Virus record (IMG/VR): IMGVR_UViG_3300033141_005269
Span: 13,416 to 77,415 of that record
Length of the DNA stretch: 64,000 bases
Reading direction: 5' to 3' (one strand)
Source of the DNA: a virus
The position numbers and the translations under genes are program-made. Within the stretch, counting starts at the first letter, position 1; every line of letters begins with the position of its first letter. The notes under the pieces are model-generated. The model worked only from the letters and a program-made list of their open reading frames with translations. It did no database searches and had not been told where the DNA came from. This document shows positions 1 through 64,000 of the stretch, in pieces.

Positions 1-861
1 ATCGACTTGCTAGTAACGCCGGATCATAATATGTTCGTAAAGGAAGATCGCTGGAGCAAATATCGATTTATGGATGCCGAAGAACTAGCTAAGAAAGCGC
101 CATCGAAGCATTATTCTATAAAGAGAGATGCAAGATGGAAGGGAAAAGAGACTGAATGGTTTGAGCTTCCAATTCCAGAAATTAAGAAGAAAAGAACCTT
201 CAAACCGAGAATTAAAAAGAAAGTTCCAATTGAATCCTTCCTAAGATTTTTGGGTTGGTATTTAGCTGAGGGCTGTGCAATAAAGCGAAAAGATGGAGCC
301 TATGAAATTTACATAAGGCAGAAAGACCCCGCAAATGTAGAAGAAATAATCAACTCAGTGGAAGGAATGGGCTTTCATGCTTGGTATGATGGGAAATATG
401 TCCGAATAGGTTCAAAACAATTATTCAAATACGTGAAACAGTTCGGGAAATCCTATGAAAAATTTGTTCCGGGATTTATAAAAGAGCTTAGCCCACATCT
501 GATTAAAATTTTCTTTGAAGCTTTGATGAAAGGCGATGGTCATTATCAAAATGGCAAACTTCGTTCCTTCACTACTACTTCTCCAAAACTTCGCGATGAT
601 GTTCAAGAACTCGCCTTGAAACTTGGAATTCCGGTGGTTATAAGAGAGCGTTCGGGAGAATATAATAAATCAATGGCGAAAGGGAAATGGAGCCAATTTA
701 ACTATCGAACTAGCTGGCAATTATCCTTCGCTACGAAACAACCTAATGCCAGAGCCACGAAAGTTGAGGAAGTTGAATACTCTGGAATGGTCTATGATGT
801 TACGGTTCCAAATCATACATTATATGTTCGAAGAAATGGAAAGGCAGTTTGGTCGGGCAAC
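1..861 (+). mobile_element. Intein with LAGLIDADG homing endonuclease (N-terminal part lies outside the window)
   Basis: Block B-like VTPDH. Endonuclease blocks FLGWYLAEG and FFEALMKGDG. Blocks F/G VYDVTVPNHTLYVRRNGKAVWSGN|C, with AAC at 859-861 followed by a +1 Cys. Confidence 0.93.
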
Positions 862-2076
862 TGCTACGACACAAACAACAGCGATAATGAGTCTGAGTGG
901 ATTCGAGTCCTTGACGTGAACCATCAGTTTGAAGGAGACTGCGTAATAGAAAATGGGCTGATAAGGCTGTGGATAAATGAAGGAGCACATCAAGGTCTAA
1001 AATTCTATTGGTGGAATGGCTCATCGTGGACACTTCAAGTTAGTGATATTGGTATCAAAAGAACCAATGACTGCGATTATCCATTTCTGAAATCTATTAA
1101 CTTCATTTCAACTGAATCTGCATGCCTGAATATACGACTAGAAGATTCGGCAACACAAGACAATGATTATTTTGTAGATATACAAATAACCCTGAAAAGA
1201 GGAAGTTATGCCTTTGAAGTTGATTTTCAACAGGCTTATCCGAATGGTTCAATAGAACCAGACATCAGAGGGTTTGGCGGTGGATTTGTTTATGTCCAAG
1301 ATGACTTGATAGGCGGTGGAAAACTGAGTCTTACTGCGAATAATCCAACGATGACTGACAATTTCATAGCACAGTTTCTCGAAACTGGAAATGCTATTCT
1401 ATTCGTTGTGGCTGTAAACAAGAAACCTGCAGCAAGTAACCAGTGGTTCAGAAGTTGGACAGGAACAACAATAGAACTAGAAAATATTGATAGCAACGAT
1501 ATAGAAGCCACTAAAATGTATTTGGGACTTATTCCTTTCGCTTACGTTTCCAACCTGTTCAAGGAAGCCGAAAACGCAACGCTTGGCGGTGGAGCAACAG
1601 TTGATTCGTCACAGGGTGATGACAGTGGAGATTCGGTGTTGCTGGATGCACAAGGAAACTTTTTGACTGGAACGGGAGATTATGTACATTATCAACTGGC
1701 TGACGTCCTCAACAAGCTACCAAAAGGTAGGTACCTTCTGTTTGTGAGAGCTAAGGACTCTGCACAGATAACTGACGATTTAAGGTTCTACGTTAGAAAC
1801 ACCACAGACAACCGCTACCTTAATGAAGAGAACGATAAGGTTACTAGGACCCTGACTGGTTCCTTCGCTTATTATGGTATCGTGTTCGATTTGACTGACG
1901 ATGATTCCGGAGATACAGTGAGTTTCGTAGCAGAAAAGGCAACCACATCCACCAATAGCATTTGGGTCGACTACTTCCTCATCATTCCAATTTCAAACGG
2001 CAGATCATGGGCACAGGATTTGGCACACGGAGCGTTACGAACGCTTACTCAAACACCAAAAGTTTATCCTCGATAA
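1..2076 (+). CDS. Virion/tail-associated structural protein (5'-truncated) with an intein; C-terminal beta-rich CBM-like region
   Basis: ORF is open from the window edge. After the intein the sequence is D/N/T/G-rich and beta-like (e.g. EAENATLGGGA, IWVDYFLIIP), as in carbohydrate-binding tail proteins. Function is inferred. Confidence 0.5.
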   Translation: MDLLVTPDHNMFVKEDRWSKYRFMDAEELAKKAPSKHYSIKRDARWKGKETEWFELPIPEIKKKRTFKPRIKKKVPIESFLRFLGWYLAEGCAIKRKDGAYEIYIRQKDPANVEEIINSVEGMGFHAWYDGKYVRIGSKQLFKYVKQFGKSYEKFVPGFIKELSPHLIKIFFEALMKGDGHYQNGKLRSFTTTSPKLRDDVQELALKLGIPVVIRERSGEYNKSMAKGKWSQFNYRTSWQLSFATKQPNARATKVEEVEYSGMVYDVTVPNHTLYVRRNGKAVWSGNCYDTNNSDNESEWIRVLDVNHQFEGDCVIENGLIRLWINEGAHQGLKFYWWNGSSWTLQVSDIGIKRTNDCDYPFLKSINFISTESACLNIRLEDSATQDNDYFVDIQITLKRGSYAFEVDFQQAYPNGSIEPDIRGFGGGFVYVQDDLIGGGKLSLTANNPTMTDNFIAQFLETGNAILFVVAVNKKPAASNQWFRSWTGTTIELENIDSNDIEATKMYLGLIPFAYVSNLFKEAENATLGGGATVDSSQGDDSGDSVLLDAQGNFLTGTGDYVHYQLADVLNKLPKGRYLLFVRAKDSAQITDDLRFYVRNTTDNRYLNEENDKVTRTLTGSFAYYGIVFDLTDDDSGDTVSFVAEKATTSTNSIWVDYFLIIPISNGRSWAQDLAHGALRTLTQTPKVYPR

Positions 2077-2078
2077 AA

Positions 2079-2357
2079 TTAATGAGTTAAATATTTCTTG
2101 AGATACTTGCGCCACAAAGCTTTCTTAACTCGCTCGATAATTTCGATTACGCCGAAAGTCGCAGCCCACTCATAAGCTTCATCATATGTTACGCCGAAAC
2201 CAGTCGCAGCGCCACCAACTATCGCGCCAACAATTACTGTTTGAAAGAATTTTTCCGCGTCAAAGTCCTCTTTATCAATCGATTTCGCATATCCTAACGC
2301 GGCATTAAGCATGCCATTAAACATTCCGATTGCGATGTTTTTGAAAAATTCTAACAT
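2079..2357 (-). CDS. Small membrane protein, holin-like
   Basis: Hydrophobic Gly/Ala helices and a basic C-terminus (KKALWRKYLKK); GAGG SD upstream. Confidence 0.4.
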   Translation of the reverse strand: MLEFFKNIAIGMFNGMLNAALGYAKSIDKEDFDAEKFFQTVIVGAIVGGAATGFGVTYDEAYEWAATFGVIEIIERVKKALWRKYLKKYLTH

Positions 2358-2407
2358 TTCGTTTGAACCTCAGTTAAACTTTTTAGTCTGAAGTTACTTA
2401 AAAAGTT

Positions 2408-2722
2408 TTGGTGTGCAGAGTGGCAAGTAAAAAGACATCGAATAATGAAATATACCGTGTATTACTTGACCACAGCGATAGACTCGGAAGGATTGAAGGC
2501 GAAGTCACGAAGATCAATGAATTGAAAGAAACAATTGAAAAGAATTTTAAGGATTTGAAAAAAGATCTGGGGAACCTCGAAACTAAAGTCCAGGAGAACT
2601 CGAATGATATCATAAAGATTAAGCAGACCGCGAGAACGATAACAAAAGTTGGAGGAATCAGTGGCGGAATTATATCATTTGCTTATTTTGTCTTTCAACT
2701 GCTTGCTAGTATTGGTAAGTAA
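2408..2722 (+). CDS. Coiled-coil protein with C-terminal transmembrane helix
   Basis: Heptad-rich region followed by GGISGGIISFAYFVFQLL. Confidence 0.55.
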   Translation: MVCRVASKKTSNNEIYRVLLDHSDRLGRIEGEVTKINELKETIEKNFKDLKKDLGNLETKVQENSNDIIKIKQTARTITKVGGISGGIISFAYFVFQLLASIGK

Positions 2723-3370
2723 AACTTCTCGAATATGTTGCAATGCCTTTTTACCGAGACCCTTTATCGAAATGTTTTGCTGATTAACTGCCTCGAAGAA
2801 AGCTTCCGGTGAACCATATTCCGAAAGAATAACTTCTGATATCTTCGCGCCAATGCCCGGTAAACCTTGTAGTAAATATTTTTGCTTATCACACAAACTC
2901 ATGCTTTTAGCCGGACTGGTTCGAAGAGTGAATGGGTTTTTAATCCCGCCAGCTCGACGAGCAAGCGAGGCAAGAAAACTTACCGTCCATGAGCGAGAGG
3001 GTAGAACTATAATTGGAACCTTCCAACCATATAAAATACTCGAGATTGCACCGGTTATTGAATTGATATCGACTTTAATCCACTTACGTGGATATGCAAG
3101 CGAACCTTCAATTAGAATTACTGGACTTGCTTCTGTTTCCTTCATACGTTTAAGCTGATCAAAAATTCGATTTTGGAAAATTGAACTCATAAAATCGGTT
3201 GGAGTTTTTCGTTCAATTATGAAAGATGTCTTCTCATCACCCCCAAAAATTAGGAAGTCCCCAGTTGGAAGTTTCTGAATGTCCACTTGAAGTCCTTTCG
3301 AAGCGAGTTTATCGCGAAAGTATTTTTTATGATGCTCGCGAGAATCGATTATTATATCCAAACTAATCAC
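2675..3370 (-). CDS. ERCC4/XPF-family structure-specific nuclease with HhH motifs
   Basis: IIDSRE, GDF, IERKTPTDF, LIEG, and HhH LPGIGAK / IKGLGKK. Confidence 0.9.
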   Translation of the reverse strand: MISLDIIIDSREHHKKYFRDKLASKGLQVDIQKLPTGDFLIFGGDEKTSFIIERKTPTDFMSSIFQNRIFDQLKRMKETEASPVILIEGSLAYPRKWIKVDINSITGAISSILYGWKVPIIVLPSRSWTVSFLASLARRAGGIKNPFTLRTSPAKSMSLCDKQKYLLQGLPGIGAKISEVILSEYGSPEAFFEAVNQQNISIKGLGKKALQHIREVLLTNTSKQLKDKISK

Positions 3371-3863
3371 CCTTTGCGGCTTTGCATCCCTCTTTAAATC
3401 CTTCGAGATAAGCTTCCTGAATCAGCGAAGTTTTCATTAAGTTACGATACATTGCGAAGATTGGATCTGGATACTCGATTTCATAACTGAACAATTTCCA
3501 GCTTTCGGCTAAGACTCGATCATAGCCTTCTAATAAACGCTGAAAAGAAGCTCCGGAAAGCTTGTTTTGTTCCATCATGCCTATCGCGCGCAGAATACCC
3601 TCGATTGTTTGCTTTTGAAGTTTACGGTGCGCTTTGAGTGGATTATGCCCTTTTGTTTGTTCAGCTTTGACAGCAAAATGACACTCGGGACAAAGTAAGA
3701 CGAGATTATCGTACGAGTTACTCGCTGGATTTCCATCTTTATGATGACGATGAAAACCATTGCTCAGAGGATTATTACAATTAACATTACCGCATACTCC
3801 GTCTTGCTCGATATATTTACGGGTTACCATGAATTCTGGAAAGTCCTTACGAATTTTGCTCAT
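3363..3863 (-). CDS. HNH endonuclease
   Basis: C-x4-C...HRHHKDGNPASNSYDNLVLLCPECH. Confidence 0.85.
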   Translation of the reverse strand: MSKIRKDFPEFMVTRKYIEQDGVCGNVNCNNPLSNGFHRHHKDGNPASNSYDNLVLLCPECHFAVKAEQTKGHNPLKAHRKLQKQTIEGILRAIGMMEQNKLSGASFQRLLEGYDRVLAESWKLFSYEIEYPDPIFAMYRNLMKTSLIQEAYLEGFKEGCKAAKGD

Positions 3864-3875
3864 TATAAATCACCT

Positions 3876-4295
3876 CTAATTTACCCAAGATTTTTTTCGC
3901 AACCACTTTTTCACTTCGAAACGCGAGTCCTTACCAGCTGGTATATAATGCCCGCCACGCTTTGCAATTTCAAGTTTAACACGTGCGAAAATGTCTGAGC
4001 CGAGATAAGTCTTTGGTTTAATTATCCAGCGATCACCTGCATCCTCGAAATTGAGTAACTTTTTGTCTTCATCATTGAACCAAAAAGAAGGGTGTTTGCC
4101 GAGGTCGAGTTCGAGATACATCGAGACAAGTTTGAAAATATCTTTTCCAAGCTGCGTTATGCCATCGTTTATTAATTGCAACTGGACCGAGAGCGAAGTT
4201 TCAAGTTTATCTAAACGCTTAAGCAAGGCGTCCTCGAAGTTTTTCTTCTCATCCAATTTAAATCGCCCTAACTTTTTCGCCATCGAATTCGGCAA
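3876..4295 (-). CDS. Hypothetical protein
   Basis: ORF in a co-directional run; true start uncertain. Confidence 0.5.
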   Translation of the reverse strand: MPNSMAKKLGRFKLDEKKNFEDALLKRLDKLETSLSVQLQLINDGITQLGKDIFKLVSMYLELDLGKHPSFWFNDEDKKLLNFEDAGDRWIIKPKTYLGSDIFARVKLEIAKRGGHYIPAGKDSRFEVKKWLRKKSWVN

Positions 4296-4848
4296 TACCC
4301 TGTTTAACCATTTCCCGAATTATTTCGTTTACTGGCGGGTGCTTTGCGAACTTATTGTCAAACCATCTATTCATTTCATCAATGGTTATTTCGCGAAGAA
4401 TGGTGAAAACATCCTTGAACGATTCGACATAACTCGAAATATCTTCCTTTGGAACAACTTTTGGAGCCGCAGCCTTAAGGAGCGGCCCCGAAACCTTTTC
4501 AGCGGTGTATACTCGATTGTTCCGAATTTTCGTTTCGCCACGAGCTATTTTTGCCATTTTGTTTTTCAATTTTGGAACCTCATCTGGGTTGCTTGGATCA
4601 GCAAATGCTCTTGAAAGTGCTATCGCGAGTGTTTTGCCTATCCATAGAGTATATGTCTTACCTTTTTCAGCCGGACCAACACTCGAAAGAGCAGTGCCTT
4701 CAACATATTCAACGTCAACACACCATCTGTCCTCATCTTTAACCTGAACCATCCTTGGCTCAGCAAGAAATCGAACGACTGCCCATTGTGGATAATTGAT
4801 TTTCAGGCTTGGTGGATATCTGCTTCTAGAAGCTGAATACCAGCTCAT
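4258..4848 (-). CDS. Hypothetical protein, possibly OB-fold ssDNA-binding with C-terminal winged helix
   Basis: GGAGGTG SD; beta-rich N-half; replication-gene context. Fold is inferred. Confidence 0.35.
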   Translation of the reverse strand: MSWYSASRSRYPPSLKINYPQWAVVRFLAEPRMVQVKDEDRWCVDVEYVEGTALSSVGPAEKGKTYTLWIGKTLAIALSRAFADPSNPDEVPKLKNKMAKIARGETKIRNNRVYTAEKVSGPLLKAAAPKVVPKEDISSYVESFKDVFTILREITIDEMNRWFDNKFAKHPPVNEIIREMVKQGIAEFDGEKVRAI

Positions 4849-5221
4849 TTTGACACCTCCGTAACTATTTCAAAGCCTATTGCGTCGAAGTTTTCATTAA
4901 CTTCGGTCCTAATATCGACTACTTCTTCGTCTTCTGGAATTTCCAGAAGCTTGCATAGCTCGTTTATCGAATATCGCCTTATCACATGAAGTTTCTTTTC
5001 CAAACTCAAAACCTCCAAATCGATACTTGATGTATGTCTTTGTGTTATATTTAAACATTGTGCTACTAACCGGGGAAGCTTTATATATGGCGTTTTGACA
5101 TACTAAATTCGTGAAGAGGTGAAAAAACTGAACAAATTAATGCTTGGAATACTAATACTTTGCTTACCTTTCATAACCCTGGTTCCGGCATTAGCTTTGA
5201 TTATGCTACGAAAAGCGAGGA

Positions 5222-6436
5222 TTGATGAAGATGCTTGATAGGCTGCAACATATCGTATCGCCGAGAGTATTCAAGAGATCTGAGAAAGTCGTGCCAAGGA
5301 TATTTAAACTCGAAGAGATCAACGGTTGTATTACAGCGTATATTCGAGGAAGCAAACAACCAGAAGTACACACGGCAAGCATTGACAAGAACGGCAATTA
5401 CTTTTGCAATTGTCAAGGGTTCATGTCTCACAGCGAGAAGTTATGTTCGCACCTCTTCGCATTACTTCGAAAAATGGAAGAAGATGGAAAAGATATTACA
5501 CCATATGTAAAAGGAATACTGGGTTTTGGTGATGAGAAAATGGAAATAATTAAAACAAGTCTTGAAGGCTATAACAAACTATTCGATGGATTGCATAAGG
5601 GAAGAATAAACGCGATATATGGCAAACCAGAAATGGGAAAAAGCATACTTGATATGCAATTCGCGATAGATGTAATGGAAGCTGAGGAAGGAAACTCGCT
5701 AATAATCGATACGGAAGGCGGAGTTGAAGTAGATTGGTTGAAATATTTTCTGAAGAGAAATCCAGACTTGAGCATCGAACGAGTAACTTGGCCGGTTGAA
5801 GAAGTAGTAAGCGAGAAAGGAAATGCTGTAGAGAAGCGAGTATTGTTTAACTATGATGACTTAGAGTATAAGCCAACTCAAAAGAACACGATTTACATCT
5901 GGGAGTGCAGAACGCTTTTACCAGTTTTAGCTTTTCATGGTAGACCGCTTTACTTCAAGGAATCGGGCGGAGTCATCGAACCAATCGACGAAGTTAGCCA
6001 GCTTAGAACAGTTACGAAGAGCCCAATAGGAAGAATGGTCAAGGAATGCAAAATAAAATACATTGGATATGATAGCATAAGCGCGCCGGTAGAGAGCGAG
6101 TTCACGGGTGGGCAGAGTAACTGGAGGACGCGAGCAAAAACAGAGTTTGTCTTATTGAATAGAACTCAGCAATTGCTCGATAAATTCAATTTGGTTGCGA
6201 TGCTGGTGATTCATTCGACGCAAGGCGGATTTAAGAAGCCAGAGCCTGTAGGCGGAAAAGCTTTACTACATAACTCGAAGTTTGTAACATATATCACGCA
6301 GATAACCAAGCGCAGTGGACCATGGGCTGGTAGCAAATCGCTGAGAAAACTCGAAATTTATCGAAGTCAGTTCAAGGAAAGCTGGAGTGAAAGCGCAGAA
6401 GTAGTGATTACTGATGAAGGCTTTAAGGACGCATAG
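5222..6436 (+). CDS. SWIM zinc finger fused to RadA/RadB-like RecA-family ATPase
   Basis: SWIM YFCNCQGF...CSHL; Walker A GKPEMGKS; IIDTEGG; YDSIS; PVGGKALLH. Internal GGTGA SD before MEIIKTS. Confidence 0.85.
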   Translation: MMKMLDRLQHIVSPRVFKRSEKVVPRIFKLEEINGCITAYIRGSKQPEVHTASIDKNGNYFCNCQGFMSHSEKLCSHLFALLRKMEEDGKDITPYVKGILGFGDEKMEIIKTSLEGYNKLFDGLHKGRINAIYGKPEMGKSILDMQFAIDVMEAEEGNSLIIDTEGGVEVDWLKYFLKRNPDLSIERVTWPVEEVVSEKGNAVEKRVLFNYDDLEYKPTQKNTIYIWECRTLLPVLAFHGRPLYFKESGGVIEPIDEVSQLRTVTKSPIGRMVKECKIKYIGYDSISAPVESEFTGGQSNWRTRAKTEFVLLNRTQQLLDKFNLVAMLVIHSTQGGFKKPEPVGGKALLHNSKFVTYITQITKRSGPWAGSKSLRKLEIYRSQFKESWSESAEVVITDEGFKDA

Positions 6437-6642
6437 CCGGTTCATGGATTATGTTAAGGATATAAAATATCTGCCCGACGGAGAATTCATGGTAAAGCTG
6501 AAAGGGAACTGTAGGATTTGCGGGAAGCTCTTCGAGAAAGAAATAAAACTGAAGAAAGAAGCTTTAATATATAATTACCCCCAAAAATTCGAGGAAGTAC
6601 TAAGTAGAAAATGTGTTTGCGATGAAGAACTGTGCAAAATAG

Positions 6643-7602
6643 CTATTGGATTGACCGCTGGTTAACCCAATTTGCACAAGAACCATCGCATATTCCCAAA
6701 TTTTTCAATGTTTCTTCTTTGAATGGTCGTAAACCGTTTTGTTGGACGCGACGCAGAGTATATTCGATTTGATATCGAGTTTGTTCCTCGTCGAAATCAC
6801 TACATATCCGGAATCGATCAATTATCTTTTCAATTGGAATGCCAGCGAAAATAGCATCTAAAACGTAAGCAAGCCTTACTTCATGGTCTGGAGATTTACG
6901 AAAAGCTTTCTCGATACATGGACGGATCCTAAAATGTCCCAGGTTTTCGCATCCCTCAACTTTATTTTTGCTTTGTTTTATCGCTGCTTGAACGGCAAGT
7001 TTCATTGTATTATTTCGAATATGATGCTCGAGTAAGTCTTGAATATCGATTTCCTCGATAAGCTTTCCGTGCTCGTCATACGGCAAAACTTGTTTGTTTG
7101 TCTTTTCATGTATAGAATATGGAACGCGGCAAAGCGCCGCTAAATGAAGCGGTTTTTTATCGAGGGTCGGGTATACCTTGTTAATTTTTTGCCAATCACA
7201 ACCCACAAGAATTTTTATTAGTTCGCGGTAAGCTCTAAAAGCGATTATTTGCTCATCGTATTTGTAAACAATCGGTGAATCCGAAACGAAGGCGTATAAA
7301 TGATAACCACGATTTCCTGTATCAAAGATAATTGGTTTTGCTCCGAAGCTTTGGAGACGACTATTCAGTTTCAAACAATCCAAACGGGCTAACCATTTGT
7401 TTTTCGAATCAAAATCGAAGAAAACTTTAAAGATGGAATTTTTTGGTTGCACGGAGACAAAGGCTGGCTCGGAATTAATTGTGCAATGTTTGACCCATTC
7501 CGAAAGCTCATCCGAATTATAGATTTTAACGTTCCGAAATCGTCCGAATGTGTAGACCAGATAATCTGGCCCGAACCAATCATTCCAAAACTCTTTTCTC
7601 AT
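6643..7602 (-). CDS. Archaeo-eukaryotic primase (AEP) with C-terminal helical/Cys domain
   Basis: FFDFD (DxD), TGNRGYHLY, RVPYSIHEKT; C-terminal RPCI...HEVR...QTRYQI resembling PriL-CTD/PriX. Confidence 0.8.
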   Translation of the reverse strand: MRKEFWNDWFGPDYLVYTFGRFRNVKIYNSDELSEWVKHCTINSEPAFVSVQPKNSIFKVFFDFDSKNKWLARLDCLKLNSRLQSFGAKPIIFDTGNRGYHLYAFVSDSPIVYKYDEQIIAFRAYRELIKILVGCDWQKINKVYPTLDKKPLHLAALCRVPYSIHEKTNKQVLPYDEHGKLIEEIDIQDLLEHHIRNNTMKLAVQAAIKQSKNKVEGCENLGHFRIRPCIEKAFRKSPDHEVRLAYVLDAIFAGIPIEKIIDRFRICSDFDEEQTRYQIEYTLRRVQQNGLRPFKEETLKNLGICDGSCANWVNQRSIQ

Positions 7603-7619
7603 ATCTCAAAAGCACTTCC

Positions 7620-7964
7620 TCACAATTCGCCGCCGATTGGAGTTGAAGGAAACAGTTTACGGATGCGACTAAGTAAGATACTTCGATGACAGTGGCTAGC
7701 ATCCTTTTCGTAGCAAACTAATACAACGTCTTTTTGCCTTGCACGAGTAGCAATGTTTTTCATCCACGTCCAAGCTTCAATATTTTCAAGTTTTTCGCGA
7801 TAACGTCGAGAATATTCATGCCATGAAATTGAACCGTTTTTATAAGCCTCAAGATCGTCTTTGTTCGGCGCGACTATATCATTACCACGTCCTATCATCA
7901 CGTAGACTACTTCGAAATTATCTGGGAAACTTCTCTTTTTGCTTAAGTATGAAGTATAAAGCAA
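7620..7964 (-). CDS. DUF488-like protein
   Basis: LYTSY, VAP, SWHEYSRRYREKL, LVCYEKDASHCHRSIL. Confidence 0.75.
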   Translation of the reverse strand: MLYTSYLSKKRSFPDNFEVVYVMIGRGNDIVAPNKDDLEAYKNGSISWHEYSRRYREKLENIEAWTWMKNIATRARQKDVVLVCYEKDASHCHRSILLSRIRKLFPSTPIGGEL

Positions 7965-8043
7965 GAAATCGAACCTCCAAAATTAATGATTTGCTCAGGA
8001 AACATCATCGCGAAACACTGCAAGATAATAAATTTGGAAGTTT

Positions 8044-8898
8044 TTAAGTATTACTATCTAGAGATTTCGATGGTTTTAACAAAGAAATTGGAGTTTCAAG
8101 GTAAATTCGATACATGTTTCGCGGAACTGCAAAGTTATGCTCCCTAGCCTCGATAGTTAAATGCTTCGCGACAACTGGCATGGCTATTCGTTTATTGTCC
8201 CAATTATCCTCGCCAACTTCATCAAAAGCGTGCTGTAGAGCGCGAATTATGCGATCGTGAGGCATTTCTGGGAGCTGAACTTTCGGTGGCTTCTTAACTT
8301 TGGGGAGTTTTGGTAAATCAACTTTTTCTTTGAAGAAGACCTGATTTTTATAATCCTTTCCGACTACTCCTTCCCGTCTGTGTCGTCTGCACCACTTAAG
8401 CGCTTGTTCAATATGCTCGAAAAGATCATCTGTGGAAGCGGGAATAAATCTGTCTACAACTCGAACAATCGGTAAGCGATGATGAAAGGCTTTTTGATAA
8501 ATGATATTATATCCAAGAAAACGTTCTGTTTGACAGTCCCAAATATCGAATAATATCCAATGAATATGTTTGCGCTTGGGCTCGATCCTGGTAGGCGAAA
8601 TGCGCTTAAGTAACTCGCCGAATAGGATGTAATCGTTACCATAAATTTGCTCGTCGCGAAGAAGCTCAACTGCTTTCGAAAATTCAGGAGTTGATTTAAG
8701 GCGAGTTTGGATATCATTTGATGCTTGTTCTAGATTGCGGCTTGAGATCCTAACTACTCCGGAGTCATCAAGCCAGATTGAAACGTTTTCGCCGTCTCGT
8801 TTTTCAGTTAGATGAAGAAGCTGACCAATTAATTCGCGACCTTGATTTCGCAAACGGCGAATCGGTTCCAAATCATAATATTTTCTCCATCGAGTCAT
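8044..8898 (-). CDS. ATP-dependent RNA ligase (Rnl2/Rnl3-like nucleotidyltransferase)
   Basis: Motif I TEKRDGEN, SSRN, FGEL, FDI, REGVVGK, FFKEK; no DNA-ligase OB domain. Confidence 0.75.
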   Translation of the reverse strand: MTRWRKYYDLEPIRRLRNQGRELIGQLLHLTEKRDGENVSIWLDDSGVVRISSRNLEQASNDIQTRLKSTPEFSKAVELLRDEQIYGNDYILFGELLKRISPTRIEPKRKHIHWILFDIWDCQTERFLGYNIIYQKAFHHRLPIVRVVDRFIPASTDDLFEHIEQALKWCRRHRREGVVGKDYKNQVFFKEKVDLPKLPKVKKPPKVQLPEMPHDRIIRALQHAFDEVGEDNWDNKRIAMPVVAKHLTIEAREHNFAVPRNMYRIYLETPISLLKPSKSLDSNT

Positions 8899-8937
8899 AA
8901 TTTCGTCCTCTTTTTCGAGGAATACTCAAATGAATGT

Positions 8938-9675
8938 TCAAATTATCAATCCAAAAATGAAGTTTTTATATTGTTGTTTCCACGCGAATATATACTGACA
9001 ATTGCTTTGAGGCCATGTTGAAACTGCTTCTATCGTTGCCCAACTTGCGATATCATTTCCCCAATCGTAACTATATTTTTCGAAAAGCGGCACATCCGAT
9101 AAATCGACGAAGTTATCATCAACTGCTAATTGAACATAATGTTCTTTGTCGAAATCAGCTATCATTAACACGTTATGCCACTTTTTATCAATTGGAATGA
9201 CAAGCCCAGAGTCTACATTACCATTTCTTGTAGCAACAAACACCTTGCCTCGCTTGCCATCAGGTGACCATGGATTTAGCTTTCGGAACATTGATGCTTC
9301 AATCCGACGATGTGAACCTCTGCCAAATTGGTTTCGACCATCATAAATCGTCATGTTCCAGTCGTGTTGTTCAGCATTAAATATTTGCGAGGTTGAAGGT
9401 TTTGGTATAGTTGGCATCCGTGTTTGAAACGCTAAGAACATCTTGGTCAAGTGTATCGGTATGTCTCCCCACGCTTCTTGATATTTCTTTCCTACCAACG
9501 CGTTTGCCCAAGTGTGACGCAACCTTACATTCGAGATAACTTCGCCGTATGTCTCGAGTATTTCCAATGCAACATCATCGATGCTACAAGGACAGCTGGT
9601 GCCGCCACCGGGATTGCATTCAACATTTAACGATAAGCCCTCAAGATTTGGGGAATAAAACAATGGTTTATACAT
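8938..9675 (-). CDS. Hypothetical beta-sandwich (ConA/lectin-like) protein
   Basis: W-rich, with DKKWHNVLM..D and LAVDD patterns. Fold is inferred. Confidence 0.35.
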   Translation of the reverse strand: MYKPLFYSPNLEGLSLNVECNPGGGTSCPCSIDDVALEILETYGEVISNVRLRHTWANALVGKKYQEAWGDIPIHLTKMFLAFQTRMPTIPKPSTSQIFNAEQHDWNMTIYDGRNQFGRGSHRRIEASMFRKLNPWSPDGKRGKVFVATRNGNVDSGLVIPIDKKWHNVLMIADFDKEHYVQLAVDDNFVDLSDVPLFEKYSYDWGNDIASWATIEAVSTWPQSNCQYIFAWKQQYKNFIFGLII

Positions 9676-9691
9676 CGTGTTAATTCGCCTC

Positions 9692-9789
9692 TTTAGCTGC
9701 TAACTCGAAGCAGATCCCGGGTTATCGTCCCGACGGCACGCCGAAGTCAGGACCATCATAGCTAGGCACGCGCAGCCTCGGGTTAGCAT
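9692..9789 (-). ncRNA. 98-nt intergenic BHB intron / putative small circular RNA
   Basis: Minus strand 5' CCU-UAGC-AG^A-UGCUAAC ... GUUAGCA-GCUA-AA^G-AGG: perfect 4-bp helix, two 3-nt bulges and flanking stems, in a GC-rich island. Confidence 0.7.
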
Positions 9790-10474
9790 CTGCTAAGGTC
9801 ATTTCACTATTGGATTCCTTTTGATGAAAAGATCAGCGCTCGCCTTTGTAAATTTTGCGATGTCCTCTGGTTCGCCTTCAATTTCCATATCTGCTTGCTT
9901 GAGTATAACTCGAATTTTCCCCAAATTAATACCTCCTATTTATTGTTGAAGAAAGCTTCTTTAACTTTCAAATCGTTTGCAACTTCTCGAATTAATTCCT
10001 CGTCTTTGGAATGGCAAAACATCCAACCGTTCCTGTATACCACCCATATTTTCCCCTCTTGTTTGACGTTAATCAACCAAGCCAACCTCCTTCGCACATT
10101 CATAATGTCTAAGCTTAACTCGACCATTTGCGAGACTAGAAGCTATTTTATCTCCAATATCGAGTTTTCCACCACAAGTGTAGCAAACAAGCTTTACTCC
10201 GCGAGTTATAAGCAACCTTTTGATCGGTTCATCAATTGTATAAACTTTCAATTCGTAACCTCCAAATTATTTTTCATGAATCGCTGGTCTCGCTCAGTGA
10301 ATATCCATGACAGCTTCTTGATCGCGAACAGAAGGAAATCGTTTATGTCAATGCTTGGGTGATCACTCCAAACTGTAATGATATGTTCCCTCTTTTCACG
10401 GCCAGCAATTGCCGAGCGCAAATAAACTTCGAACCGCTCTTTGTTATATATTATCTCGAACTCAAAAGTAGCCA

Positions 10475-10660
10475 TCATCTGGACTCCTTGATCTTTACTC
10501 CTTCCCTCTTCAACTTTTCGCGAATAGCTTGCCGGATTGCTTCACTACGTTGCGAACCCAATTGTTTGCACATTTCGTCGAGTGCTTCAAGAAGATTCGC
10601 AGGACAAGTAAAGGTAACCCGTAGAAATGCCGGATTTATTCCAATATTGTCTGGTTTCAT
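10475..10660 (-). CDS. Ribbon-helix-helix (CopG-like) regulator
   Basis: RVTFTCPANLLEALDEMC...RSEAIRQAIRE. Confidence 0.85.
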   Translation of the reverse strand: MKPDNIGINPAFLRVTFTCPANLLEALDEMCKQLGSQRSEAIRQAIREKLKREGVKIKESR

Positions 10661-11084
10661 ATTTGATTACCACCGAATGTAATTAAATAGAATTAAAGTA
10701 TATAAAGATTACTATATTTTATGAATTAGACATTACCAATAATTTTGAAGCCGAGACATCTAGGTTTCTGGACCTCAAAATATGCGATCGTGTTTCGAGA
10801 AGCGATAGAATTTGAGCAAAAAGGGGCTAATTTTGAGCGGCAATGGCGCTTGGAAGGCTATTTCTCCGTCCTTTGAAAATACTGAAATTATGCAACATTC
10901 GAGTGGTTTTCCTGTTGAATCATAACGCCACATGAAATCGCGAATTATTGCTTGGAAGTCATCCTTCGAGAATGATTTCTCCTCTGTAAGCTGTGACCAG
11001 AACCCTTCGAATGCTTCAAAATTTGTTAAATCAAAAAAATTGGAAAGGGTCTGAATGTTCTGGAAGATTACTCGAGTGGGGAGC

Positions 11085-11993
11085 TTAGCTGCACCCTTTA
11101 AGCCATTCATATGTCCTCGCTAACCCTTCCTCTAAATTAATTTTTGGAGACCAACCCAAGCTTTTTGCCTTCGAGATGTCGAGTGCAAGTCGGAGACCCT
11201 TTTCGCCAGGTCTGAAAGGTTTAATCGTAAGCTTGCTGCTACTTTTGGCAACTTTAATACAGAGCTCAGCGAGTTCCTTGATAGAAGTTTCGCGTCCAGA
11301 TGCCACGTTGTAAATTTCGCCTATCGTCTTATCCGGGTTTTCAATTGCTGTCAAAACAAAATCGACATAATTCGAAACATAGTTGAAATCCCTAGTTTGT
11401 GTTCCGCCTTCAACAGTTATCGGTTTACCTTCGAGTGCTTGTTTGAGGAAAATTGAAACTACTTGTTTCATTCGCATGGTAGGTCCGTAAAGCGTACCGC
11501 TTCGCAGTATGGTGATGGGTAATTCGAAACATCTGGCATAAGTCTGCGCTAAAATATCAGCCGATGCTTTTGTCGCGCCGTAAATATTGGTTGGTCTTAG
11601 CGGATGTTTTTCATCTATTGGCAAGTATTCAGCTCGACCATAAACTGACTCGGAGCTCATATGAATGAAATGTTTGACCTTACTTCGCGATAAAACCTCC
11701 AAAAGATTGAGCGTGCCGAAGATATTTGTCTGTGCGGTGTAAGATGGGGAAGTGAATGCGAATGGAACATCAGCTTGTGCAGATAGGTGTACTGCTACAT
11801 CGTATGGAAGGCTTCGAATGTCTTGTATACTCTGCCAATGATAGTTTACTTTATTCATGATATCAAAGAGTCTTCGCGCAGAAGTCGGTGGTAAAATATC
11901 TACGCCATGAACCTCATATCCATGCTGAATAAGCTCGCGAGCGAGGGCCGAGCCAACAAATCCTGCTATCCCAGTTATTAAAACCGAAGTCAT
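11085..11993 (-). CDS. NAD-dependent nucleotide-sugar epimerase/dehydratase
   Basis: ITGIAGFVG, SSESVYG, YGATK, RDFNYV; start placed at MTSVL. Confidence 0.93.
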   Translation of the reverse strand: MTSVLITGIAGFVGSALARELIQHGYEVHGVDILPPTSARRLFDIMNKVNYHWQSIQDIRSLPYDVAVHLSAQADVPFAFTSPSYTAQTNIFGTLNLLEVLSRSKVKHFIHMSSESVYGRAEYLPIDEKHPLRPTNIYGATKASADILAQTYARCFELPITILRSGTLYGPTMRMKQVVSIFLKQALEGKPITVEGGTQTRDFNYVSNYVDFVLTAIENPDKTIGEIYNVASGRETSIKELAELCIKVAKSSSKLTIKPFRPGEKGLRLALDISKAKSLGWSPKINLEEGLARTYEWLKGCS

Positions 11994-12040
11994 GAAAACA
12001 CCGAAGAAGTAAGAAAGATTGCAAATATATAAATTTACGT

Positions 12041-12871
12041 CTAGGATATCGATTTTATTTCGACTTTGAACGGGAAAACATGCTTCTCTGTCCATTTAAT
12101 TGTGATGACCGGCGAACCAAGTGTTGTTGGAACATAGCTTTTGGCTTCAACATATGATATAGCATTCGGCATGTAACCTTTCAGGAAACTACCAGTGAAA
12201 ACGAAGTTTTGTTTCATTTCGCGAACATTTAAACCATTATCGACTTGAAGCTGAACTCGCGGTGGAATTGGCCCAAGCAAGTGAACATGACCTTGGAGAT
12301 AAAGCGGAAGATTCGGAAAAATACTCGCGAGATCAGTTATTCTGTTTATGCGTCCGCCCATAGTTCTGGCTGTTGTCCACCCGTGATGAGCATAAAAGTC
12401 GAATTGCTTTTGTTTTGCGCGCTTGCCACTATTTCGCTTGAAAACTAATCGAATGTAAGCATCAATTGTAAGATAAGGAACGCCAAGATCATAAGCTAAA
12501 GAGTCAACATAGTTATGATTGTGGAGCTTCCAGTGCAGATAGTCATGATTTCCATCCAATAAGCCCAAACATTTTTCTTTAATTGGTTCGAATAATTCGC
12601 GAATCCGACGATATTGTTTATCTGGTGTTGGATAATTCGGGTCGATACTGTTTAAGTCAAAGCGTCTGTCCTTCACTGTAATAGCATCTGCATAATCACC
12701 CATGCCAAGCCAGAGGCAATTATCCTCGTTTTTTATGAAGTTAATCACTTTGTTCAAAACCCGCAAATCAACGTTTCGATGTCCAAGATGAATGTCGCCG
12801 AGCGCTACAAGCTTAAGGGTCCCATCATCACCAGACGAGTACTCGAAAACTTTTTTCAAAACTTGCATCAA
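12041..12871 (-). CDS. Calcineurin-like metallophosphoesterase
   Basis: GDIHLG, MGDY, GNHD, HHG, GHVH. Confidence 0.9.
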   Translation of the reverse strand: MMQVLKKVFEYSSGDDGTLKLVALGDIHLGHRNVDLRVLNKVINFIKNEDNCLWLGMGDYADAITVKDRRFDLNSIDPNYPTPDKQYRRIRELFEPIKEKCLGLLDGNHDYLHWKLHNHNYVDSLAYDLGVPYLTIDAYIRLVFKRNSGKRAKQKQFDFYAHHGWTTARTMGGRINRITDLASIFPNLPLYLQGHVHLLGPIPPRVQLQVDNGLNVREMKQNFVFTGSFLKGYMPNAISYVEAKSYVPTTLGSPVITIKWTEKHVFPFKVEIKSIS

Positions 12872-12932
12872 ATCAACCTCGAGACTTGTAGATTTAAATA
12901 ATTGGCAAGAATTTAAATATTATGATTTCAAG

Positions 12933-14255
12933 ATGTCAAGTCAGAAGCTAGTAGGCCTCCAAAACGATCCGGTAAAGTTTTATAATGAATTCCTGAAAAT
13001 TAAAGGGGAAAAGCTTCACTGGTATCAAAAAGAATTCTTAAGATGTAAAGCTCGAGTAATCACTGTTCTGAAAGGGCGGAGTATAGGAATAAGCTGGGCT
13101 GGTGGGATTAAAGCCTTACATCGAGCTTTACTATGGCCAAATCAAAACGTATTAATTGTAAGCTGGAATGAAGACCAAGCGAAGAAAATATTAGAATACG
13201 CGAAAATGTTCGTAAGACGAAATAGTGACTTGGAGAGCCTTGTCAGAAGCTCGCCATCGCTTGCGCTTGTCTTTCGAAATGGAAGCAGAATCGATGCTAC
13301 TGGAACAACGAGACCAAATGCTGATAACGTGAGAAACTTTCATTGTAACTTATTATTCGTTGATGAAGCAGCTTTAATTTATGATGAAATGTTCGCAGCG
13401 ATAACTCCAACTACGCGAGGAATGGAAAACCCGCAAGAAATCTACATTAGTACCGCTGGACGAGTTGGAAGCTTTTTCCATAGGCAGTTTTTAGCGGCAC
13501 GAAAGCATGGAACTAAACAAGGCGAAGTTGCTCCGGATGGCTCAGCATGGTTTATGATACCGAGCACTGAATGTGATAGGATAAGCGAAGAAGAACTTCA
13601 AACAGAAAGAGAAAGACTTGGAAAACTAAGATTCGAGCGAGAATATCTATGTCAATGGGTCGGCGCGAAAAATCAAATATTTCCAAAGGTTCCGAAATTA
13701 CAATACAACTTGCCAATGAGGAGCGAGCAACCATGTGTTGCTGGGTTAGATGTTGGCTTGGTGGAGAACCCAACCGTTTTAGTAGTACTCGAACCCATAG
13801 ATGACGAGAGAATGCGAGTTGTTAATGTTACAGAATGGCGAAGAACCGGAACCGAAGAAATGTTCCCGGAAATCATGCAATTACTGGAAATGTACAACGT
13901 AAAACGCTTGATTATAGATGCCGAGGGGATAGGAGAAGGATTATTCACATTACTACTTGGAGCAAATGCTCCAGTTCATGGAATGAAGATTAAGGATAAA
14001 CAGAAAAACGAACTAATGTTTAATTTAGCCAGATTACTCGAGAAAGAACAAGTGTATTTGCCGAAAGATGGGAATGAAGCGACCAGAGAATTAAACTTTG
14101 AGTTGCAAAGCTACATCGCAACGCCTTCGAAATCGAAACCCGGAATTTATAAATTTGATTCGTTGATTGGACGCGAAGATTATGTGATTGCATTAGCCTT
14201 AGCGCTTGAAGCCAGTAAAATCGAGAGTTATCAACCAATAATTAAGATTGTGTAG
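12933..14255 (+). CDS. Terminase large subunit
   Basis: LHWYQ; Walker A variant KGRSIGIS; FRNGSRI; Walker B LFVDEAA; ISTAG; RFEREYLC; RNase H-like GLDVG, IIDAEGIG, EDYVIALALA. Confidence 0.9.
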   Translation: MSSQKLVGLQNDPVKFYNEFLKIKGEKLHWYQKEFLRCKARVITVLKGRSIGISWAGGIKALHRALLWPNQNVLIVSWNEDQAKKILEYAKMFVRRNSDLESLVRSSPSLALVFRNGSRIDATGTTRPNADNVRNFHCNLLFVDEAALIYDEMFAAITPTTRGMENPQEIYISTAGRVGSFFHRQFLAARKHGTKQGEVAPDGSAWFMIPSTECDRISEEELQTERERLGKLRFEREYLCQWVGAKNQIFPKVPKLQYNLPMRSEQPCVAGLDVGLVENPTVLVVLEPIDDERMRVVNVTEWRRTGTEEMFPEIMQLLEMYNVKRLIIDAEGIGEGLFTLLLGANAPVHGMKIKDKQKNELMFNLARLLEKEQVYLPKDGNEATRELNFELQSYIATPSKSKPGIYKFDSLIGREDYVIALALALEASKIESYQPIIKIV

Positions 14256-15353
14256 ACCATTCAAGATCGCGTTGATTTATTAGTAACCAATGCTTAAAGC
14301 AGATCGGAACATCTTCAAAGATTTTTCCATGTTTCATTCGAATTGAAACTATTATATCATCTCGATTGCATCTTCGATATGAAGTACCAAGCATTTTATT
14401 GAGACGATGAATTTGACACTTCATGAAATTGCCTCAATGAACTTGTTCAGTTTTGTTAACTCATTTCGTAAATATCGCTTGATCATGAATAAGAATCGAA
14501 GTAAAAACTTAAGCAACTCAATCAGTCCTTGAATGGCGTCATCCACTTATTCGATTTCGGAGCTGGCATATTCACAAAAATTCGATCTTTTGGAACTTCA
14601 AGAAATACTTCGAGTGCGTGACGCAGGCTATGCAACTTCGCATATTCCTTATTTGAGGCTGTTCGTTCCGCTTTGATTACTTCATGCAGCAACTCACTCG
14701 CCTTTTCACGAATATTCATCAATCAGTGCCTCCCGCGAAGTATGGATTATCAGTTTCGAAATAATCATCAAAAGCTTGCATCATTGAGTCGACTAAATCT
14801 TTAATCTCCTTAACATCAGTTCCTATCGAATAAAAAGTAAGTAGAAGCTGGTTTTTCACTATTCGACGAATATATTTAATCTTTTCTTCATCCAATTAAT
14901 CCGCCTCCAAAATTTAGCTTGTCATAGAATCGGCGATAAGAAGCGGTCCAAGTGTTTTGCCAATATTTTCCAAGACTTCGGCTATTTCAGAACTTTCTGC
15001 TTCCACTTCTTCGCGAGTTTTCTTCAAGTTAATCAAAAAATCATCGAAATGCTCTATGAACGACTTTATCTTGTAGAAATCCTTAAAGTTTTCTTTACGA
15101 TTAAGAAAATCCCAAATCTTTGGAGCTTGGGGAATTTTGTTTTCAGTCCACCAGAGTATAAAGTAAGGCGAAGTCCAAGAAATCTGCACTTCAAGCCAGT
15201 CAGTTACTGGGACACGAATGAAGAAAACGTGACCGGGAGTTCTTTTAAACTCCTTTTTCATGAAGGCTCGAAACTTAGTGAACCAGTGAAAAATTTCGTT
15301 GATATTGTTTGATGTTTTGTCAAGAGTTTTGATGATAGATTTAATTTCCGTTA

Positions 15354-16088
15354 CTACTCCCTCGACCTCGATTGTAACCACGCCTCCGCCTTTTGAATTG
15401 ATTTAAACGAACCACAGTCCCACCAAACAACGGGTTCGGGGAATACTTGGACTTGATATTCGGGCATGGAAATAATCTGGGGTATTACATCCGAGAAGAT
15501 GTCAAGATGTGGACTGAAAAAGTAAAGAGTCGAATTATTCGCGGCTAGAATGCCAATAGTTGCGAAATAATTATGATTTGGGCAGAACTTGAAATCGGAA
15601 AGCTTTGGCTTTTCATGCATAGAAATAGAGCCGGAAGGCTTCGTCGCAATTACACCAAATGGAACCTGCACATTATCCGAAACCGCGATAGTCAAATCAG
15701 AATTAGTCTCCTTATGAGCTTGCCAGAACTTCGACAAATTTAAATCGGTGATTATATCGCCATAGTAAATCATGAAATCATCCTCGATTAAGTTTTGTTT
15801 GCAAGCATTCCATATTTCCCCAGCTGTTCCCAAGCCACGTGAAACAGAATATGAGATTTCCAGCCCGTATTGTGACCCATCTCGAAAGAAGGATTTAATG
15901 AACTCAGCGTATTTTTCGTTAACGCAAAGGAGCACTCGCTTCCCGCCATGTTTCGCGATATGCTTCATTATGTGCTCGCCAAGCGGTCGTCCATAAACTG
16001 GAATTAAGATTTTTGGCAAAACATTCGAAAGTGGCAAAAGTCGTTTTGCTTCGCCAGCTGCTAGAATGATAACTTGTGGTAAGCTCAT
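15354..16088 (-). CDS. Sugar-1-phosphate nucleotidyltransferase
   Basis: ILAAGEAKRLLPLSNVLPKILIPV, GTAG, YGDI, EKP, WWDCGS. Confidence 0.92.
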   Translation of the reverse strand: MSLPQVIILAAGEAKRLLPLSNVLPKILIPVYGRPLGEHIMKHIAKHGGKRVLLCVNEKYAEFIKSFFRDGSQYGLEISYSVSRGLGTAGEIWNACKQNLIEDDFMIYYGDIITDLNLSKFWQAHKETNSDLTIAVSDNVQVPFGVIATKPSGSISMHEKPKLSDFKFCPNHNYFATIGILAANNSTLYFFSPHLDIFSDVIPQIISMPEYQVQVFPEPVVWWDCGSFKSIQKAEAWLQSRSRE

Positions 16089-16384
16089 CTTTTATCCACC
16101 TCTGGCAAAACTTCTGCGCCTTCAAGTGAATCGAGATCGCGAATTAATGTTTTGCCGTCTTGATGCCAGATTTGATGCCAGATGCCATCTGAAGTCTGAA
16201 AAAGCTTTGTTGTTTGTTCTTTGACTTTATCATAATTTTCATAGTGAAAAGTCTGCTTTGCAATTAAAACCCGTGAGTTAATTACTCGAGACAAATTACA
16301 TCCTCCAAGACTAAAGATGAAAAGTATTTAAATATTACCAATTTGTATAAGAAACTAGAAAATAATTGATGGTAGTTATAGAAA

Positions 16385-16881
16385 TGAATGTTAATCCTCG
16401 AGATAGAATACCGGAAGAGAAGAGATGCAAGGCAATAAAGAAAGACGGGACAAGATGCAAAAATGCGGTAATGCCCGGATCCGATTATTGCTATTCGCAC
16501 TCAGCGCAAATTCAAAGAATTCATTTGCAGCGCAGTTTGAAAGGCGCTTTTTCATTTAAGTGTAATGATTGCAGTATAAAAGATATCTGCCCTTACTACG
16601 AGAAAGATGCTATCTGTGGAGTAACATTACCAATTAAGAACGCGAGATTAAAAGACGAAGAAACTTTACTAAGTGTATGGGAAAAAGTGCTTAAACTAGC
16701 TATTCAGAATTATTCGCGAATGCTATGGAAAGAAGAATTAACTGGGAAACCATCGAAAGAAGCTGAGGAACATCTAGTTCGAATAACAAAAGCTTTTGAT
16801 GCTTTTTCGAGAGCACTTGAAAGACATAAAAAGAAAAGAAAAGCAAAAAGCTTCGAAGATATACTGAAAGCCAGGCGTTAA
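16385..16881 (+). CDS. Zn-finger protein (RCKA...CKN...YCYSH plus a second Cys cluster); candidate terminase small subunit
   Basis: Cys/His motifs and a helical C-terminus; isolated + strand gene near TerL with TTTAAATA upstream. The TerS role is speculative. Confidence 0.4.
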
Positions 16882-17402
16882 ACTTAATATTAGTAAAATT
16901 GAAAAACTGTTAGAAAAGCTTTGGATGTTTAGCCTCCAAAAACAATCCTCTTATAAGGATTGCGTCGCTGTAGCGCAGTTTGTATTTTGTTTAAACACTC
17001 GCGACAGTGAGTTCTGGTCGAAGTCGTTTGCACCCAGAATTCCTTACCGCATAGAGAACAAATCCTTTTTTCCTTCATTTTTCATCTCCAGATAAATTCT
17101 CGGAAATTAGAGCGAGTTCAAGCTCCTCATTTATTATTTTTAATTTATTAGCTACTTCCTCAGAGGATTTCGTTTCGAGGTCCTTTTCGAATAATTCCAA
17201 AAGCTCGTTATATTTCGTTGCCCAGGTAGCAGGAGATGACTTAAAGTTTGAACGCAAACTGTAGAATTTTAGAAGTTCCCGTCTGAAATCCTTCGAGTTT
17301 TGAATATGCTTTCGAACAAATTTCCTTAACTCTTGAATATGGCGCGGATCTTCTTCTGATACAAAAAACAAAACGAGTCCTTGCATAAGTTCTGTTCTTA
17401 TC

Positions 17403-18713
17403 TTAGCTAATCGTTCGCCCATCGAGTCCATTTGGCAACTTGACCTCCATAAGAGTCAAAATTGTCGGCGTGATGTCCAATATGCTAGCTATTTGTTCGC
17501 CAGTTTTCGAAGCCGGCGAAACGCAATAAAAACCATTCATATCATGATCTGAGTAATTAAACTGTTGATAACGCCGCGTACCAATTCGAACCCAATGAAC
17601 GAAATATCCAGCTTTAGAATTGGGAAGACAGAGGATATCTGGCATGTATTTCAGATAAGGGCCGGACCAAACTTCATCTTTCCTAAAAATACCTTCGAAA
17701 GGCGAAGCATTAGTTGCTGGATCGAGCTCTGAGTTGAGAATATCGAATAAGGCATCATGAACGCTAGAATTTGTAACCTTATTATGAAACCGATCATCAT
17801 TAATGACTATCGCGCCTTGACCAACTGACCAAGCATACGTTTGGGTGAAATCAATTGAATCCAAGTCGAGATAAACTGGATATGTGAAGAAAAGCTCCCT
17901 AGCTTTGGATTTAAGCTGAATGAAACCCTTTTCGAGAAGCATTGTATTTAAATTAAAAGCTCGAGAAACGGGGTGCATACCATGATCACTTGCTATAACA
18001 ACATATTCCGGCTTAGTCGCTTCAATTAATTCTCCTATCGCATCATCGATTAATTTATGAGCCCAGCGTAAAAGAGGTTCGCCTTGTTTAAGATGCATCA
18101 ACTGATGTTGTAGCCGATCGAGTATTAGAAATCCGATAAACGCGAAGTCATAATTATCTCCTCGAAGAAGCTTTAATGCAGTCGATTTAATCAGTTGAGT
18201 CCGATCAAACCAATAGCGTGCATAGTCTTGCAAGTTATTGAAATCGCGGATATTTTTTTCCCATGGTATAAAACCCCATTTCGCTAAATCACCTTTAACC
18301 ACTTCATCGCTTGCCCATTTATCACCTGTCGCGTCATAACTTGCAATTTGCACGCCATTGATTGGTTTAGCTGGGTAGGTCATCGGTAGATTAAAGACGA
18401 GGCATTTAAATCCTTCTCGAGATAGGATATCCCATACTCGATCGCCTACAAGCTTATCAGCCTTATCAAAGAACGTCATGCGGTAGTCTTGCCCGGTCGA
18501 ATCGAAGCAAAACGATCGCGATTTACCCGGATTTAGACCTTGAAACATCGCGGGAAAACCAATCGAGGTTGTTGGCGGTGGAACAGTGCGCAAAATACCG
18601 CTTAAACCTTTTGAGCGTAGTTGCCCCAAATTTGGCATATACCGTGAAAATTGTTGAAAAGCAGAAAAGCTCGCAGCGTCAAGCGCTATAGCTAAGACTT
18701 TCATATTGAACAC
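17403..18713 (-). CDS. Alkaline phosphatase superfamily protein (phosphodiesterase/nucleotide pyrophosphatase type)
   Basis: IALDA, PPTTS, LDRLQH, ASDHG, SDHDMNG, DITPTIL. Confidence 0.88.
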   Translation of the reverse strand: MFNMKVLAIALDAASFSAFQQFSRYMPNLGQLRSKGLSGILRTVPPPTTSIGFPAMFQGLNPGKSRSFCFDSTGQDYRMTFFDKADKLVGDRVWDILSREGFKCLVFNLPMTYPAKPINGVQIASYDATGDKWASDEVVKGDLAKWGFIPWEKNIRDFNNLQDYARYWFDRTQLIKSTALKLLRGDNYDFAFIGFLILDRLQHQLMHLKQGEPLLRWAHKLIDDAIGELIEATKPEYVVIASDHGMHPVSRAFNLNTMLLEKGFIQLKSKARELFFTYPVYLDLDSIDFTQTYAWSVGQGAIVINDDRFHNKVTNSSVHDALFDILNSELDPATNASPFEGIFRKDEVWSGPYLKYMPDILCLPNSKAGYFVHWVRIGTRRYQQFNYSDHDMNGFYCVSPASKTGEQIASILDITPTILTLMEVKLPNGLDGRTIS

Positions 18714-19271
18714 CTAGAACTCAAAAACATCTTCTGGTTTTACTTTAGGAAATCCGTGAGTTGTAATCGCGAATGCTGCGGCAGTATCAAGCTTGGCCAT
18801 ATCTGCTTGGCTAATCCATCTCCCATGTTTGCCTAATTTAGACATTATTTCCTTCGCCTCATCTAGGGTTATGTCATCTATGACTAAATAACCTTTCATT
18901 CGATATTTCCTCCAAAACTATGGACTTTTTCCTTCGGCTTGAAACAAGACTTCGAAAATTGCTTTGGCAACTTCGAGCCTAGTTCTTCTTTTCCGATTAG
19001 CTTTTATTTTAACCTCCTCCGTAAATAGCAATCCCGCCGACAGAGTCTATGACTTCGGGTTTTCGCTTAACCGCGGAAACAAATTCCTCGAAAGTGCTTC
19101 TTCTAAGCGGACAACTATAATCGCAGATTTCCCAAGCCAATGTTTCCCATTCGAGTTCCCCTGTTTTCGCCTTTGTATAAATAAATTTTAATGCCTCCTC
19201 ATAGCTTTCTGCATGGACGACAGCTACGCCGCAGGTATAATCGCACAAAACATTTTTCCAAACAAACATTT

Positions 19272-19746
19272 TCATTTTGCTAAGTCCTCTCCGGGTTCAC
19301 GGCTGCTCGAAGGCGCGGTATTTATTTGATTGCCGAGATAATTGCTGTCCCCTTCCAGCGCCCCGCATCTCCTTCCGAGCAATTGCCGACCCAGCGGACG
19401 CAATTTTTAAAGCCTTTTCAAGTTCAACCTCTATACCTTCCGCATAAACTCCAAGAATTTGAGCGTCCTTGAATTGCCTAAAGTGGGATAAAACCATCTC
19501 CAGATATCCCCGAAGTTTTTCAAGACGATTTTTACAATCCTCTAATTCATCAGCGTATTTAACATCATTTCTTGTTAAATCGGAAATATAATCTCTTAAT
19601 TCCTGGACTTCTTTCTGCGCATCCTCGAGTCGAACCCACTTCTGGTCCAACAGCGGATTATGCACTCCATCTACAGTTTTTGCCCATGCTTCTTTCCATA
19701 ACGCGTAAACTTCTTCGTAAGACTTCGCTTTGTTTTTCAAACTCAT
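19272..19746 (-). CDS. Coiled-coil hypothetical protein; predicted spliced form 19746-19383 + 19297-19272 (129 aa)
   Basis: Removing the BHB intron 19298-19382 gives ...SAGSAKPGEDLAK*, with TGA overlapping the next ATG (19275). Confidence 0.6.
19298..19382 (-). ncRNA. 85-nt BHB intron
   Basis: 5' CUGGGU-CGGC-AA^U-UGCUCGGA ... UUCGAGCA-GCCG-UG^A-ACCCGG; canonical hBHBh'. Confidence 0.8.
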
Positions 19747-21432
19747 CGAGAAACCTCCTTAGCTAATGCCTCGAAAAGTTCTTCATGCTTCGCGATATCT
19801 TTGCGCAACCAAGCCTCGAGAAACTTTTGCTGAAAGTGAATAAGCAAGCTTTTAATTCGGATCATCCAAATCAACCAGCTGATAATCATAACCGAGAATA
19901 GCCGTTTCGAGACCAGAAAGAAAGCAACCAAATCGATCGCGAAAATCAAAATGTTCTATCGTCCATCGCTTAGTGTCCGGGTTATAATTTGGAATGTAAG
20001 TTTGAGCAAGCCAGCTTATCGCGCCTTTTAAATACAATAATCTTTCGAGTATGGAAAGCCTGCGTTTAACAAATTTCAAATTAATCTTCCTCCAAGTGAT
20101 CCCATGGAAACTTCCAACCATGCCGTCGCTTTTCATGCATAAGCAAGCTATGAGCTGCCATGCCGAGTATGAATGAACAAATGCACGAAACAATGAAGTT
20201 CACAAAATCGATCACTGATTATTCCCCCAAAATGAATAGCGAATTATTCGCTTATATTTGCACTATCTGTTTTGAAAGCTTCCAGGAGTGCAGGAGACAT
20301 CCGGACGAAATATCGATTCGGTTTATGATCTTCAAGGTGTACTCGAGAACCATGCTTGCGCGCGAAATTACGAATTTCAGTATATTCCGACTTCGTCATC
20401 CGAACTACTACTTCTCCGCGTTTATATTTATAAACTTCCAACTTACAACCTCCAAAATAAGGGAAAGATTTTTCGTATATAAACTATTCTTCCCTAAGTA
20501 TTACTTTCAAATTACCTGACAACGGAAGCTTATTTAGTCTCATATAATCACTATTAAGAATAGTTGCTTCAATCGAAAGTCTAGTCTCCATTGGATCGAA
20601 TGAAACACTGAGTTCGCGAACAGTTGCCTTAAGATAGATTTTCTTTCCTTTCAGTGCATCAGCTAGCTCCTCAATTTCAATTTCGTCCAATTATTGCACT
20701 TCCCCTTCATCTGGATTAAGTCCAAGCTCCATATCAATTAGAAGAGCGATTTCGAAGGTTAACTTCATCAACCGTCTAAAATCATCCCAAGTCCACAGCT
20801 TGTTAAGATGCCCGTGGCCAATACCTATTCCCAAATCCTTAAGCTCATTAACTTTTCTTTCGAGTTCTGAGCCTTTTAAACGCTCTGGAACTTCAATTTC
20901 CAAAAGATGATCAGATGCTCTGCTTGCCCAGCTTTCGATTAGCCTTGAAGACTCCCTCGAATTCGAAAGCGATGTTTTGAGAACTGTCGGGTCCATAAAA
21001 TGCATTGCAAACTTGACCAAGCAAATAACTAGCCCGCGCCCATATTCTGACGGTGGAATATTTTTAATTGCATCTGCAAGTCGTTTAGCTTCGAGTGACA
21101 AGAATAAACCTCCAAAACTTTGCGAAGGCGAAGTTGTTGATAGGCTTCAGAAGCCGGTAGTTTGTAAGGTTTGCGGAAATCGAGTAAGACTAAAAATAAA
21201 GTAATGAAGATTAGAAGAACTGGCAATATTAATCCCAGCTTTATTCAATTTTTCGCCAGGAAAGCCAAGAATTGAACATCGCGACTATTTTTTCATCTTC
21301 CCAAATTTTAAGTCTAGACTCCTCATCAACCGTGACCTTACTTATGTTTTCGAAAATTTCTTTGAATAATCTGTCTAGAGCACCCTCGACAAATACAGCA
21401 ACTTTCAACCGAAAACACCTCCAAAACGGAGT

Positions 21433-22020
21433 TTAATGCTTGATCATAGCCACACGCTTCCCATCTCCTCGAATAAAACAATAATTACAATTTACAAGGC
21501 AATGATTGAGCTTAACCGAACAAATGAACCAATTGTCTCGATACTTTTGAACTTCATCCTTTTCGATTATTGTTGCAATATTTCCTTGTTCTGGAATTAA
21601 ATTATCCCACTTACTCCAAGTTGAATGAAACAAGATGAAATTTGACGGTAAATTCGAGAAATCGAGAATATGCGCTTTAGTGTATGCAAGAAAAGTTACT
21701 TCTGGAAGCTGACGTGATATAGAAACCCATTTATCGAGATAAGACTGATTATAGAAATCACCAGAAACATGCACCCTAATGTAACGTCCCTTCATCTTCT
21801 TAATTTTATTCACCATAAGCTCTGGAAAGTCCTCGCGAAGGGAAAGCTTATAATTGCGCAAACGTGAAGCCAAAACTCCCGGGTATAATCGTTCAGCCTT
21901 CTTCGCATAACAAATTGAAGCGCATCGGCCCGCGCCAATACAGGTAAGCTTTGTTGGCAAAGACCAAGTTAAGATTTCCTTACTCAGTTTTAGATTACCA
22001 CGTCCTAAGAAAAGCGACAA
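21433..22020 (-). CDS. Phage gene-product-88-like protein
   Basis: GNLKL, WSLP, TC..AGRCASICYA, RVHVSGDFY, AYTK; TTG start after TTTTGGAGG. Confidence 0.75.
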   Translation of the reverse strand: MSLFLGRGNLKLSKEILTWSLPTKLTCIGAGRCASICYAKKAERLYPGVLASRLRNYKLSLREDFPELMVNKIKKMKGRYIRVHVSGDFYNQSYLDKWVSISRQLPEVTFLAYTKAHILDFSNLPSNFILFHSTWSKWDNLIPEQGNIATIIEKDEVQKYRDNWFICSVKLNHCLVNCNYCFIRGDGKRVAMIKH

Positions 22021-32824: not shown

Positions 32825-33806
32825 GTTAATCCTCCAAAAATTCGAGAGTTACTTCAAGGCTTTACTCAATCGATACGGCGCAACCACATCTTCCATTTGT
32901 TGGATTATTGCGTTATTATGCTCGCGAATATCTTTTACTTGCTGGTCAGCTAATTTGAAAAGCTCAACTAACTCATCGATAAACTGAGAAGCAAAATGAA
33001 TATCGCTGTAATAGTTAATATGAAAGCTTTTCGAGAAGCTTCGATTGGAATAAATCTCTATTCTTGATGGTGTATTTGTTTCGAGTTTAATTGCAGAAAC
33101 TTCGAGAGGAGTTAGTCTGAATGAACGAGAAAGAGAATAATCGAAAACCTTCTTTACTTCTGGTAGTTTATAAATTACTTCATTATCAGATGGTCGTTTT
33201 ATCTGCTTTGTAAGCTTCACTAACTTATCGAAGTCTTCCATAATGCTTTTGCGAAGATGTGGAAGAATCTGGTCTCCGTACTTGATGATAAATTCGATGA
33301 AATCGGTGTAAAGATTTCTTCCATAAGTATACCAGCTGGTCTTAGCTCGGAACCAAGTACCAATTGCCAGACGAGTAGGACGCCAACCTTCATCGAGCTC
33401 AATTTGAGTTACTGTATATTTTCTGCGAAGCGGTTTAAGTGATTCAAACGCAAATTTAGTTCGCGAATAAATCATGTTTTCAAGTAAGCGAGTGTTAACC
33501 TTTTCTGCAGTTTCGAGTATGAAAACGAGTTTTGGTTTAATTTCCCGAAGATGTTGAATTATCATGAAAACCTCCAAAATAGAAAGAATGTTAAGTTAGT
33601 CCAATCCGGCTATGAATGCCGCTAGAATAGAAAGTATGAAAATGTAAAGTCCAATACAAAAGACAAGTGAAACTAAATTTTGCCAGAAGCCGATTGGTTG
33701 AAGGAATTGCCATAGCAACCATACTGGAATTGCTGGAACGATGAGTACTATTATGACTATTAGAATTAGAAACAAATCTTCACGAGACATTTTTTCCCTC
33801 CAAAAC

Positions 33807-34010
33807 TTAAGATGTCAAGCAATTAGCCAAGATTTCCTCGAGAGAAACTCGTTTACCACAAGACTTCCAAAAATCAACTAGAGAGGAGCCTATTTTGACT
33901 AGAGTGCAAACAGATGGACATGAAGAAAGATCTGGACAGAACCTGCAACAAATGAATTTGTCTAAACCAGATTTAATTTCGCACTCCTGAAGGCAATATT
34001 TTCTAGTCAT
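33807..34010 (-). CDS. Small Cys-rich protein (paralog of 34324-34500)
   Basis: KYC...CCRFC...C...SLEEILANCLTS. Confidence 0.6.
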   Translation of the reverse strand: MTRKYCLQECEIKSGLDKFICCRFCPDLSSCPSVCTLVKIGSSLVDFWKSCGKRVSLEEILANCLTS

Positions 34011-34291
34011 TTGCGACGCAACCTTTCAGTAATTAAGATTATTTCGTCAGAAATTTGCTCATCAAACTCGATAACTTTGAAAGCCTTTTGCAAACTGAGT
34101 AAGTATTTTCCAATTACCGAGTCGTGGAAAAATTCTGGATTTATTTCCCCGGTATAACAAAGAACTGCTAATGCATGTGGGCAGAAAATATCATCGATTT
34201 GACAAGTACAAGTCAGCGATTCGTCAGAAAACTTAACCAAGAAAAGATTATTCCTTTTGTCTTTAACCAAGAATTTTCGCATGATTATCAC
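34007..34291 (-). CDS. SWIM zinc-finger protein
   Basis: RKFLV...CTC...CPH. Confidence 0.7.
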   Translation of the reverse strand: MIIMRKFLVKDKRNNLFLVKFSDESLTCTCQIDDIFCPHALAVLCYTGEINPEFFHDSVIGKYLLSLQKAFKVIEFDEQISDEIILITERLRRK

Positions 34292-34323
34292 TTGTAATAA
34301 GTATTAAATACCTCCTCCAAAAA

Positions 34324-34500
34324 TTAAGAAGTTAATTGTTCAGCAATAAGCTCCTCAAGAGAACATCTGTATGGGCAAGGGTCACGATAGAAAACGCACA
34401 TGGGTGACCGTATACATGTTTTGAACTTTTCGCAAAAATAACAACAATATACCTTTCCATGTCTGCAAGGACCTAATCGGCAATATTTTTTCTCGGACAT
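34324..34500 (-). CDS. Small Cys-rich protein (58 aa, not in ORF track)
   Basis: MSEKKYCRLGPC...CCYFC...SLEELIAEQLTS*. Confidence 0.6.
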   Translation of the reverse strand: MSEKKYCRLGPCRHGKVYCCYFCEKFKTCIRSPMCVFYRDPCPYRCSLEELIAEQLTS

Positions 34501-34502
34501 TA

Positions 34503-34802
34503 TTATCCACGCCCCATAGAATCAGCAAGACGGATTATTGTGCCGGTAAGCTCTGGGTCGATTTCCTCAACATTAAACAGACTGCTTAATGATTCGACAT
34601 AAGAAATATCATCAAGCTCATCGATTTTGCCGAGATTAATGTTGAACTTGAACCACACTTGCAGAATATGCTTGCATGTCTTCCTTCTGAAAATCCAGTA
34701 TTTACAGTCGCACTGCCACTCATCGTTTCGAGTTAAGCTCACAATGTATTTTTTCCTCGAAAGTTTATCAGTAACAACAAATTTCCTTTTCCATCGTCCC
34801 AT
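34503..34802 (-). CDS. SWIM zinc-finger protein
   Basis: RKFVV...WQCDCKYWIFRRKTCKHI. Confidence 0.8.
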   Translation of the reverse strand: MGRWKRKFVVTDKLSRKKYIVSLTRNDEWQCDCKYWIFRRKTCKHILQVWFKFNINLGKIDELDDISYVESLSSLFNVEEIDPELTGTIIRLADSMGRG

Positions 34803-35098
34803 TATTCATCACCCTTTAAAGCGAAAGAAATTAAGGCTATATCATTCGGAATATCCGGATTAATTTCGATAATGCGAAAAAGGTCTTTAACCGCGAAAGA
34901 TATTAAAGTAATTGAATAACCAAGTGAGTCTAAAACGACTACCGCATGAATGCAAGGACGAGGAACTTTATTTCGACCACAAGTACAAGAAATCCGTGGT
35001 ACATCATCTATTGGAGCCATAAGCTCAACGATGAATTTTTTCTTTGTAAGTTTATTTTCAACCAGAAACTTCCTCTTCATACTTCTGGACGAGCTCAT
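34802..35098 (-). CDS. SWIM zinc-finger protein
   Basis: RKFLV...SCTCG...PCIHA. Confidence 0.75.
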   Translation of the reverse strand: MSSSRSMKRKFLVENKLTKKKFIVELMAPIDDVPRISCTCGRNKVPRPCIHAVVVLDSLGYSITLISFAVKDLFRIIEINPDIPNDIALISFALKGDE

Positions 35099-35293
35099 GT
35101 TTAATGCCCTTCATTTCGAGGAAACTAAGAAACTCCTTGAGTCCGTCTCGTGGTTTACGCTTTCTGAATTCGCGCCAGACCCTTTTCATATAAACTGGGT
35201 CAGCCCAAATTTTGATTATTTGAATCATATCATTTGTGCGAATCCAGTAAAAACGTGCTTCCAAAGAAAGCAAACCTCCAAAAAATAATTTGC

Positions 35294-35545
35294 TCACTTG
35301 GTGAGCTGAATTTCGATTGTTGAGACCCGAGTTACTTTTCCTTCGTTTTCGAGTTCCTCTGTGCCAATTTGAACGCTTTGAACCGAAGCTGAAAGCGTCC
35401 GAGCGGCTACTTGTGCAACATCAACGGCATGACTGATTGCACGTCCTCTAGCCTTAATGACTACTTCTGGTTCCTCGTTGAAAGCGTTTACGCATGCCAA
35501 AACGTAAACCCATGTCGGCTTTTTACCTACGAGAACTTCCTGCAT
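35294..35545 (-). CDS. albA: Alba DNA/RNA-binding protein
   Basis: VLVGKKP..VYV, VVIKARGRAISHAVDVA, IGTEE, VSTIEIQL: the canonical archaeal Alba signature. Confidence 0.95.
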   Translation of the reverse strand: MQEVLVGKKPTWVYVLACVNAFNEEPEVVIKARGRAISHAVDVAQVAARTLSASVQSVQIGTEELENEGKVTRVSTIEIQLTK

Positions 35546-38174
35546 GTCAAGTCCTCCAAAATTATCCAAGCGAATTAGCTATCATAAAAACTTCGAAGCG
35601 TTTCATGAATTCATCGAGAGAAATAATCCCCATTACGAATTCCATGACTAAATGCTTTTGCTTCTTGTTTCGAAGGTCAAGAGTATCACCAAGAATTTTC
35701 ATAGTTTTCACAAATTTATCTTCGATACGCAAGGTTATTCCGCCATAAGCATGTAATTGAATAATTTTGTATTCTGATTGAAAGAGAAGTCTATAAAATA
35801 ACATGCGTCTAATCGAATGATGCATCCCAAAATATATCCATTTTCCGTTGTCTTTAATTAGAACATGCGGCCCAGCGAATCCACGATACCATAGCGTAAT
35901 CATCGCCATGAAGTTTAATCCTCCAAAAGCTCATTTTGGCTTGCCCAATAAATTTTCAATTTGAATCGGAGAATTCGAAATAACTGCTTTGCCATTATGC
36001 CCAATAAGCCGTTGCGCGTCATCCGGAAATTTAAGTCTAATAATTATCGGTCGTCCAGTTTGTATCGAGAATCGAATTGCTTCGTAAATATCTGTCCAAG
36101 CGCGAACAGGAGGAAGAATGCACCCTTGTCGATAATATCGCATAAGCTTTTTGAATGAAGTGACATGATAAACAATCATGGAAATCCTCCAAAAATGAAT
36201 TAAGAGGAAGTTGCATTTACTTCTTCGATAGATAAGACATATCCTCGAATTTCAAAGCCAAGAATTGTAAACCATGGCTGATTAATGAAAGTTATTTTAT
36301 ATGTTTTGCCTACTTCCAAATTCACGAAGCCAATAAGCCGATAGCTCACATCTTGGTCTCCATAGACTCGAGCCCAAACATTTGTGTGTTGACCGAAGCG
36401 TGTGCTATGCTCGATAGCTTGAACCGTCACTGTAACTTCATATGTTTGCCCAGCAAAAGTTAGAGCGTATAAATATGAACCACCATAAACTACACCAACA
36501 AGAATTCCAAGAACAATGAGTACGGCTATCGCCGAGGCTAATAAGTCATATTTGTCCATTTTAATCCTCCAAATATAAAAAATAGGGGAGTTTATTTGTA
36601 GAAGCTGATTGGATATGGAGGTCTTGTCTGGTCAAACAAAACCGCAAAGACTGAACCCCAAGCTGAAGCAAACCACTGATTAGCTACTCGAAACAGCTTG
36701 ATATCCTCGCACGCCTCGAAAGAGATTATTGGGTCTCGTCTATCGAAGAACACTCGAGTGTTTTTGGGGATTTTCAACTGAATAGTTGGAGTTCGAATTG
36801 TGAAGCCCTTGAATAGAACACCACTGAGCAAATCGTAAGCCTCCAAAACTATTAATCAACTAATCGCTTCGAAATTTTATCATCATCTAAAGGTTCGAGA
36901 CAATTTGGACAAATGAATTTATCAAAATCATAGCTCATTATGAAATGCTCATCGTCGCAACCCTTATGATAGAATCCGTCACGGCGAAAATGAAATCTGC
37001 CAAGAACCTTACAAGTTGAATGTCCTTGATAAATAATATCATCGAGAATAGAGCCACAATGAGGACAGATTATCCTCTTATCTCCCTTTATTGCATGAGC
37101 CAACCGCTTTGCTTCAATTGAATTATTCATATTAATCCTCCAAAATTAGAATTAGTAAACTCGAAAGCCACCACAATTAAGGCAGAAGTTAGCCCATTTT
37201 TCCACAAGCTTTCTGTCGAGGTGATAACCGGGCGGCAAAAACTCTTCTATCTCCTTTTTCTTCTTTTCGAATTTGCAAGTTAGGGCATTGAAAATTGCCT
37301 CGACATCATCTTTTCCGTGGAGAAATTCAAGAACCCTTCGACCTATCTTTTCGGCGTCTTCTTGCTCGATTAAAAACCCATCGTTATAAAGACCAACTTG
37401 AAACTTGTAATATTTTCGAGTTTCTTTATTTCCATCTTCATCCTCGATTTCGATTTCCATTTCCTCTTTTAGAAAATCATGGCAAAGAATGTAAACTAAA
37501 CCCCATATTGGTGTCCAATACCACCAGTTTAGCGAGAAAAATTCTCCGTCTTTGTTCTTCGGGTTAATGCCAACAATGTCCACTCCCAAGATAAATCCTC
37601 CAAATAAAAATGGAAAATTACTTAATTCTGCGATAAGGTATTTGCTCGATTTCGAAGCTGATGAAGACTTTATGTCTTCGAACCTCGAAAGAAACATCCT
37701 TTGCCTCGAGTACTTTAAGTATCATTAGAACCTCATCAAGAGTTATATTTTCTGTATCGTTGGTAATCATTTCTGCGACCTCCGATTATCAAAATGAGAG
37801 CCTTGAACCAGAACGAATTGATTATTTTTGCGAATTGTTTGGAAAGCTCTTGGGAACTCAAAAGTTTTTCCTCCTCGAAGAGATTTTAGCTTCGATAAGA
37901 ATCAGTGCTGAAGAAAGCACGATGACTATCGAGAAGCTCCAGAAAATCATTTGGGTTGAAATCAACTGATAGCCTCCAAAAAGAGCTTATGCGAGATAAT
38001 AGACTAAAGGTTTTCCTTTCGAATCAGTAGCTAAAATCCATTTGCCCTTCCATTTGCCGTTTGCCTCGAATTGTTTTTCGAGTAAGAAGTAGAGGGTATG
38101 ATAACCGTTACTCCCAAGAATCATTCTTTTTCCGAGCTTGAACCTTCGCAAATTTGAACCTCCAATTATTTTCA

Positions 38175-38622
38175 CGGGACAAGGCGGGAAAGGGCTTTCC
38201 CTTACCGAGCCAGCTTTTCAGCTGACCGCTCCACGCAGGGAGGAACTCGCTTCGAGTCTGCCCTACAAGGCTTTTCACTGTTCGCCTTATGCGATGCCCT
38301 TCGAGCTTCATATCTCGAGGAAAGCTTGGAGCTGGGTGCCTCACAACCCGAGCACTTTAGCTCGAGCTGCTTCGTCTTACTGGAGGTGTTCGACAACTCT
38401 CTCCTTTCAGTTATGGAGAAGAGCCGGCACTCGCCCGAGCGGTCACCCGCTACTCTCGCCTTGTTGCCCGCCCTCGAGGCCAGGTCGGCTCTATGCCTCT
38501 GATTCGCTTGGCATAAGGTGGAGGACGCCTTCCAACTCGCAGTCGGAGCTGGAGTTGCCGCCTGCACTCCCGAGGGTTCGGCGATGAGCTTCTCCTTTCA
38601 CTGCAGTCCCGCCTCATTCCCA
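38175..38622 (-). ncRNA. GC-rich multi-hairpin structured RNA domain (~450 nt) of unknown class
   Basis: Terminal pairing GGGAAUGAGGCGGGA / UCCCGCCUUGUCCC. Many hairpins, e.g. UCCAGCUC/GAGUUGGA, GCAGCUCGAGC/GCUCGGGUUGU, GGUCAGCU-GAAA-AGCUGGCU. G-U pairs favour the minus strand. Confidence 0.65.
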
Positions 38623-38715
38623 CTCAAAAATTCGAGAAGGACGATTTACGAGCTGAACCTTACACCCTCGCAAACTCCTTCTCATAGTTAATCTTTTTGG
38701 CTCAGAGCACGGGAT
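38601..38715 (-). ncRNA. 115-nt rod-shaped BHB intron
   Basis: CUUUC-GCAG-AA^A-UCCCG ... CGGGA-CUGC-AG^U-GAAAG; internal stems GAGAAGGA/UCCUUCUC and GUUUGCGAG/CUCGUAAAU. Confidence 0.7.
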
Positions 38716-38731
38716 TTCTGCGAAAGCTCTT

Positions 38732-39290
38732 TTCTGCCCGAAGCTCCTTCTTGCGAGGGAGGATTTGACTCCTCGAGAACCTCGCCTCAACAGAAAAAGA
38801 AAGGGGAATTTGAGATTTATTTAGATTTCTTCTTGGGCTTTTCCTTCTTGACAGAACGCCGAGCGACAATTGCCTTGATTTCGCTTGGTACTCGTTTGAT
38901 TGGTTTGATTGGCGTTCCTGCTTTTTCTTCCAGCATCTCCTTTGCTTCCTCGTCCACGAAGCGAATCGCTTTGCTTAATGGACGAGCCTTCTCGTTATAA
39001 GGAGCTCTTGCTTCTTTGAGTTGAGCTTGTAGCTCTTCGAGCTCCTTATGGGCTCTTTGGAGATGCGGGATTACTGAAGTGTCGCCTTTCTGAATCAGCT
39101 GAACAAAAAACTTGTTTAGCTGACCAGACACCGCACTTTTTGCCTGAACAAGAGCTTTGGTTGCCTTGTTCTTCTCGCTGTTTATCTCTTTACGCCCGAA
39201 GCTTAAGCCCAATCGATAGTAGTAGAGCCTTTCCGCTGGAGTTAAATCAGTGTCGGACATTTTTAATCCCTTTCGATAGGGAGCTTCGGT
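38732..39290 (-). other. BHB/BHL-bounded 559-nt segment containing a complete ORF (putative circular mRNA)
   Basis: AAAGCUCUU-CUGU-AA^A-CCGAAGCUCC ... GGAGCUUCGG-GCAG-AA^A-AGAGCUUU. Confidence 0.75.
38817..39260 (-). CDS. Basic coiled-coil protein with Lys-rich tail
   Basis: 147 aa; heptads KELEELQAQLKE; C-terminus KKEKPKKKSK; GGGA SD. Confidence 0.75.
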   Translation of the reverse strand: MSDTDLTPAERLYYYRLGLSFGRKEINSEKNKATKALVQAKSAVSGQLNKFFVQLIQKGDTSVIPHLQRAHKELEELQAQLKEARAPYNEKARPLSKAIRFVDEEAKEMLEEKAGTPIKPIKRVPSEIKAIVARRSVKKEKPKKKSK

Positions 39291-39320
39291 TTACAGAAGA
39301 GCTTTAACTCCCCGTCCAGC

Positions 39321-39604
39321 CTCGTGGCATATAAAAAATATGGGCTTTTAAAGAATCGGTTGGAGCCTAACGGCTTTCCAATATTCTGAATGCTCAAAAG
39401 CTTCTTTGTAAAGTTCGTAGTCTTCTCTGCGAATTTTCCTGATAAACGCTTGTTTTTCGATAATTTGAAAATCTTCTGTTTTTTCGAACAAGACTTTATG
39501 AGAATTCCTGAAATGCTCGATTAGCTGTTGCTCAATCCGTTCAAGTGTCAGCCCTATAAATCTCTGGTTACACTTTCGACATCTCGCCCAATATGGCATT
39601 TTAG
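39321..39604 (-). other. BHL-like-bounded 284-nt segment containing a complete ORF
   Basis: CCGUCCAG-CGUG-AG^C ... CACG-AG^G-CUGGACGG: 8-bp outer stem and perfect 4-bp helix; inner stem weak. Confidence 0.55.
39348..39599 (-). CDS. Small C2H2-like zinc-binding protein
   Basis: CRKC...EHFRNSH. Confidence 0.65.
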   Translation of the reverse strand: MPYWARCRKCNQRFIGLTLERIEQQLIEHFRNSHKVLFEKTEDFQIIEKQAFIRKIRREDYELYKEAFEHSEYWKAVRLQPIL

Positions 39605-39892
39605 CTCACGCTGGACGGTCTGGAGAAGCTCGTTGTTAGCGTTCTCACTTGTCCGTTCCCCGCCCTCCCCTCGCCCGCTACGCTTTATCCTTAAGGCGAG
39701 ATTCGTTACGCCTTAAGATTCAGCGCTCGTTTCTACACCGTCCGCCCGCATTACGACGCACGATAAACCATAACGTGCGTCCGTCGGTACGGTGTATCCC
39801 GTCGTGCGTCGTGTCGCCACGAGCGCACTTAACGGTTTGTTGGTTTTTGCACATACGTGCAATAGGCACGGTGTGCTTATCCAAACCGTTTG
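39605..39892 (-). ncRNA. Structured non-coding leader
   Basis: Nested inverted repeats AACGGUUUG/CAAACCGUU, GCGCUCGU/ACGAGCGC, UACACCGU/ACGGUGUA, CUUAAGGCG/CGCCUUAAG; TATA-like elements at about 39905-39930. Confidence 0.55.
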
Positions 39893-40234
39893 GGTGTCGG
39901 AAATATATAAAAAAGGAATATTATTTAAGCCTTTATAACATGCTATAATATATGAAACAAATATTTTATATCGAATATTATATAATTTGGTTTATCCTTG
40001 ACAAACAACCAAAAAGGAATTATGGGCAAGGCACGAATAACAACAAACGCTTTAAACCCTTTAACATCCCTTTATTTTTTGTTTTTGTCTTTTTGTGAAA
40101 ACCTTTTTCGAGAATAAGAGCAAATTATGCCTTTTGTATGTTGTTTGTGCCTCAACCTTATTCGATAACTTAACAATAGTAACTTATCCCGTATAGAACA
40201 CTTCAGCTATGTTATACTATACTATTAGAGCTTA

Positions 40235-40410
40235 TTACTCGAAATAATCAAGAAATTTCATAACTCGAATAAGTTTCAAGAATATCGAGATTAAGCTATA
40301 AGCTATTAGCTATAAGCTATAGAGGGCTGGAGGGCTGTTAAACATTCGAGATTAATCCATGCAGAGAAAACAAATTATTCGAGATTAATCAAATATTCGA
40401 GAAAAATCAC
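40235..40410. repeat. Iteron-like repeats in the AT-rich divergence region (candidate origin)
   Basis: 4 x 7-nt (A/T)AGCTAT at 40293-40320; TCGAGATTAA at about 40285, 40346 and 40379, plus ATTCGAGAAAAATC at 40395. Confidence 0.5.
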
Positions 40411-40550
40411 ATAGTCCGCCGAGCCTTAAGTAATAATAATAATATTCGGTGTTGGGCAGAGGGAAAGGGAAAGATGCTTAACCATTACTTTCCAAGTGAG
40501 TACATGGAAATAGGCGAAAATTTAAATAGAGAAAAGCGAAAAAGAGTTCA

Positions 40551-40955
40551 GTGATTCCGATGTGGATTTTGATAATTGGCTTCTTGATTTTGTATGGATT
40601 AGCAAAGCTTTTTAATTTATTGTCTGAAGAACCTACTTCATACTCGATCGAGTGTTCGAGACCTATGGGCTCGGAACCACCAACTCCAGGACCGGAAACA
40701 AATCCTATTATTCGCGGTCATATTTTCGAGCAACAAGCGCCCTTGCTAAAATTTCCTGAAGATATGCGAGATGCTCGCTTTATTGGGGGACCAGTTGATT
40801 ATGTAATATTCAAGAATTGTTCTAAGGGCGGTCCTGTGGAAATACTCTTCGTTGAAGTTAAATCAGGAAGTTCGAATTTGAGTAAGCGAGAAGAATTAAT
40901 AAAAGAAGCCGTATTGAATAAAAGGGTGAAATGGCTCGAAGTGAGGAGATCATAA
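40551..40955 (+). CDS. Archaeal Holliday-junction-resolvase-like endonuclease (Endonuc_Holl type) with N-terminal TM helix
   Basis: RGHIFEQQAP, DARFIGGPVDYVIF, FVEVKSG..LSKRE. Confidence 0.85.
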   Translation: MIPMWILIIGFLILYGLAKLFNLLSEEPTSYSIECSRPMGSEPPTPGPETNPIIRGHIFEQQAPLLKFPEDMRDARFIGGPVDYVIFKNCSKGGPVEILFVEVKSGSSNLSKREELIKEAVLNKRVKWLEVRRS

Positions 40956-40967
40956 AAACTTTGGGCA

Positions 40968-42203
40968 GTGAGTGAGTTGAAACAGGTTGTTTTGATAAAC
41001 TTACCAAGTCCATTTTTGATTGATGATCAGGTGATGCCTCCACTTGGTCTGCTTTACATTTCGAGTTATTTGAAGAAGCATAAAGTTTCAGTTGAAGTTA
41101 TCGATCTATCTGGGGGAGAAAAGTTTCCATCGATTAATGCGGATTGGATTGGAATATCTGCTACAACGCCACAGTATGAGGAAGCCTTGAGAATATTAAC
41201 GAAGATTAAAGCGAGAAATCGATATCAGAGAGTTATTATAGGCGGACCTCATGCGACATGCATGGGCGAAAAATTACTCTTCGATGGATTCGATGGAGTT
41301 GTAATAGGCGAGGGGGAACGGGCAATGTATAAAATAGTTTGCTTCGGAAACGATGTTTTGCCAGTAGTCCAAGAACCAGAAATTGAAGATTTAGATATTT
41401 TACCGTTTCCAGATCGAGAAGCGATTAATTTGGAAAAATACAAATACTTTATAGACGACGAACGAGCAACAACGATGATTACCTCGAGAGGGTGCCCCTT
41501 TCATTGTGCGTTTTGTTCCCATACCTGGGAATCAGTGCGATTTAGGAGCGCTGGGAACGTGCTCGCAGAAGTCGATGAAATACAGAAAAAGTTTGGGTAC
41601 AACGCGATAATGTTCTATGACGATAATTTTACTTTGAACATCTCGAGGTTGAAAAAGATTTGCAAAGGCTTGAAAAAACGCGGTGTGAAATGGCGATGTT
41701 TGGTTAGAGCGAATTTAGTTAATGAAGAATTATTAAAGAGGATGAGAAAGAGTGGATGCGTCGAAATATTAGCAGGCTTGGAGTCAATGGACCAAGATAT
41801 CTTAAATGGAATAAATAAGGGAACGACTGTGGAACAAAATTATGAAGTTACCAGGCTTGCAAGGAAAGCCGGTTTGCGTTTCAAGGCATTATTAATGATT
41901 GGATTGCCAGGAGAGAGTCACGAGAGCGTGGAGAAGATTCGAGAGTATTTGGAGAAAATGCAACCAGATGATTTCGACTTAACGATTTACACACCTTATC
42001 CAAAGAGCTTAATTTGGGAATTCCCTGAAATGTTCGATATTAAGATAGACTACGAGAAACTTGGTTGGTATAAGGGTAGAATTGGAGAGTATAGGTGCGC
42101 CGTGAGCACTTCGAAATTAAGAAGCGATGAAATTGTAAGATTGCGTGATGAAATCGAGAAAGAATTCAGCTACCTCAAGAAAAGTAATAAAACATTCTAT
42201 TAA
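40968..42203 (+). CDS. B12-binding radical SAM protein
   Basis: PPLGLLYISS, IGGPHAT, SRGCPFHCAFC, DDNF, GLES, IGLPGE. Confidence 0.93.
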   Translation: MSELKQVVLINLPSPFLIDDQVMPPLGLLYISSYLKKHKVSVEVIDLSGGEKFPSINADWIGISATTPQYEEALRILTKIKARNRYQRVIIGGPHATCMGEKLLFDGFDGVVIGEGERAMYKIVCFGNDVLPVVQEPEIEDLDILPFPDREAINLEKYKYFIDDERATTMITSRGCPFHCAFCSHTWESVRFRSAGNVLAEVDEIQKKFGYNAIMFYDDNFTLNISRLKKICKGLKKRGVKWRCLVRANLVNEELLKRMRKSGCVEILAGLESMDQDILNGINKGTTVEQNYEVTRLARKAGLRFKALLMIGLPGESHESVEKIREYLEKMQPDDFDLTIYTPYPKSLIWEFPEMFDIKIDYEKLGWYKGRIGEYRCAVSTSKLRSDEIVRLRDEIEKEFSYLKKSNKTFY

Positions 42204-43033
42204 AAATAGCCTAGAGCGCGTAGAGTTTCCATTAGATATTTTTCTTTCTCGGTATGTCGACCAGCACGCTCCGAAGTTTTGGTTTTTTCGATTTCTTTAA
42301 TTATCTCATCGACTGTTTTTGCGTTTGAACGAATTGGTTTTGAGCATGGCCAGCAACCCAGGCTACGATATCTCCAACTATCTTTTGAGAAATAGAGTGG
42401 GTTAACTGGCAAGTTTCTGGATTTGATATAGCGCCAAACATCCAACTCAGTCCAATGAAGAAGCGGATGCACGCGAACATGATTACAGTTGGAACCGAAA
42501 TCTGAGGCATATAAATCCCAAAGCTCTGCGTCTTGGAGCGCTTCATAATTACTATCGGAATTTGGCGATATTATCGTTTTTTGCTGATAAACTTTCCAAC
42601 GCCAGTTTTCATCTCGTGGCGACATAACTCGTTCCTTACTCCGAATGGCATGTTCGTCGCGTCGAATTGAAACCATTAGAGCATCGAGTTTGTTCTGTTC
42701 TACTACTTGTTTAAGCGCTGTCATTTTGTGCTCGGTGCAACATTGTTGAACTGAGTTCTGGAACGGGTTAACCTTGGAATCCGACTTCGCGATGATTAAC
42801 TTTAACTTCCAATCAGAAGCAATTTGATCTCTGAAGTCTAAAAGCTCTTGAAAGTGGAAACCTGTGTCGATATGAATTACCGGGAATGGAATTGTTCCGA
42901 AGAAAGCTTCTCGAACAAGAGAAAGTAAGGTCGTGGAGTCCTTGCCAGTACTCCAAAGAACTGCAATGTTTTCGAACTTTGCATTTGCCTCTCGAATTAT
43001 GTAAATTGATTTTTCGACTAGATCGTCAAGCAA
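42200..43033 (-). CDS. cysD: Sulfate adenylyltransferase subunit 2 / PAPS reductase family
   Basis: WSTGKDS, HIDTG, RRDEH..RSKER..SPRD, HVRVHPLLHWTELDVW, YRSLGC.PC, ERAGR, LRALGY. Confidence 0.8.
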   Translation of the reverse strand: MLDDLVEKSIYIIREANAKFENIAVLWSTGKDSTTLLSLVREAFFGTIPFPVIHIDTGFHFQELLDFRDQIASDWKLKLIIAKSDSKVNPFQNSVQQCCTEHKMTALKQVVEQNKLDALMVSIRRDEHAIRSKERVMSPRDENWRWKVYQQKTIISPNSDSNYEALQDAELWDLYASDFGSNCNHVRVHPLLHWTELDVWRYIKSRNLPVNPLYFSKDSWRYRSLGCWPCSKPIRSNAKTVDEIIKEIEKTKTSERAGRHTEKEKYLMETLRALGYF

Positions 43034-43039
43034 AGTTAA

Positions 43040-43647
43040 TCACTTCCCCAAAGAAAGGACTATCCCGCACAGCTCACTGCAAATTGGCACGAAAGAATCG
43101 TGATTAGAATCGTAATACCATTTGAGTTTATCTAGCGGAATTTCTTTTCCGCAGATAGCACAGATAAATTTTATTCCCTTGGGAGGTAATACAGGACCGG
43201 TCGCCGACACCCCCGAGGAGAAAAATTGATATTCCAAATTACCCCCTCCCCAGTCTATATGCAACTTCACATGTTTCAGAACAGAAAACAAGGAAAGTAC
43301 GTCTTTTTTCATCGTAGTATATTCTGTACGGATGTCCTACAATTATACATTTGCAATTTTTACAAATCCAAGGCGAAAAAACATCTTTTAATTGATCAGT
43401 GTAATCTATAATTTTTTTCACGCCCCAAATTGTAAACAATTTCACAGAGTTCCGAACAAGTAGCTTTTCGTGAGAACTCGAGATATTTTTCATATGGCAA
43501 ATTCACAAAGCATATAGCTTTGCCGCAAATAACACAGCAGATTATTCCAGATACTGTTGTTATTGATTCAGTGCTTAGTGTTTGTTGATTAGGAGTCCAA
43601 TTAATTACTACACTCATTTTGCTCGAAAAACTCCTTAACCTTTTCAA
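43040..43647 (-). CDS. Three tandem small Zn-finger paralogs (43040-43312, ~43310-43493, 43396-43647)
   Basis: Shared CxxC(GK)...CSE(L/T)C..V...LG pattern (TRASH-like). Confidence 0.6.
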
Positions 43648-44704
43648 TTATGAAATTTTGCTCTTCTTTAAACATTTCGGGGAAAAGTGGTAAACTCAAT
43701 AATTCGCGAGATGCTTGTTCAGCAATTGGCAAATCACCAGGTTTATAGTTAAGATGTTTATATGAAGGTTGTAAATGTGAAGGAGTTGGAAAATGAATAC
43801 CAGTTTGTATACCAGCTTTTTCGAGGAAAATTTTAAGCTGATCACGTAACGGAGTGCGAATGGCGTAGAGGTAGAAAACATGCTTAGCCCAAGGAGCTTC
43901 GTATGGAGTGACAACCAATTTATTTAAATGTTGGGTGTATCGCTGCGCGAGTTGCCTTCGTTTCGAAATCCACTTGTTGACGTGGTCCAGTTTTACTGAG
44001 AGGATTGCAGCTTGCAAAGCATCTAGGCGACTATTATAGCCTATGCAAACATGATGATCACGCTTAATCTGTCCATACTCACGAAGAATTCGCGCCCGCT
44101 TAGCGATTTCTGGATCAGAAGTAACTATTGCTCCGCCATCGCCGTAACACCCGAGAACCTTGGTTGGATAGAATGAATAACAAACTGCATTGCCAAAATG
44201 TCCGAGTTTAAATCCTTCGAAGGTTGAGCCGAGGGCTTGTGCAGCATCGAAAATTATTTTTGTATCATCATCCAAAGCATTAAAGATCGAAAGAATATCT
44301 GCTGGATGGCCGAATAAGTGAACTGGTATCACGGCTTTAATCTTTAAGCTGATAAGATGTTTTGCGTTTAGGGTTAAAGTTTTTGGCTCAACGTCCAGTA
44401 GGAGTGGGTGAGCGCCAAGACGTGGAATACAATCAACTGTCGATATCCAAGAATTAGGGACAGTCGCTACTTTATCATCGGTTGAAATGCCACAAGCTCG
44501 AAGAGCTATGAGTAGAGCATCTGTGCCACTGTTAACTCCAATTGCATAGCTTGCGCCAACTGCTCGTGCGAATTGTTCCTCGAAGTCCTCAAGAAACTTG
44601 CCCTTGATGAAGTGACCGCTTTGGAGAACTTCTTTAATTGCCGAATCAATCTCGTCTTTAATTTCCTGATATTGTCTTGTTAGATCGCAAAGTGGAATTT
44701 GCAT
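43601..44704 (-). CDS. DegT/DnrJ/EryC1/StrS sugar aminotransferase
   Basis: NSGTDAL, PVHLFG, DAAQA, SFYPTKVLGCYGDGG, GYNSRLD. Confidence 0.95.
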   Translation of the reverse strand: MQIPLCDLTRQYQEIKDEIDSAIKEVLQSGHFIKGKFLEDFEEQFARAVGASYAIGVNSGTDALLIALRACGISTDDKVATVPNSWISTVDCIPRLGAHPLLLDVEPKTLTLNAKHLISLKIKAVIPVHLFGHPADILSIFNALDDDTKIIFDAAQALGSTFEGFKLGHFGNAVCYSFYPTKVLGCYGDGGAIVTSDPEIAKRARILREYGQIKRDHHVCIGYNSRLDALQAAILSVKLDHVNKWISKRRQLAQRYTQHLNKLVVTPYEAPWAKHVFYLYAIRTPLRDQLKIFLEKAGIQTGIHFPTPSHLQPSYKHLNYKPGDLPIAEQASRELLSLPLFPEMFKEEQNFIIEKVKEFFEQNECSN

Positions 44705-44706
44705 TG

Positions 44707-45594
44707 TTAACCCCTTAATGAATTGATTATTTTGACAACCTTCGCAGCGAACTTAAAATTAGTCAATGGCTCGAGATCGTTTTGAATACAATCAATAAAA
44801 TGAGAGCAAGAAACTGTGAGTGGAGGCGTAGGGTCAATTTGAGAGCTCTTTTCAATACCGAAGAACTTGATGCATTTTTCGCGTGGCAGATTGATTTCAT
44901 CGAATAGAATTGCTTGTTTATCATAAATGACATTAATTATTCGTTGCTTCATCATTTCATAACTAACTGTAACATGGAAAAAGGAATTTTTATCGAAGAA
45001 AGTAGCTAGAGCAGTCTTTTGATCGATTTCGATACATCCGCCAGGTCGTAATTGTTTAAAGAATGAAAGTAAGATCGAAGTGGGGTGGGGCATCCAGTCG
45101 TTGAAAGCGCTGAGATCCACTCTGAAGGGTTCGAAATTAGAGAAAAGAATACTTATGAATTTTGGCTTACCAAACTCTGAAATTAATTCTCCTAATTTTT
45201 GAATGCCTGGGTGATACAAGTAAGTATAGTCAACCATACAGGTTAAATCGTCTGGTTTATTAAGTTTGAGATATTTCGCATCGCGATAAGAAAGCGTGAA
45301 AGGTTTTTCGACAAAACAATGCAAATTGTATTTCAAAGCTTGGTATGTAAGCTCGAAATGAGTGACTGCCGGGGTAGCGATTGCAACCGCATCTATATCA
45401 GCGGATTTGAAAAAATCATCTCGATTAGAAAAAGTGCTTATTGATCCGTAAGAATTTATCGCTTCATGCAGTTTAGCTTCCGAGGAGTCGCAGATTGCGG
45501 TTAATTTGCAGTTGGGAATGTTTGTGAATGTTTTCGCGAGATTGTGTCCCCATCGGCCGAAACCAATCAAACCCACCTTAATCAAGTATTTCAC
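44707..45594 (-). CDS. Gfo/Idh/MocA oxidoreductase
   Basis: IGFGRWG, IATPAVTH, FVEKP. Confidence 0.92.
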   Translation of the reverse strand: MKYLIKVGLIGFGRWGHNLAKTFTNIPNCKLTAICDSSEAKLHEAINSYGSISTFSNRDDFFKSADIDAVAIATPAVTHFELTYQALKYNLHCFVEKPFTLSYRDAKYLKLNKPDDLTCMVDYTYLYHPGIQKLGELISEFGKPKFISILFSNFEPFRVDLSAFNDWMPHPTSILLSFFKQLRPGGCIEIDQKTALATFFDKNSFFHVTVSYEMMKQRIINVIYDKQAILFDEINLPREKCIKFFGIEKSSQIDPTPPLTVSCSHFIDCIQNDLEPLTNFKFAAKVVKIINSLRG

Positions 45595-45679
45595 CTTTAT
45601 ATTTTTATAATTGTTCGAGAAAATAATAAAAGAAGCAATTACATAAACTTTCTGTTGAAAGAGGAACGTGAGAGAAAGG

Positions 45680-46939
45680 ATGTCTTTTCTAAGGAATTTG
45701 GCGAGAAGAAAACCGAGAAAACCTGAGAAATGGGTATATTTAGTGAACAGTGAGTTGTCCAGAGCTTGGGAAATGAGTAAGGGAATTGTCAGAAAAAGTA
45801 GAATTTCTAGTATTTGGGGAGAGCCATTACGTCATCAAACACGAAAGATTCGAATGGAGAAATATCAAGAATATTATCAGAGCGATGGATTAGTTCGTCG
45901 AGCGATAGACACGTACGTAAATAGCGCACTGACTGGCTTCCAATTGATTGATTTAGAGTCGGGGCAAAGTGACACCAAAGAAGTTGAGATATGCAAACAG
46001 CTTATGGATAGAATTAATGCGGAAGAAGTTTTAGCTCGAATGTTTGCTGAAGTATTAGTTTTCGGGACCGCTTTTATGGAGCTTGATATCCAAAATGGGA
46101 AAATCGAAAGAGTTCTGTTTTTGAATCCAAAGGATATGAGGATACATATTGATGAACATGGGCGAATAATTAAGATCAGTCAACGAAGAACTAGCGAAGA
46201 AGGAGAATATCCAACTTGGGAGGGGGAAGAACTTGAGGATATTATTCCAGTGACATGGGATGTAGTTGGGTCTGAGCCATATGGTCTTGGTTTGATCGAA
46301 CCTATCGCAGACTTACTCGAAAAGAAAGAAGAAATAGAAAAAGACCTTGCTGTTGTAACTCATTTGTTTGCGCACCCATGGATACTCGTGAAAGTTGGAA
46401 CTGATCAGTACCCGGCGAGCCCTTCCTCTGTAGATTCAGTTCGAAAAGAACTCGAGAATTATAAGCCGGGAAAATATCTAGTGACCAGGCATAATGTGAA
46501 TATTGACATGTTAACGCCAAGGGTGCCTCAAGGTTTGCAGGAGCACTATGATAGAATAGTTGAGAATATAATAGTCGGGCTTGGCGTGCCGAGGACTTTC
46601 CTAGCTGGCGGCGGAAGAGTAACTGGTGGAGCCGAAAGATCACCTTTGCAGGCGCGAATTATTTTCGATAGAAACGTCAGAAGGTTACAACATCTCGGAG
46701 CGTTTGTTTTCGAGGAAAGAATTTTTCCACGAGAGCTCGAACTCGCTGGGCTTGGGAAGAAACAAGTTGTTGGGATGAGATGGAATGCTTCCGAATTACC
46801 AATCGAATTGTCAGGCAAAGAGTTAACAGAATTGCTTGCTGGTGGAATATTGTCGAAAGAAGAAGCGAGAAGATATTTGCAATCAAGGGGCGTGCCTATA
46901 AGTGAGAAAGGTGAATTTGAAAGTGGGGAAGTTATCTAG
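45680..46939 (+). CDS. Portal protein
   Basis: YYQSDGLVRRAID, VFGTAFME, LNPKDM, PYGLGLIEP, LGVP; first gene of the head operon. Confidence 0.85.
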   Translation: MSFLRNLARRKPRKPEKWVYLVNSELSRAWEMSKGIVRKSRISSIWGEPLRHQTRKIRMEKYQEYYQSDGLVRRAIDTYVNSALTGFQLIDLESGQSDTKEVEICKQLMDRINAEEVLARMFAEVLVFGTAFMELDIQNGKIERVLFLNPKDMRIHIDEHGRIIKISQRRTSEEGEYPTWEGEELEDIIPVTWDVVGSEPYGLGLIEPIADLLEKKEEIEKDLAVVTHLFAHPWILVKVGTDQYPASPSSVDSVRKELENYKPGKYLVTRHNVNIDMLTPRVPQGLQEHYDRIVENIIVGLGVPRTFLAGGGRVTGGAERSPLQARIIFDRNVRRLQHLGAFVFEERIFPRELELAGLGKKQVVGMRWNASELPIELSGKELTELLAGGILSKEEARRYLQSRGVPISEKGEFESGEVI

Positions 46940-47168
46940 AAAATATCCTAATCCGTATCCGAAACCGAAATGCCCATATGCGTTGATATGCCCATTTACA
47001 AAACCAGATCCGAAACGCTTCGCGGAAGCTTTCCCAAGATACTATGGGAGAAGGTTACGATGTCATTATGTCAACGTGTTTGAATGCCCAGTTGAAGATA
47101 AATATCCTTCGAGTAAGCGATATGATGAACGCTGGCCATACCCAATATTTTATCGGAGATGGTAGAGG

Positions 47169-49394
47169 ATGGATTTACCAGTTCGTCCTGGCATAATGCT
47201 AGTGAAGCCACATGCCGAGTTGCTTTGGAAAGGCGAGAAGAAGATCATAATCAAGGCGAAACGATTCGATAAATATAATGACACACGGATTTACTGGTTT
47301 GATGATGATTACGTTTATGGTATGTTAATACTTGGAAAACCACGCGGACCCATCACTCGAGAAGAGGCAAAGGCACTATCTTCAGAATCAAGAATTACTG
47401 ATGAAGAATTCGAGAAATGGTGGCCAGACCAGAAAGAATTCTGGGTGTGGAGACCAAGAATTTTAGTTCGCTTCAAGGAGCCGATAAAACATCCAAAGTG
47501 GGAAGGCATACAAACCTTCAAGCGTCAAATTGCGCTCAGTGAAAAGCAAGAATACGGTCCTCCATATGCTCCGGTGCCCAGATCGGGAAAGAAGCTGGGT
47601 GAGCTGATAAAACTCAAGGATGTTTTGGACGGCGGTTTCAAGCCCATAGTGTTGCAAGACTTGCTTGTTAATTTGACGGGAGGACTGGTTAATACTGGCG
47701 AGACGGAAGGCGATGTGGATATACCTTATCGAGCTCCTTCACCTCAACCAATAACTTCTGAAATGGAAAAATTATCCGATTTATTCGAACAATTACCAGA
47801 CAGTGAGCTTAAAGGACAGATTAAAGCGGTTGGAGAAAATCTTTTCAGCAAAATTATCGAATATTTAGACTTCTGGGACAACGCGATAAGATTTCGTCTT
47901 TATAGGTACTTAGAAGGTACACGACCCAAATTGAAAGGGAGACTTCATATCTTTCCAGATTTGCGTGGACCGATAACAAGTTATATTCCGTTATATAGCC
48001 TAATGCTAGTGCCCATAAAGCCGCTAAAACGAGTGGAGATGAGTGAGATTGATTTAGCCAGAGATGATATCGCTGACAAGATATTCGAACTGATCAAGAC
48101 TGGAAAATGGGAGAAAATTAAAGCTGATGAAAGAGTCGAGATGATGAAGAAGCAAAAAGAAATTACTCCTCCTTTACCAATCGTGCCAACTAAAACATCA
48201 AAGGCTGGATATCGAGAACTCGAGTTATTCGAAAAACGCTCGGTTGCTAAGCTTGCCTCAGAATGGCTAAAAGAACATCCTGGAGCCAAAATTTATACGG
48301 AAGTTAAATTCGATGGGATGAGATTAATACTTGTTAAGGATAAGGACAAGGCTTGGATGTGGACAGAGAGCGGGGAGAATGTAGCTGATGTTTTGCCGAA
48401 CTTAAGGAAGGACTTACTGTCACTGAATGCGGAAACAGTCTATCTGGATAGTGAAGTCGTGCCATATGATGAAGGAGGACGAGCACTCGGTCGAAGAGCA
48501 GCAATGGGAGCTATGGGGAAAGGAGAAATTGATGATAGTCACTGGATAGCTCATGTTTTTGACTGTATTTACCTAAATGGATCACAGCTTTGGAAGAAAC
48601 CATATGAAGAAAGAAGGAAAATTTTGCGTGGCATCGAATTGCCGCGAGCTGATGTACCTAAAAGTTTCAAGTTCCATTTGCAAGAAAATATACCAAGGAT
48701 CGCGACAAGTCCTGAAGAAGTCATTAAGTTCACAAATGAGGTTTCAGCAATACCATACAGCGAAGGCGCTATGTACAAACTGAGCGATTCGATATATCCA
48801 ATTGGAAAGAGGACGCCGAGCTGGGCGAAACTCAAAAAGTTTGCTGATGTAGACGTGCTTGTAGTTGCTAAGTTCGCGAAGACCTATAGAACTGGTCCGC
48901 AGAAAGGGAAACCGATACCAGGTCAATGGATGCTTGCTGGTGCTGTTGGTCCAGTTGATCCGAAGGATTTGCCGAAAAACGCGAAAGTTTGGAAACCCAA
49001 TGAATTAACTCATGACGGCGTGAAGAAGAATAAGCAAGTTTTCGTGAAATGGAACGGAAAGATTTATTCTCTGCTCGGGTTAACTTTCGCGACCGCGGAG
49101 AAAATAAAGCCTGGTGAAATAGTTCGGGTAACGGTACGTTTGATACGAAAGATAAGTCCGGTTGAGTACCACTGGTTGATACCGAGGGTATTAGAGAAAA
49201 GACCAGAAAAGAAGGAACCAGATCCGCTGAGTGTTGTAAGTGCAATTGCGAAGAAAACACAGTATAAAATCGAACGCGAGAAAAAGATGAGTGAAGAAGA
49301 GATTTGGGAGCTATACGAGGGATTAAACGATTATTTGGCGAGTTTAGAACTTAATGAGTTAAACGAAAAGATACCGGAGTTTGACGTCGAATGA
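47169..49394 (+). CDS. Multidomain ASCH/PUA-like + nucleotidyltransferase-like + ATP-dependent DNA ligase
   Basis: PHAELLWKGEK (ASCH-like); TGGLVNTGETEGDVDI; ligase EVKFDGMR, DSEV, FDCIYLNG, EGAMYK, WAKLK, then OB domain. Confidence 0.85.
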   Translation: MDLPVRPGIMLVKPHAELLWKGEKKIIIKAKRFDKYNDTRIYWFDDDYVYGMLILGKPRGPITREEAKALSSESRITDEEFEKWWPDQKEFWVWRPRILVRFKEPIKHPKWEGIQTFKRQIALSEKQEYGPPYAPVPRSGKKLGELIKLKDVLDGGFKPIVLQDLLVNLTGGLVNTGETEGDVDIPYRAPSPQPITSEMEKLSDLFEQLPDSELKGQIKAVGENLFSKIIEYLDFWDNAIRFRLYRYLEGTRPKLKGRLHIFPDLRGPITSYIPLYSLMLVPIKPLKRVEMSEIDLARDDIADKIFELIKTGKWEKIKADERVEMMKKQKEITPPLPIVPTKTSKAGYRELELFEKRSVAKLASEWLKEHPGAKIYTEVKFDGMRLILVKDKDKAWMWTESGENVADVLPNLRKDLLSLNAETVYLDSEVVPYDEGGRALGRRAAMGAMGKGEIDDSHWIAHVFDCIYLNGSQLWKKPYEERRKILRGIELPRADVPKSFKFHLQENIPRIATSPEEVIKFTNEVSAIPYSEGAMYKLSDSIYPIGKRTPSWAKLKKFADVDVLVVAKFAKTYRTGPQKGKPIPGQWMLAGAVGPVDPKDLPKNAKVWKPNELTHDGVKKNKQVFVKWNGKIYSLLGLTFATAEKIKPGEIVRVTVRLIRKISPVEYHWLIPRVLEKRPEKKEPDPLSVVSAIAKKTQYKIEREKKMSEEEIWELYEGLNDYLASLELNELNEKIPEFDVE

Positions 49395-49972
49395 GCGAAG
49401 TTGTTAAGAAACGTTTTACTGAATGCGAATGGGTGAAAGATATTCTTGGAAGAAGAAAAGAGTTTCAAGAAACACCATCAGAAACCTTGGGCATGAATGG
49501 TCCTCTGAAACCACGAGTGAAATTCGCCTTGCAGATAGCTTCGGAAATTACCCCGAAGGGAAAGGCTTTAGATGTTGGTTGCGGATCGCAATTGTATTTC
49601 GCGCATGGGCTTGAGAAACTTGGGTATGAAGTTTACTGTGTAGATGTTTTGCCAAGACAGTTCGAAAGATTTGTTTTGGCTGACGCACACAGACTACCAT
49701 TTCGAAGCAATGTCTTCCATCTGGTGAACTGTGGATCAGTTTTAGAGTACTTATTTTACCCAGAACTTTTCGTTGAAGAAACTTTTCGAATAACAGATGA
49801 TGGAGGTTATTTCATTTTGCACGTACCAGAGAAGCCAGATTGGGGCAAATGGCCATTGATCGCTAGAGGATTTACTAGAAACGAGATTGAGAGCATGATG
49901 AGTGATGCTGGTTTCGAAATAATGGGTTGGAAGAAATTTGGGGAAAATTTAGTTGAGGTGGGGAGAAAGTAA
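49391..49972 (+). CDS. Class I SAM methyltransferase
   Basis: LDVGCG, ADAHRLPF, VLEY. Confidence 0.9.
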   Translation: MSEVVKKRFTECEWVKDILGRRKEFQETPSETLGMNGPLKPRVKFALQIASEITPKGKALDVGCGSQLYFAHGLEKLGYEVYCVDVLPRQFERFVLADAHRLPFRSNVFHLVNCGSVLEYLFYPELFVEETFRITDDGGYFILHVPEKPDWGKWPLIARGFTRNEIESMMSDAGFEIMGWKKFGENLVEVGRK

Positions 49973-52900
49973 TGCCAATACTTCATTTCCTTGGGACAAG
50001 AGGCGAAATTCAAGAAACTCGAAGCGGGCATGAAAAACATTCTGGATTACTTATTAAGTACTATAAGGAACGGATTTTATTTGATTGTGGAGAACCAGAG
50101 TTTTTGAAGGAAAATCCGAATTATATCTTCTTAACTCATGCTCATCCAGATCACGCTGCTGGTTTGAACGGTGAAAAGGGAGAAGGTACAAAAATTCCAG
50201 TTTATTGCACTGAAGAAACTCGAAATCTGTTAGAAGAAGCTAAAGTAAAGGTTCGTTACTGGCGCGAAATAAAACCTCAAAAAACGATAAAACTTGGATC
50301 GTTTAGGATAACTGCTTTTCGAGTTTTGCATAGCATAAAAGCTCCAGCAGTTTGTTTCAAAATCGAGGTTGGTAGAAAAACTTTCCTTTACGCGCCAGAT
50401 GTCATTAAAATACTCGATGAAAGCGCTTATGATAATGTGCAAGTTTACATCGCTGATGGATCGAGTTTAGATCGAGATTTGATTAGAAAGAAGAACAAGA
50501 AGATATTTGGGCACGCGAGCTTGAAAAGTCAAATAACTGAAATCAGAAAGCATAAAATCCCAGAGATGATAATTACTCATTGGGGTAAGCAGCTCATAGA
50601 AATGAGAGATGAAGAGATTATGAAGAAACTCGAAGATTATAGTGATGGAGAAGTCGAGATTATACTCGCGAAAGACGGGATGCAAATTGATTATGTAAAT
50701 GGAATTAAATTTTTGAGTAGCAAGCCTCATTCAGTTGAACTAATTGCCGATATCAAAACTTATGATCCGATGAAGCTTATTAGGACTGAACGCGGGAAAA
50801 AGGTATTAGCTGATGACCATAGAATATGCTTCCCCACAGGGACGCCCGTTATGACTGATCCCGATGGATTTAGACCCATTGAAGAACTCTCCGAGAAGGA
50901 TAGAATCATAATCGGGACGGAGAGAGCGCAGGTCTTAAAAAAATTTGAGCGGGGGTATGCAGGGGAAATTGTTCGCTTCAGGGTTGCTCATCTTGGTTGG
51001 TTTGAGGCGACTCCGGATCATCCCATTTTGGTTACGCCTTTAAGGGATATTGGGCCTCGACTTGTTTTGGGCTATACCAAAAGAGCTCGAGATGAAAAAG
51101 GACGCTTTAAATGGATTCATGAGTATCCTAAAATATGGCGGCTTACCAAGGAGTTGAAAGCGAATCGGTATGCAGTAATTATTCCACTTCTCGAAGAAAG
51201 AAAGACTGCGTGGCCAAAAGAATTTTTCGCGCTTGCGGGCTGGTATCTGGCGGAAGGTTTTCCGGCGAATAAGACAGAGCTTCGCTTTTCATTGGCACTT
51301 GATGAAGAAGATTTCGCTGAGGAAATATGCGGATTGGCTAAGAAGGTCTACGGATGCAAGGCGAAATGGCGGAAATTAGAACGAGAAATTCGAGTTTCGA
51401 TTTACAGTCAAAGAGCGGTCCAAGAAATGGTTAGATTATTTGGAAAGGGAGCTTTACAGAAACGGATCCCACTTGGGATTTTGCAAGCAGAACGAATGAA
51501 ACTTCAAGCGCTTTTGGAGAAGTTTGAAAAGGGCGATGGCTGGAACCGCGGGATGTATCGGTCAGTTGCAACAGCTTCTGGAATGCTTGCATATTCCCTT
51601 TTCCTCGCTTATGCAAAGTGCGGAATTGTTCCATCCGTGCATGTGCGGCGACAAAGGAAATGGAGCGATAGAAAGCTATGGACATTGAGTTATTATAAGA
51701 ACGGGAAACGGAAGGATTATTGGATAATCGAAAATGAACTTTACCTTCCAATTAGAAAGGTAGAATGGAAAGAATATAGCGGGCAAGTTTATAATATTGA
51801 AACGTCGAACGGCGAATATGCAGTTCCCTTTATTGTGCATAACTGTCATGCTTGGGCTAAAAAGTTGAAAGAAGGGAAAACTCTTGGTGGGCAATTTGAA
51901 GGAATGCCGCTAGAAGAGCAAAAACGCTTAATCGAAGAAGCACATATGAAAATTGTTGAAGCATTTGAGAAGCTTGGTTGGAAACATAACACTCCGCTGA
52001 ACTTCATGGAAGAACTTACCGTTTTCGAATTAGCAGAAAATGTTTTGACATTGTATCCGCCAGAAGATAAACACTGGCGATTTGTTTTACAAGCTCATGT
52101 ACGGGGCACATCAGTGCATTTAGATGATCGGAATGAAATAACTGAAAAGCGTTTGAAAGGCGTGACGATGAATTTGATAAAAAGTTTGTTGCCAGATGCA
52201 CTGAGATTATTTTCATCCAAGAAAGAAGTTTTGAGCAGTTTATCTGAAAATGAGGAAAGAGCTAATGGACTGAAAGAGGAAAAGAAAATTAAAGAAAGTA
52301 TTAAGTTTATTCGTGAGAAATTATCGAGTAAGACATTTGGAAAGTTTTTAGAAGATGTAATTAAGAATGATTGGTTCGACAAGTTAAGTCTTGCTTTGCA
52401 TCCGGAACTGAAAGAGGAAATGAGTAAAAGAATTGATAACATGCCATTTGAAAAATTAAAATCTGTTGTTTTAAAGCGCGCACCTGAGGTTGAGGAATTT
52501 TTCTCTGATCCAAATAATAAGGCGTTATGCGAGCAGAAATTACCCGAACCAATAGAATGGTTATTTAATGATAGCCCATTTACAATACCTTACGATTTCG
52601 AAGGCGATATAACTTATCGCTTAATAGGTGAAAAAGCTCACGTTATCGAAATGAAACGTTACGATGAGCATGGGAAAGCAATTGATCTTATGGAAGGCGA
52701 AGTACCTCCTGGAACTGTTGGAGCCACTGCTGAGCTGAAAGGTCGTTTCATTATAATCGATAAAGGTGAAGTTGAATACGGAGCGCAGAAGATATATTAT
52801 CAAGAATGGTTTAAACACGGGAAACTTCTGAATGGCAAATTTAATCTGCGATTGTTACCGAGATCGAAAGAGTGGGCAAAAGCTGGTCGCGAGCATATGG

Positions 52901-54069
52901 TCTGGATGATGTTCAGATCGAAGGATGGGGAACTTCCCTACGTCTTGAGCAGAGGGGCGAAAACGGGTTGGATGCCACCAAAAGGAATCAGTGCTTTACC
53001 TCGAAAGATTCGAGAGCAAATACCAGAAGAGTTTAGGTATTGGGAAAAAGATAATCCGAAGAAGGTACGCGACGAGCTAGTTAAGGCGATTAAATCAAAA
53101 GAAATCACAATCGAGTTTGCGAGAGAAAATATGGAGTTTATGGCTAAACAGTATTGGTGGCGCGGGCAAGTTGTTATTCGAGGCGTACCGGAGTCTGAGT
53201 GGGTGTTTGTAATAAAGAAAAATGGGAAACCATATCGTGTCTTCATTTCATCTGATTATGATTTCAGCGAAGGCGAGAGTTTTGCTGTCGAGAAAAAGTC
53301 TGGATTGGAAGACGATCATTGGACGAAAGAGAGTGGAAGCTTACCTCCAGACCATCCTTTCAATCCGACGAAGGACTTAATGCGGTATTATAGAACGCTT
53401 GATAGTGGAAAAATCGAGATAATCGCAGAAAAACCAGATATAATCAGAATGGAATTGCATGGAAAAAAGCTCAAGGGCTTGTATGTTATAATGCGCGAAG
53501 ACCCACATAGTCAAATGTTTCATTTCAAACCTTCAGAATTACCGAAACCTAAAAAAGGGAGCAAAAAGAAGGAATTAGATAGAGCGGAGGAGAAACAAAT
53601 TATGAGTGAATTAGAGCCTGGAACCGTCTTTGTTAGGCAGAATGAAGAGACCGGGAAATGGGAGGTTGTTCGCGTTAGGAAGGACGGGGAACTGAAGGTA
53701 ATCAAAGGAGACTTCGAAACAAAAGAGGAGGCTCAGGCATTTTGTAATAAAACCAAGGGAGTGAAGCAAGAAATGGCGGAGAAAAAGAAGTATAGGGCTT
53801 GGAAAATGAAGAGCGGGAAATGGGCGATAGCAGAGGATACTGGGAAGACTGGATTCGGAAAATGGAAAGTTGTTGCTCAGGTCGATTCGGAAGACGAAGT
53901 TAAAAGCTGGGTTGAAAAGCGGAATGGGGAACTTGTAGAAATGGCGGTTTATAAGTACCCATACCCGTACAAATATCCTTACAAGTACCCATACGGATAC
54001 CCGTACCCATCGCCTTACAAATATGGCTATCCCGCGCCTTACAAATACCCGAAGACGAAGAAGAAGTAG
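49972..54069 (+). CDS. Polyprotein: metallo-beta-lactamase hydrolase + intein + two LigD 3'-phosphoesterase-like domains + small domains + Tyr/Pro repeat
   Basis: FLGTRG, THAHPDH, HS, GH, TH; RFVLQAH...HLDDR, IIDKGEVE, HGKLLNG; second LDSGKIE...LHGKKLKG. Confidence 0.8.
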   Translation: MPILHFLGTRGEIQETRSGHEKHSGLLIKYYKERILFDCGEPEFLKENPNYIFLTHAHPDHAAGLNGEKGEGTKIPVYCTEETRNLLEEAKVKVRYWREIKPQKTIKLGSFRITAFRVLHSIKAPAVCFKIEVGRKTFLYAPDVIKILDESAYDNVQVYIADGSSLDRDLIRKKNKKIFGHASLKSQITEIRKHKIPEMIITHWGKQLIEMRDEEIMKKLEDYSDGEVEIILAKDGMQIDYVNGIKFLSSKPHSVELIADIKTYDPMKLIRTERGKKVLADDHRICFPTGTPVMTDPDGFRPIEELSEKDRIIIGTERAQVLKKFERGYAGEIVRFRVAHLGWFEATPDHPILVTPLRDIGPRLVLGYTKRARDEKGRFKWIHEYPKIWRLTKELKANRYAVIIPLLEERKTAWPKEFFALAGWYLAEGFPANKTELRFSLALDEEDFAEEICGLAKKVYGCKAKWRKLEREIRVSIYSQRAVQEMVRLFGKGALQKRIPLGILQAERMKLQALLEKFEKGDGWNRGMYRSVATASGMLAYSLFLAYAKCGIVPSVHVRRQRKWSDRKLWTLSYYKNGKRKDYWIIENELYLPIRKVEWKEYSGQVYNIETSNGEYAVPFIVHNCHAWAKKLKEGKTLGGQFEGMPLEEQKRLIEEAHMKIVEAFEKLGWKHNTPLNFMEELTVFELAENVLTLYPPEDKHWRFVLQAHVRGTSVHLDDRNEITEKRLKGVTMNLIKSLLPDALRLFSSKKEVLSSLSENEERANGLKEEKKIKESIKFIREKLSSKTFGKFLEDVIKNDWFDKLSLALHPELKEEMSKRIDNMPFEKLKSVVLKRAPEVEEFFSDPNNKALCEQKLPEPIEWLFNDSPFTIPYDFEGDITYRLIGEKAHVIEMKRYDEHGKAIDLMEGEVPPGTVGATAELKGRFIIIDKGEVEYGAQKIYYQEWFKHGKLLNGKFNLRLLPRSKEWAKAGREHMVWMMFRSKDGELPYVLSRGAKTGWMPPKGISALPRKIREQIPEEFRYWEKDNPKKVRDELVKAIKSKEITIEFARENMEFMAKQYWWRGQVVIRGVPESEWVFVIKKNGKPYRVFISSDYDFSEGESFAVEKKSGLEDDHWTKESGSLPPDHPFNPTKDLMRYYRTLDSGKIEIIAEKPDIIRMELHGKKLKGLYVIMREDPHSQMFHFKPSELPKPKKGSKKKELDRAEEKQIMSELEPGTVFVRQNEETGKWEVVRVRKDGELKVIKGDFETKEEAQAFCNKTKGVKQEMAEKKKYRAWKMKSGKWAIAEDTGKTGFGKWKVVAQVDSEDEVKSWVEKRNGELVEMAVYKYPYPYKYPYKYPYGYPYPSPYKYGYPAPYKYPKTKKK
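50827..51843 (+). mobile_element. Intein with LAGLIDADG endonuclease (339 aa)
   Basis: I|CFPTGTPV, ATPDHP, LAGWYLAEG, KGDG, VYNIET...FIVHN|C; exteins rejoin as DDHRICHAW. Confidence 0.95.
53950..54051 (+). repeat. Tyr-Pro-Lys low-complexity repeat
   Basis: YKYPYPYKYPYKYPYGYPYPSPYKYGYPAPYKYP. Confidence 0.9.
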
Positions 54070-55149
54070 GTGAAGAATTTGATCGAGCTCTCATATGAAT
54101 CAGACTTCTCGTTTACGGAAGAAGTTAAACCTCTAATCATTCGAGGAGTCGCACTGAATGCTGGCATTATTCCGTCGAAGAAGTTAATCATTCCAGAAGA
54201 GGAACTCGATAACCTCGCGAAGACGCTTAAAGAAGGCGAAGATGGACACGGAGCGTATCTACTGCTCGATCATGATAAGCGGGTTGAAAATGTAATTGGG
54301 CGAGTTGTTGACGCTTGGGTCGAAGATGGAAAGAGGGTGGAGTTCGAGGCAACGTGTTATGATGATGTTTATGCAGACAAAATTCGAAATCACCTGATTT
54401 CATTTGTGAGTACTGGTTTAACGCTGGAACATGAAATTTGCTCCATATGTGGTCGGGAATACCTGACCGGCGGATGCAATCATAGACTTGGGCACGAGTA
54501 TGACGGGAAAACAGCATATATTATTGGGAAAGGTTTGCGTGGTAGAGAAATTTCATTGGTACTTTACCCGGCTGATCCCGGAGCTTCACTTGCAGTTGCA
54601 CTGAGTAGAGAGCTCGAAAAGATTGAGAAAAAGAAGGAAGAGCAGATTTTGAGCGAAGAGCTTAATAAGAACCAAAATAAAGAAATTAATAAAAAGAAAA
54701 ATGAGGGAGAGATAACAATGGTCGAGGTTGTTGAATTAACCGAAGAAGAAGTGTCACAGCATCCCTTCGTAGAGAACCTTTTGGCTCAATACGCTGAGCT
54801 CCAAGAAAAGGTGAAAACTCTTGAGGAAGAGAAAAAGGCACTTAACGAGAAAATCGAGGAATTATCCGCAAAGATCAAGGCTTATGAGGAAGCTGAGGCT
54901 AAGCGCAGGAAGGAACTTCATGATAACCTGGTTGCTGAACTGCTTGAGAAGAGGAAAGAAGCCGGCTTACCGGAGAAGAAAGCTGAGGAATATGAGAACT
55001 TCTCAGACGAGGCGATAAAGGAAATGATCGAAATGGTCGAAGCGACTAAGAAATCTAGCGGAGCGAAAGGTCATGTTAACTTTTCAAGCGAAGGCAAAAC
55101 TAAAGATGAACTGAAAGAAGAATTGAGAAAGAAACTTGGATGGGCGTGA
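54070..55149 (+). CDS. Prohead protease fused to scaffold (internal start likely at 54718)
   Basis: LLDHD...IGRV, VSTG, CSICG...CNH, EISLVLYPAD; acidic coiled-coil C-half with GGAG SD before MVEVVE. Confidence 0.85.
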   Translation: MKNLIELSYESDFSFTEEVKPLIIRGVALNAGIIPSKKLIIPEEELDNLAKTLKEGEDGHGAYLLLDHDKRVENVIGRVVDAWVEDGKRVEFEATCYDDVYADKIRNHLISFVSTGLTLEHEICSICGREYLTGGCNHRLGHEYDGKTAYIIGKGLRGREISLVLYPADPGASLAVALSRELEKIEKKKEEQILSEELNKNQNKEINKKKNEGEITMVEVVELTEEEVSQHPFVENLLAQYAELQEKVKTLEEEKKALNEKIEELSAKIKAYEEAEAKRRKELHDNLVAELLEKRKEAGLPEKKAEEYENFSDEAIKEMIEMVEATKKSSGAKGHVNFSSEGKTKDELKEELRKKLGWA

Positions 55150-55155
55150 TAAGAA

Positions 55156-55542
55156 ATGACAAGAATAGAAGTTGGAGAAGGAAATGTATGGTCATTTGAA
55201 GCTGGCGAAGATATAACCAGCGGTGTCGCCGTGACGATGTCTGGCGACGGAACCGTTGCGAAATGCCACTACGGAGAAAGGGCGCTTGGAGTTAGCTTGG
55301 TGCCGGCAAGCGAAGGCGACCAGGTCGCAGTTGCGCTTGAAGGCGTCGTGGACGTGCTCGTTACTGGAACTAATGCGGACGCTGGAGTACCGGTCGTTGT
55401 ATCAAACGGTGCCGCTTTTGGTGGGGTAATTTACCCAACTGTCAGCGGAACGGATGAAATACTCGAGCAAGATTTAAGACTTGGAATACCCTTAGAAGAT
55501 ATAACTGCTGGATCAACTGGAAAGATAAGATTGACATTGTAG
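55156..55542 (+). CDS. Capsid cement/decoration protein (DUF2190-like)
   Basis: AGEDITSG, ALGV, GDQVAV..EGVV, LGIPLED; lies just upstream of the capsid gene. Confidence 0.75.
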   Translation: MTRIEVGEGNVWSFEAGEDITSGVAVTMSGDGTVAKCHYGERALGVSLVPASEGDQVAVALEGVVDVLVTGTNADAGVPVVVSNGAAFGGVIYPTVSGTDEILEQDLRLGIPLEDITAGSTGKIRLTL

Positions 55543-55546
55543 AGGT

Positions 55547-56362
55547 GTGAATGAAATGACCCTTACATCAGCAGAAGCGGCATTAATTGCGGAAGTTATT
55601 TACGATGAGATAGTTGAGACTAAAGAGGCGGAAGCAGTCGGACGCCAGATACTTCCTGTTGTGAAGATGGATTCTGGCGACTCTGTGAAAATCGTGAAAG
55701 AAGGATCATGGCCCGCTGCAGTTGAGGTCGGAGAATCAGCTGAAGTTCCAATACTTCAACCAGACTACACCGAGACAACTGCTACATACAAGAAGATCGG
55801 TTATAGAACACAGATAACTCATGAAATGGTTGCAGACTCACGCTGGGACCTTGTGCGAAGACAAGCCAGAAAAGCTGGCGAGCAAATTGCTCTTAAAGAG
55901 ACTTTGGATATAATCGAGGAACTAAAGGCGAACAAGGGAATTACTTTCCAGATAACCGGAGCTTGGGGCGGAGCGAACGCTGACGAGATCGGCGATATAA
56001 GCGAAATGATCGGAAAAGTTCGAGCTGCTAATTATCTTCCGGATATACTGGTTTGCAACCCGCTTGACTACGGCAAACTCGCTGGACTTGATGAATTCGT
56101 TCACAAGGAGAAAGGCGGAGACATTTCCAAATACGACGTCGGAACTATCCTCGGTTTGAAAGTTATTCCAACTCCGCAGATAAGCGAAGGCCACGTCCTT
56201 ATTCTGGATTCGGACCAGGCTGGAGCTTTGTTCCTTAGGGAAGATTTGCGGAGTGAGGATTACGTCGAGGAAGTAAGGGATCTGCAAGGACAAGTCTTCT
56301 TCGAAAGGTATGTGCCCGCTGTACTAGCACCTTCCGCTATATGCTTCGCGTCGACGTACTAA
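55547..56362 (+). CDS. Major capsid protein (HK97 fold)
   Basis: EVGESAEVP, YKKIG...ITHEMVADS, LVCNP, GTILGLKVI. Confidence 0.88.
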   Translation: MNEMTLTSAEAALIAEVIYDEIVETKEAEAVGRQILPVVKMDSGDSVKIVKEGSWPAAVEVGESAEVPILQPDYTETTATYKKIGYRTQITHEMVADSRWDLVRRQARKAGEQIALKETLDIIEELKANKGITFQITGAWGGANADEIGDISEMIGKVRAANYLPDILVCNPLDYGKLAGLDEFVHKEKGGDISKYDVGTILGLKVIPTPQISEGHVLILDSDQAGALFLREDLRSEDYVEEVRDLQGQVFFERYVPAVLAPSAICFASTY

Positions 56363-56372
56363 GCCCTTGTAG

Positions 56373-56410
56373 CTTAGTCAGACGCTAAGCAACCAATACC
56401 CTTATTTTTT
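56373..56410 (+). terminator. Hairpin plus T-tract after the capsid gene
   Basis: GCTTAG-TCAGACG-CTAAGC followed by TTATTTTTT. Confidence 0.45.
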
Positions 56411-56435
56411 CGAATAGTTTTAATTATGATGGTGA

Positions 56436-56852
56436 GTGGAAACTATGGGAGATTATACATCCATTAGTTTTGTACGAAGCGCGACTGGTATTTCTGAGGA
56501 TACACTTTCGAGTGGAGTAATGGCGTTTTGTGTTAGTCGCGGCGAAGCTTTAATGAAGAAGTTTTTAGGGACCGCTCCGGCAAGCGGAGCAAACTTGGAG
56601 ATGTGGGCGAGAGACGCAGCAACAAATTTCGCTGCGTATTATGCTATGCAAAGGCTCGCTGGCGAACATGCTCCGCTTTACTATTATACTCGAGACGTGA
56701 CATTAGATCGCGGATCGGAGTTTATGGGACGAAGTTTAATGGCTGAGTATTATTATGAAGCAGGAAAAAGGATTTGCGATATGGAAGGGCGTAAGATAAT
56801 TTTCGATTTAGCTGAACCTTCCAACGGAAACGCTGAAAGTGCGGAAAATTAA
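56436..56852 (+). CDS. Putative head-tail adaptor
   Basis: YTSISFVRS N-terminus; helical; position after the capsid gene. Confidence 0.55.
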   Translation: METMGDYTSISFVRSATGISEDTLSSGVMAFCVSRGEALMKKFLGTAPASGANLEMWARDAATNFAAYYAMQRLAGEHAPLYYYTRDVTLDRGSEFMGRSLMAEYYYEAGKRICDMEGRKIIFDLAEPSNGNAESAEN

Positions 56853-56891
56853 ATAAGTTGAGGAGATAAGAAATAAACAGGAGGGAAATAA

Positions 56892-57404
56892 ATGTCAAGA
56901 GTTTACTCACATAGGAACCGAAGTCTAAATGTCGAACAAACTTTCAAAAATAAGATAGTCGCTGGTGAAGCTTTTTCAGCATCGCATAGATTTGAGAGCG
57001 TAGCTCCGGACAGTGGAGTTCGAATATTATTTTTAAACCCAAGCAACTCGCAGAAAAATGCTGAAATAAAAGCGATTGAAACATCGTCATTCGGTCAATC
57101 ATGGATTGATATTTATCGACACACTGACGCGAGTGGAGGATCCGATGTTCCAATACTAAACTTGCACCTCGGAAAGAGTAATAATTCGTCAATGACCGTG
57201 AAACAAGGAGTGACTTATACAAGCGGCTCGTTATCACACCAAACAGTTGTGGGCGGTGGTTCGCATGTCCGAGCTATTGGCGGATTAGCAGAAGTTGGAG
57301 AAGAAGTAATAGTTACTCCGGGAGATCATCTCTTAATTGAAAGCAAAAACAAAAGCGCGTCAGCGACTGATATGAGCTTTCGAATCATTTGGAGCGAAGA
57401 GTAA
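56892..57404 (+). CDS. Hypothetical virion-module protein
   Basis: Clear ORF with SD inside the morphogenesis operon. Confidence 0.5.
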   Translation: MSRVYSHRNRSLNVEQTFKNKIVAGEAFSASHRFESVAPDSGVRILFLNPSNSQKNAEIKAIETSSFGQSWIDIYRHTDASGGSDVPILNLHLGKSNNSSMTVKQGVTYTSGSLSHQTVVGGGSHVRAIGGLAEVGEEVIVTPGDHLLIESKNKSASATDMSFRIIWSEE

Positions 57405-57844
57405 TGGGCATAAAGTTTTCAGTGGAACTCGAGGGTTGGGAGAAATTAATCGCCGAATTACCAAAAACTTCGATTAAAGCTTATAGAGCATTGGATAAAG
57501 TATTAGGCGAATGGGCAGTAACGCTTTGGGCTTACTGTAAGCAAAATCATCCTTGGAAAAGTCGAACTGGAAGGCTAATGAAGAGTCATTACTATCAGAA
57601 AAATTCTGGTAATTGGAAAACGATGGAACCTATTGAGTGGGAAGTTGGTGCTGATACGCGACGCAATGGTACCAGTAAAAATTATGCTATGTTTTTGGAA
57701 TTCGGATGGATGCATTATAAGACTGGGAAATTTTTAATGTTTCCATGGTTTAGACCCGCACTCGAGAAATTTAGAATGGAAATTTGGAAGCAGGCTTATG
57801 AAAGCGTGGTAAGAGAAGCTGCTGTTAAAGGGACTTGGGGTTAA
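57404..57844 (+). CDS. HK97 gp10-like tail completion/neck protein
   Basis: PWKSRTGRL, YAMFLEFG, PWFRPALE. Confidence 0.8.
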   Translation: MGIKFSVELEGWEKLIAELPKTSIKAYRALDKVLGEWAVTLWAYCKQNHPWKSRTGRLMKSHYYQKNSGNWKTMEPIEWEVGADTRRNGTSKNYAMFLEFGWMHYKTGKFLMFPWFRPALEKFRMEIWKQAYESVVREAAVKGTWG

Positions 57845-57941
57845 GTTAATCTACTCGATCAAATTGACTTGGATGAATTGAATTGAAAAAGTCAAGACAG
57901 ATGATCCAGATTCGGCCAACAATAATCGGGGGTGCTTAAAA

Positions 57942-58376
57942 TTGGATATTGATGAAGGACTCGAAATAGTAACGCGCTGTTTGAGAATGAATGTCATAGA
58001 TCCGGAGATCAGATCATCTGGGTCTTATTGGATAGATAACGATTGGATCGATGAACGGCTGAGGAAATATCGCTGGCCGCAAATTTCTGTTTTTCATGTT
58101 GGGTCGAGTAGTGAAGAAGCGCGGAAAGGGTATGTTGTTTATTATCCTTTGCTTCAAATAGATGTTTTCGCGAGTGGGAAAGCACAGAAAAATGAACTCT
58201 CGAAAGAAGTAAAGAAAGTTTTGCTTCAAGATTATCGCGAGACACTCAAGGCTTCTGGAGTTAATATTCTTGGACTAACGGGAGAAAATGACGTAATAGA
58301 AGACGAGCGCTTACCAATGAAGGCCTATCGCAAAACATTATCTTTTCGTGCTATGCTTTATTCCTCGGGAAGTTGA
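57942..58376 (+). CDS. Putative tail terminator
   Basis: WPQISV, LQIDVFA, YRKTLSF; position in the operon. Confidence 0.6.
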   Translation: MDIDEGLEIVTRCLRMNVIDPEIRSSGSYWIDNDWIDERLRKYRWPQISVFHVGSSSEEARKGYVVYYPLLQIDVFASGKAQKNELSKEVKKVLLQDYRETLKASGVNILGLTGENDVIEDERLPMKAYRKTLSFRAMLYSSGS

Positions 58377-58427
58377 AAACAATAAATTTATAAAATTGTA
58401 TTCGAGATAATAGTCTTAGTGGTAAGT

Positions 58428-58565
58428 ATGAAAACCATAGCAATTACTGATGAGCAGCATAAAAAGCTGGTCTATCTGAAAATCAGATGGGATAAACCTA
58501 GCATCCGTGAAACACTCGAGGAAATGATAAAGTTTTATGCAAGTGGAATAAAAGAGTGGGAATGA
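58428..58565 (+). CDS. Small RHH/antitoxin-like regulator (45 aa, not in ORF track)
   Basis: MKTIAITDEQHKKLVYLK...SIRETLEEMI; TATA TTTATAAA at 58387. Confidence 0.6.
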   Translation: MKTIAITDEQHKKLVYLKIRWDKPSIRETLEEMIKFYASGIKEWE

Positions 58566-58566
58566 C

Positions 58567-59751
58567 TTGAAACTGCTTGTAATGGCGGATAGCTGGCATA
58601 CGATCAGTGGTTTCGCTACTGCAATGCGCGGGCTAGCTGATGGGCTTGGGAAAGTTGGTCATGAAGTAGGTTATCTCGGATGGCAAACCTTTGGTCAGCC
58701 CATGGGACCACCGGTTTATTTCCATAACCGGAAATTACATTTTGAAGCATTACCAAATACTGGCGGATCGCAGTTTGGACAGCGAGCCTTGCCTTATTGG
58801 ATCGCGAAAAAGCAACCCGATGCGATAATCACACTTGGCGACTTCTGGATGCTATCTTGGATGTGGAAAAGCGATATCCCACAAACTTGGGTTTACTGGT
58901 ATCCGATTGACGGTGTGCCAATAACAGATGATATTAAGCGAATGCTTCGAAGAATTGATATTCCAGTTTGCTTTTCCAAATTCGGTCATAACCTAAGCAC
59001 GGAAGCTGGGATAAGAAATTATTATATCCCGCATGGGGTGAACACAAAAATTTTCAAACCATTGAGTGGAGAAGAAAAGCGCGAAGCAAAGATCGAATAT
59101 GGACTGCCACCCGACAAGAAAGTGATAATTCGAATTGATCGTAATCAGAGACGGAAGAAATTACCACAAACACTTCAAGCATTTAAGATATTCCATAAAT
59201 GGTTTCCGGATACTGTACTGTACTTGCATATGGATAAGCGAGATCGCGAAGGATGGGACTTACAATTTATCGCTGAGAAGCGCCTTGGATTGAAGGTTGG
59301 AAAAGATGTATTTTTCCCTCCGCCAAGTAAAATGCGTGACTTCATGCTCGGGGTTGGTGAAGAGGAACTCAATAGGGTTTACAACATGGGCTGGGTGCAT
59401 GATCGTTTAACTGGAGGCGAGGGATTTGGCCTGACAAGTTTACAGAGCATGTCGGCTGGAATACCTTGTGTTGGAACAAATTATACGACAAGCGAAGAAT
59501 TATTCGGAGATTGCGGATTGCTTGTGAAAGTTCAGTTTTGGGAAATTGGCGGAGCTGGAGTTGATCGCGCATGGGCAGATCCGGAAGATGCGGCGGCTAA
59601 ATTCAAGGAGTTATATGAAAACCCTGATTTGTATGATAAATTCAGTAAACGAGCCGTCGAGAAAGCTCGAAACGAATATGATTGGGAGAAAGCCGTGATA
59701 CCAGCTTTTGATAAATTACTTCGAGAACTTGTGCCGGAGTTGAGGAAATGA
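58567..59751 (+). CDS. GT-B (GT4-like) glycosyltransferase
   Basis: SGFAT, IPHGVN, RNQRRK, GEGFGL...SAGIP. Confidence 0.9.
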   Translation: MKLLVMADSWHTISGFATAMRGLADGLGKVGHEVGYLGWQTFGQPMGPPVYFHNRKLHFEALPNTGGSQFGQRALPYWIAKKQPDAIITLGDFWMLSWMWKSDIPQTWVYWYPIDGVPITDDIKRMLRRIDIPVCFSKFGHNLSTEAGIRNYYIPHGVNTKIFKPLSGEEKREAKIEYGLPPDKKVIIRIDRNQRRKKLPQTLQAFKIFHKWFPDTVLYLHMDKRDREGWDLQFIAEKRLGLKVGKDVFFPPPSKMRDFMLGVGEEELNRVYNMGWVHDRLTGGEGFGLTSLQSMSAGIPCVGTNYTTSEELFGDCGLLVKVQFWEIGGAGVDRAWADPEDAAAKFKELYENPDLYDKFSKRAVEKARNEYDWEKAVIPAFDKLLRELVPELRK

Positions 59752-60890
59752 ATATTCTGCTTGTAAACCCATATAGAAGAGCTGGTGGTGCTGAAGTTCG
59801 GCAACGTTTATTACTCGAAGAGTTCCAAAAGCATCCAGCGATCGATGCTATTCATTTTTTGTATTTAGGTGAGCCGAAACATAAACAAGAAGGCAAAATA
59901 CATTTCTGGCAGACAACTCGAGGAATGATTCCTAAAATAACTGGGAAGATAATCAAGAAATTTAAAATCGAGATAATGCAGCAACATAATTTCCAAGAAA
60001 TTGGAACAAAAGCTGTTATAATTGCGAAGAAAATGAATATACCGGTTATCTATGTAGCTCATGACTATAGAGCGCTTTGTCCACAACATTTTATGATGGA
60101 TGTGTTTCACGGCATTGACTCTGAGATTTGTTATGAGATAGATTTCGATAAATGCTCCCGTTGTGTTGGGTGGTATAATACATGGCTAACTGGACAGTAT
60201 AGAAACGATTTGCAAGAGTGTGATGTCGGAGTAGCCGCGAGTAAACGAATGATAGATATTTTCGAGAGAAATGATTTTTTGGTTGGAAAATGGGAAGTTA
60301 TAACTCCTTGGGTAGATATAAAGAATTTCTATCCGGAACCCAACGTATCGAAGAAATTACAGTGTTGCACGATAAACAACTACATACCGCACAAGGGCGC
60401 GTGGGTGGTTGCTAAAGCATGGAAAATAGTTTCGAAAAGACTGCCACAAGCTCATCTCATAATGCAAGGCGACCAACGCTGGTTACCACAACTCGGCCAA
60501 ATGTTGAGGTATTACAAACTACGAAATGTTGCTTTATTGTCTCGAATGAAACTTGAAGACTTAAGGAGATTATACACTCAATCGTGGTTTACTATAGTCG
60601 CTAGTATTTGGGAAGCAACTTTCGAATTAATTCGAGGAGAGAGTTTATGTTGTGGCACGCCAGTAATCGCGAGTCGAATAGGAAGTATACCGGAGACAAG
60701 TAAATTCGGGCATGTTTTATTTGAGCCGAGAAATTATAAAGAATTAGCGGATTGCATGATTGATTTATTCATGGATAAAGTTGAAGCTGAAAAACTCGCT
60801 CGCGAAGGAATGAAATGGGCACGTGAGGAGCTTAACCCCACAAGAGCGGCTGAGGAATTTATAAATTTATATACGAGGTTAATTGAATAG
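59748..60890 (+). CDS. GT4 glycosyltransferase
   Basis: GGAE, HDY, HKG, SIWEATF...ESLCCGTPVIAS. Confidence 0.9.
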   Translation: MNILLVNPYRRAGGAEVRQRLLLEEFQKHPAIDAIHFLYLGEPKHKQEGKIHFWQTTRGMIPKITGKIIKKFKIEIMQQHNFQEIGTKAVIIAKKMNIPVIYVAHDYRALCPQHFMMDVFHGIDSEICYEIDFDKCSRCVGWYNTWLTGQYRNDLQECDVGVAASKRMIDIFERNDFLVGKWEVITPWVDIKNFYPEPNVSKKLQCCTINNYIPHKGAWVVAKAWKIVSKRLPQAHLIMQGDQRWLPQLGQMLRYYKLRNVALLSRMKLEDLRRLYTQSWFTIVASIWEATFELIRGESLCCGTPVIASRIGSIPETSKFGHVLFEPRNYKELADCMIDLFMDKVEAEKLAREGMKWAREELNPTRAAEEFINLYTRLIE

Positions 60891-61649
60891 CGGGTTGATG
60901 GAGATGACTGTTGAAATGAAAAAGGAAGAAATCCTGAAAAGAGTGAAACAGCTCGCGAAGGATATTGAGGAGGACAAATTTCAAGGTATAATTATCCATT
61001 CGAGTGAAAGCGAAAGTTGGTGTGGATGGAGATCATGTCTCAAGGAAGATGTAATAATTGCTTCTGATTTACTAATGACGAGTTTGAAAAGTGTGCCAGA
61101 CGAAGTGATGCGTAATTCGATACTGCTTGAAGTTTACAATCATTGGTTGAATTATTTCTCCGAGGTTTATGGCATAAATCAAAGGAGTGACGAAAATCCG
61201 TTATTGGTGTGATAAGAATGGAAGATAAACTCAAAGAATTTTTGAGGAATAAGACCGGGAAGCCGATTATAGCGATTTGCTATCGTTTGGAAGAGTCAAG
61301 CTATAAGAAAAACCCTGGACTTGCGAACATGCGAGCTAAGGAAGCGGTACAGAATAGAGCCTTGAGAGCCGGGAAATCGATTGAAGAAATCAAGATAGAG
61401 ACACTAGAACTCGATGGGTTTGTTTATGTGAAAGGATGGGCAGCGGTGGAATAAATGGACAAAATAGAAAAAATCGCTTATGCATTGAAAGGATACGAAA
61501 TATGCGATGATTGCGGCAAAGTAGTAAGAAAGACCATGAGACACCCCGATGATTACATGTTTCCTCGTCGTCGAATATGTTTGGATTGTTACCTGAAGCA
61601 CACATTGATTACTGAAGCCATGATATGGAAAAGAAAATTAATCTGAGGT

Positions 61650-62729
61650 GTGAAAATGAGGATATTAGTTACGGGTCATTCGGTGAATCATTATCGTCAG
61701 CAACGGATGTGGGAATGGATCGCAGAGCAAGAGCACGATGTTTTGTTATGCGGTCCGAGACAATGGAACGACGAGAAATATGATGTCGTGAAGAAGAAGC
61801 ATTTCATGCGAGTACCGCTTGGATTAACAAGTTTCAAAGGTATTTTTCATTATAGAATGCCGCAGTTACTCGAGATGATAGAAACTTTCAAGCCGGATGC
61901 TCTGGTTTGCTTTGAAGAGCCACCGAGTTTATTCGCTTTCGAGTGTATGAGTTATGCAAAGCTCTTTAGAGTGCCATGGGCCGTTTTCACATGGGAAAAC
62001 ATCCCGAAAGTTTACAATGCCTTTTATCGTAGCATAGAACGCGAAGTGCTGAACGAAGCTGACTTAGCAATAGCAGGGAATAGCGAAGCTGGACGTTTGC
62101 TTCAAATTAAAGGAGTTACGGAAGGAATTGTTTTGCCACAAAGTGGTTTAGATCCCGAATTATTCAGGCCACTGCCAGCAGCGAATAAGAAGCGAAAAAG
62201 AATCCTCTACGTTGGGCGCTTGGTGCCAGAAAAGGACATTCAGGGTATTTTAATAGCCTACGATCAAGTTGTGAAAAAGGAGATCGAGAACGTCGAATTG
62301 ATGTTTGTTGGTGGGCGGGGAAACGAACTCGAGAAAATCAAGAAGCATCCGGATTATGGGAAGACAGTTTTATGGGAGCCATGGAAGTCCTATGAAAGTT
62401 TGCCAGAAGTTTACGCGACCGCAGATGTAATAGTTTATACTTCACTCGATACACCATTTTGGATTGAGCAATGGGGCGCGGTATGTGGCGAGGCTTTGTT
62501 ATGTGAAAAACAGGTTGTTGCGAATATTGCTGGAGCTTTACCAGAATATTGGAAGTGTGACGACACCATCTTTGTGGCGCAAGGTGATCGAGACATGCTT
62601 GGATGGGCAATTGTGAAAGCATTGGAAAATCCGAAAGTCGCGAAAGCTGGACGAGAACATGTCAAGAAAAATTGGTCGATTGAAGTTGTTGGTGCTAAAT
62701 ATTTAAAGGCGTTGGAGAAGATAATATGA
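61650..62729 (+). CDS. GT4 glycosyltransferase
   Basis: TWEN, YVGRLVPEK, EQWGAVCGEA. Confidence 0.9.
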   Translation: MKMRILVTGHSVNHYRQQRMWEWIAEQEHDVLLCGPRQWNDEKYDVVKKKHFMRVPLGLTSFKGIFHYRMPQLLEMIETFKPDALVCFEEPPSLFAFECMSYAKLFRVPWAVFTWENIPKVYNAFYRSIEREVLNEADLAIAGNSEAGRLLQIKGVTEGIVLPQSGLDPELFRPLPAANKKRKRILYVGRLVPEKDIQGILIAYDQVVKKEIENVELMFVGGRGNELEKIKKHPDYGKTVLWEPWKSYESLPEVYATADVIVYTSLDTPFWIEQWGAVCGEALLCEKQVVANIAGALPEYWKCDDTIFVAQGDRDMLGWAIVKALENPKVAKAGREHVKKNWSIEVVGAKYLKALEKII

Positions 62730-63682
62730 AAGAAATACTCACTGTTTGTCCCGATGCATTTCCCGGAGTGAAGAGCCAATTTGAACATCTTGCCGTGACA
62801 ACGGGGATGACTGAGCATAGTCAGACGGTAAGCAAGAAAACTATCGAGGGCAAAAAACTAATCATTTTTGGAGCTTGGGATTATGATTACTACCGTGCGT
62901 TGAAACGCTTAATGGCTTATGATATCAAGAAGGGTCTGCTTTGGACGAGTCCAGTGGGTCAAGTTGGCTTTTCGCCTGAAATGATAGAAGTTTCCTTTTT
63001 GTGGCAAATTCGAGATGCACTGGAAAATAGAATGCTTGATTACTTATTCATCCCGACCAAGAGAATTACTAAAGCTTTTAAAAGAATATTTGGAGCTGAG
63101 AAAGTGAAGTACTTGCCGAATACATATGATTTAGAAAGCGTGGAAAAGTTTCGAGATCCAAGTTTACAGAAAGGTGAGGATTGGGTAAGTTTATACAATC
63201 CAGCTGGAACAAGGAAAAACATGCTGAATCAAATACTCGCGGCTAGATTAGCCGGAGTTTTGCTTCATTTGAATGGGATGCCGAAAATGCTCCAAGACTT
63301 TGCCGATTTAGTAGGTTTACGTTATGTCGATATGGGTTGGATGAGCAAGGAAAGTTATTTCAGGTCGATACAAACTATGAAGGTTGGTCTGAAGGTAAGC
63401 TATAGCGAAACCTTCGATTATTGTTTATTCGATCATTTTGTGATGAAAGTGCCGTGTTTATTCAGCAAGACTATCGAGTGGATACCTGATAAAACTGAAT
63501 GGAATGATCTACGCATTGATAATTTCGACGATCCAAACGAGATTGCGCTTAAGCTTCACGAATTAATACGAAGTGATCTGAAACGAAGTGGTTGGGGCGA
63601 AATAGTTTATAAAACTGCTTGCTCCGTAGCCGAGGAACGCAATCAAATTGCCATGGATGCTTTAAGGAGCGTGATTGAATGA
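62726..63682 (+). CDS. Glycosyltransferase-like protein
   Basis: RKN, SYSETF...KVP; context among glycosyltransferases. Confidence 0.65.
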   Translation: MKEILTVCPDAFPGVKSQFEHLAVTTGMTEHSQTVSKKTIEGKKLIIFGAWDYDYYRALKRLMAYDIKKGLLWTSPVGQVGFSPEMIEVSFLWQIRDALENRMLDYLFIPTKRITKAFKRIFGAEKVKYLPNTYDLESVEKFRDPSLQKGEDWVSLYNPAGTRKNMLNQILAARLAGVLLHLNGMPKMLQDFADLVGLRYVDMGWMSKESYFRSIQTMKVGLKVSYSETFDYCLFDHFVMKVPCLFSKTIEWIPDKTEWNDLRIDNFDDPNEIALKLHELIRSDLKRSGWGEIVYKTACSVAEERNQIAMDALRSVIE

Positions 63683-63824
63683 GTGAAATAATTGAGGATA
63701 TAATCAAAGAATTTGGATCGAAACTTACCCGGTTAGTGGTTAACGTATATGAAAACGAGGCAATACTCACAGAATTGGAAAAAGACCTCTGTGAAATAAA
63801 GAAGATTTTGAGGAGAATGAATGA

Positions 63825-64000
63825 ATGATAACCTATTCCGAAATCATGAAATATCATAACAAATTGGGGTTAATATGGAAGCTACCAACAATTCCACACG
63901 AAAGCGTAATATTGATCAATGAATTAAACCCGAAGGATCGAGTTTTAGACCTTGGCTGCGGGAATGGCTGGGTGTATCACGATGTTTTGCTACCAGCTGG
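63825..64000 (+). CDS. SAM methyltransferase (3'-truncated)
   Basis: RVLDLGCGNG. Confidence 0.75.
   Translation, partial: MITYSEIMKYHNKLGLIWKLPTIPHESVILINELNPKDRVLDLGCGNGWVYHDVLLPA

Follow-up and report, generated by a model that had tools for sequence, protein, structure and literature searches.

An 85-nt element at the boundary of two genes of a tailed virus is probably a true BHB mini-intron, which would be excised by EndA with religation of the exons by RtcB, releasing an 85-nt circle, exchanging a C-terminal tail of 28 residues for one of 8 residues and creating an ATGA overlap with the next gene. We infer from the sequence the cutting and ligation of this element (19382..19298) in vivo, as well as any function that it may have. 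The element lies in a window of 64,000 nt, taken from an IMG/VR virus record of 77,415 bp (bases 13416-77415) that has direct terminal repeats. Positions are those of the window.

Structure of the element and the two readings of the gene boundary

The element overlaps the end of an ORF for a 149-aa protein and precedes a gene for an 88-aa protein. The features of the locus are as follows.

19297..19746, minus strand: unspliced ORF of 149 aa, small coiled-coil protein (ORF list and homologues)
19272..19297, minus strand: exon 2 when spliced, 8 codons, of which the first includes A19383, followed by TGA at 19274-19272
19009..19275, minus strand: downstream gene, 88 aa (ORF list and phrog_34232 match)
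19286..19292, minus strand: GGAGAGG, a weak Shine-Dalgarno-like element of the 88-aa gene when compared with the TTTTGGAGG sites of the neighbours
19291..19394, minus strand: complete hBHBh' motif (sequence reading and ViennaRNA fold)
19394-19389 / 19296-19291, minus strand: outer stem CUGGGU / ACCCGG, 6 bp including one G-U
19388-19385 / 19303-19300, minus strand: central helix CGGC / GCCG, 4 bp
19384-19382, minus strand: 5' bulge AAU, 3 nt
19299-19297, minus strand: 3' bulge UGA, 3 nt
19381-19374 / 19311-19304, minus strand: inner stem UGCUCGGA / UUCGAGCA, 8 bp including one G-U
19382..19298, minus strand: putative BHB intron, 85 nt, both cuts being placed behind the second base of the bulge

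The motif agrees with the definition of a BHB, in that a helix of exactly 4 bp lies between two opposite-strand 3-nt bulges, AAU and UGA. Helices flank the BHB of 19394..19291 on both sides, which is the strict hBHBh' form. A canonical BHB is the recognition determinant of EndA, and the strict hBHBh' form is a substrate of all EndA types. The preliminary description of this locus had presented the element as a textbook hBHBh' with CGGC/GCCG, bulges AAU and UGA, and stems of 6 and 8 bp, and both our reading of the sequence and ViennaRNA bear this out. In excerpts of 151 and 110 nt, the hBHBh' was the minimum-energy as well as the centroid structure, and it kept the lowest energy when the temperature was raised from 37 to 85 °C. 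By the convention used for cbf5 introns, EndA cleaves between the second and third bulge bases (PMC2738675). The same cut places the intron at 19382..19298; the length of 85 nt and the splice arithmetic proposed earlier were reproduced, and the resulting frame was confirmed.

The putative intron is predicted to form a GC-rich rod with a 25-nt AU-rich internal loop, and its GC content is 56% whereas that of exon 1 is 40%. No similar sequence or paralogous copy of 19382..19298 was found elsewhere in the genome, and thus there is no sign of intron transposition. The 8-nt word TCGGCAAT, which is located at the 5' splice site (19382-19389, minus strand), occurs again in the AU-rich loop (19329-19336, minus strand). 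In the same register, the second copy is followed by two codons and then TAA, and a protein read through there would end after Ile-Lys. This repeat may have been left behind by the process that gave rise to the insert or may be due to chance, the probability of such an 8-mer repeat within 100 nt being roughly estimated at 1 in 13. The unpaired intron loop also contains a AAATAAATA stretch (19320-19328, minus strand), some 25 nt before the 3' splice site. Were this candidate promoter element an archaeal TATA box, transcription of the 88-aa gene would begin close to the 3' splice site, and the resulting transcripts would not contain the 5' half of the BHB and would not be spliced.

The upstream gene begins at ATG 19746, which is preceded by the ribosome-binding site AAGGAGG, and its product carries the family signature MSLxxKAK...KWVRLEDAQ. 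Exon 1 comprises the residues up to about 118 of the 149-aa ORF, with 19383 as its last base. As had been pointed out before, the stop codon of the unspliced ORF (19746..19297) is the UGA of the 3' bulge itself. Since 85 is not a multiple of three, splicing would shift the frame: when the 85 nt are removed, the exon-1 frame gains 8 codons and stops at TGA 19274-19272, which overlaps ATG 19275-19273. This part of the preliminary description also stands. A symmetric cut anywhere within the bulges leads to the same frame and the same stop. The spliced tail is 8 residues and the unspliced tail 28 residues long, so that the spliced protein would be the shorter one. The 8 codons of exon 2 have a codon-usage score of 0.46 as compared with a genome in-frame mean of 0.25, and the 28 codons of the unspliced tail rank at percentile 16 among in-frame windows and at percentile 65 among off-frame windows. 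Codon usage therefore points slightly toward non-coding for the unspliced tail, the likelihood ratio being no more than about 1.6.

The start of the downstream gene at ATG 19275 is consistent with the match of phrog_34232 to residues 1-29 of the 88-aa protein (E 4e-6), and the identical 88-aa protein was found on 4 contigs. The ATGA overlap at this ATG exists only in the spliced form. It had been described as the usual arrangement in this genome, a claim that does not hold: such 4-nt overlaps occur at only 11 of the 115 same-strand junctions, gaps of 6-30 nt occur at 23 of them, and the neighbouring genes are separated by gaps of 18-24 nt with a strong TTTTGGAGG ribosome-binding site. The ATGA overlap is neither rare nor usual in the genome. 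Nor can it serve as independent support for the splice positions, as had been argued, because the outcome is tidy in whichever of the three frames exon 2 is read: one frame stops 5 nt short of the ATG, one yields the ATGA overlap and one leads to a fusion in frame. Such an overlap would be expected by coincidence in about 1 of 3 cases.

The course of events that we favour would be as follows. The polycistronic viral pre-mRNA would fold into the hBHBh' motif, the splicing endonuclease EndA of the host would cut inside both 3-nt bulges, and the host ligase RtcB would join the exons and circularise the 85-nt intron. The spliced mRNA would then give a protein with the 8-residue tail instead of the 28-residue tail, with its stop codon overlapping the next start codon. 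Since the unspliced mRNA would also be translatable, both forms may be made.

BHB splicing elsewhere in the virus and its host

The case for BHB splicing in this virus comes mainly from loci other than the 85-nt element. The genome of 77 kb was searched on both strands for introns of up to 400 nt by a scanner that requires the 3-4-3 geometry plus contiguous flanking pairs and scores G-C as 3, A-U as 2 and G-U as 1. Split genes were recognised by alignment with homologues. The relevant features are as follows.

32824-32477, 31871-31617, 31013-30936, 30092-29994 and 29971-29561, minus strand: five pieces of the ATPase gene (alignment with P0010)
29205-29696, minus strand: peptidase part 1, DUF2201_N profile positions 13-93
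28455-29180, minus strand: LAGLIDADG ORF between the two peptidase parts
27332-28501, minus strand: peptidase part 2, DUF2201_N profile positions 94-261
39299-39631, minus strand: strongest BHB of the genome, score 51, all Watson-Crick, 314-nt intron
9688-9798, minus strand: canonical intergenic BHB, score 35, all Watson-Crick, 98-nt intron, in a GC island

An intact ATPase homologue (P0010, 389 aa) aligns collinearly to the five pieces of this AAA+ ATPase in the window. A 22-nt insert (29994..29973) falls exactly between PVPR and TW of the uninterrupted homologue and has a canonical BHB core consisting of GCCG, the bulge AGA, a 6-bp hairpin, CGGC and the bulge AUA. With its length of 22 nt, which is not divisible by three, this insert has to be removed at the EndA cut positions before the ATPase can be made. 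For the three large ATPase inserts, which carry LAGLIDADG-type ORFs, the strict scanner found no canonical BHB. A DUF2201_N metallopeptidase is likewise split, at profile position 93|94. No strictly canonical BHB could be drawn at the peptidase junction, and as the strict scanner missed the LAGLIDADG-bearing introns, the genes concerned are confirmed as split only. Scans with relatives of the ATPase retrieved only relatives of 27% identity, none of which was accompanied by the 149-aa gene family.

These alignments show that the virus depends on BHB splicing at other loci. Since the virus needs EndA/RtcB splicing elsewhere, a strong BHB in a viral transcript is a likely substrate. The 22-nt micro-intron of the ATPase resembles the 85-nt element in its 3-4-3 core and in a central helix made of G and C only. 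The ATPase and peptidase introns share with it the genome, the gene-sense strand and the implied need for the EndA and RtcB of the host. They differ in that they break conserved domains and that their removal is demanded by homology, whereas removal of the 85-nt element is not: splicing there restores nothing conserved, and the unspliced 149-aa ORF is intact.

The strongest BHB (39631..39299), whose score of 51 lies above those in all of the 40 genome shuffles described below, encloses a whole 83-aa ORF (39599..39348) in a GC-rich non-coding region and precedes ATG 39260. A weaker BHB is present at 38726..38595 on the minus strand. The intergenic BHB at 9798..9688 is located 12 nt upstream of ATG 9675 and heads a block of genes, among them one for an RNA ligase (8044-8898, PF09414). 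ARAGORN predicted no tRNAs, with or without its intron mode. Rfam gave no match at gathering scores, and with E values up to 1 it gave one weak match in 37.9-40.2 kb, far below the gathering score of the family.

The tailed virus has genes for a large terminase, a portal protein and an HK97-type capsid protein. Among 50,697 phage records, relatives of the portal protein were found in haloarchaeal tailed viruses only, and the best relatives of the terminase include those of Thermus phages, Methanobacterium virus PhiF1 and Halogranum virus HGTV-1. Pieces of the locus were present in only three public runs, all of them DNA metagenomes from hydrothermal vents, with small shares in each; no RNA run was listed for the locus. 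As a host clue, the DegT aminotransferase gave mixed bacterial and archaeal matches, all of at most 46% identity. Neither EndA nor RtcB is encoded by the virus, so that the enzymes of the host are implied, and the host would be an archaeon with EndA and RtcB, as is implied indirectly. An archaeal host is suggested by the obligatory 22-nt BHB insert of the ATPase, the split peptidase, and the affinities of the portal protein and terminase. In the reading that we favour, it would be a thermophilic archaeon.

Other genes of the window include a type I phosphodiesterase / nucleotide pyrophosphatase gene (17403-18713, minus strand), an ERCC4 (XPF-type) nuclease with HhH (2675-3370, minus strand), an ATP-dependent DNA ligase of 741 aa (47169-49394, plus strand), and a large sugar-modification set consisting of DegT, an epimerase, an NTP transferase and three glycosyltransferases.

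Chance, homologues and variant DNA in the light of alternative readings

It is possible, albeit rather unlikely, that the element remains unspliced, being a GC-rich hairpin that is due to chance, that serves as a protein-binding site or that stabilises the mRNA as a 3' structure, with the 149-aa protein as the sole product. The unspliced reading offers a complete ORF with an ordinary stop and, to the 88-aa gene, a typical spacer of 21 nt that contains the Shine-Dalgarno-like GGAGAGG and follows the same pattern as those of the neighbours. It also accords with the unremarkable folding energy, which is ordinary for the composition (z = -1.1 to -1.2). The non-random feature of 19394..19291 is its 3-4-3 geometry, not its stability. 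With a score of 46, the motif is the second best in the 77-kb genome by the BHB scan. This score was reached anywhere in 2 of 40 dinucleotide-shuffled whole genomes, each of which thus has an equally good BHB somewhere; motifs scoring at least 46 number two in the real genome versus 0.05 expected from the mean of the shuffles. Against the absence of splicing, none of 3000 local shuffles of the 124-nt GC-rich stretch reached 46, the maximum being 39, and viral transcripts would meet EndA, since other genes of the virus need it.

The GC content of the element was also considered in relation to the rest of the genome. The BHB element is among five GC islands (at least 58.7% GC per 104 nt), the others being the BHB at 9798..9688, the two halves of a cassette at 38.2-39.8 kb, and an ORF at 55.2-55.4 kb. 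Three of these four other islands contain BHB motifs or structured RNA, and the remaining one (55.2-55.4 kb) is plain protein-coding sequence, which means that a high GC content is not enough to establish an RNA element. The ORF in this island (55157-55546, plus strand), which is rich in Gly, Ala and Val, is located directly upstream of the major capsid gene, and its product is possibly a head decoration or scaffold protein. BHB-like matches at 55216..55422 and 55409..55583 are probably compositional.

Homologues were compared for both proteins. Pfam and PHROGs assigned no function to the 149-aa and 88-aa proteins, and the 149-aa protein had no family match at all in them. The identical 149-aa protein was found on 3 contigs, which is in favour of the unspliced reading. 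Its family consists of small, viral coiled-coil proteins with 9 matches among 1.8 billion representatives. Five relatives (P0002-P0006) end 0-9 residues past a shared ALK motif, and the closest relative, P0018 (78% identical), extends about 50 residues past it; the tail of the window protein past this motif would be 15 residues long when spliced and 34 residues long when unspliced. The homologues diverge directly after the ALK motif, and neither of the window tails resembles that of any relative. Judging from the sequence of P0018, the 149-aa family swaps C-terminal modules. The C-terminal extension of P0018, which is encoded on an ENA contig of 637 bp and comprises about 50 aa, is acidic and has no counterpart in the window. 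The short C-termini of the five relatives were considered as support for the spliced form and were dropped because P0018 has its 50-aa extension.

DNA was read for five distant relatives, and none of them has an insert at the intron site. These insert-free relatives fit a lineage-specific gain of the element and prove nothing on splicing. A metagenome scan retrieved relatives of only 35-38% identity, none with the insert, and no close relative was retrieved from IMG/VR, whether the query was one of the two proteins, the family alignment or an exact 21-nt pattern of the 5' splice region.

Variant contigs from the three vent metagenomes, which are short and have a depth of 2-4x, were compared with the window over 18700-20200. 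One contig of 271 nt (X2) covers 19174-19397. It has five substitutions at 19205-19240, in the downstream gene, three of which are at third codon positions; none are listed in 19241-19397 versus 5 in the adjacent 67 nt of coding sequence. The stems of the BHB carry no substitutions, so that this sole variant offers no covariation. X2 has a single extra base behind 19360, which falls in an unpaired loop of 3 nt and leaves all pairs intact. The insertion would shift any reading frame that crosses the intron, which argues against a coding constraint on the 85 nt and hence against the unspliced reading. Past 19397, three bases outside the outer stem, X2 is unrelated to the window, and in the 30 of these 43 nt that are visible, a stop 8 codons ahead of the motif interrupts the exon-1 frame of the window. 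A second contig of 185 nt (X1) matches 19412-19380 and then diverges 2-3 bases past the 5' splice site; the sequence after the divergence is not the predicted exon 2. The mosaic breakpoints at 19380 (X1) and 19397 (X2) bracket the 5' half of the BHB, the former being no more than 3 nt away from the 5' splice site and the latter no more than 3 nt away from the outer end of the BHB. This arrangement suggests that the BHB and the start of the downstream gene may behave as a module, which is a lead and not a proof.

The same arrangement brings up the alternative that the BHB is a leader or intergenic processing element of the 88-aa gene, its overlap with the end of the upstream ORF being accidental in this strain. 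Excision, or cleavage without ligation of the exons, would then set the 5' leader of the 88-aa gene or its translation, and rRNA processing stems are the comparison case. We regard this as unlikely. X2 fits it in keeping the whole BHB and the downstream start while being unrelated upstream of 19397, but the upstream sequence in question amounts to only 43 nt, of which 30 are visible. The location of other BHBs just before genes (9798..9688 before ATG 9675, and 39631..39299 before ATG 39260) points in the same direction, and the 5'-UTR intron of HVO_1309 provides a precedent (PMC7714728). GGAGAGG is partly buried in the outer stem of the BHB and the next helix (GGAC / GUCC), and this partial sequestration would suit a role in the translation of the 88-aa gene; the outer stem can, however, still form a hairpin over the same Shine-Dalgarno bases after splicing, so that no unmasking is obvious.

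If the element is spliced as a mini-intron, the exchange of the tail and the ATGA overlap are more likely a tolerated by-product at a permissive gene end and gene boundary than a regulated switch. In such a switch, the efficiency of EndA and RtcB, varying for example with temperature or infection stage, would set the C-terminal isoform and the ATGA coupling of the next gene; we consider this quite improbable. Splicing-controlled isoforms, which the preliminary description had proposed, find no support in the homologues, whose C-termini vary toward both shorter and longer forms. Translating ribosomes could keep the 5' half of the BHB from folding.

Finally, it is extremely unlikely that the change of frame reflects an indel from sequencing or assembly, or that ribosomes undergo a programmed frameshift into the second frame, which has no stop between 19403 and 19272: this frame comprises 43 open codons and leads to the same ATGA, but about 1 of 8 such frames is expected to be open at 56% GC (an estimate, not a computed value), no slippery heptamer is seen in the sequence, the identical 149-aa product is present on 3 independent contigs, and the BHB geometry would be left unexplained.

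Relation to known systems and significance

In the searchable literature, BHB introns in mRNA are limited to cbf5 and one haloarchaeal 5' UTR, that of HVO_1309 (PMC7714728). For viral genes, the same literature yielded nothing beyond a proposal for a rudivirus, in which 12-bp "introns" were suggested, as cited in PMC2738675; their splicing was never shown.

The intron of the cbf5 pre-mRNA of Crenarchaeota (Watanabe 2002; Yokobori 2009, PMC2738675) resembles the 85-nt element in being short, free of ORFs and located in a protein-coding transcript, as well as in its cleavage by EndA between the second and third bulge bases. Like the viral element, it is sporadic among relatives and is misread by gene callers. 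The two differ in that cbf5 is a cellular gene whose intron breaks a catalytic codon, so that splicing is obligatory, and whose splicing has been demonstrated by cDNA, whereas the element described here is viral, covers the last codons of its gene, leaves both forms translatable and would restore nothing conserved by its predicted splicing. Moreover, the cbf5 introns are 16-44 nt long and their BHBs are often relaxed, in contrast to the 85 nt and strictly canonical BHB of the viral element.

The 5'-UTR intron of HVO_1309 in Haloferax volcanii (Schwarz et al. 2020, PMC7714728) is likewise a BHB outside tRNA and rRNA and close to a start codon. It is excised as a circle, and its removal affects expression rather than restoring a protein. 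This intron is located wholly in the leader, is conserved among haloarchaea, and was verified by circRNA-seq and an in-vitro EndA assay. The 85-nt element, on the other hand, overlaps the end of an upstream ORF, belongs to a virus and is a predicted intron.

The logic of the 85-nt element also resembles that of HAC1 and XBP1, in which enzymatic splicing shifts the frame and provides a new C-terminus. HAC1 and XBP1 are spliced by IRE1 together with tRNA ligase or RtcB, and their short introns are not a multiple of three in length (26 nt in XBP1). As the frame shifts, the protein receives a different C-terminus, and in these eukaryotic cases such splicing is a proven regulated stress switch. The RNA signal for IRE1 is a pair of twin stem-loops with 7-nt loops, and to our knowledge no IRE1 is expected in archaea. 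Since HAC1 and XBP1 depend on IRE1 and twin stem-loops, whereas the viral element has a BHB of the EndA type, the latter is not a member of this class and the relation is one of analogy only. If the element were nevertheless a regulated switch, it would be an archaeal-virus counterpart of the frame-switch splicing of XBP1 and HAC1.

Gene callers are trapped by such an arrangement, in that they annotate the 149-aa read-through form. If the 85-nt element is spliced, splicing would alter the reading frame at a gene boundary rather than repair a gene, and such a change of frame at a boundary may be raw material for regulated isoforms. A virus with several mRNAs that contain BHB introns would make the tRNA-splicing enzymes of the host a routine part of gene expression in some archaeal viruses.

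Follow-up and report, generated by a model that had tools for sequence, protein, structure and literature searches.

A cassette on the minus strand of an archaeal tailed virus, at the head of the leftward gene block, raises the question of whether its genes are cut out of the transcript and circularised by the host. In the window (the whole stretch of DNA analysed, 64,000 nucleotides of IMG/VR virus record IMGVR_UViG_3300033141_005269), direct reading of the minus strand from 39631 to 38586 reveals a closing helix of 10 bp and, one after another, three motifs resembling a bulge-helix-bulge (BHB), with every arm located in an intergenic spacer and none within an ORF. The BHB is the RNA structure cleaved in archaea to take introns out of tRNAs. 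We consider this region a probable EndA/RtcB processing cassette, with BHB motifs around each of two small genes and around a hairpin RNA; the ORF1, ORF2 and hairpin pieces are probably cut out as rings by the host enzyme. On balance, we favor the reading that the leftward transcript from about 39880 is a substrate of host EndA at three consecutive BHB motifs.

Geometry of the BHB motifs

A strict EndA substrate has two 3-nt bulges on opposite strands with a 4-bp helix between them; each strand runs through helix, 4 bp, bulge and helix. The motif geometry was obtained by direct reading and by an unbiased BHB scan, and the features are as follows.

39348-39599, minus strand: ORF1, 83 aa, with a C-x2-C...H-x4-H zinc finger
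39610-39631, minus strand: BHB-A 5' half (outer GAGCUU 39631-39626, central CUCC 39625-39622, bulge AGA 39621-39619, inner CCGUCCAGC 39618-39610)
39299-39320, minus strand: BHB-A 3' half (inner GCUGGACGG 39320-39312, central GGAG 39311-39308, bulge UUA 39307-39305, outer AAGCUC 39304-39299)
39619-39306, minus strand: predicted excised piece of BHB-A, 314 nt
39321-39604, minus strand: insert 1 as first drawn, 284 nt, a relaxed motif nested in BHB-A, -23.9 kcal/mol
38817-39260, minus strand: ORF2, 147 aa, modeled as a long antiparallel helical hairpin with a basic tail
39280-39305, minus strand: site 2 5' half (outer AAAGCUCUU 39305-39297, central CUGU 39296-39293, bulge AAA 39292-39290, inner CCGAAGCUCC 39289-39280)
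38723-38747, minus strand: site 2 3' half (inner GGAGCUUCGG 38747-38738, central GCAG 38737-38734, bulge AA 38733-38732, outer AAGAGCUUU 38731-38723)
39290-38732, minus strand: site 2 excised piece, 559 nt
38709-38726, minus strand: site 3 5' half (outer CUUUC 38726-38722, central GCAG 38721-38718, bulge AAA 38717-38715, inner UCCCGU 38714-38709)
38586-38612, minus strand: site 3 3' half with the closing-helix 3' arm (inner GCGGGA 38612-38607, central CUGC 38606-38603, bulge AGU 38602-38600, outer GAAAG 38599-38595, then GGAGAAGCUC 38595-38586)
38601-38715, minus strand: rod-like hairpin RNA (insert 3), 115 nt, MFE -40.5 kcal/mol, z = -3.25

A preliminary description had proposed three tandem BHB stems releasing inserts of 284, 559 and 115 nt; direct reading confirmed these sizes, and the 88-nt remainder, the two junction strings quoted and the placement of ORF1 wholly within insert 1 and of ORF2 wholly within insert 2 are correct. 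Among the stems, site 3 proved to be strict, site 2 is one nucleotide off, and site 1 as drawn (CCGUCCAG CGUG AGC / CACG AGG CUGGACGG) has both bulges and no real inner helix, a weakness that had been pointed out at the time. Site 1 at 39604-39321 is better replaced by BHB-A (GAGCUU-CUCC-AGA-CCGUCCAGC / GCUGGACGG-GGAG-UUA-AAGCUC), a strict 3-4-3 motif previously overlooked that brackets ORF1 with 19 pairs, all Watson-Crick (6 outer and 9 inner), and defines an intron at 39619-39306. Excision there leaves the GUGA ribosome-binding-like element of ORF1 within the excised piece.

Site 2 combines outer AAAGCUCUU/AAGAGCUUU (9 pairs), central CUGU/GCAG (one G-U) and inner CCGAAGCUCC/GGAGCUUCGG (10 pairs). 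It is near-strict, the 3' bulge being AA only unless the adjoining U-A pair opens, and can alternatively be described as one unpaired U opposite a 3-nt bulge; that it is not a strict 3-4-3 motif counts against the EndA reading. Were the BHB-A and site-2 cores copies of each other, the C-G to G-C difference in their central helix would be a compensated one. Site 3 is a strict hBHBh' (3-4-3) motif (CUUUC GCAG AAA UCCCGU / GCGGGA CUGC AGU GAAAG) with 5 outer and 6 inner pairs, and insert 3 is, as previously described, a 115-nt non-coding piece with a rod-like predicted fold. The opposite strand of the rod folds to only -27.7 kcal/mol; this much weaker fold and the G-U pairs in the helices point to an RNA of the minus strand.

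Chance, competing folds and probable EndA activity

The tiled EndA-geometry motifs are jointly far beyond chance: the best disjoint BHB scores in the 1061-nt cassette stretch are 22, 19 and 14 (sum 55), whereas in 1306 dinucleotide shuffles of the cassette the best hit was at most 18, the second disjoint hit at most 15 and the three-hit sum at most 42. Motif counts alone are uninformative because strict BHB motifs are not enriched genome-wide, where their counts match those of shuffles. Also against the EndA reading, a glycosyltransferase gene holds an all-Watson-Crick, 17-pair BHB motif at which splicing would be senseless. The closing helix, formed as originally reported by GAGCUUCUCC (39631-39622) and the perfectly complementary GGAGAAGCUC (38595-38586), has an energy of -20 kcal/mol (P = 0.004 per random window pair); the genome has 171 perfect inverted repeats that measure 10 bp or more and lie within 1.5 kb, versus ~101 in shuffles, and this helix by itself is therefore unremarkable and no better than chance. 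The arm duplexes have energies of -32.4 (BHB-A), -35.3 (site 2) and, for the third motif, -24.5 kcal/mol, the probability of reaching -30 or below being ~1.7e-5 per random window pair.

The outer helices overlap one another and therefore are not all formable at once: the BHB-A 3' outer arm (39304-39299) overlaps the site-2 outer arm (39305-39297), sites 2 and 3 share CUUU (a caveat already raised in the preliminary description), and G38595 belongs to both site 3 and the closing helix. In addition, 39631-39622 is both a portion of the BHB-A 5' half and the closing-helix 5' arm, such that BHB-A competes for GAGCUUCUCC and the two helices are mutually exclusive. In predicted folds, BHB-A is present in the MFE structures of nascent transcripts and the closing helix appears only in the full-length RNA, in which sites 2 and 3 are both found; at equilibrium, the fold of the full-length RNA has the closing helix in place of BHB-A, which argues against the EndA reading.

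Elsewhere in the genome, splicing by the BHB rule is needed to restore at least two protein genes of the same virus, and host EndA therefore very likely acts on its transcripts. With the cut placed after bulge nucleotide 2, a DUF2201_N gene becomes whole: its profile covers positions 13-93 and resumes at 94-261 on the far side of an endonuclease-like ORF, the join, V-T-D-S-L-N-N-D, being in frame, and removal of a 22-nt frame-shifting insert with a GCCG/CGGC core by the same rule joins two frames. Several BHB introns with endonuclease-like ORFs are carried by this genome, the gene introns matching phrog_5046; one gene intron measures 760 nt, and the 5' bulges of the cassette (AGA, AAA and AAA) match those of the gene introns (AGA, AAU and AGA).

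The helices might be real long-range structures that remain uncut, holding the cistrons in closed loops with the GC-rich domains docked, serving as an exonuclease shield or for translation tuning, with the BHB geometry incidental. This explanation, which we regard as unlikely, would account for the strong arm duplexes and structured flanks, the switch-like alternative pairings and the position of both start codons in open loops, but two strict and one near-strict 3-4-3 motifs of the right polarity on three adjacent helices are hardly an accident, and an exposed strict BHB should be cut where EndA already processes viral transcripts (PMC7714728). Recognition of the BHB by archaeal EndA does not depend on context, and rRNA stems and an mRNA leader are cut by the enzyme as well (PMC7714728).

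Transcription, flanking domains and passenger genes

The predicted transcript start at about 39880 was derived from the usual archaeal TATA-to-start spacing; a bacterial promoter/terminator scan was set aside as not applicable to archaea. The following features surround or interrupt the cassette.

39904-39911, minus strand: TATA-like box TTTATATA, predicted start ~39880, where the GC-rich island begins
39632-39880, minus strand: 5' GC-rich structured non-coding domain, ~55% GC (genome 40%), z = -3.7 versus shuffles
39328-39338, minus strand: T6 tract overlapped by a second TATA-like box TTTATATG (39335-39328), from which a start ~25 nt downstream would coincide with base 1 of the site-2 5' arm
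38170-38585, minus strand: 3' GC-rich structured non-coding domain, 59% GC, z = -3.8

The 3' domain leads, with no T-tract in between, to the next small ORF (to 37987), whose ribosome-binding site is GGAGGU. Both flanks, earlier termed exons, do look non-coding and structured, with fold z-scores of -3.7 and -3.8, and for the ORFs that overlap them neither a Pfam family nor homologues were found. The T6 tract separates ORF1 from its 3' arm, a T5 tract separates ORF2 from its own, and ORF2 is preceded by a TATA-like box; these elements could split the transcript. The earlier caution about termination at T-tracts nevertheless carries little weight: a T6 also occurs within the ORF2 coding sequence, and runs of T5 or more occur at ~1.9 per kb in gene sense strands.

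It is unlikely that ORF1 and ORF2 are separate transcription units whose arms never share one RNA, the repeats being DNA-level relics, for example of module duplication or of a mobile element. Each ORF is preceded by a TATA-like box and followed by a T-tract (T6, T5), transcription from TTTATATG (39335-39328) would begin at the site-2 arm, GAGCUU/AAGCUC, which the arms have in common, is a frequent hexamer in this genome, and 10-bp inverted repeats are frequent there. The 3' arms, however, lie beyond the T-tracts, where there would be no reason for lasting perfect complementarity; the T6 inside ORF2 indicates that such tracts are read through, G-U pairs are ill-suited to a DNA-level repeat, and neither a target-site duplication nor a transposase is present. 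Moreover, all of site 2 would be present even on an ORF2 RNA that begins at ~39305.

The passengers are not endonucleases, in agreement with the preliminary description: neither ORF1 nor ORF2 hits a nuclease family in Pfam or PHROG, and the predicted folds are those of a zinc finger and a helical hairpin, respectively. ORF1 (homologues at 40-49% identity, no Pfam or PHROG family matched) has as its best PDB fold match the AFV1p06 zinc finger (2lvh, probability 0.97, E 0.066). ORF2 (homologues at 52-57% identity) was modeled with a pLDDT of 84.7 and gave no match in the PDB search. In the predicted fold, the start codons of both ORFs lie in open loops. Because ~50%-identity homologues of the two ORFs appear together on one 4976-nt contig, the sequences suggest that ORF1 and ORF2 are long-kept viral genes.

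This bears on whether the inserts are ordinary selfish BHB introns that entered a viral non-coding RNA gene, as such introns do in archaeal rRNA genes, the rings being by-products and the sole function being restoration of a ~720-750-nt RNA. That the genome has several BHB introns with endonuclease-like ORFs, that insert 3 is non-coding, and that the flanks after removal would form a large structured RNA closed by the 10-bp helix are in its favor, yet ORF1 and ORF2 are not nucleases and their homologues apparently travel together on that contig; we hold this explanation to be very unlikely.

No loci related to ORF1, ORF2, their alignments or P0012 were found in the viral, metagenome and genome contig collections searched, tblastn and blastn against GenBank phages gave no hits, and TerL has no close relative in IMG/VR. 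In the single DNA run, which carries a hydrothermal-vent label and a small share of the words, contigs were found on neighboring genes and none on 38022-41027. As an attempt at host identification, the viral DegT gene gave best hits that are mostly bacterial, at 35-46% identity.

Several other identities were considered and rejected. At gathering score the window contains no Rfam family, and 37900-40300 contains none even at E <= 5, which leaves no match to a known RNA family or a group I/II intron (the ORFs are also not reverse transcriptase or maturase). In an archaeal rRNA-operon unit proper, the passenger would be 16S/23S rRNA, which is not the case here. ARAGORN finds no tRNA or split tRNA in the window or in either spliced form; the flanks of a supposed transposon or MITE (CAAC before and AUCG after) show no duplication and there is no transposase domain. 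Coding flanks were dismissed for lack of a Pfam family or homologues in the GC-rich domains, and a mobile endonuclease-bearing BHB intron because ORF1 and ORF2 are not homing endonucleases.

Proposed processing and its relation to known systems

We propose that during transcription GAGCUUCUCC would pair with GGAG-UUA-AAGCUC to form the strict BHB around ORF1, that the near-strict BHB around ORF2 would follow, and then the strict BHB around the 115-nt hairpin. EndA would cleave after the second nucleotide of each bulge, and an RtcB-type host ligase would produce rings of ~314 (or 284), 559 and 115 nt and join the flanks, which would then permit GAGCUUCUCC-GGAGAAGCUC pairing in a ~720-750-nt structured RNA continuing into the downstream genes. 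The predicted ring junctions are GGGGAGUU to ACCGUCCA (314 nt) or GCCACGAG to CUAAAAUG (284 nt) for the ORF1 piece, GGGCAGAA to ACCGAAGC (559 nt) and GACUGCAG to AUCCCGUG (115 nt); the predicted exon joins are UUCUCCAG to AAAGCUCU, UCUGUAA to AAGAGC and CGCAGAA to UGAAAGG. We infer the presence of both arms on one RNA, the cleavage and ligation, the order of events and the role of the rings, which might be templates for ORF1 and ORF2 or might serve to remove both cistrons from the message.

The preliminary description spoke of stable circular mRNAs, which is speculation, and of an early unit, which is presumed. We think it doubtful that the host tRNA-splicing endonuclease and ligase turn two of the first viral genes into covalently closed, exonuclease-resistant, translatable mRNAs while the flanks become a ~720-750-nt structured RNA; under such a scheme the rings would contain the ORF1 GUGA element and the ORF2 ribosome-binding site, and the start codons would lie in open loops.

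In phage T7, host RNase III processes the early polycistronic transcript at local hairpins between genes to yield linear mRNAs. In T7, as proposed for the cassette, the first viral transcript is cut between genes by a host nuclease that processes rRNA, but the enzyme and motif of the cassette differ (EndA and BHB instead of RNase III). Among archaeal systems, the closest are the rRNA-operon stems, in which EndA cuts a BHB to give circular pre-16S and pre-23S RNAs and ligated spacers (PMC7714728, PMC4238349, PMC10351888). In both cases the sequences flanking a long passenger pair into a BHB-bearing helix, the units are in tandem on one transcript, and rings and joined spacers are the expected products; the cassette differs in being viral and known from sequence alone, in having two protein genes and a hairpin as passengers, and in its shorter, overlapping helices. 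ORF-bearing BHB introns of archaeal rRNA genes form stable circles (Dalgaard and Garrett 1992, as cited in PMC4238349; PMC4496867). There, complete ORFs lie in BHB-bounded inserts within a structured non-coding RNA gene and the excised RNA is circular with the whole ORF, as predicted for the cassette, but the rRNA-gene introns encode LAGLIDADG homing endonucleases, whereas the cassette ORFs encode zinc-finger and coiled-coil proteins and the interrupted gene specifies an unclassified viral RNA. Haloferax volcanii HVO_1309 has a BHB intron in its 5' UTR, and the cbf5 pre-mRNA of Crenarchaeota has one too (PMC7714728, PMC2738675); there EndA acts on messenger RNA outside tRNA and rRNA, as predicted for the cassette, but those introns (46 nt and similar) contain no gene, whereas the cassette would lose whole cistrons.

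The list of known EndA substrates comprises tRNAs and rRNA precursors, together with one crenarchaeal mRNA and a single haloarchaeal 5' UTR (PMC7714728), and excision of whole viral cistrons would lengthen this list, show viral use of the rRNA-type cut-and-circularise pathway and mean an added layer of gene control in archaeal viruses. The cassette would be a natural counterpart to engineered BHB-based circular-RNA expression systems and, if the circular-mRNA proposal is true, would be the first case, in archaea or their viruses, of a natural circular mRNA that encodes non-nuclease proteins.

Arrangement and folding of the cassette

The predicted leftward transcript of this virus carries a minus-strand cassette (39631-38586) in which bulge-helix-bulge (BHB) motifs, the shape cut by the archaeal tRNA-splicing endonuclease EndA, bracket two small ORFs and a hairpin RNA, the rod, between GC-rich flanking domains (55-59% GC):

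39880-39632, minus: 5' flanking domain; folds better than shuffles, z -3.7
39631-39622 with 38595-38586, minus: closing helix, 10 bp
39619-39306, minus: 314-nt piece predicted to be excised at BHB-A (GAGCUU CUCC AGA CCGUCCAGC / GCUGGACGG GGAG UUA AAGCUC; 19 Watson-Crick pairs), including ORF1
39599-39348, minus: ORF1, 83 aa
39260-38817, minus: ORF2, 147 aa; bracketed by site 2 (outer, central and inner helices of 9, 4 and 10 pairs; 5' bulge AAA)
38715-38601, minus: rod, 115 nt; bracketed by site 3, which is canonical in form (outer helix CUUUC/GAAAG, central helix GCAG/CUGC, inner helix UCCCGU/GCGGGA; AAA and AGU as bulges)
38585-38170, minus: 3' flanking domain; folds better than shuffles, z -3.8

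The closing helix lies where the preliminary description had placed it, and its proposed inserts of 284, 559 and 115 nt do leave 88 nt, the first enclosing ORF1 and the second ORF2 in their entirety. The 3' bulge of site 2 is AA unless the adjacent U-A pair opens. In site 1, the splice motif previously drawn around ORF1, the outer and central helices are good and both bulges are 3 nt long, but the inner helix is absent. An unbiased scan of the entire genome for strict 3-4-3 motifs on both strands returned BHB-A, which had been overlooked, as the second-ranked motif and the first among those with Watson-Crick pairs throughout. A cut at site 1 would separate a GUGA element, six bases upstream of the ORF1 AUG, from that codon; the piece predicted to be excised at BHB-A keeps it.

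The 5' arm of BHB-A also serves the closing helix, whose downstream partner GGAGAAGCUC is GGAG-UUA-AAGCUC minus the bulge. In ViennaRNA folds, which like all structures described here are 37 C predictions from a single genome, BHB-A is part of the minimum-free-energy structure when the transcript ends at 39295, 39280 or 38715; once the RNA has its full 1731 nt, the closing helix displaces it with probability ~1. All arms contain GAGCUU or AAGCUC, and neighbouring outer helices consequently overlap: AAGCUC at 39304 is common to BHB-A and site 2, CUUU (at 38725) to sites 2 and 3, as recognized earlier, and G38595 to site 3 and the closing helix. The full set of helices cannot coexist; therefore they would be used in order during transcription, or some outer helices are dispensable, as the introns in this virus's protein genes show an outer helix can be.

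The rod contains a symmetric 4x4 internal loop, UGAG/GAAU (38701-38704/38616-38619, minus strand), between two helices, which could not be assigned to a kink-turn or C/D box motif. For the flanks, an Rfam search matched no family, a tRNA search that included in-silico spliced forms found none, and the overlapping ORFs gave neither a family nor a homologue. When the inserts are removed in silico, an RNA of 723-753 nt remains in which the closing helix forms. The next small ORF, which has a GGAGGU site, follows the 3' domain with no T-tract between them, and the "exons" therefore belong to a polycistronic message.

Comparison with chance

Taken singly, the cassette features are no more than chance. 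The genome contains 171 perfect inverted repeats (10 bp or longer, within 1.5 kb) and shuffles ~101, the closing helix, at -20 kcal/mol, would be matched by a random window pair with P = 0.004, and genome-wide strict BHB counts at score thresholds rising from >=14 to >=19 are 131/50/15/4/3/2 versus 121/46/17/5.6/2.6/1.3 in shuffled genomes. Unlike the single features, their combination exceeds chance. When one 2-nt bulge was allowed, 1306 dinucleotide shuffles of the 1061-nt cassette reached at most 18 for the best BHB score (22 in the cassette), 15 for a second disjoint one (19) and 42 for the three-hit sum (55). The three arm duplexes (-32.4, -35.3 and -24.5 kcal/mol) are tiled along 1 kb, and the probability of -30 or below is ~1.7e-5 per window pair.

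A strict 17-pair, all-Watson-Crick BHB at 59979-60539 on the plus strand (TCGAG ATAA TGC AGCAACAT / ATGTTGCT TTAT TGT CTCGA) offers a useful caution. It bounds an in-frame 561 nt of the glycosyltransferase gene 59748-60890 and is probably a chance motif, because its removal would cost residues ~78-264, parts of both GT domains.

Transcription and passenger proteins

The record is 77,415 bp long with direct terminal repeats (the window being bases 13416-77415) and ~40% GC. Its gene products, among them a large terminase, a Mu-like portal, Alba and a nuclease akin to archaeal Holliday-junction resolvases, mark it as an archaeal tailed virus. Near 40000, genes diverge leftward (minus strand) and rightward (plus strand) from an AT-rich spacer of ~600 bp. 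On the minus strand, TTAATCTCGA(A/T) occurs three times within this spacer at 40290-40400, together with a series of TAGCTTATAGC-like repeats; the repeat region adjoins the cumulative GC skew minimum and is a possible operator or origin.

39911-39904, minus: perfect TATA-like TTTATATA, which would place the leftward start near 39880
39335-39328, minus: TATA-like TTTATATG, overlapping the T6 after ORF1 (39328-39338)
39110-39105, minus: further T6, inside the ORF2 coding sequence
After ORF1, after ORF2 and within the rod, minus: T6, T5 and T5
35294-35545, minus: virus-encoded Alba, Pfam E 6.5e-13

The predicted start at ~39880 is the exact beginning of the genome's largest non-coding GC island. 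The earlier caveat that T-tracts might end transcription loses force, since a T6 lies within ORF2 and gene sense strands carry 1.9 T5+ runs per kb, so that such tracts are not efficient stops here. From TTTATATG a second transcript could begin at ~39305, the first base of the site-2 arm, and would retain site 2 complete. We regard it as quite unlikely that ORF1 and ORF2 belong to separate transcription units and that the repeats are a DNA-level feature.

Homologues of ORF1 (77-84 aa, 40-49% identity) have invariant Cys and His positions, and its best structural match is the archaeal-virus zinc-finger protein AFV1p06 (prob 0.97, E 0.066). ORF1 residues 42-74 also match a 1346-aa protein (P0005) in 20 separate stretches (E 1.9e-13), and the C-terminal half may be a repeat unit of a large protein elsewhere. 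The model of ORF2, which has homologues at 52-57% identity, shows a long helical hairpin and a basic tail, and no structural match was found for it. A homologue of ORF1 and another of ORF2 are each recorded from a single ENA contig of 4976 nt, which suggests that the adjacency may be conserved. Neither passenger resembles a nuclease, in agreement with the preliminary description.

BHB splicing in the virus and proposed processing

Inserts and a motif of the BHB type are found elsewhere in the genome:

28480-29239, minus: 760-nt insert splitting the DUF2201_N/VWA gene, with an endonuclease-like ORF
29973-29994, minus: 22-nt mini-insert in the neighbouring ATPase-like gene (GCCG/CGGC core, bulges AGA/AUA)
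19382-19298: strict BHB motif, 85 nt, found by the genome scan

Around a 239-aa ORF matching a PHROG annotated endonuclease, the DUF2201_N metallopeptidase domain divides with no profile position lost or repeated (13-93 in 29205-29681, 94-261 in 27332-28501). At the insert boundaries UGAC pairs with GUCA, the bulges are AGA and AAA, and the inner stem has 15 bp; a cut after bulge nucleotide 2 joins the two parts in frame. The 22-nt insert shifts the frame of the ATPase-like gene, and its removal by the BHB rule restores a single open frame. The outer helix is nearly absent from the gene introns, so relaxed motifs are evidently accepted by the host enzyme; the 5' bulges of these introns (AGA, AAU, AGA) are like those of the cassette (AGA, AAA, AAA). 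As read from these genes, the virus is dependent on BHB splicing.

Archaeal EndA recognises the BHB whatever the context and also cuts rRNA stems and an mRNA leader (PMC7714728); strict motifs exposed on a viral transcript in a cell of this kind should therefore be cut. That the helices remain uncut and have a structural or regulatory role appears unlikely. Like the archaeal rRNA operon, the cassette has tandem BHB-bearing stems, with circular products and ligated spacers predicted, but its passengers are not rRNA. It also resembles the ORF-bearing BHB introns of rRNA genes, which form stable circles (PMC4238349 and references there; PMC4496867), but differs in having no homing endonuclease; ordinary selfish introns within a viral RNA gene are a very improbable explanation. 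In the literature that we searched, BHB-bounded cistrons had not been described for archaeal viruses.

On balance, we favour processing by EndA and the ligase RtcB near the start of the leftward transcript: the rod and both ORFs would come off as rings, and the flanks would be ligated together. The rings could be translated, with low probability; alternatively, excision could serve just to take the ORF1 and ORF2 cistrons out.

What the first reader, a model, noticed from the sequence alone, without database searches (positions are those of the whole stretch)
38175..38622. Unclassified ~450-nt highly structured RNA
Seen: a GC-rich island in an AT-rich genome with more than 10 hairpins, end-to-end pairing, and recurring UGAAA and UAAG loop/junction motifs. 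The overlapping ORFs lack the genome's SD and have atypical composition. Its 5' arm GAGGCGGGA can pair either with the 3' end or within BHB site 3, so it may act as a switch. I see no RNase P, SRP, tRNA or group I/II signatures. Inference: a new large viral ncRNA, possibly the 3' part of a spliced RNA of roughly 750-800 nt.
Basis: partly seen in the sequence, partly recalled or inferred. Interest (0 to 1): 0.75.

Follow-up and report, generated by a model that had tools for sequence, protein, structure and literature searches.

The report
GC-rich folded RNA beside splice-motif cassette
A 450-600-base, unusually GC-rich, protein-free stretch in a tailed virus of heat-loving archaea most likely makes a heat-stable folded RNA of no known family; its start is built into a row of tRNA-type splice signals that bracket two whole viral genes, but no relative or RNA data could be reached to prove it.

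Summary
The island is real: 38136-38735 reaches 63% GC in a 40% GC, 77-kb archaeal tailed-virus genome. It is non-coding by codon usage and has no protein homologue. It matches no Rfam family. Taken alone it folds better than shuffles (z -3.6 on the + strand, -4.1 on the - strand).

The "end-to-end pairing" depends on where the ends are set. [quoted passage not shown]

On the minus strand the island's first 25 nt supply the 3' halves of that BHB and of a 10-bp helix to a second GC-rich leader 1 kb upstream. Between them, two far stronger BHB motifs bracket two complete small genes; none of 150 shuffles reached their scores. A 22-nt BHB insert elsewhere in the virus restores a protein frame when removed.

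Best reading (about 0.4): the island is the 3' part of an early RNA processed by the host splicing endonuclease, and ends up in a ligated GC-rich RNA of about 730 nt. Its function is unknown.

No homologue, covariation or expression data could be obtained. The scan has noted similar orphan GC-rich RNAs in other archaeal elements, none alike in sequence.

The parts
38172..38600 (-). Core of the GC-rich, hairpin-dense non-coding island (59% GC). It is the proposed last 'exon', starting at the 3' cut of BHB site 3.
   Evidence: Composition; folds; negative codon-usage score in all frames; no Rfam match.
38601..38715 (-). 115-nt segment enclosed by BHB site 3 (48% GC).
38709..38726 (-). BHB site 3, 5' half: CUUUC|GCAG|AAA|UCCCGU.
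   Evidence: Inner-helix probability is about 1.0 and central-helix probability 0.67-0.88. Its score of 14 is not significant on its own.
38595..38612 (-). BHB site 3, 3' half: GCGGGA|CUGC|AGU|GAAAG. It overlaps the 5' arm of stem P1.
38586..38595 (-). GGAGAAGCUC, the 3' strand of a perfect 10-bp helix with the leader's GAGCUUCUCC (39622-39631).
   Evidence: Pair probability about 1.0 in the 1.74-kb fold. Each 10-mer occurs once in the genome.
38607..38622 (-).
   Evidence: It pairs with 38175-38189 only when the RNA is cut at 38640 or below. Probability is about 0 in longer context.
38175..38189 (-). C-rich 3' arm (UCCCGCCUUGUCCCG). It has three possible G-box partners: 38607-38615, 38454-38462 and 39657-39666.
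38396..38424 (-). Hairpin GCUCUUCUCC-AUAACUGAAA-GGAGAGAGU. It looks like an uninterrupted copy of the hairpin that joining leader and island would create (GAGCUUCUCC-AGUGAAA-GGAGAAGCUC).
   Evidence: The resemblance is my reading of the sequence.
38723..38747 (-). BHB site 2, 3' half: GGAGCUUCGG|GCAG|AA|AAGAGCUUU.
   Evidence: score 22, while 150 shuffles reach at most 17. Pair probabilities are about 1.0.
39280..39305 (-). BHB site 2, 5' half: AAAGCUCUU|CUGU|AAA|CCGAAGCUCC.
   Evidence: (I1).
38817..39260 (-). 147-aa basic, all-helical protein gene, wholly enclosed by BHB site 2.
   Evidence: A 57%-identical homologue, P0002; AF2 helical model; positive codon score.
39299..39320 (-). BHB site 1, 3' half: GCUGGACGG|GGAG|UUA|AAGCUC.
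   Evidence: (I3).
39610..39631 (-). BHB site 1, 5' half: GAGCUU|CUCC|AGA|CCGUCCAGC. This is canonical hBHBh' with 19 Watson-Crick pairs.
   Evidence: Best all-Watson-Crick BHB in the whole genome. None of 150 shuffles reaches 19.
39348..39599 (-). 83-aa zinc-finger-like protein gene, wholly enclosed by BHB site 1.
39620..39885 (-). Second GC-rich structured island (55% GC). It is the leader of the leftward early transcript and the proposed first 'exon'.
   Evidence: z -4.94; no Rfam match; composition.
39901..39914 (-). TATA-like box UUUUUUAUAUAUUU in the AT-rich divergent control region, upstream of the leader.
   Evidence: Read from the sequence. Promoter function is inferred.
37987..38175 (-). 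First small ORF after the island. Its likely start is the UUG at 38151, behind GGAGGU.

Best explanation
The stretch is non-coding. On the minus strand, which is the strand of every neighbouring gene, it specifies the GC-rich, heat-stable 3' part of a long folded RNA that heads the virus's leftward early transcript. It is probably not a free-standing 450-nt RNA closed by its own ends.

Its first 25 nt form the 3' halves of a bulge-helix-bulge motif (site 3) and of a 10-bp helix to a GC-rich leader 1 kb upstream. Two stronger BHB motifs lie between leader and island. Each encloses one complete small gene.

Proposed mechanism (inferred): the host tRNA-splicing endonuclease cuts in the bulges and RNA ligase joins the flanks. 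The 313-, 559- and 115-nt enclosed pieces are released, probably as circles that carry the two genes. Leader and island (from 38600) become one ligated RNA of about 730 nt and 56% GC. This parallels archaeal pre-rRNA processing.

What the ligated RNA does is unknown. My guess is a scaffold that holds the splice motifs in register at high temperature and couples early-gene expression to host RNA processing. It may also act as a stable RNA in its own right.

Shown: the composition, the lack of coding signal, the motif geometry and its statistics. Inferred: transcription, cleavage, ligation and function.
For: GC island and absence of coding signal. No Rfam family.

Folding beyond shuffles: island z -4.06, leader z -4.94, and genome background median -0.07.

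BHB scan of the 1.75-kb region: the three top hits are the tandem sites, scoring 22, 19 and 14. In 150 dinucleotide shuffles the maximum is 17, and hits of 17 or more average 0.01 against 2 observed. Site 1 is the best all-Watson-Crick BHB in the 77-kb genome.

Partition function of the 1.74-kb transcript: the 10-bp leader-island helix, the site-1 inner helix, the site-2 stems and the site-3 inner helix all have probability about 1.0, while the island's own closing stem is about 0.

Handedness: the three sites match that of a 22-nt BHB insert in a minus-strand gene, and removing that insert restores one reading frame.

The supposed exons are GC-rich (55-59%). The enclosed pieces have 41-48% GC.

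Joining the site-1 5' cut to the site-3 3' cut would give a perfect 10-bp hairpin with a 7-nt loop. A look-alike uninterrupted hairpin sits at 38396-38424.

The endonuclease is known to cut BHBs in rRNA precursors, releasing circles, and in a 5' UTR (PMC7714728, PMC7038931).
Against: - No homologue of the island was found, so there is no covariation.
- Site 3, the only BHB that touches the island, is no better than chance on its own: 0.5 hits of that score are expected per shuffle.
- A 10-bp complement somewhere between two regions of this size is not rare by itself; my estimate is about 0.2 expected.
- In the equilibrium fold the site-1 outer and central helices have probability 0, because their 5' strand prefers the island partner. 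Cleavage at site 1 would therefore need co-transcriptional folding.
- Site 2 has a 2-nt bulge where the canonical motif has 3.
- The z of -6.8 for the joined 727 nt is about what two independent structured halves would give.
- Strand assignment rests on context, not on energy.
- The coding region of the 147-aa gene is also unusually structured (z -4.3), so strong folding is not specific to the islands.
Confidence: 0.4

Rival explanations
1. An unprocessed cis-acting structure. The island is a long, heat-stable intergenic or 5'-UTR fold within the polycistronic early mRNA. It would insulate, stabilise or gate translation or read-through into the small ORFs downstream. The BHB look-alikes would then be ordinary long-range helices that are never cut.
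For: The island sits between two co-oriented genes with no convincing promoter of its own. A U-run lies just after the 147-aa gene. The downstream ORF starts directly at the island's 3' end behind GGAGGU. The whole 39900-38175 stretch, including a coding region, is unusually structured.
Against: 450-600 nt at 59% GC is very large for a UTR element. Two of the bracketing motifs have exact BHB geometry and handedness far beyond chance. The virus shows at least one frame-restoring BHB insert, so its transcripts appear to meet the endonuclease.
Confidence: 0.25
2. A free-standing trans-acting RNA of about 450 nt, closed by the 16-bp stem 38607-38622 / 38175-38189. It could be the RNA partner of a neighbouring basic protein or a decoy against host defence.
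For: Folded alone, the stem forms, and the element has z -4.06 with GNRA loops. A basic helical protein, a zinc-finger protein and an Alba homologue are encoded nearby.
Against: The stem has probability about 0 when as little as 190 nt of upstream RNA is present. No canonical TATA box lies between 38708 and 38623 that could start an RNA there. No BHB bounds the element at its own ends. No homologues were found.
Confidence: 0.15
3. No RNA function. The stretch is a compositional island left by foreign DNA, a decayed gene or a miniature transposable element, or it is a DNA-level site.
For: The ends form an imperfect 15-nt inverted repeat. Local 300-nt z-scores are only moderate. The island is an orphan in every collection searched.
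Against: There is no target-site duplication. No second copy exists in the virus or in the 1,342 archaeal genomes searched. There is no protein similarity and no coding signal. Its 5' end is integrated into the cassette's helices. In AT-rich thermophile genomes, non-coding GC islands are usually structured RNAs (established knowledge, Klein et al. 2002).
Confidence: 0.08

Closest known systems
Archaeal pre-rRNA processing: BHB motifs in the 16S and 23S processing stems, circular pre-rRNAs and ligated flanks (PMC7038931, PMC7714728, PMC10351888)
   Same: Long-range helices bracket a unit of several hundred nucleotides or more. A BHB lies inside each bracket, several such units stand in tandem on one transcript, and the flanking segments are GC-rich. 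The expected products are excised circles plus ligated flanks.
   Different: The bracketed units here are two small protein genes and a 115-nt piece, not rRNAs. The element is viral. The flanks are large (266 and 429 nt) and elaborately folded. Nothing has been shown experimentally.
ORF-bearing BHB introns of archaeal rRNA and tRNA genes (LAGLIDADG homing-endonuclease introns; my own knowledge)
   Same: A structured RNA gene interrupted by endonuclease-spliced inserts that each carry a complete ORF.
   Different: The host RNA is of no known family. The enclosed ORFs are a zinc-finger-like protein and a helical basic protein, not homing endonucleases.
BHB introns in mRNAs: crenarchaeal cbf5 and the 46-nt intron in the 5' UTR of Haloferax HVO_1309 (PMC7714728)
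   Same: The splicing endonuclease acts on a messenger or untranslated region rather than on tRNA or rRNA.
   Different: Those are single short inserts. Here whole cistrons would be removed.
GOLLD, ROOL and OLE large ornate RNAs (PMC12286853)
   Same: Large (over 400 nt), many-stemmed non-coding RNAs, often carried by phages or prophages, whose function was long unknown.
   Different: No covariance-model match. Those are bacterial and conserved in many genomes with covariation. This one has no known relative.
GC-rich non-coding RNA islands of AT-rich hyperthermophiles (Klein, Misulovin and Eddy 2002; my own knowledge)
   Same: Detected by local GC excess in an AT-rich genome. The GC excess is taken to reflect selection for heat-stable helices.
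   Different: Those are cellular genes, and many were later assigned to families. This one is viral and unassigned.
RNase III processing of the phage T7 early polycistronic mRNA (my own knowledge)
   Same: A host RNA-processing endonuclease would cut structured signals between the early cistrons of a virus.
   Different: A different enzyme and motif. The T7 sites are local hairpins that do not bracket genes, and there is no ligation or circle.

Membership tests
Any Rfam 15 family (RNase P, SRP, tmRNA, group I/II introns, GOLLD, ROOL, OLE, HEARO and the rest) | A covariance-model score at or above the family's gathering threshold | tested here: not met
   No match at gathering score in the whole window. 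At E<=10 there is only noise, 9-20 bits against thresholds of 40-96.
tRNA / tmRNA | Cloverleaf detected by ARAGORN | tested here: not met
   no gene in 64 kb.
Substrates of the archaeal splicing endonuclease (BHB) | hBHBh' geometry: two 3-nt bulges on opposite strands, 4 bp apart, flanked by helices and of the right handedness | tested here: met
   Site 1 has 6+4+9 bp, all Watson-Crick. Site 3 has 5+4+6 bp. Site 2 has 9+4+10 bp but bulges of 3 and 2 nt. The handedness equals that of the frame-restoring 22-nt insert.
Substrates of the archaeal splicing endonuclease (BHB) | The motif is more than chance | tested here: inconclusive
   Sites 1 and 2: none of 150 shuffles reaches their scores. Site 3, the only one that involves the island: about 0.5 chance hits of that score per shuffle.
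Substrates of the archaeal splicing endonuclease (BHB) | Cleavage in the bulges and ligation of the ends in vivo or in vitro | not testable with these tools
   No RNA run was listed. The one DNA run laid does not cover the island.
Pre-rRNA-type processing cassette | The excised unit is a ribosomal RNA | tested here: not met
   The enclosed units are ORFs of 83 and 147 aa plus a 115-nt piece. There is no rRNA match.
Large ornate RNAs (GOLLD, ROOL, OLE kind) | Conservation with covarying base pairs across many genomes | tested here: not met
   No homologue turned up in any of the following:
- IMG/VR pattern scans.
- Related virus records G001-G005.
- The 70 loci fetched by then.
- 1,342 archaeal genomes.
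- GenBank phages.
Close relatives exist only on contigs that could not be fetched.
GC-rich ncRNA islands of AT-rich thermophiles | Local GC well above the genome, no coding signal, folding better than shuffles | tested here: met
Miniature inverted-repeat transposable element | Terminal inverted repeats with a target-site duplication, and several copies | tested here: not met
   An imperfect inverted repeat is present. The flanks TTTTCAC and CTCAAAA are not duplicated. No other copy exists.

The most novel reading that the evidence does not exclude
An archaeal virus carries a gene for a GC-rich RNA of about 730 nt that is interrupted by three tRNA-type (BHB) inserts. Two of the inserts are complete protein genes. 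The host splicing endonuclease and ligase would release these as circular, ribosome-readable mRNAs while stitching the structured RNA together. That would be a pre-rRNA-style processing pathway taken over for viral early gene expression.
Probability: 0.28. Interest if true: 0.85.

Novelty: new variant of a known kind. Interest (0 to 1): 0.6.

Why it matters
Known substrates of the archaeal splicing endonuclease are tRNAs, rRNA precursors, one mRNA (cbf5) and one 5' UTR. A virus that uses the same enzyme to cut whole genes out of a structured early RNA would do two things. It would extend this pathway to viral gene expression. It would also give a natural case of BHB-made circular mRNAs, which is of interest for RNA biology and for circular-RNA engineering.

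Even in the modest reading, the element is a clean, large, heat-stable RNA candidate of no known family in an uncultivated vent virus. It adds to a recurring pattern of orphan GC-rich RNAs in archaeal mobile elements seen elsewhere in this scan. The claim is directly testable with one transcriptome or one in-vitro cleavage assay.

Tried and rejected
Homologue hunt, all empty for the island:
- GenBank phages by blastn.
- IMG/VR and JGI scans with the 147-aa protein and its alignment.
- 24 distant IMG/VR loci reached through the 181-aa protein.
- Capsid-based relatives. IMG/VR records G001-G003 (53-58% capsid identity) have only coding GC islands and lack the early-operon genes. JGI contigs with 88% and 79% capsid identity are too short to reach the region. 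GTDB genomes gave nothing.
- nhmmer of 38100-39950 against the 70 loci fetched by then.
- Two purine/pyrimidine-coded pattern scans of IMG/VR.
- blastn of the island against 1,342 archaeal genomes of five phyla gave only chance matches of 20-36 nt.
- Earlier scan notes searched by place and by sequence.

The 19-kb Logan contig that encodes the 57% homologue of the 147-aa protein, and a 29.9-kb contig of a virus with 89% capsid identity, could therefore not be read.

Sequencing runs: no RNA holder was listed. One DNA run (labelled a hydrothermal vent metagenome) held a small share, and laying it gave four short contigs on 36104-37703 and none on the island.

Other dead ends:
- The host could not be named from the viral Alba: at most 59% identity, spread over many phyla.
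- The 147-aa protein has no PHROG or Pfam family and no fold match; it is an all-helical model.
- No internal paralogy between the two islands.
- No meaningful antisense match of the island to the rest of the genome.
- RNAduplex between the two islands was uninformative, because the method allows unlimited loops.
- A BHB at 38629/38078 was rejected: it has weak helices and gives no sensible reading-frame join.
- The TCGA and TTCGAG excess was rejected as a signal, because lower-order CG bias explains it.
- No covariance model was built: only one sequence is available, and the 400-column limit is below the island's length.

Full report
WHAT THE WINDOW IS

The window is 64 kb of a 77,415-bp virus record with 40% GC. 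It encodes an HK97-type capsid protein, a portal and a large terminase. It also encodes an Alba homologue and an archaeal Holliday-junction-resolvase-like nuclease. I therefore read it as a tailed virus of archaea. One DNA run labelled a hydrothermal vent metagenome holds near-identical fragments of neighbouring genes.

THE OBSERVATION

Only three GC-rich islands exist in the genome. The one at 55136-55485 is coding: it is a protein gene just upstream of the capsid gene, with a relative in another virus. The other two are non-coding and lie 800 bp apart.
- The finding: 38136-38735, peak 63% GC, with 38176-38622 at 59%.
- A second island at 39561-39910.

All ORFs and frames inside the finding score -0.38 to -0.77 bits per codon on the virus's own codon usage. 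Long genes score +0.20 (sd 0.03) and the small flanking ORFs +0.05 to +0.21. The longest ORF has no protein homologue and no Pfam family.

Rfam 15 gives nothing at gathering score for the window and only noise at E<=10. ARAGORN finds no tRNA.

Folded alone, 38175-38622 has z -3.60 on the plus strand and -4.06 on the minus strand, and 0 of 100 shuffles do as well. The minus-strand model has about 12 hairpins, including GAAA and GUGA tetraloops, and keeps -50 kcal/mol at 80 C.

The signal is more modest than it first looks.
- 300-nt sub-windows reach only z -1.4 to -2.5. The genome background has median -0.07, 5th percentile -2.06 and minimum -3.13 over 112 windows.
- Energy hardly tells the two strands apart.
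- UGAAA is enriched, with 4-5 seen against about 1.2 expected. UAAG is not.

THE CLOSING STEM DEPENDS ON WHERE THE ENDS ARE SET

The 16-bp end-to-end stem (38607-38622 / 38175-38189) appears when the RNA is cut at 38640 or below. I also computed the partition function for 38816-38150 and for the whole presumed transcript 39885-38150. In both, every pair of that stem has probability about 0 at 37 and 60-65 C, and about 0.1 at 75 C.

Its 5' arm, GCGGGA, instead pairs with UCCCGU at 38709-38714 with probability about 1.0. [quoted passage not shown]

CUUUC|GCAG|AAA|UCCCGU ... GCGGGA|CUGC|AGU|GAAAG (38726-38709 / 38612-38595).

In the energy model it is strongly one-sided.

THE SURROUNDINGS

All flanking genes are on the minus strand. 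On that strand the order is as follows.
1. An AT-rich divergent control region with a TATA-like box at 39901-39914.
2. The GC-rich leader, 39885-39620, with z -4.94.
3. An 83-aa zinc-finger-like ORF.
4. A 147-aa basic helical ORF. It is a real gene, with a 57%-identical homologue.
5. The island.
6. A run of small ORFs.

Each of the two ORFs is bracketed by long-range helices that have BHB geometry.
- Site 1: GAGCUU|CUCC|AGA|CCGUCCAGC ... GCUGGACGG|GGAG|UUA|AAGCUC (39631-39610 / 39320-39299). It has 19 Watson-Crick pairs and two 3-nt bulges.
- Site 2: AAAGCUCUU|CUGU|AAA|CCGAAGCUCC ... GGAGCUUCGG|GCAG|AA|AAGAGCUUU (39305-39280 / 38747-38723). It has 23 pairs and bulges of 3 and 2 nt.

Site 3 follows site 2 after two nucleotides.

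In a BHB scan of this 1.75-kb strand the three best hits are exactly these sites, scoring 22, 19 and 14. In 150 dinucleotide shuffles the best score was 17, and hits of 17 or more averaged 0.01 per shuffle against 2 observed. Hits of 14 or more averaged 0.52, so site 3 alone is not significant. Site 1 is also the best all-Watson-Crick BHB in the whole genome.

The handedness of all three sites fits the minus strand: on the 5' strand the bulge lies on the loop side of the central helix. It equals that of a 22-nt insert at 29973-29994 in a minus-strand gene. That insert has a GCCG/CGGC central helix and AGA and AUA bulges, and removing it restores a single open frame. This suggests the virus's transcripts are substrates of the host splicing endonuclease.

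HOW THE ISLAND IS TIED TO THE CASSETTE

Besides the 3' half of site 3, the island supplies GGAGAAGCUC (38595-38586). This is the perfect complement of the leader's GAGCUUCUCC (39631-39622), and each 10-mer occurs once in the genome. In the full-length fold this helix has probability about 1.0 and closes a junction from which the three bracketing stems emerge.

Suppose the cuts fall after the second bulge nucleotide, as in tRNA introns and in the 22-nt insert. The 5' cut of site 1 and the 3' cut of site 3 then leave ends that join into a 10-bp hairpin with a 7-nt loop, GAGCUUCUCC-AGUGAAA-GGAGAAGCUC. A very similar uninterrupted hairpin lies at 38424-38396.

The four pieces left after removing the three enclosed segments add up to 727 nt at 56% GC. 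The removed segments have 41-48% GC.

CAUTIONS

- The equilibrium fold gives the outer and central helices of site 1 probability 0, because their 5' strand prefers the island partner. Cleavage at site 1 would need co-transcriptional folding. That is plausible, since the nearer partner is made 700 nt earlier, but it is an inference.
- A 10-bp complement somewhere between two regions of this size is not rare. I estimate about 0.2 expected.
- The z of -6.8 for the joined RNA is roughly what two independent structured halves would give.
- The coding region of the 147-aa gene is also unusually structured, at z -4.3 on the minus strand and down to -5.3 on the plus strand. Strong folding is not specific to the islands.
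- There is no covariation, because no homologue could be obtained.

SEARCH FOR RELATIVES

Every route was tried. Protein-anchored scans of IMG/VR, JGI metagenomes and GTDB genomes were run. Whole-record searches and composition scans covered three related viruses. nhmmer was run on the 70 loci fetched by then. Two degenerate pattern scans of IMG/VR were run. blastn covered 1,342 archaeal genomes from five phyla. GenBank phages and the scan's own notes were checked.

Viruses with 53-58% capsid identity lack both the early genes and any non-coding GC island. Closer relatives exist, at 89% and 79% capsid identity and with a 57% homologue of the 147-aa protein.

The scan has noted comparable orphan GC-rich RNAs in other archaeal viruses and plasmid-like elements. 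One is said to sit 'in front of tRNA-shaped signals bracketing swappable genes'. None shares sequence with this one, and I could not examine them.

VERDICT

Its statistical strength and its 'closed' shape were overstated.

The most likely identity is the 3' GC-rich part of a structured early RNA that is wired into a tandem BHB cassette and is probably processed by the host splicing endonuclease (0.4). The rivals are:
- an uncut cis-acting structure (0.25);
- a free-standing RNA of about 450 nt (0.15);
- a functionless compositional island (0.08).

The closest known system is archaeal pre-rRNA processing, with BHBs in the processing stems, excised circles and ligated flanks (PMC7038931, PMC7714728). 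It differs in that the bracketed units are protein genes and the carrier is a virus.

It is not a member of any catalogued RNA family. I class it as a new variant of a known kind. The bold reading, gene-carrying BHB inserts in a viral RNA gene, remains open at about 0.28.

Noticed in passing
window 39561-39910 (minus strand): A second non-coding GC-rich island lies directly behind a TATA-like box. It folds with z -4.94 and has several perfect 9-11-bp stems. It matches no Rfam family. It is the leader of the leftward early transcript.
   Followed up: partly
window 38817-39264: The coding region of the 147-aa gene folds far better than shuffles on both strands: z -4.3 on the minus strand and down to -5.3 on the plus strand. 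It contains perfect inverted repeats such as 38997-39007 / 39039-39049. This is unexplained.
   Followed up: partly
window 40100-40410: An AT-rich divergent intergenic region holds at least four copies of a TTCGAGATTAA(TC) box, plus the tandem AGCTATAAGCTAT. It may be an operator array or a replication origin.
   Followed up: no
window 29973-29994 (minus strand): A 22-nt insert has a canonical BHB (GCCG/CGGC, bulges AGA and AUA). Removing it restores one continuous reading frame (..DPYPVPRTWSWLALELKEGF..).
   Followed up: yes
window 19298-19382 (minus strand): An 85-nt, 56% GC element is bounded by a good BHB (CUGGGU|CGGC|AAU|UGCUCGGA ... UUCGAGCA|GCCG|UGA|ACCCGG) at the 3' end of an ORF. Splicing would swap a 31-residue tail for an 8-residue tail.
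   Followed up: partly
whole genome G000: GGCC is depleted (observed/expected 0.41) and so is GATC (0.63), which suggests restriction avoidance. CG-containing words such as TCGCGA and TTCGAG are 5-7 times above base-composition expectation, but lower-order bias explains this.
   Followed up: yes
window 37152-37697 (minus strand): The 181-aa ORF belongs to a family of about 190 small proteins with a Trp-rich N-terminal part and a C-terminal CGGF motif. All relatives start at its residue 37, so the true start is probably internal. The function is unknown.
   Followed up: partly
window 35294-35545 (minus strand): The virus-encoded Alba homologue is at most 59% identical to any Alba in GTDB genomes. 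Its best hits are spread over Methanomethylicia, Thermoplasmata, Aenigmatarchaeota and Archaeoglobi, so it does not name a host.
   Followed up: yes
   Followed up: no
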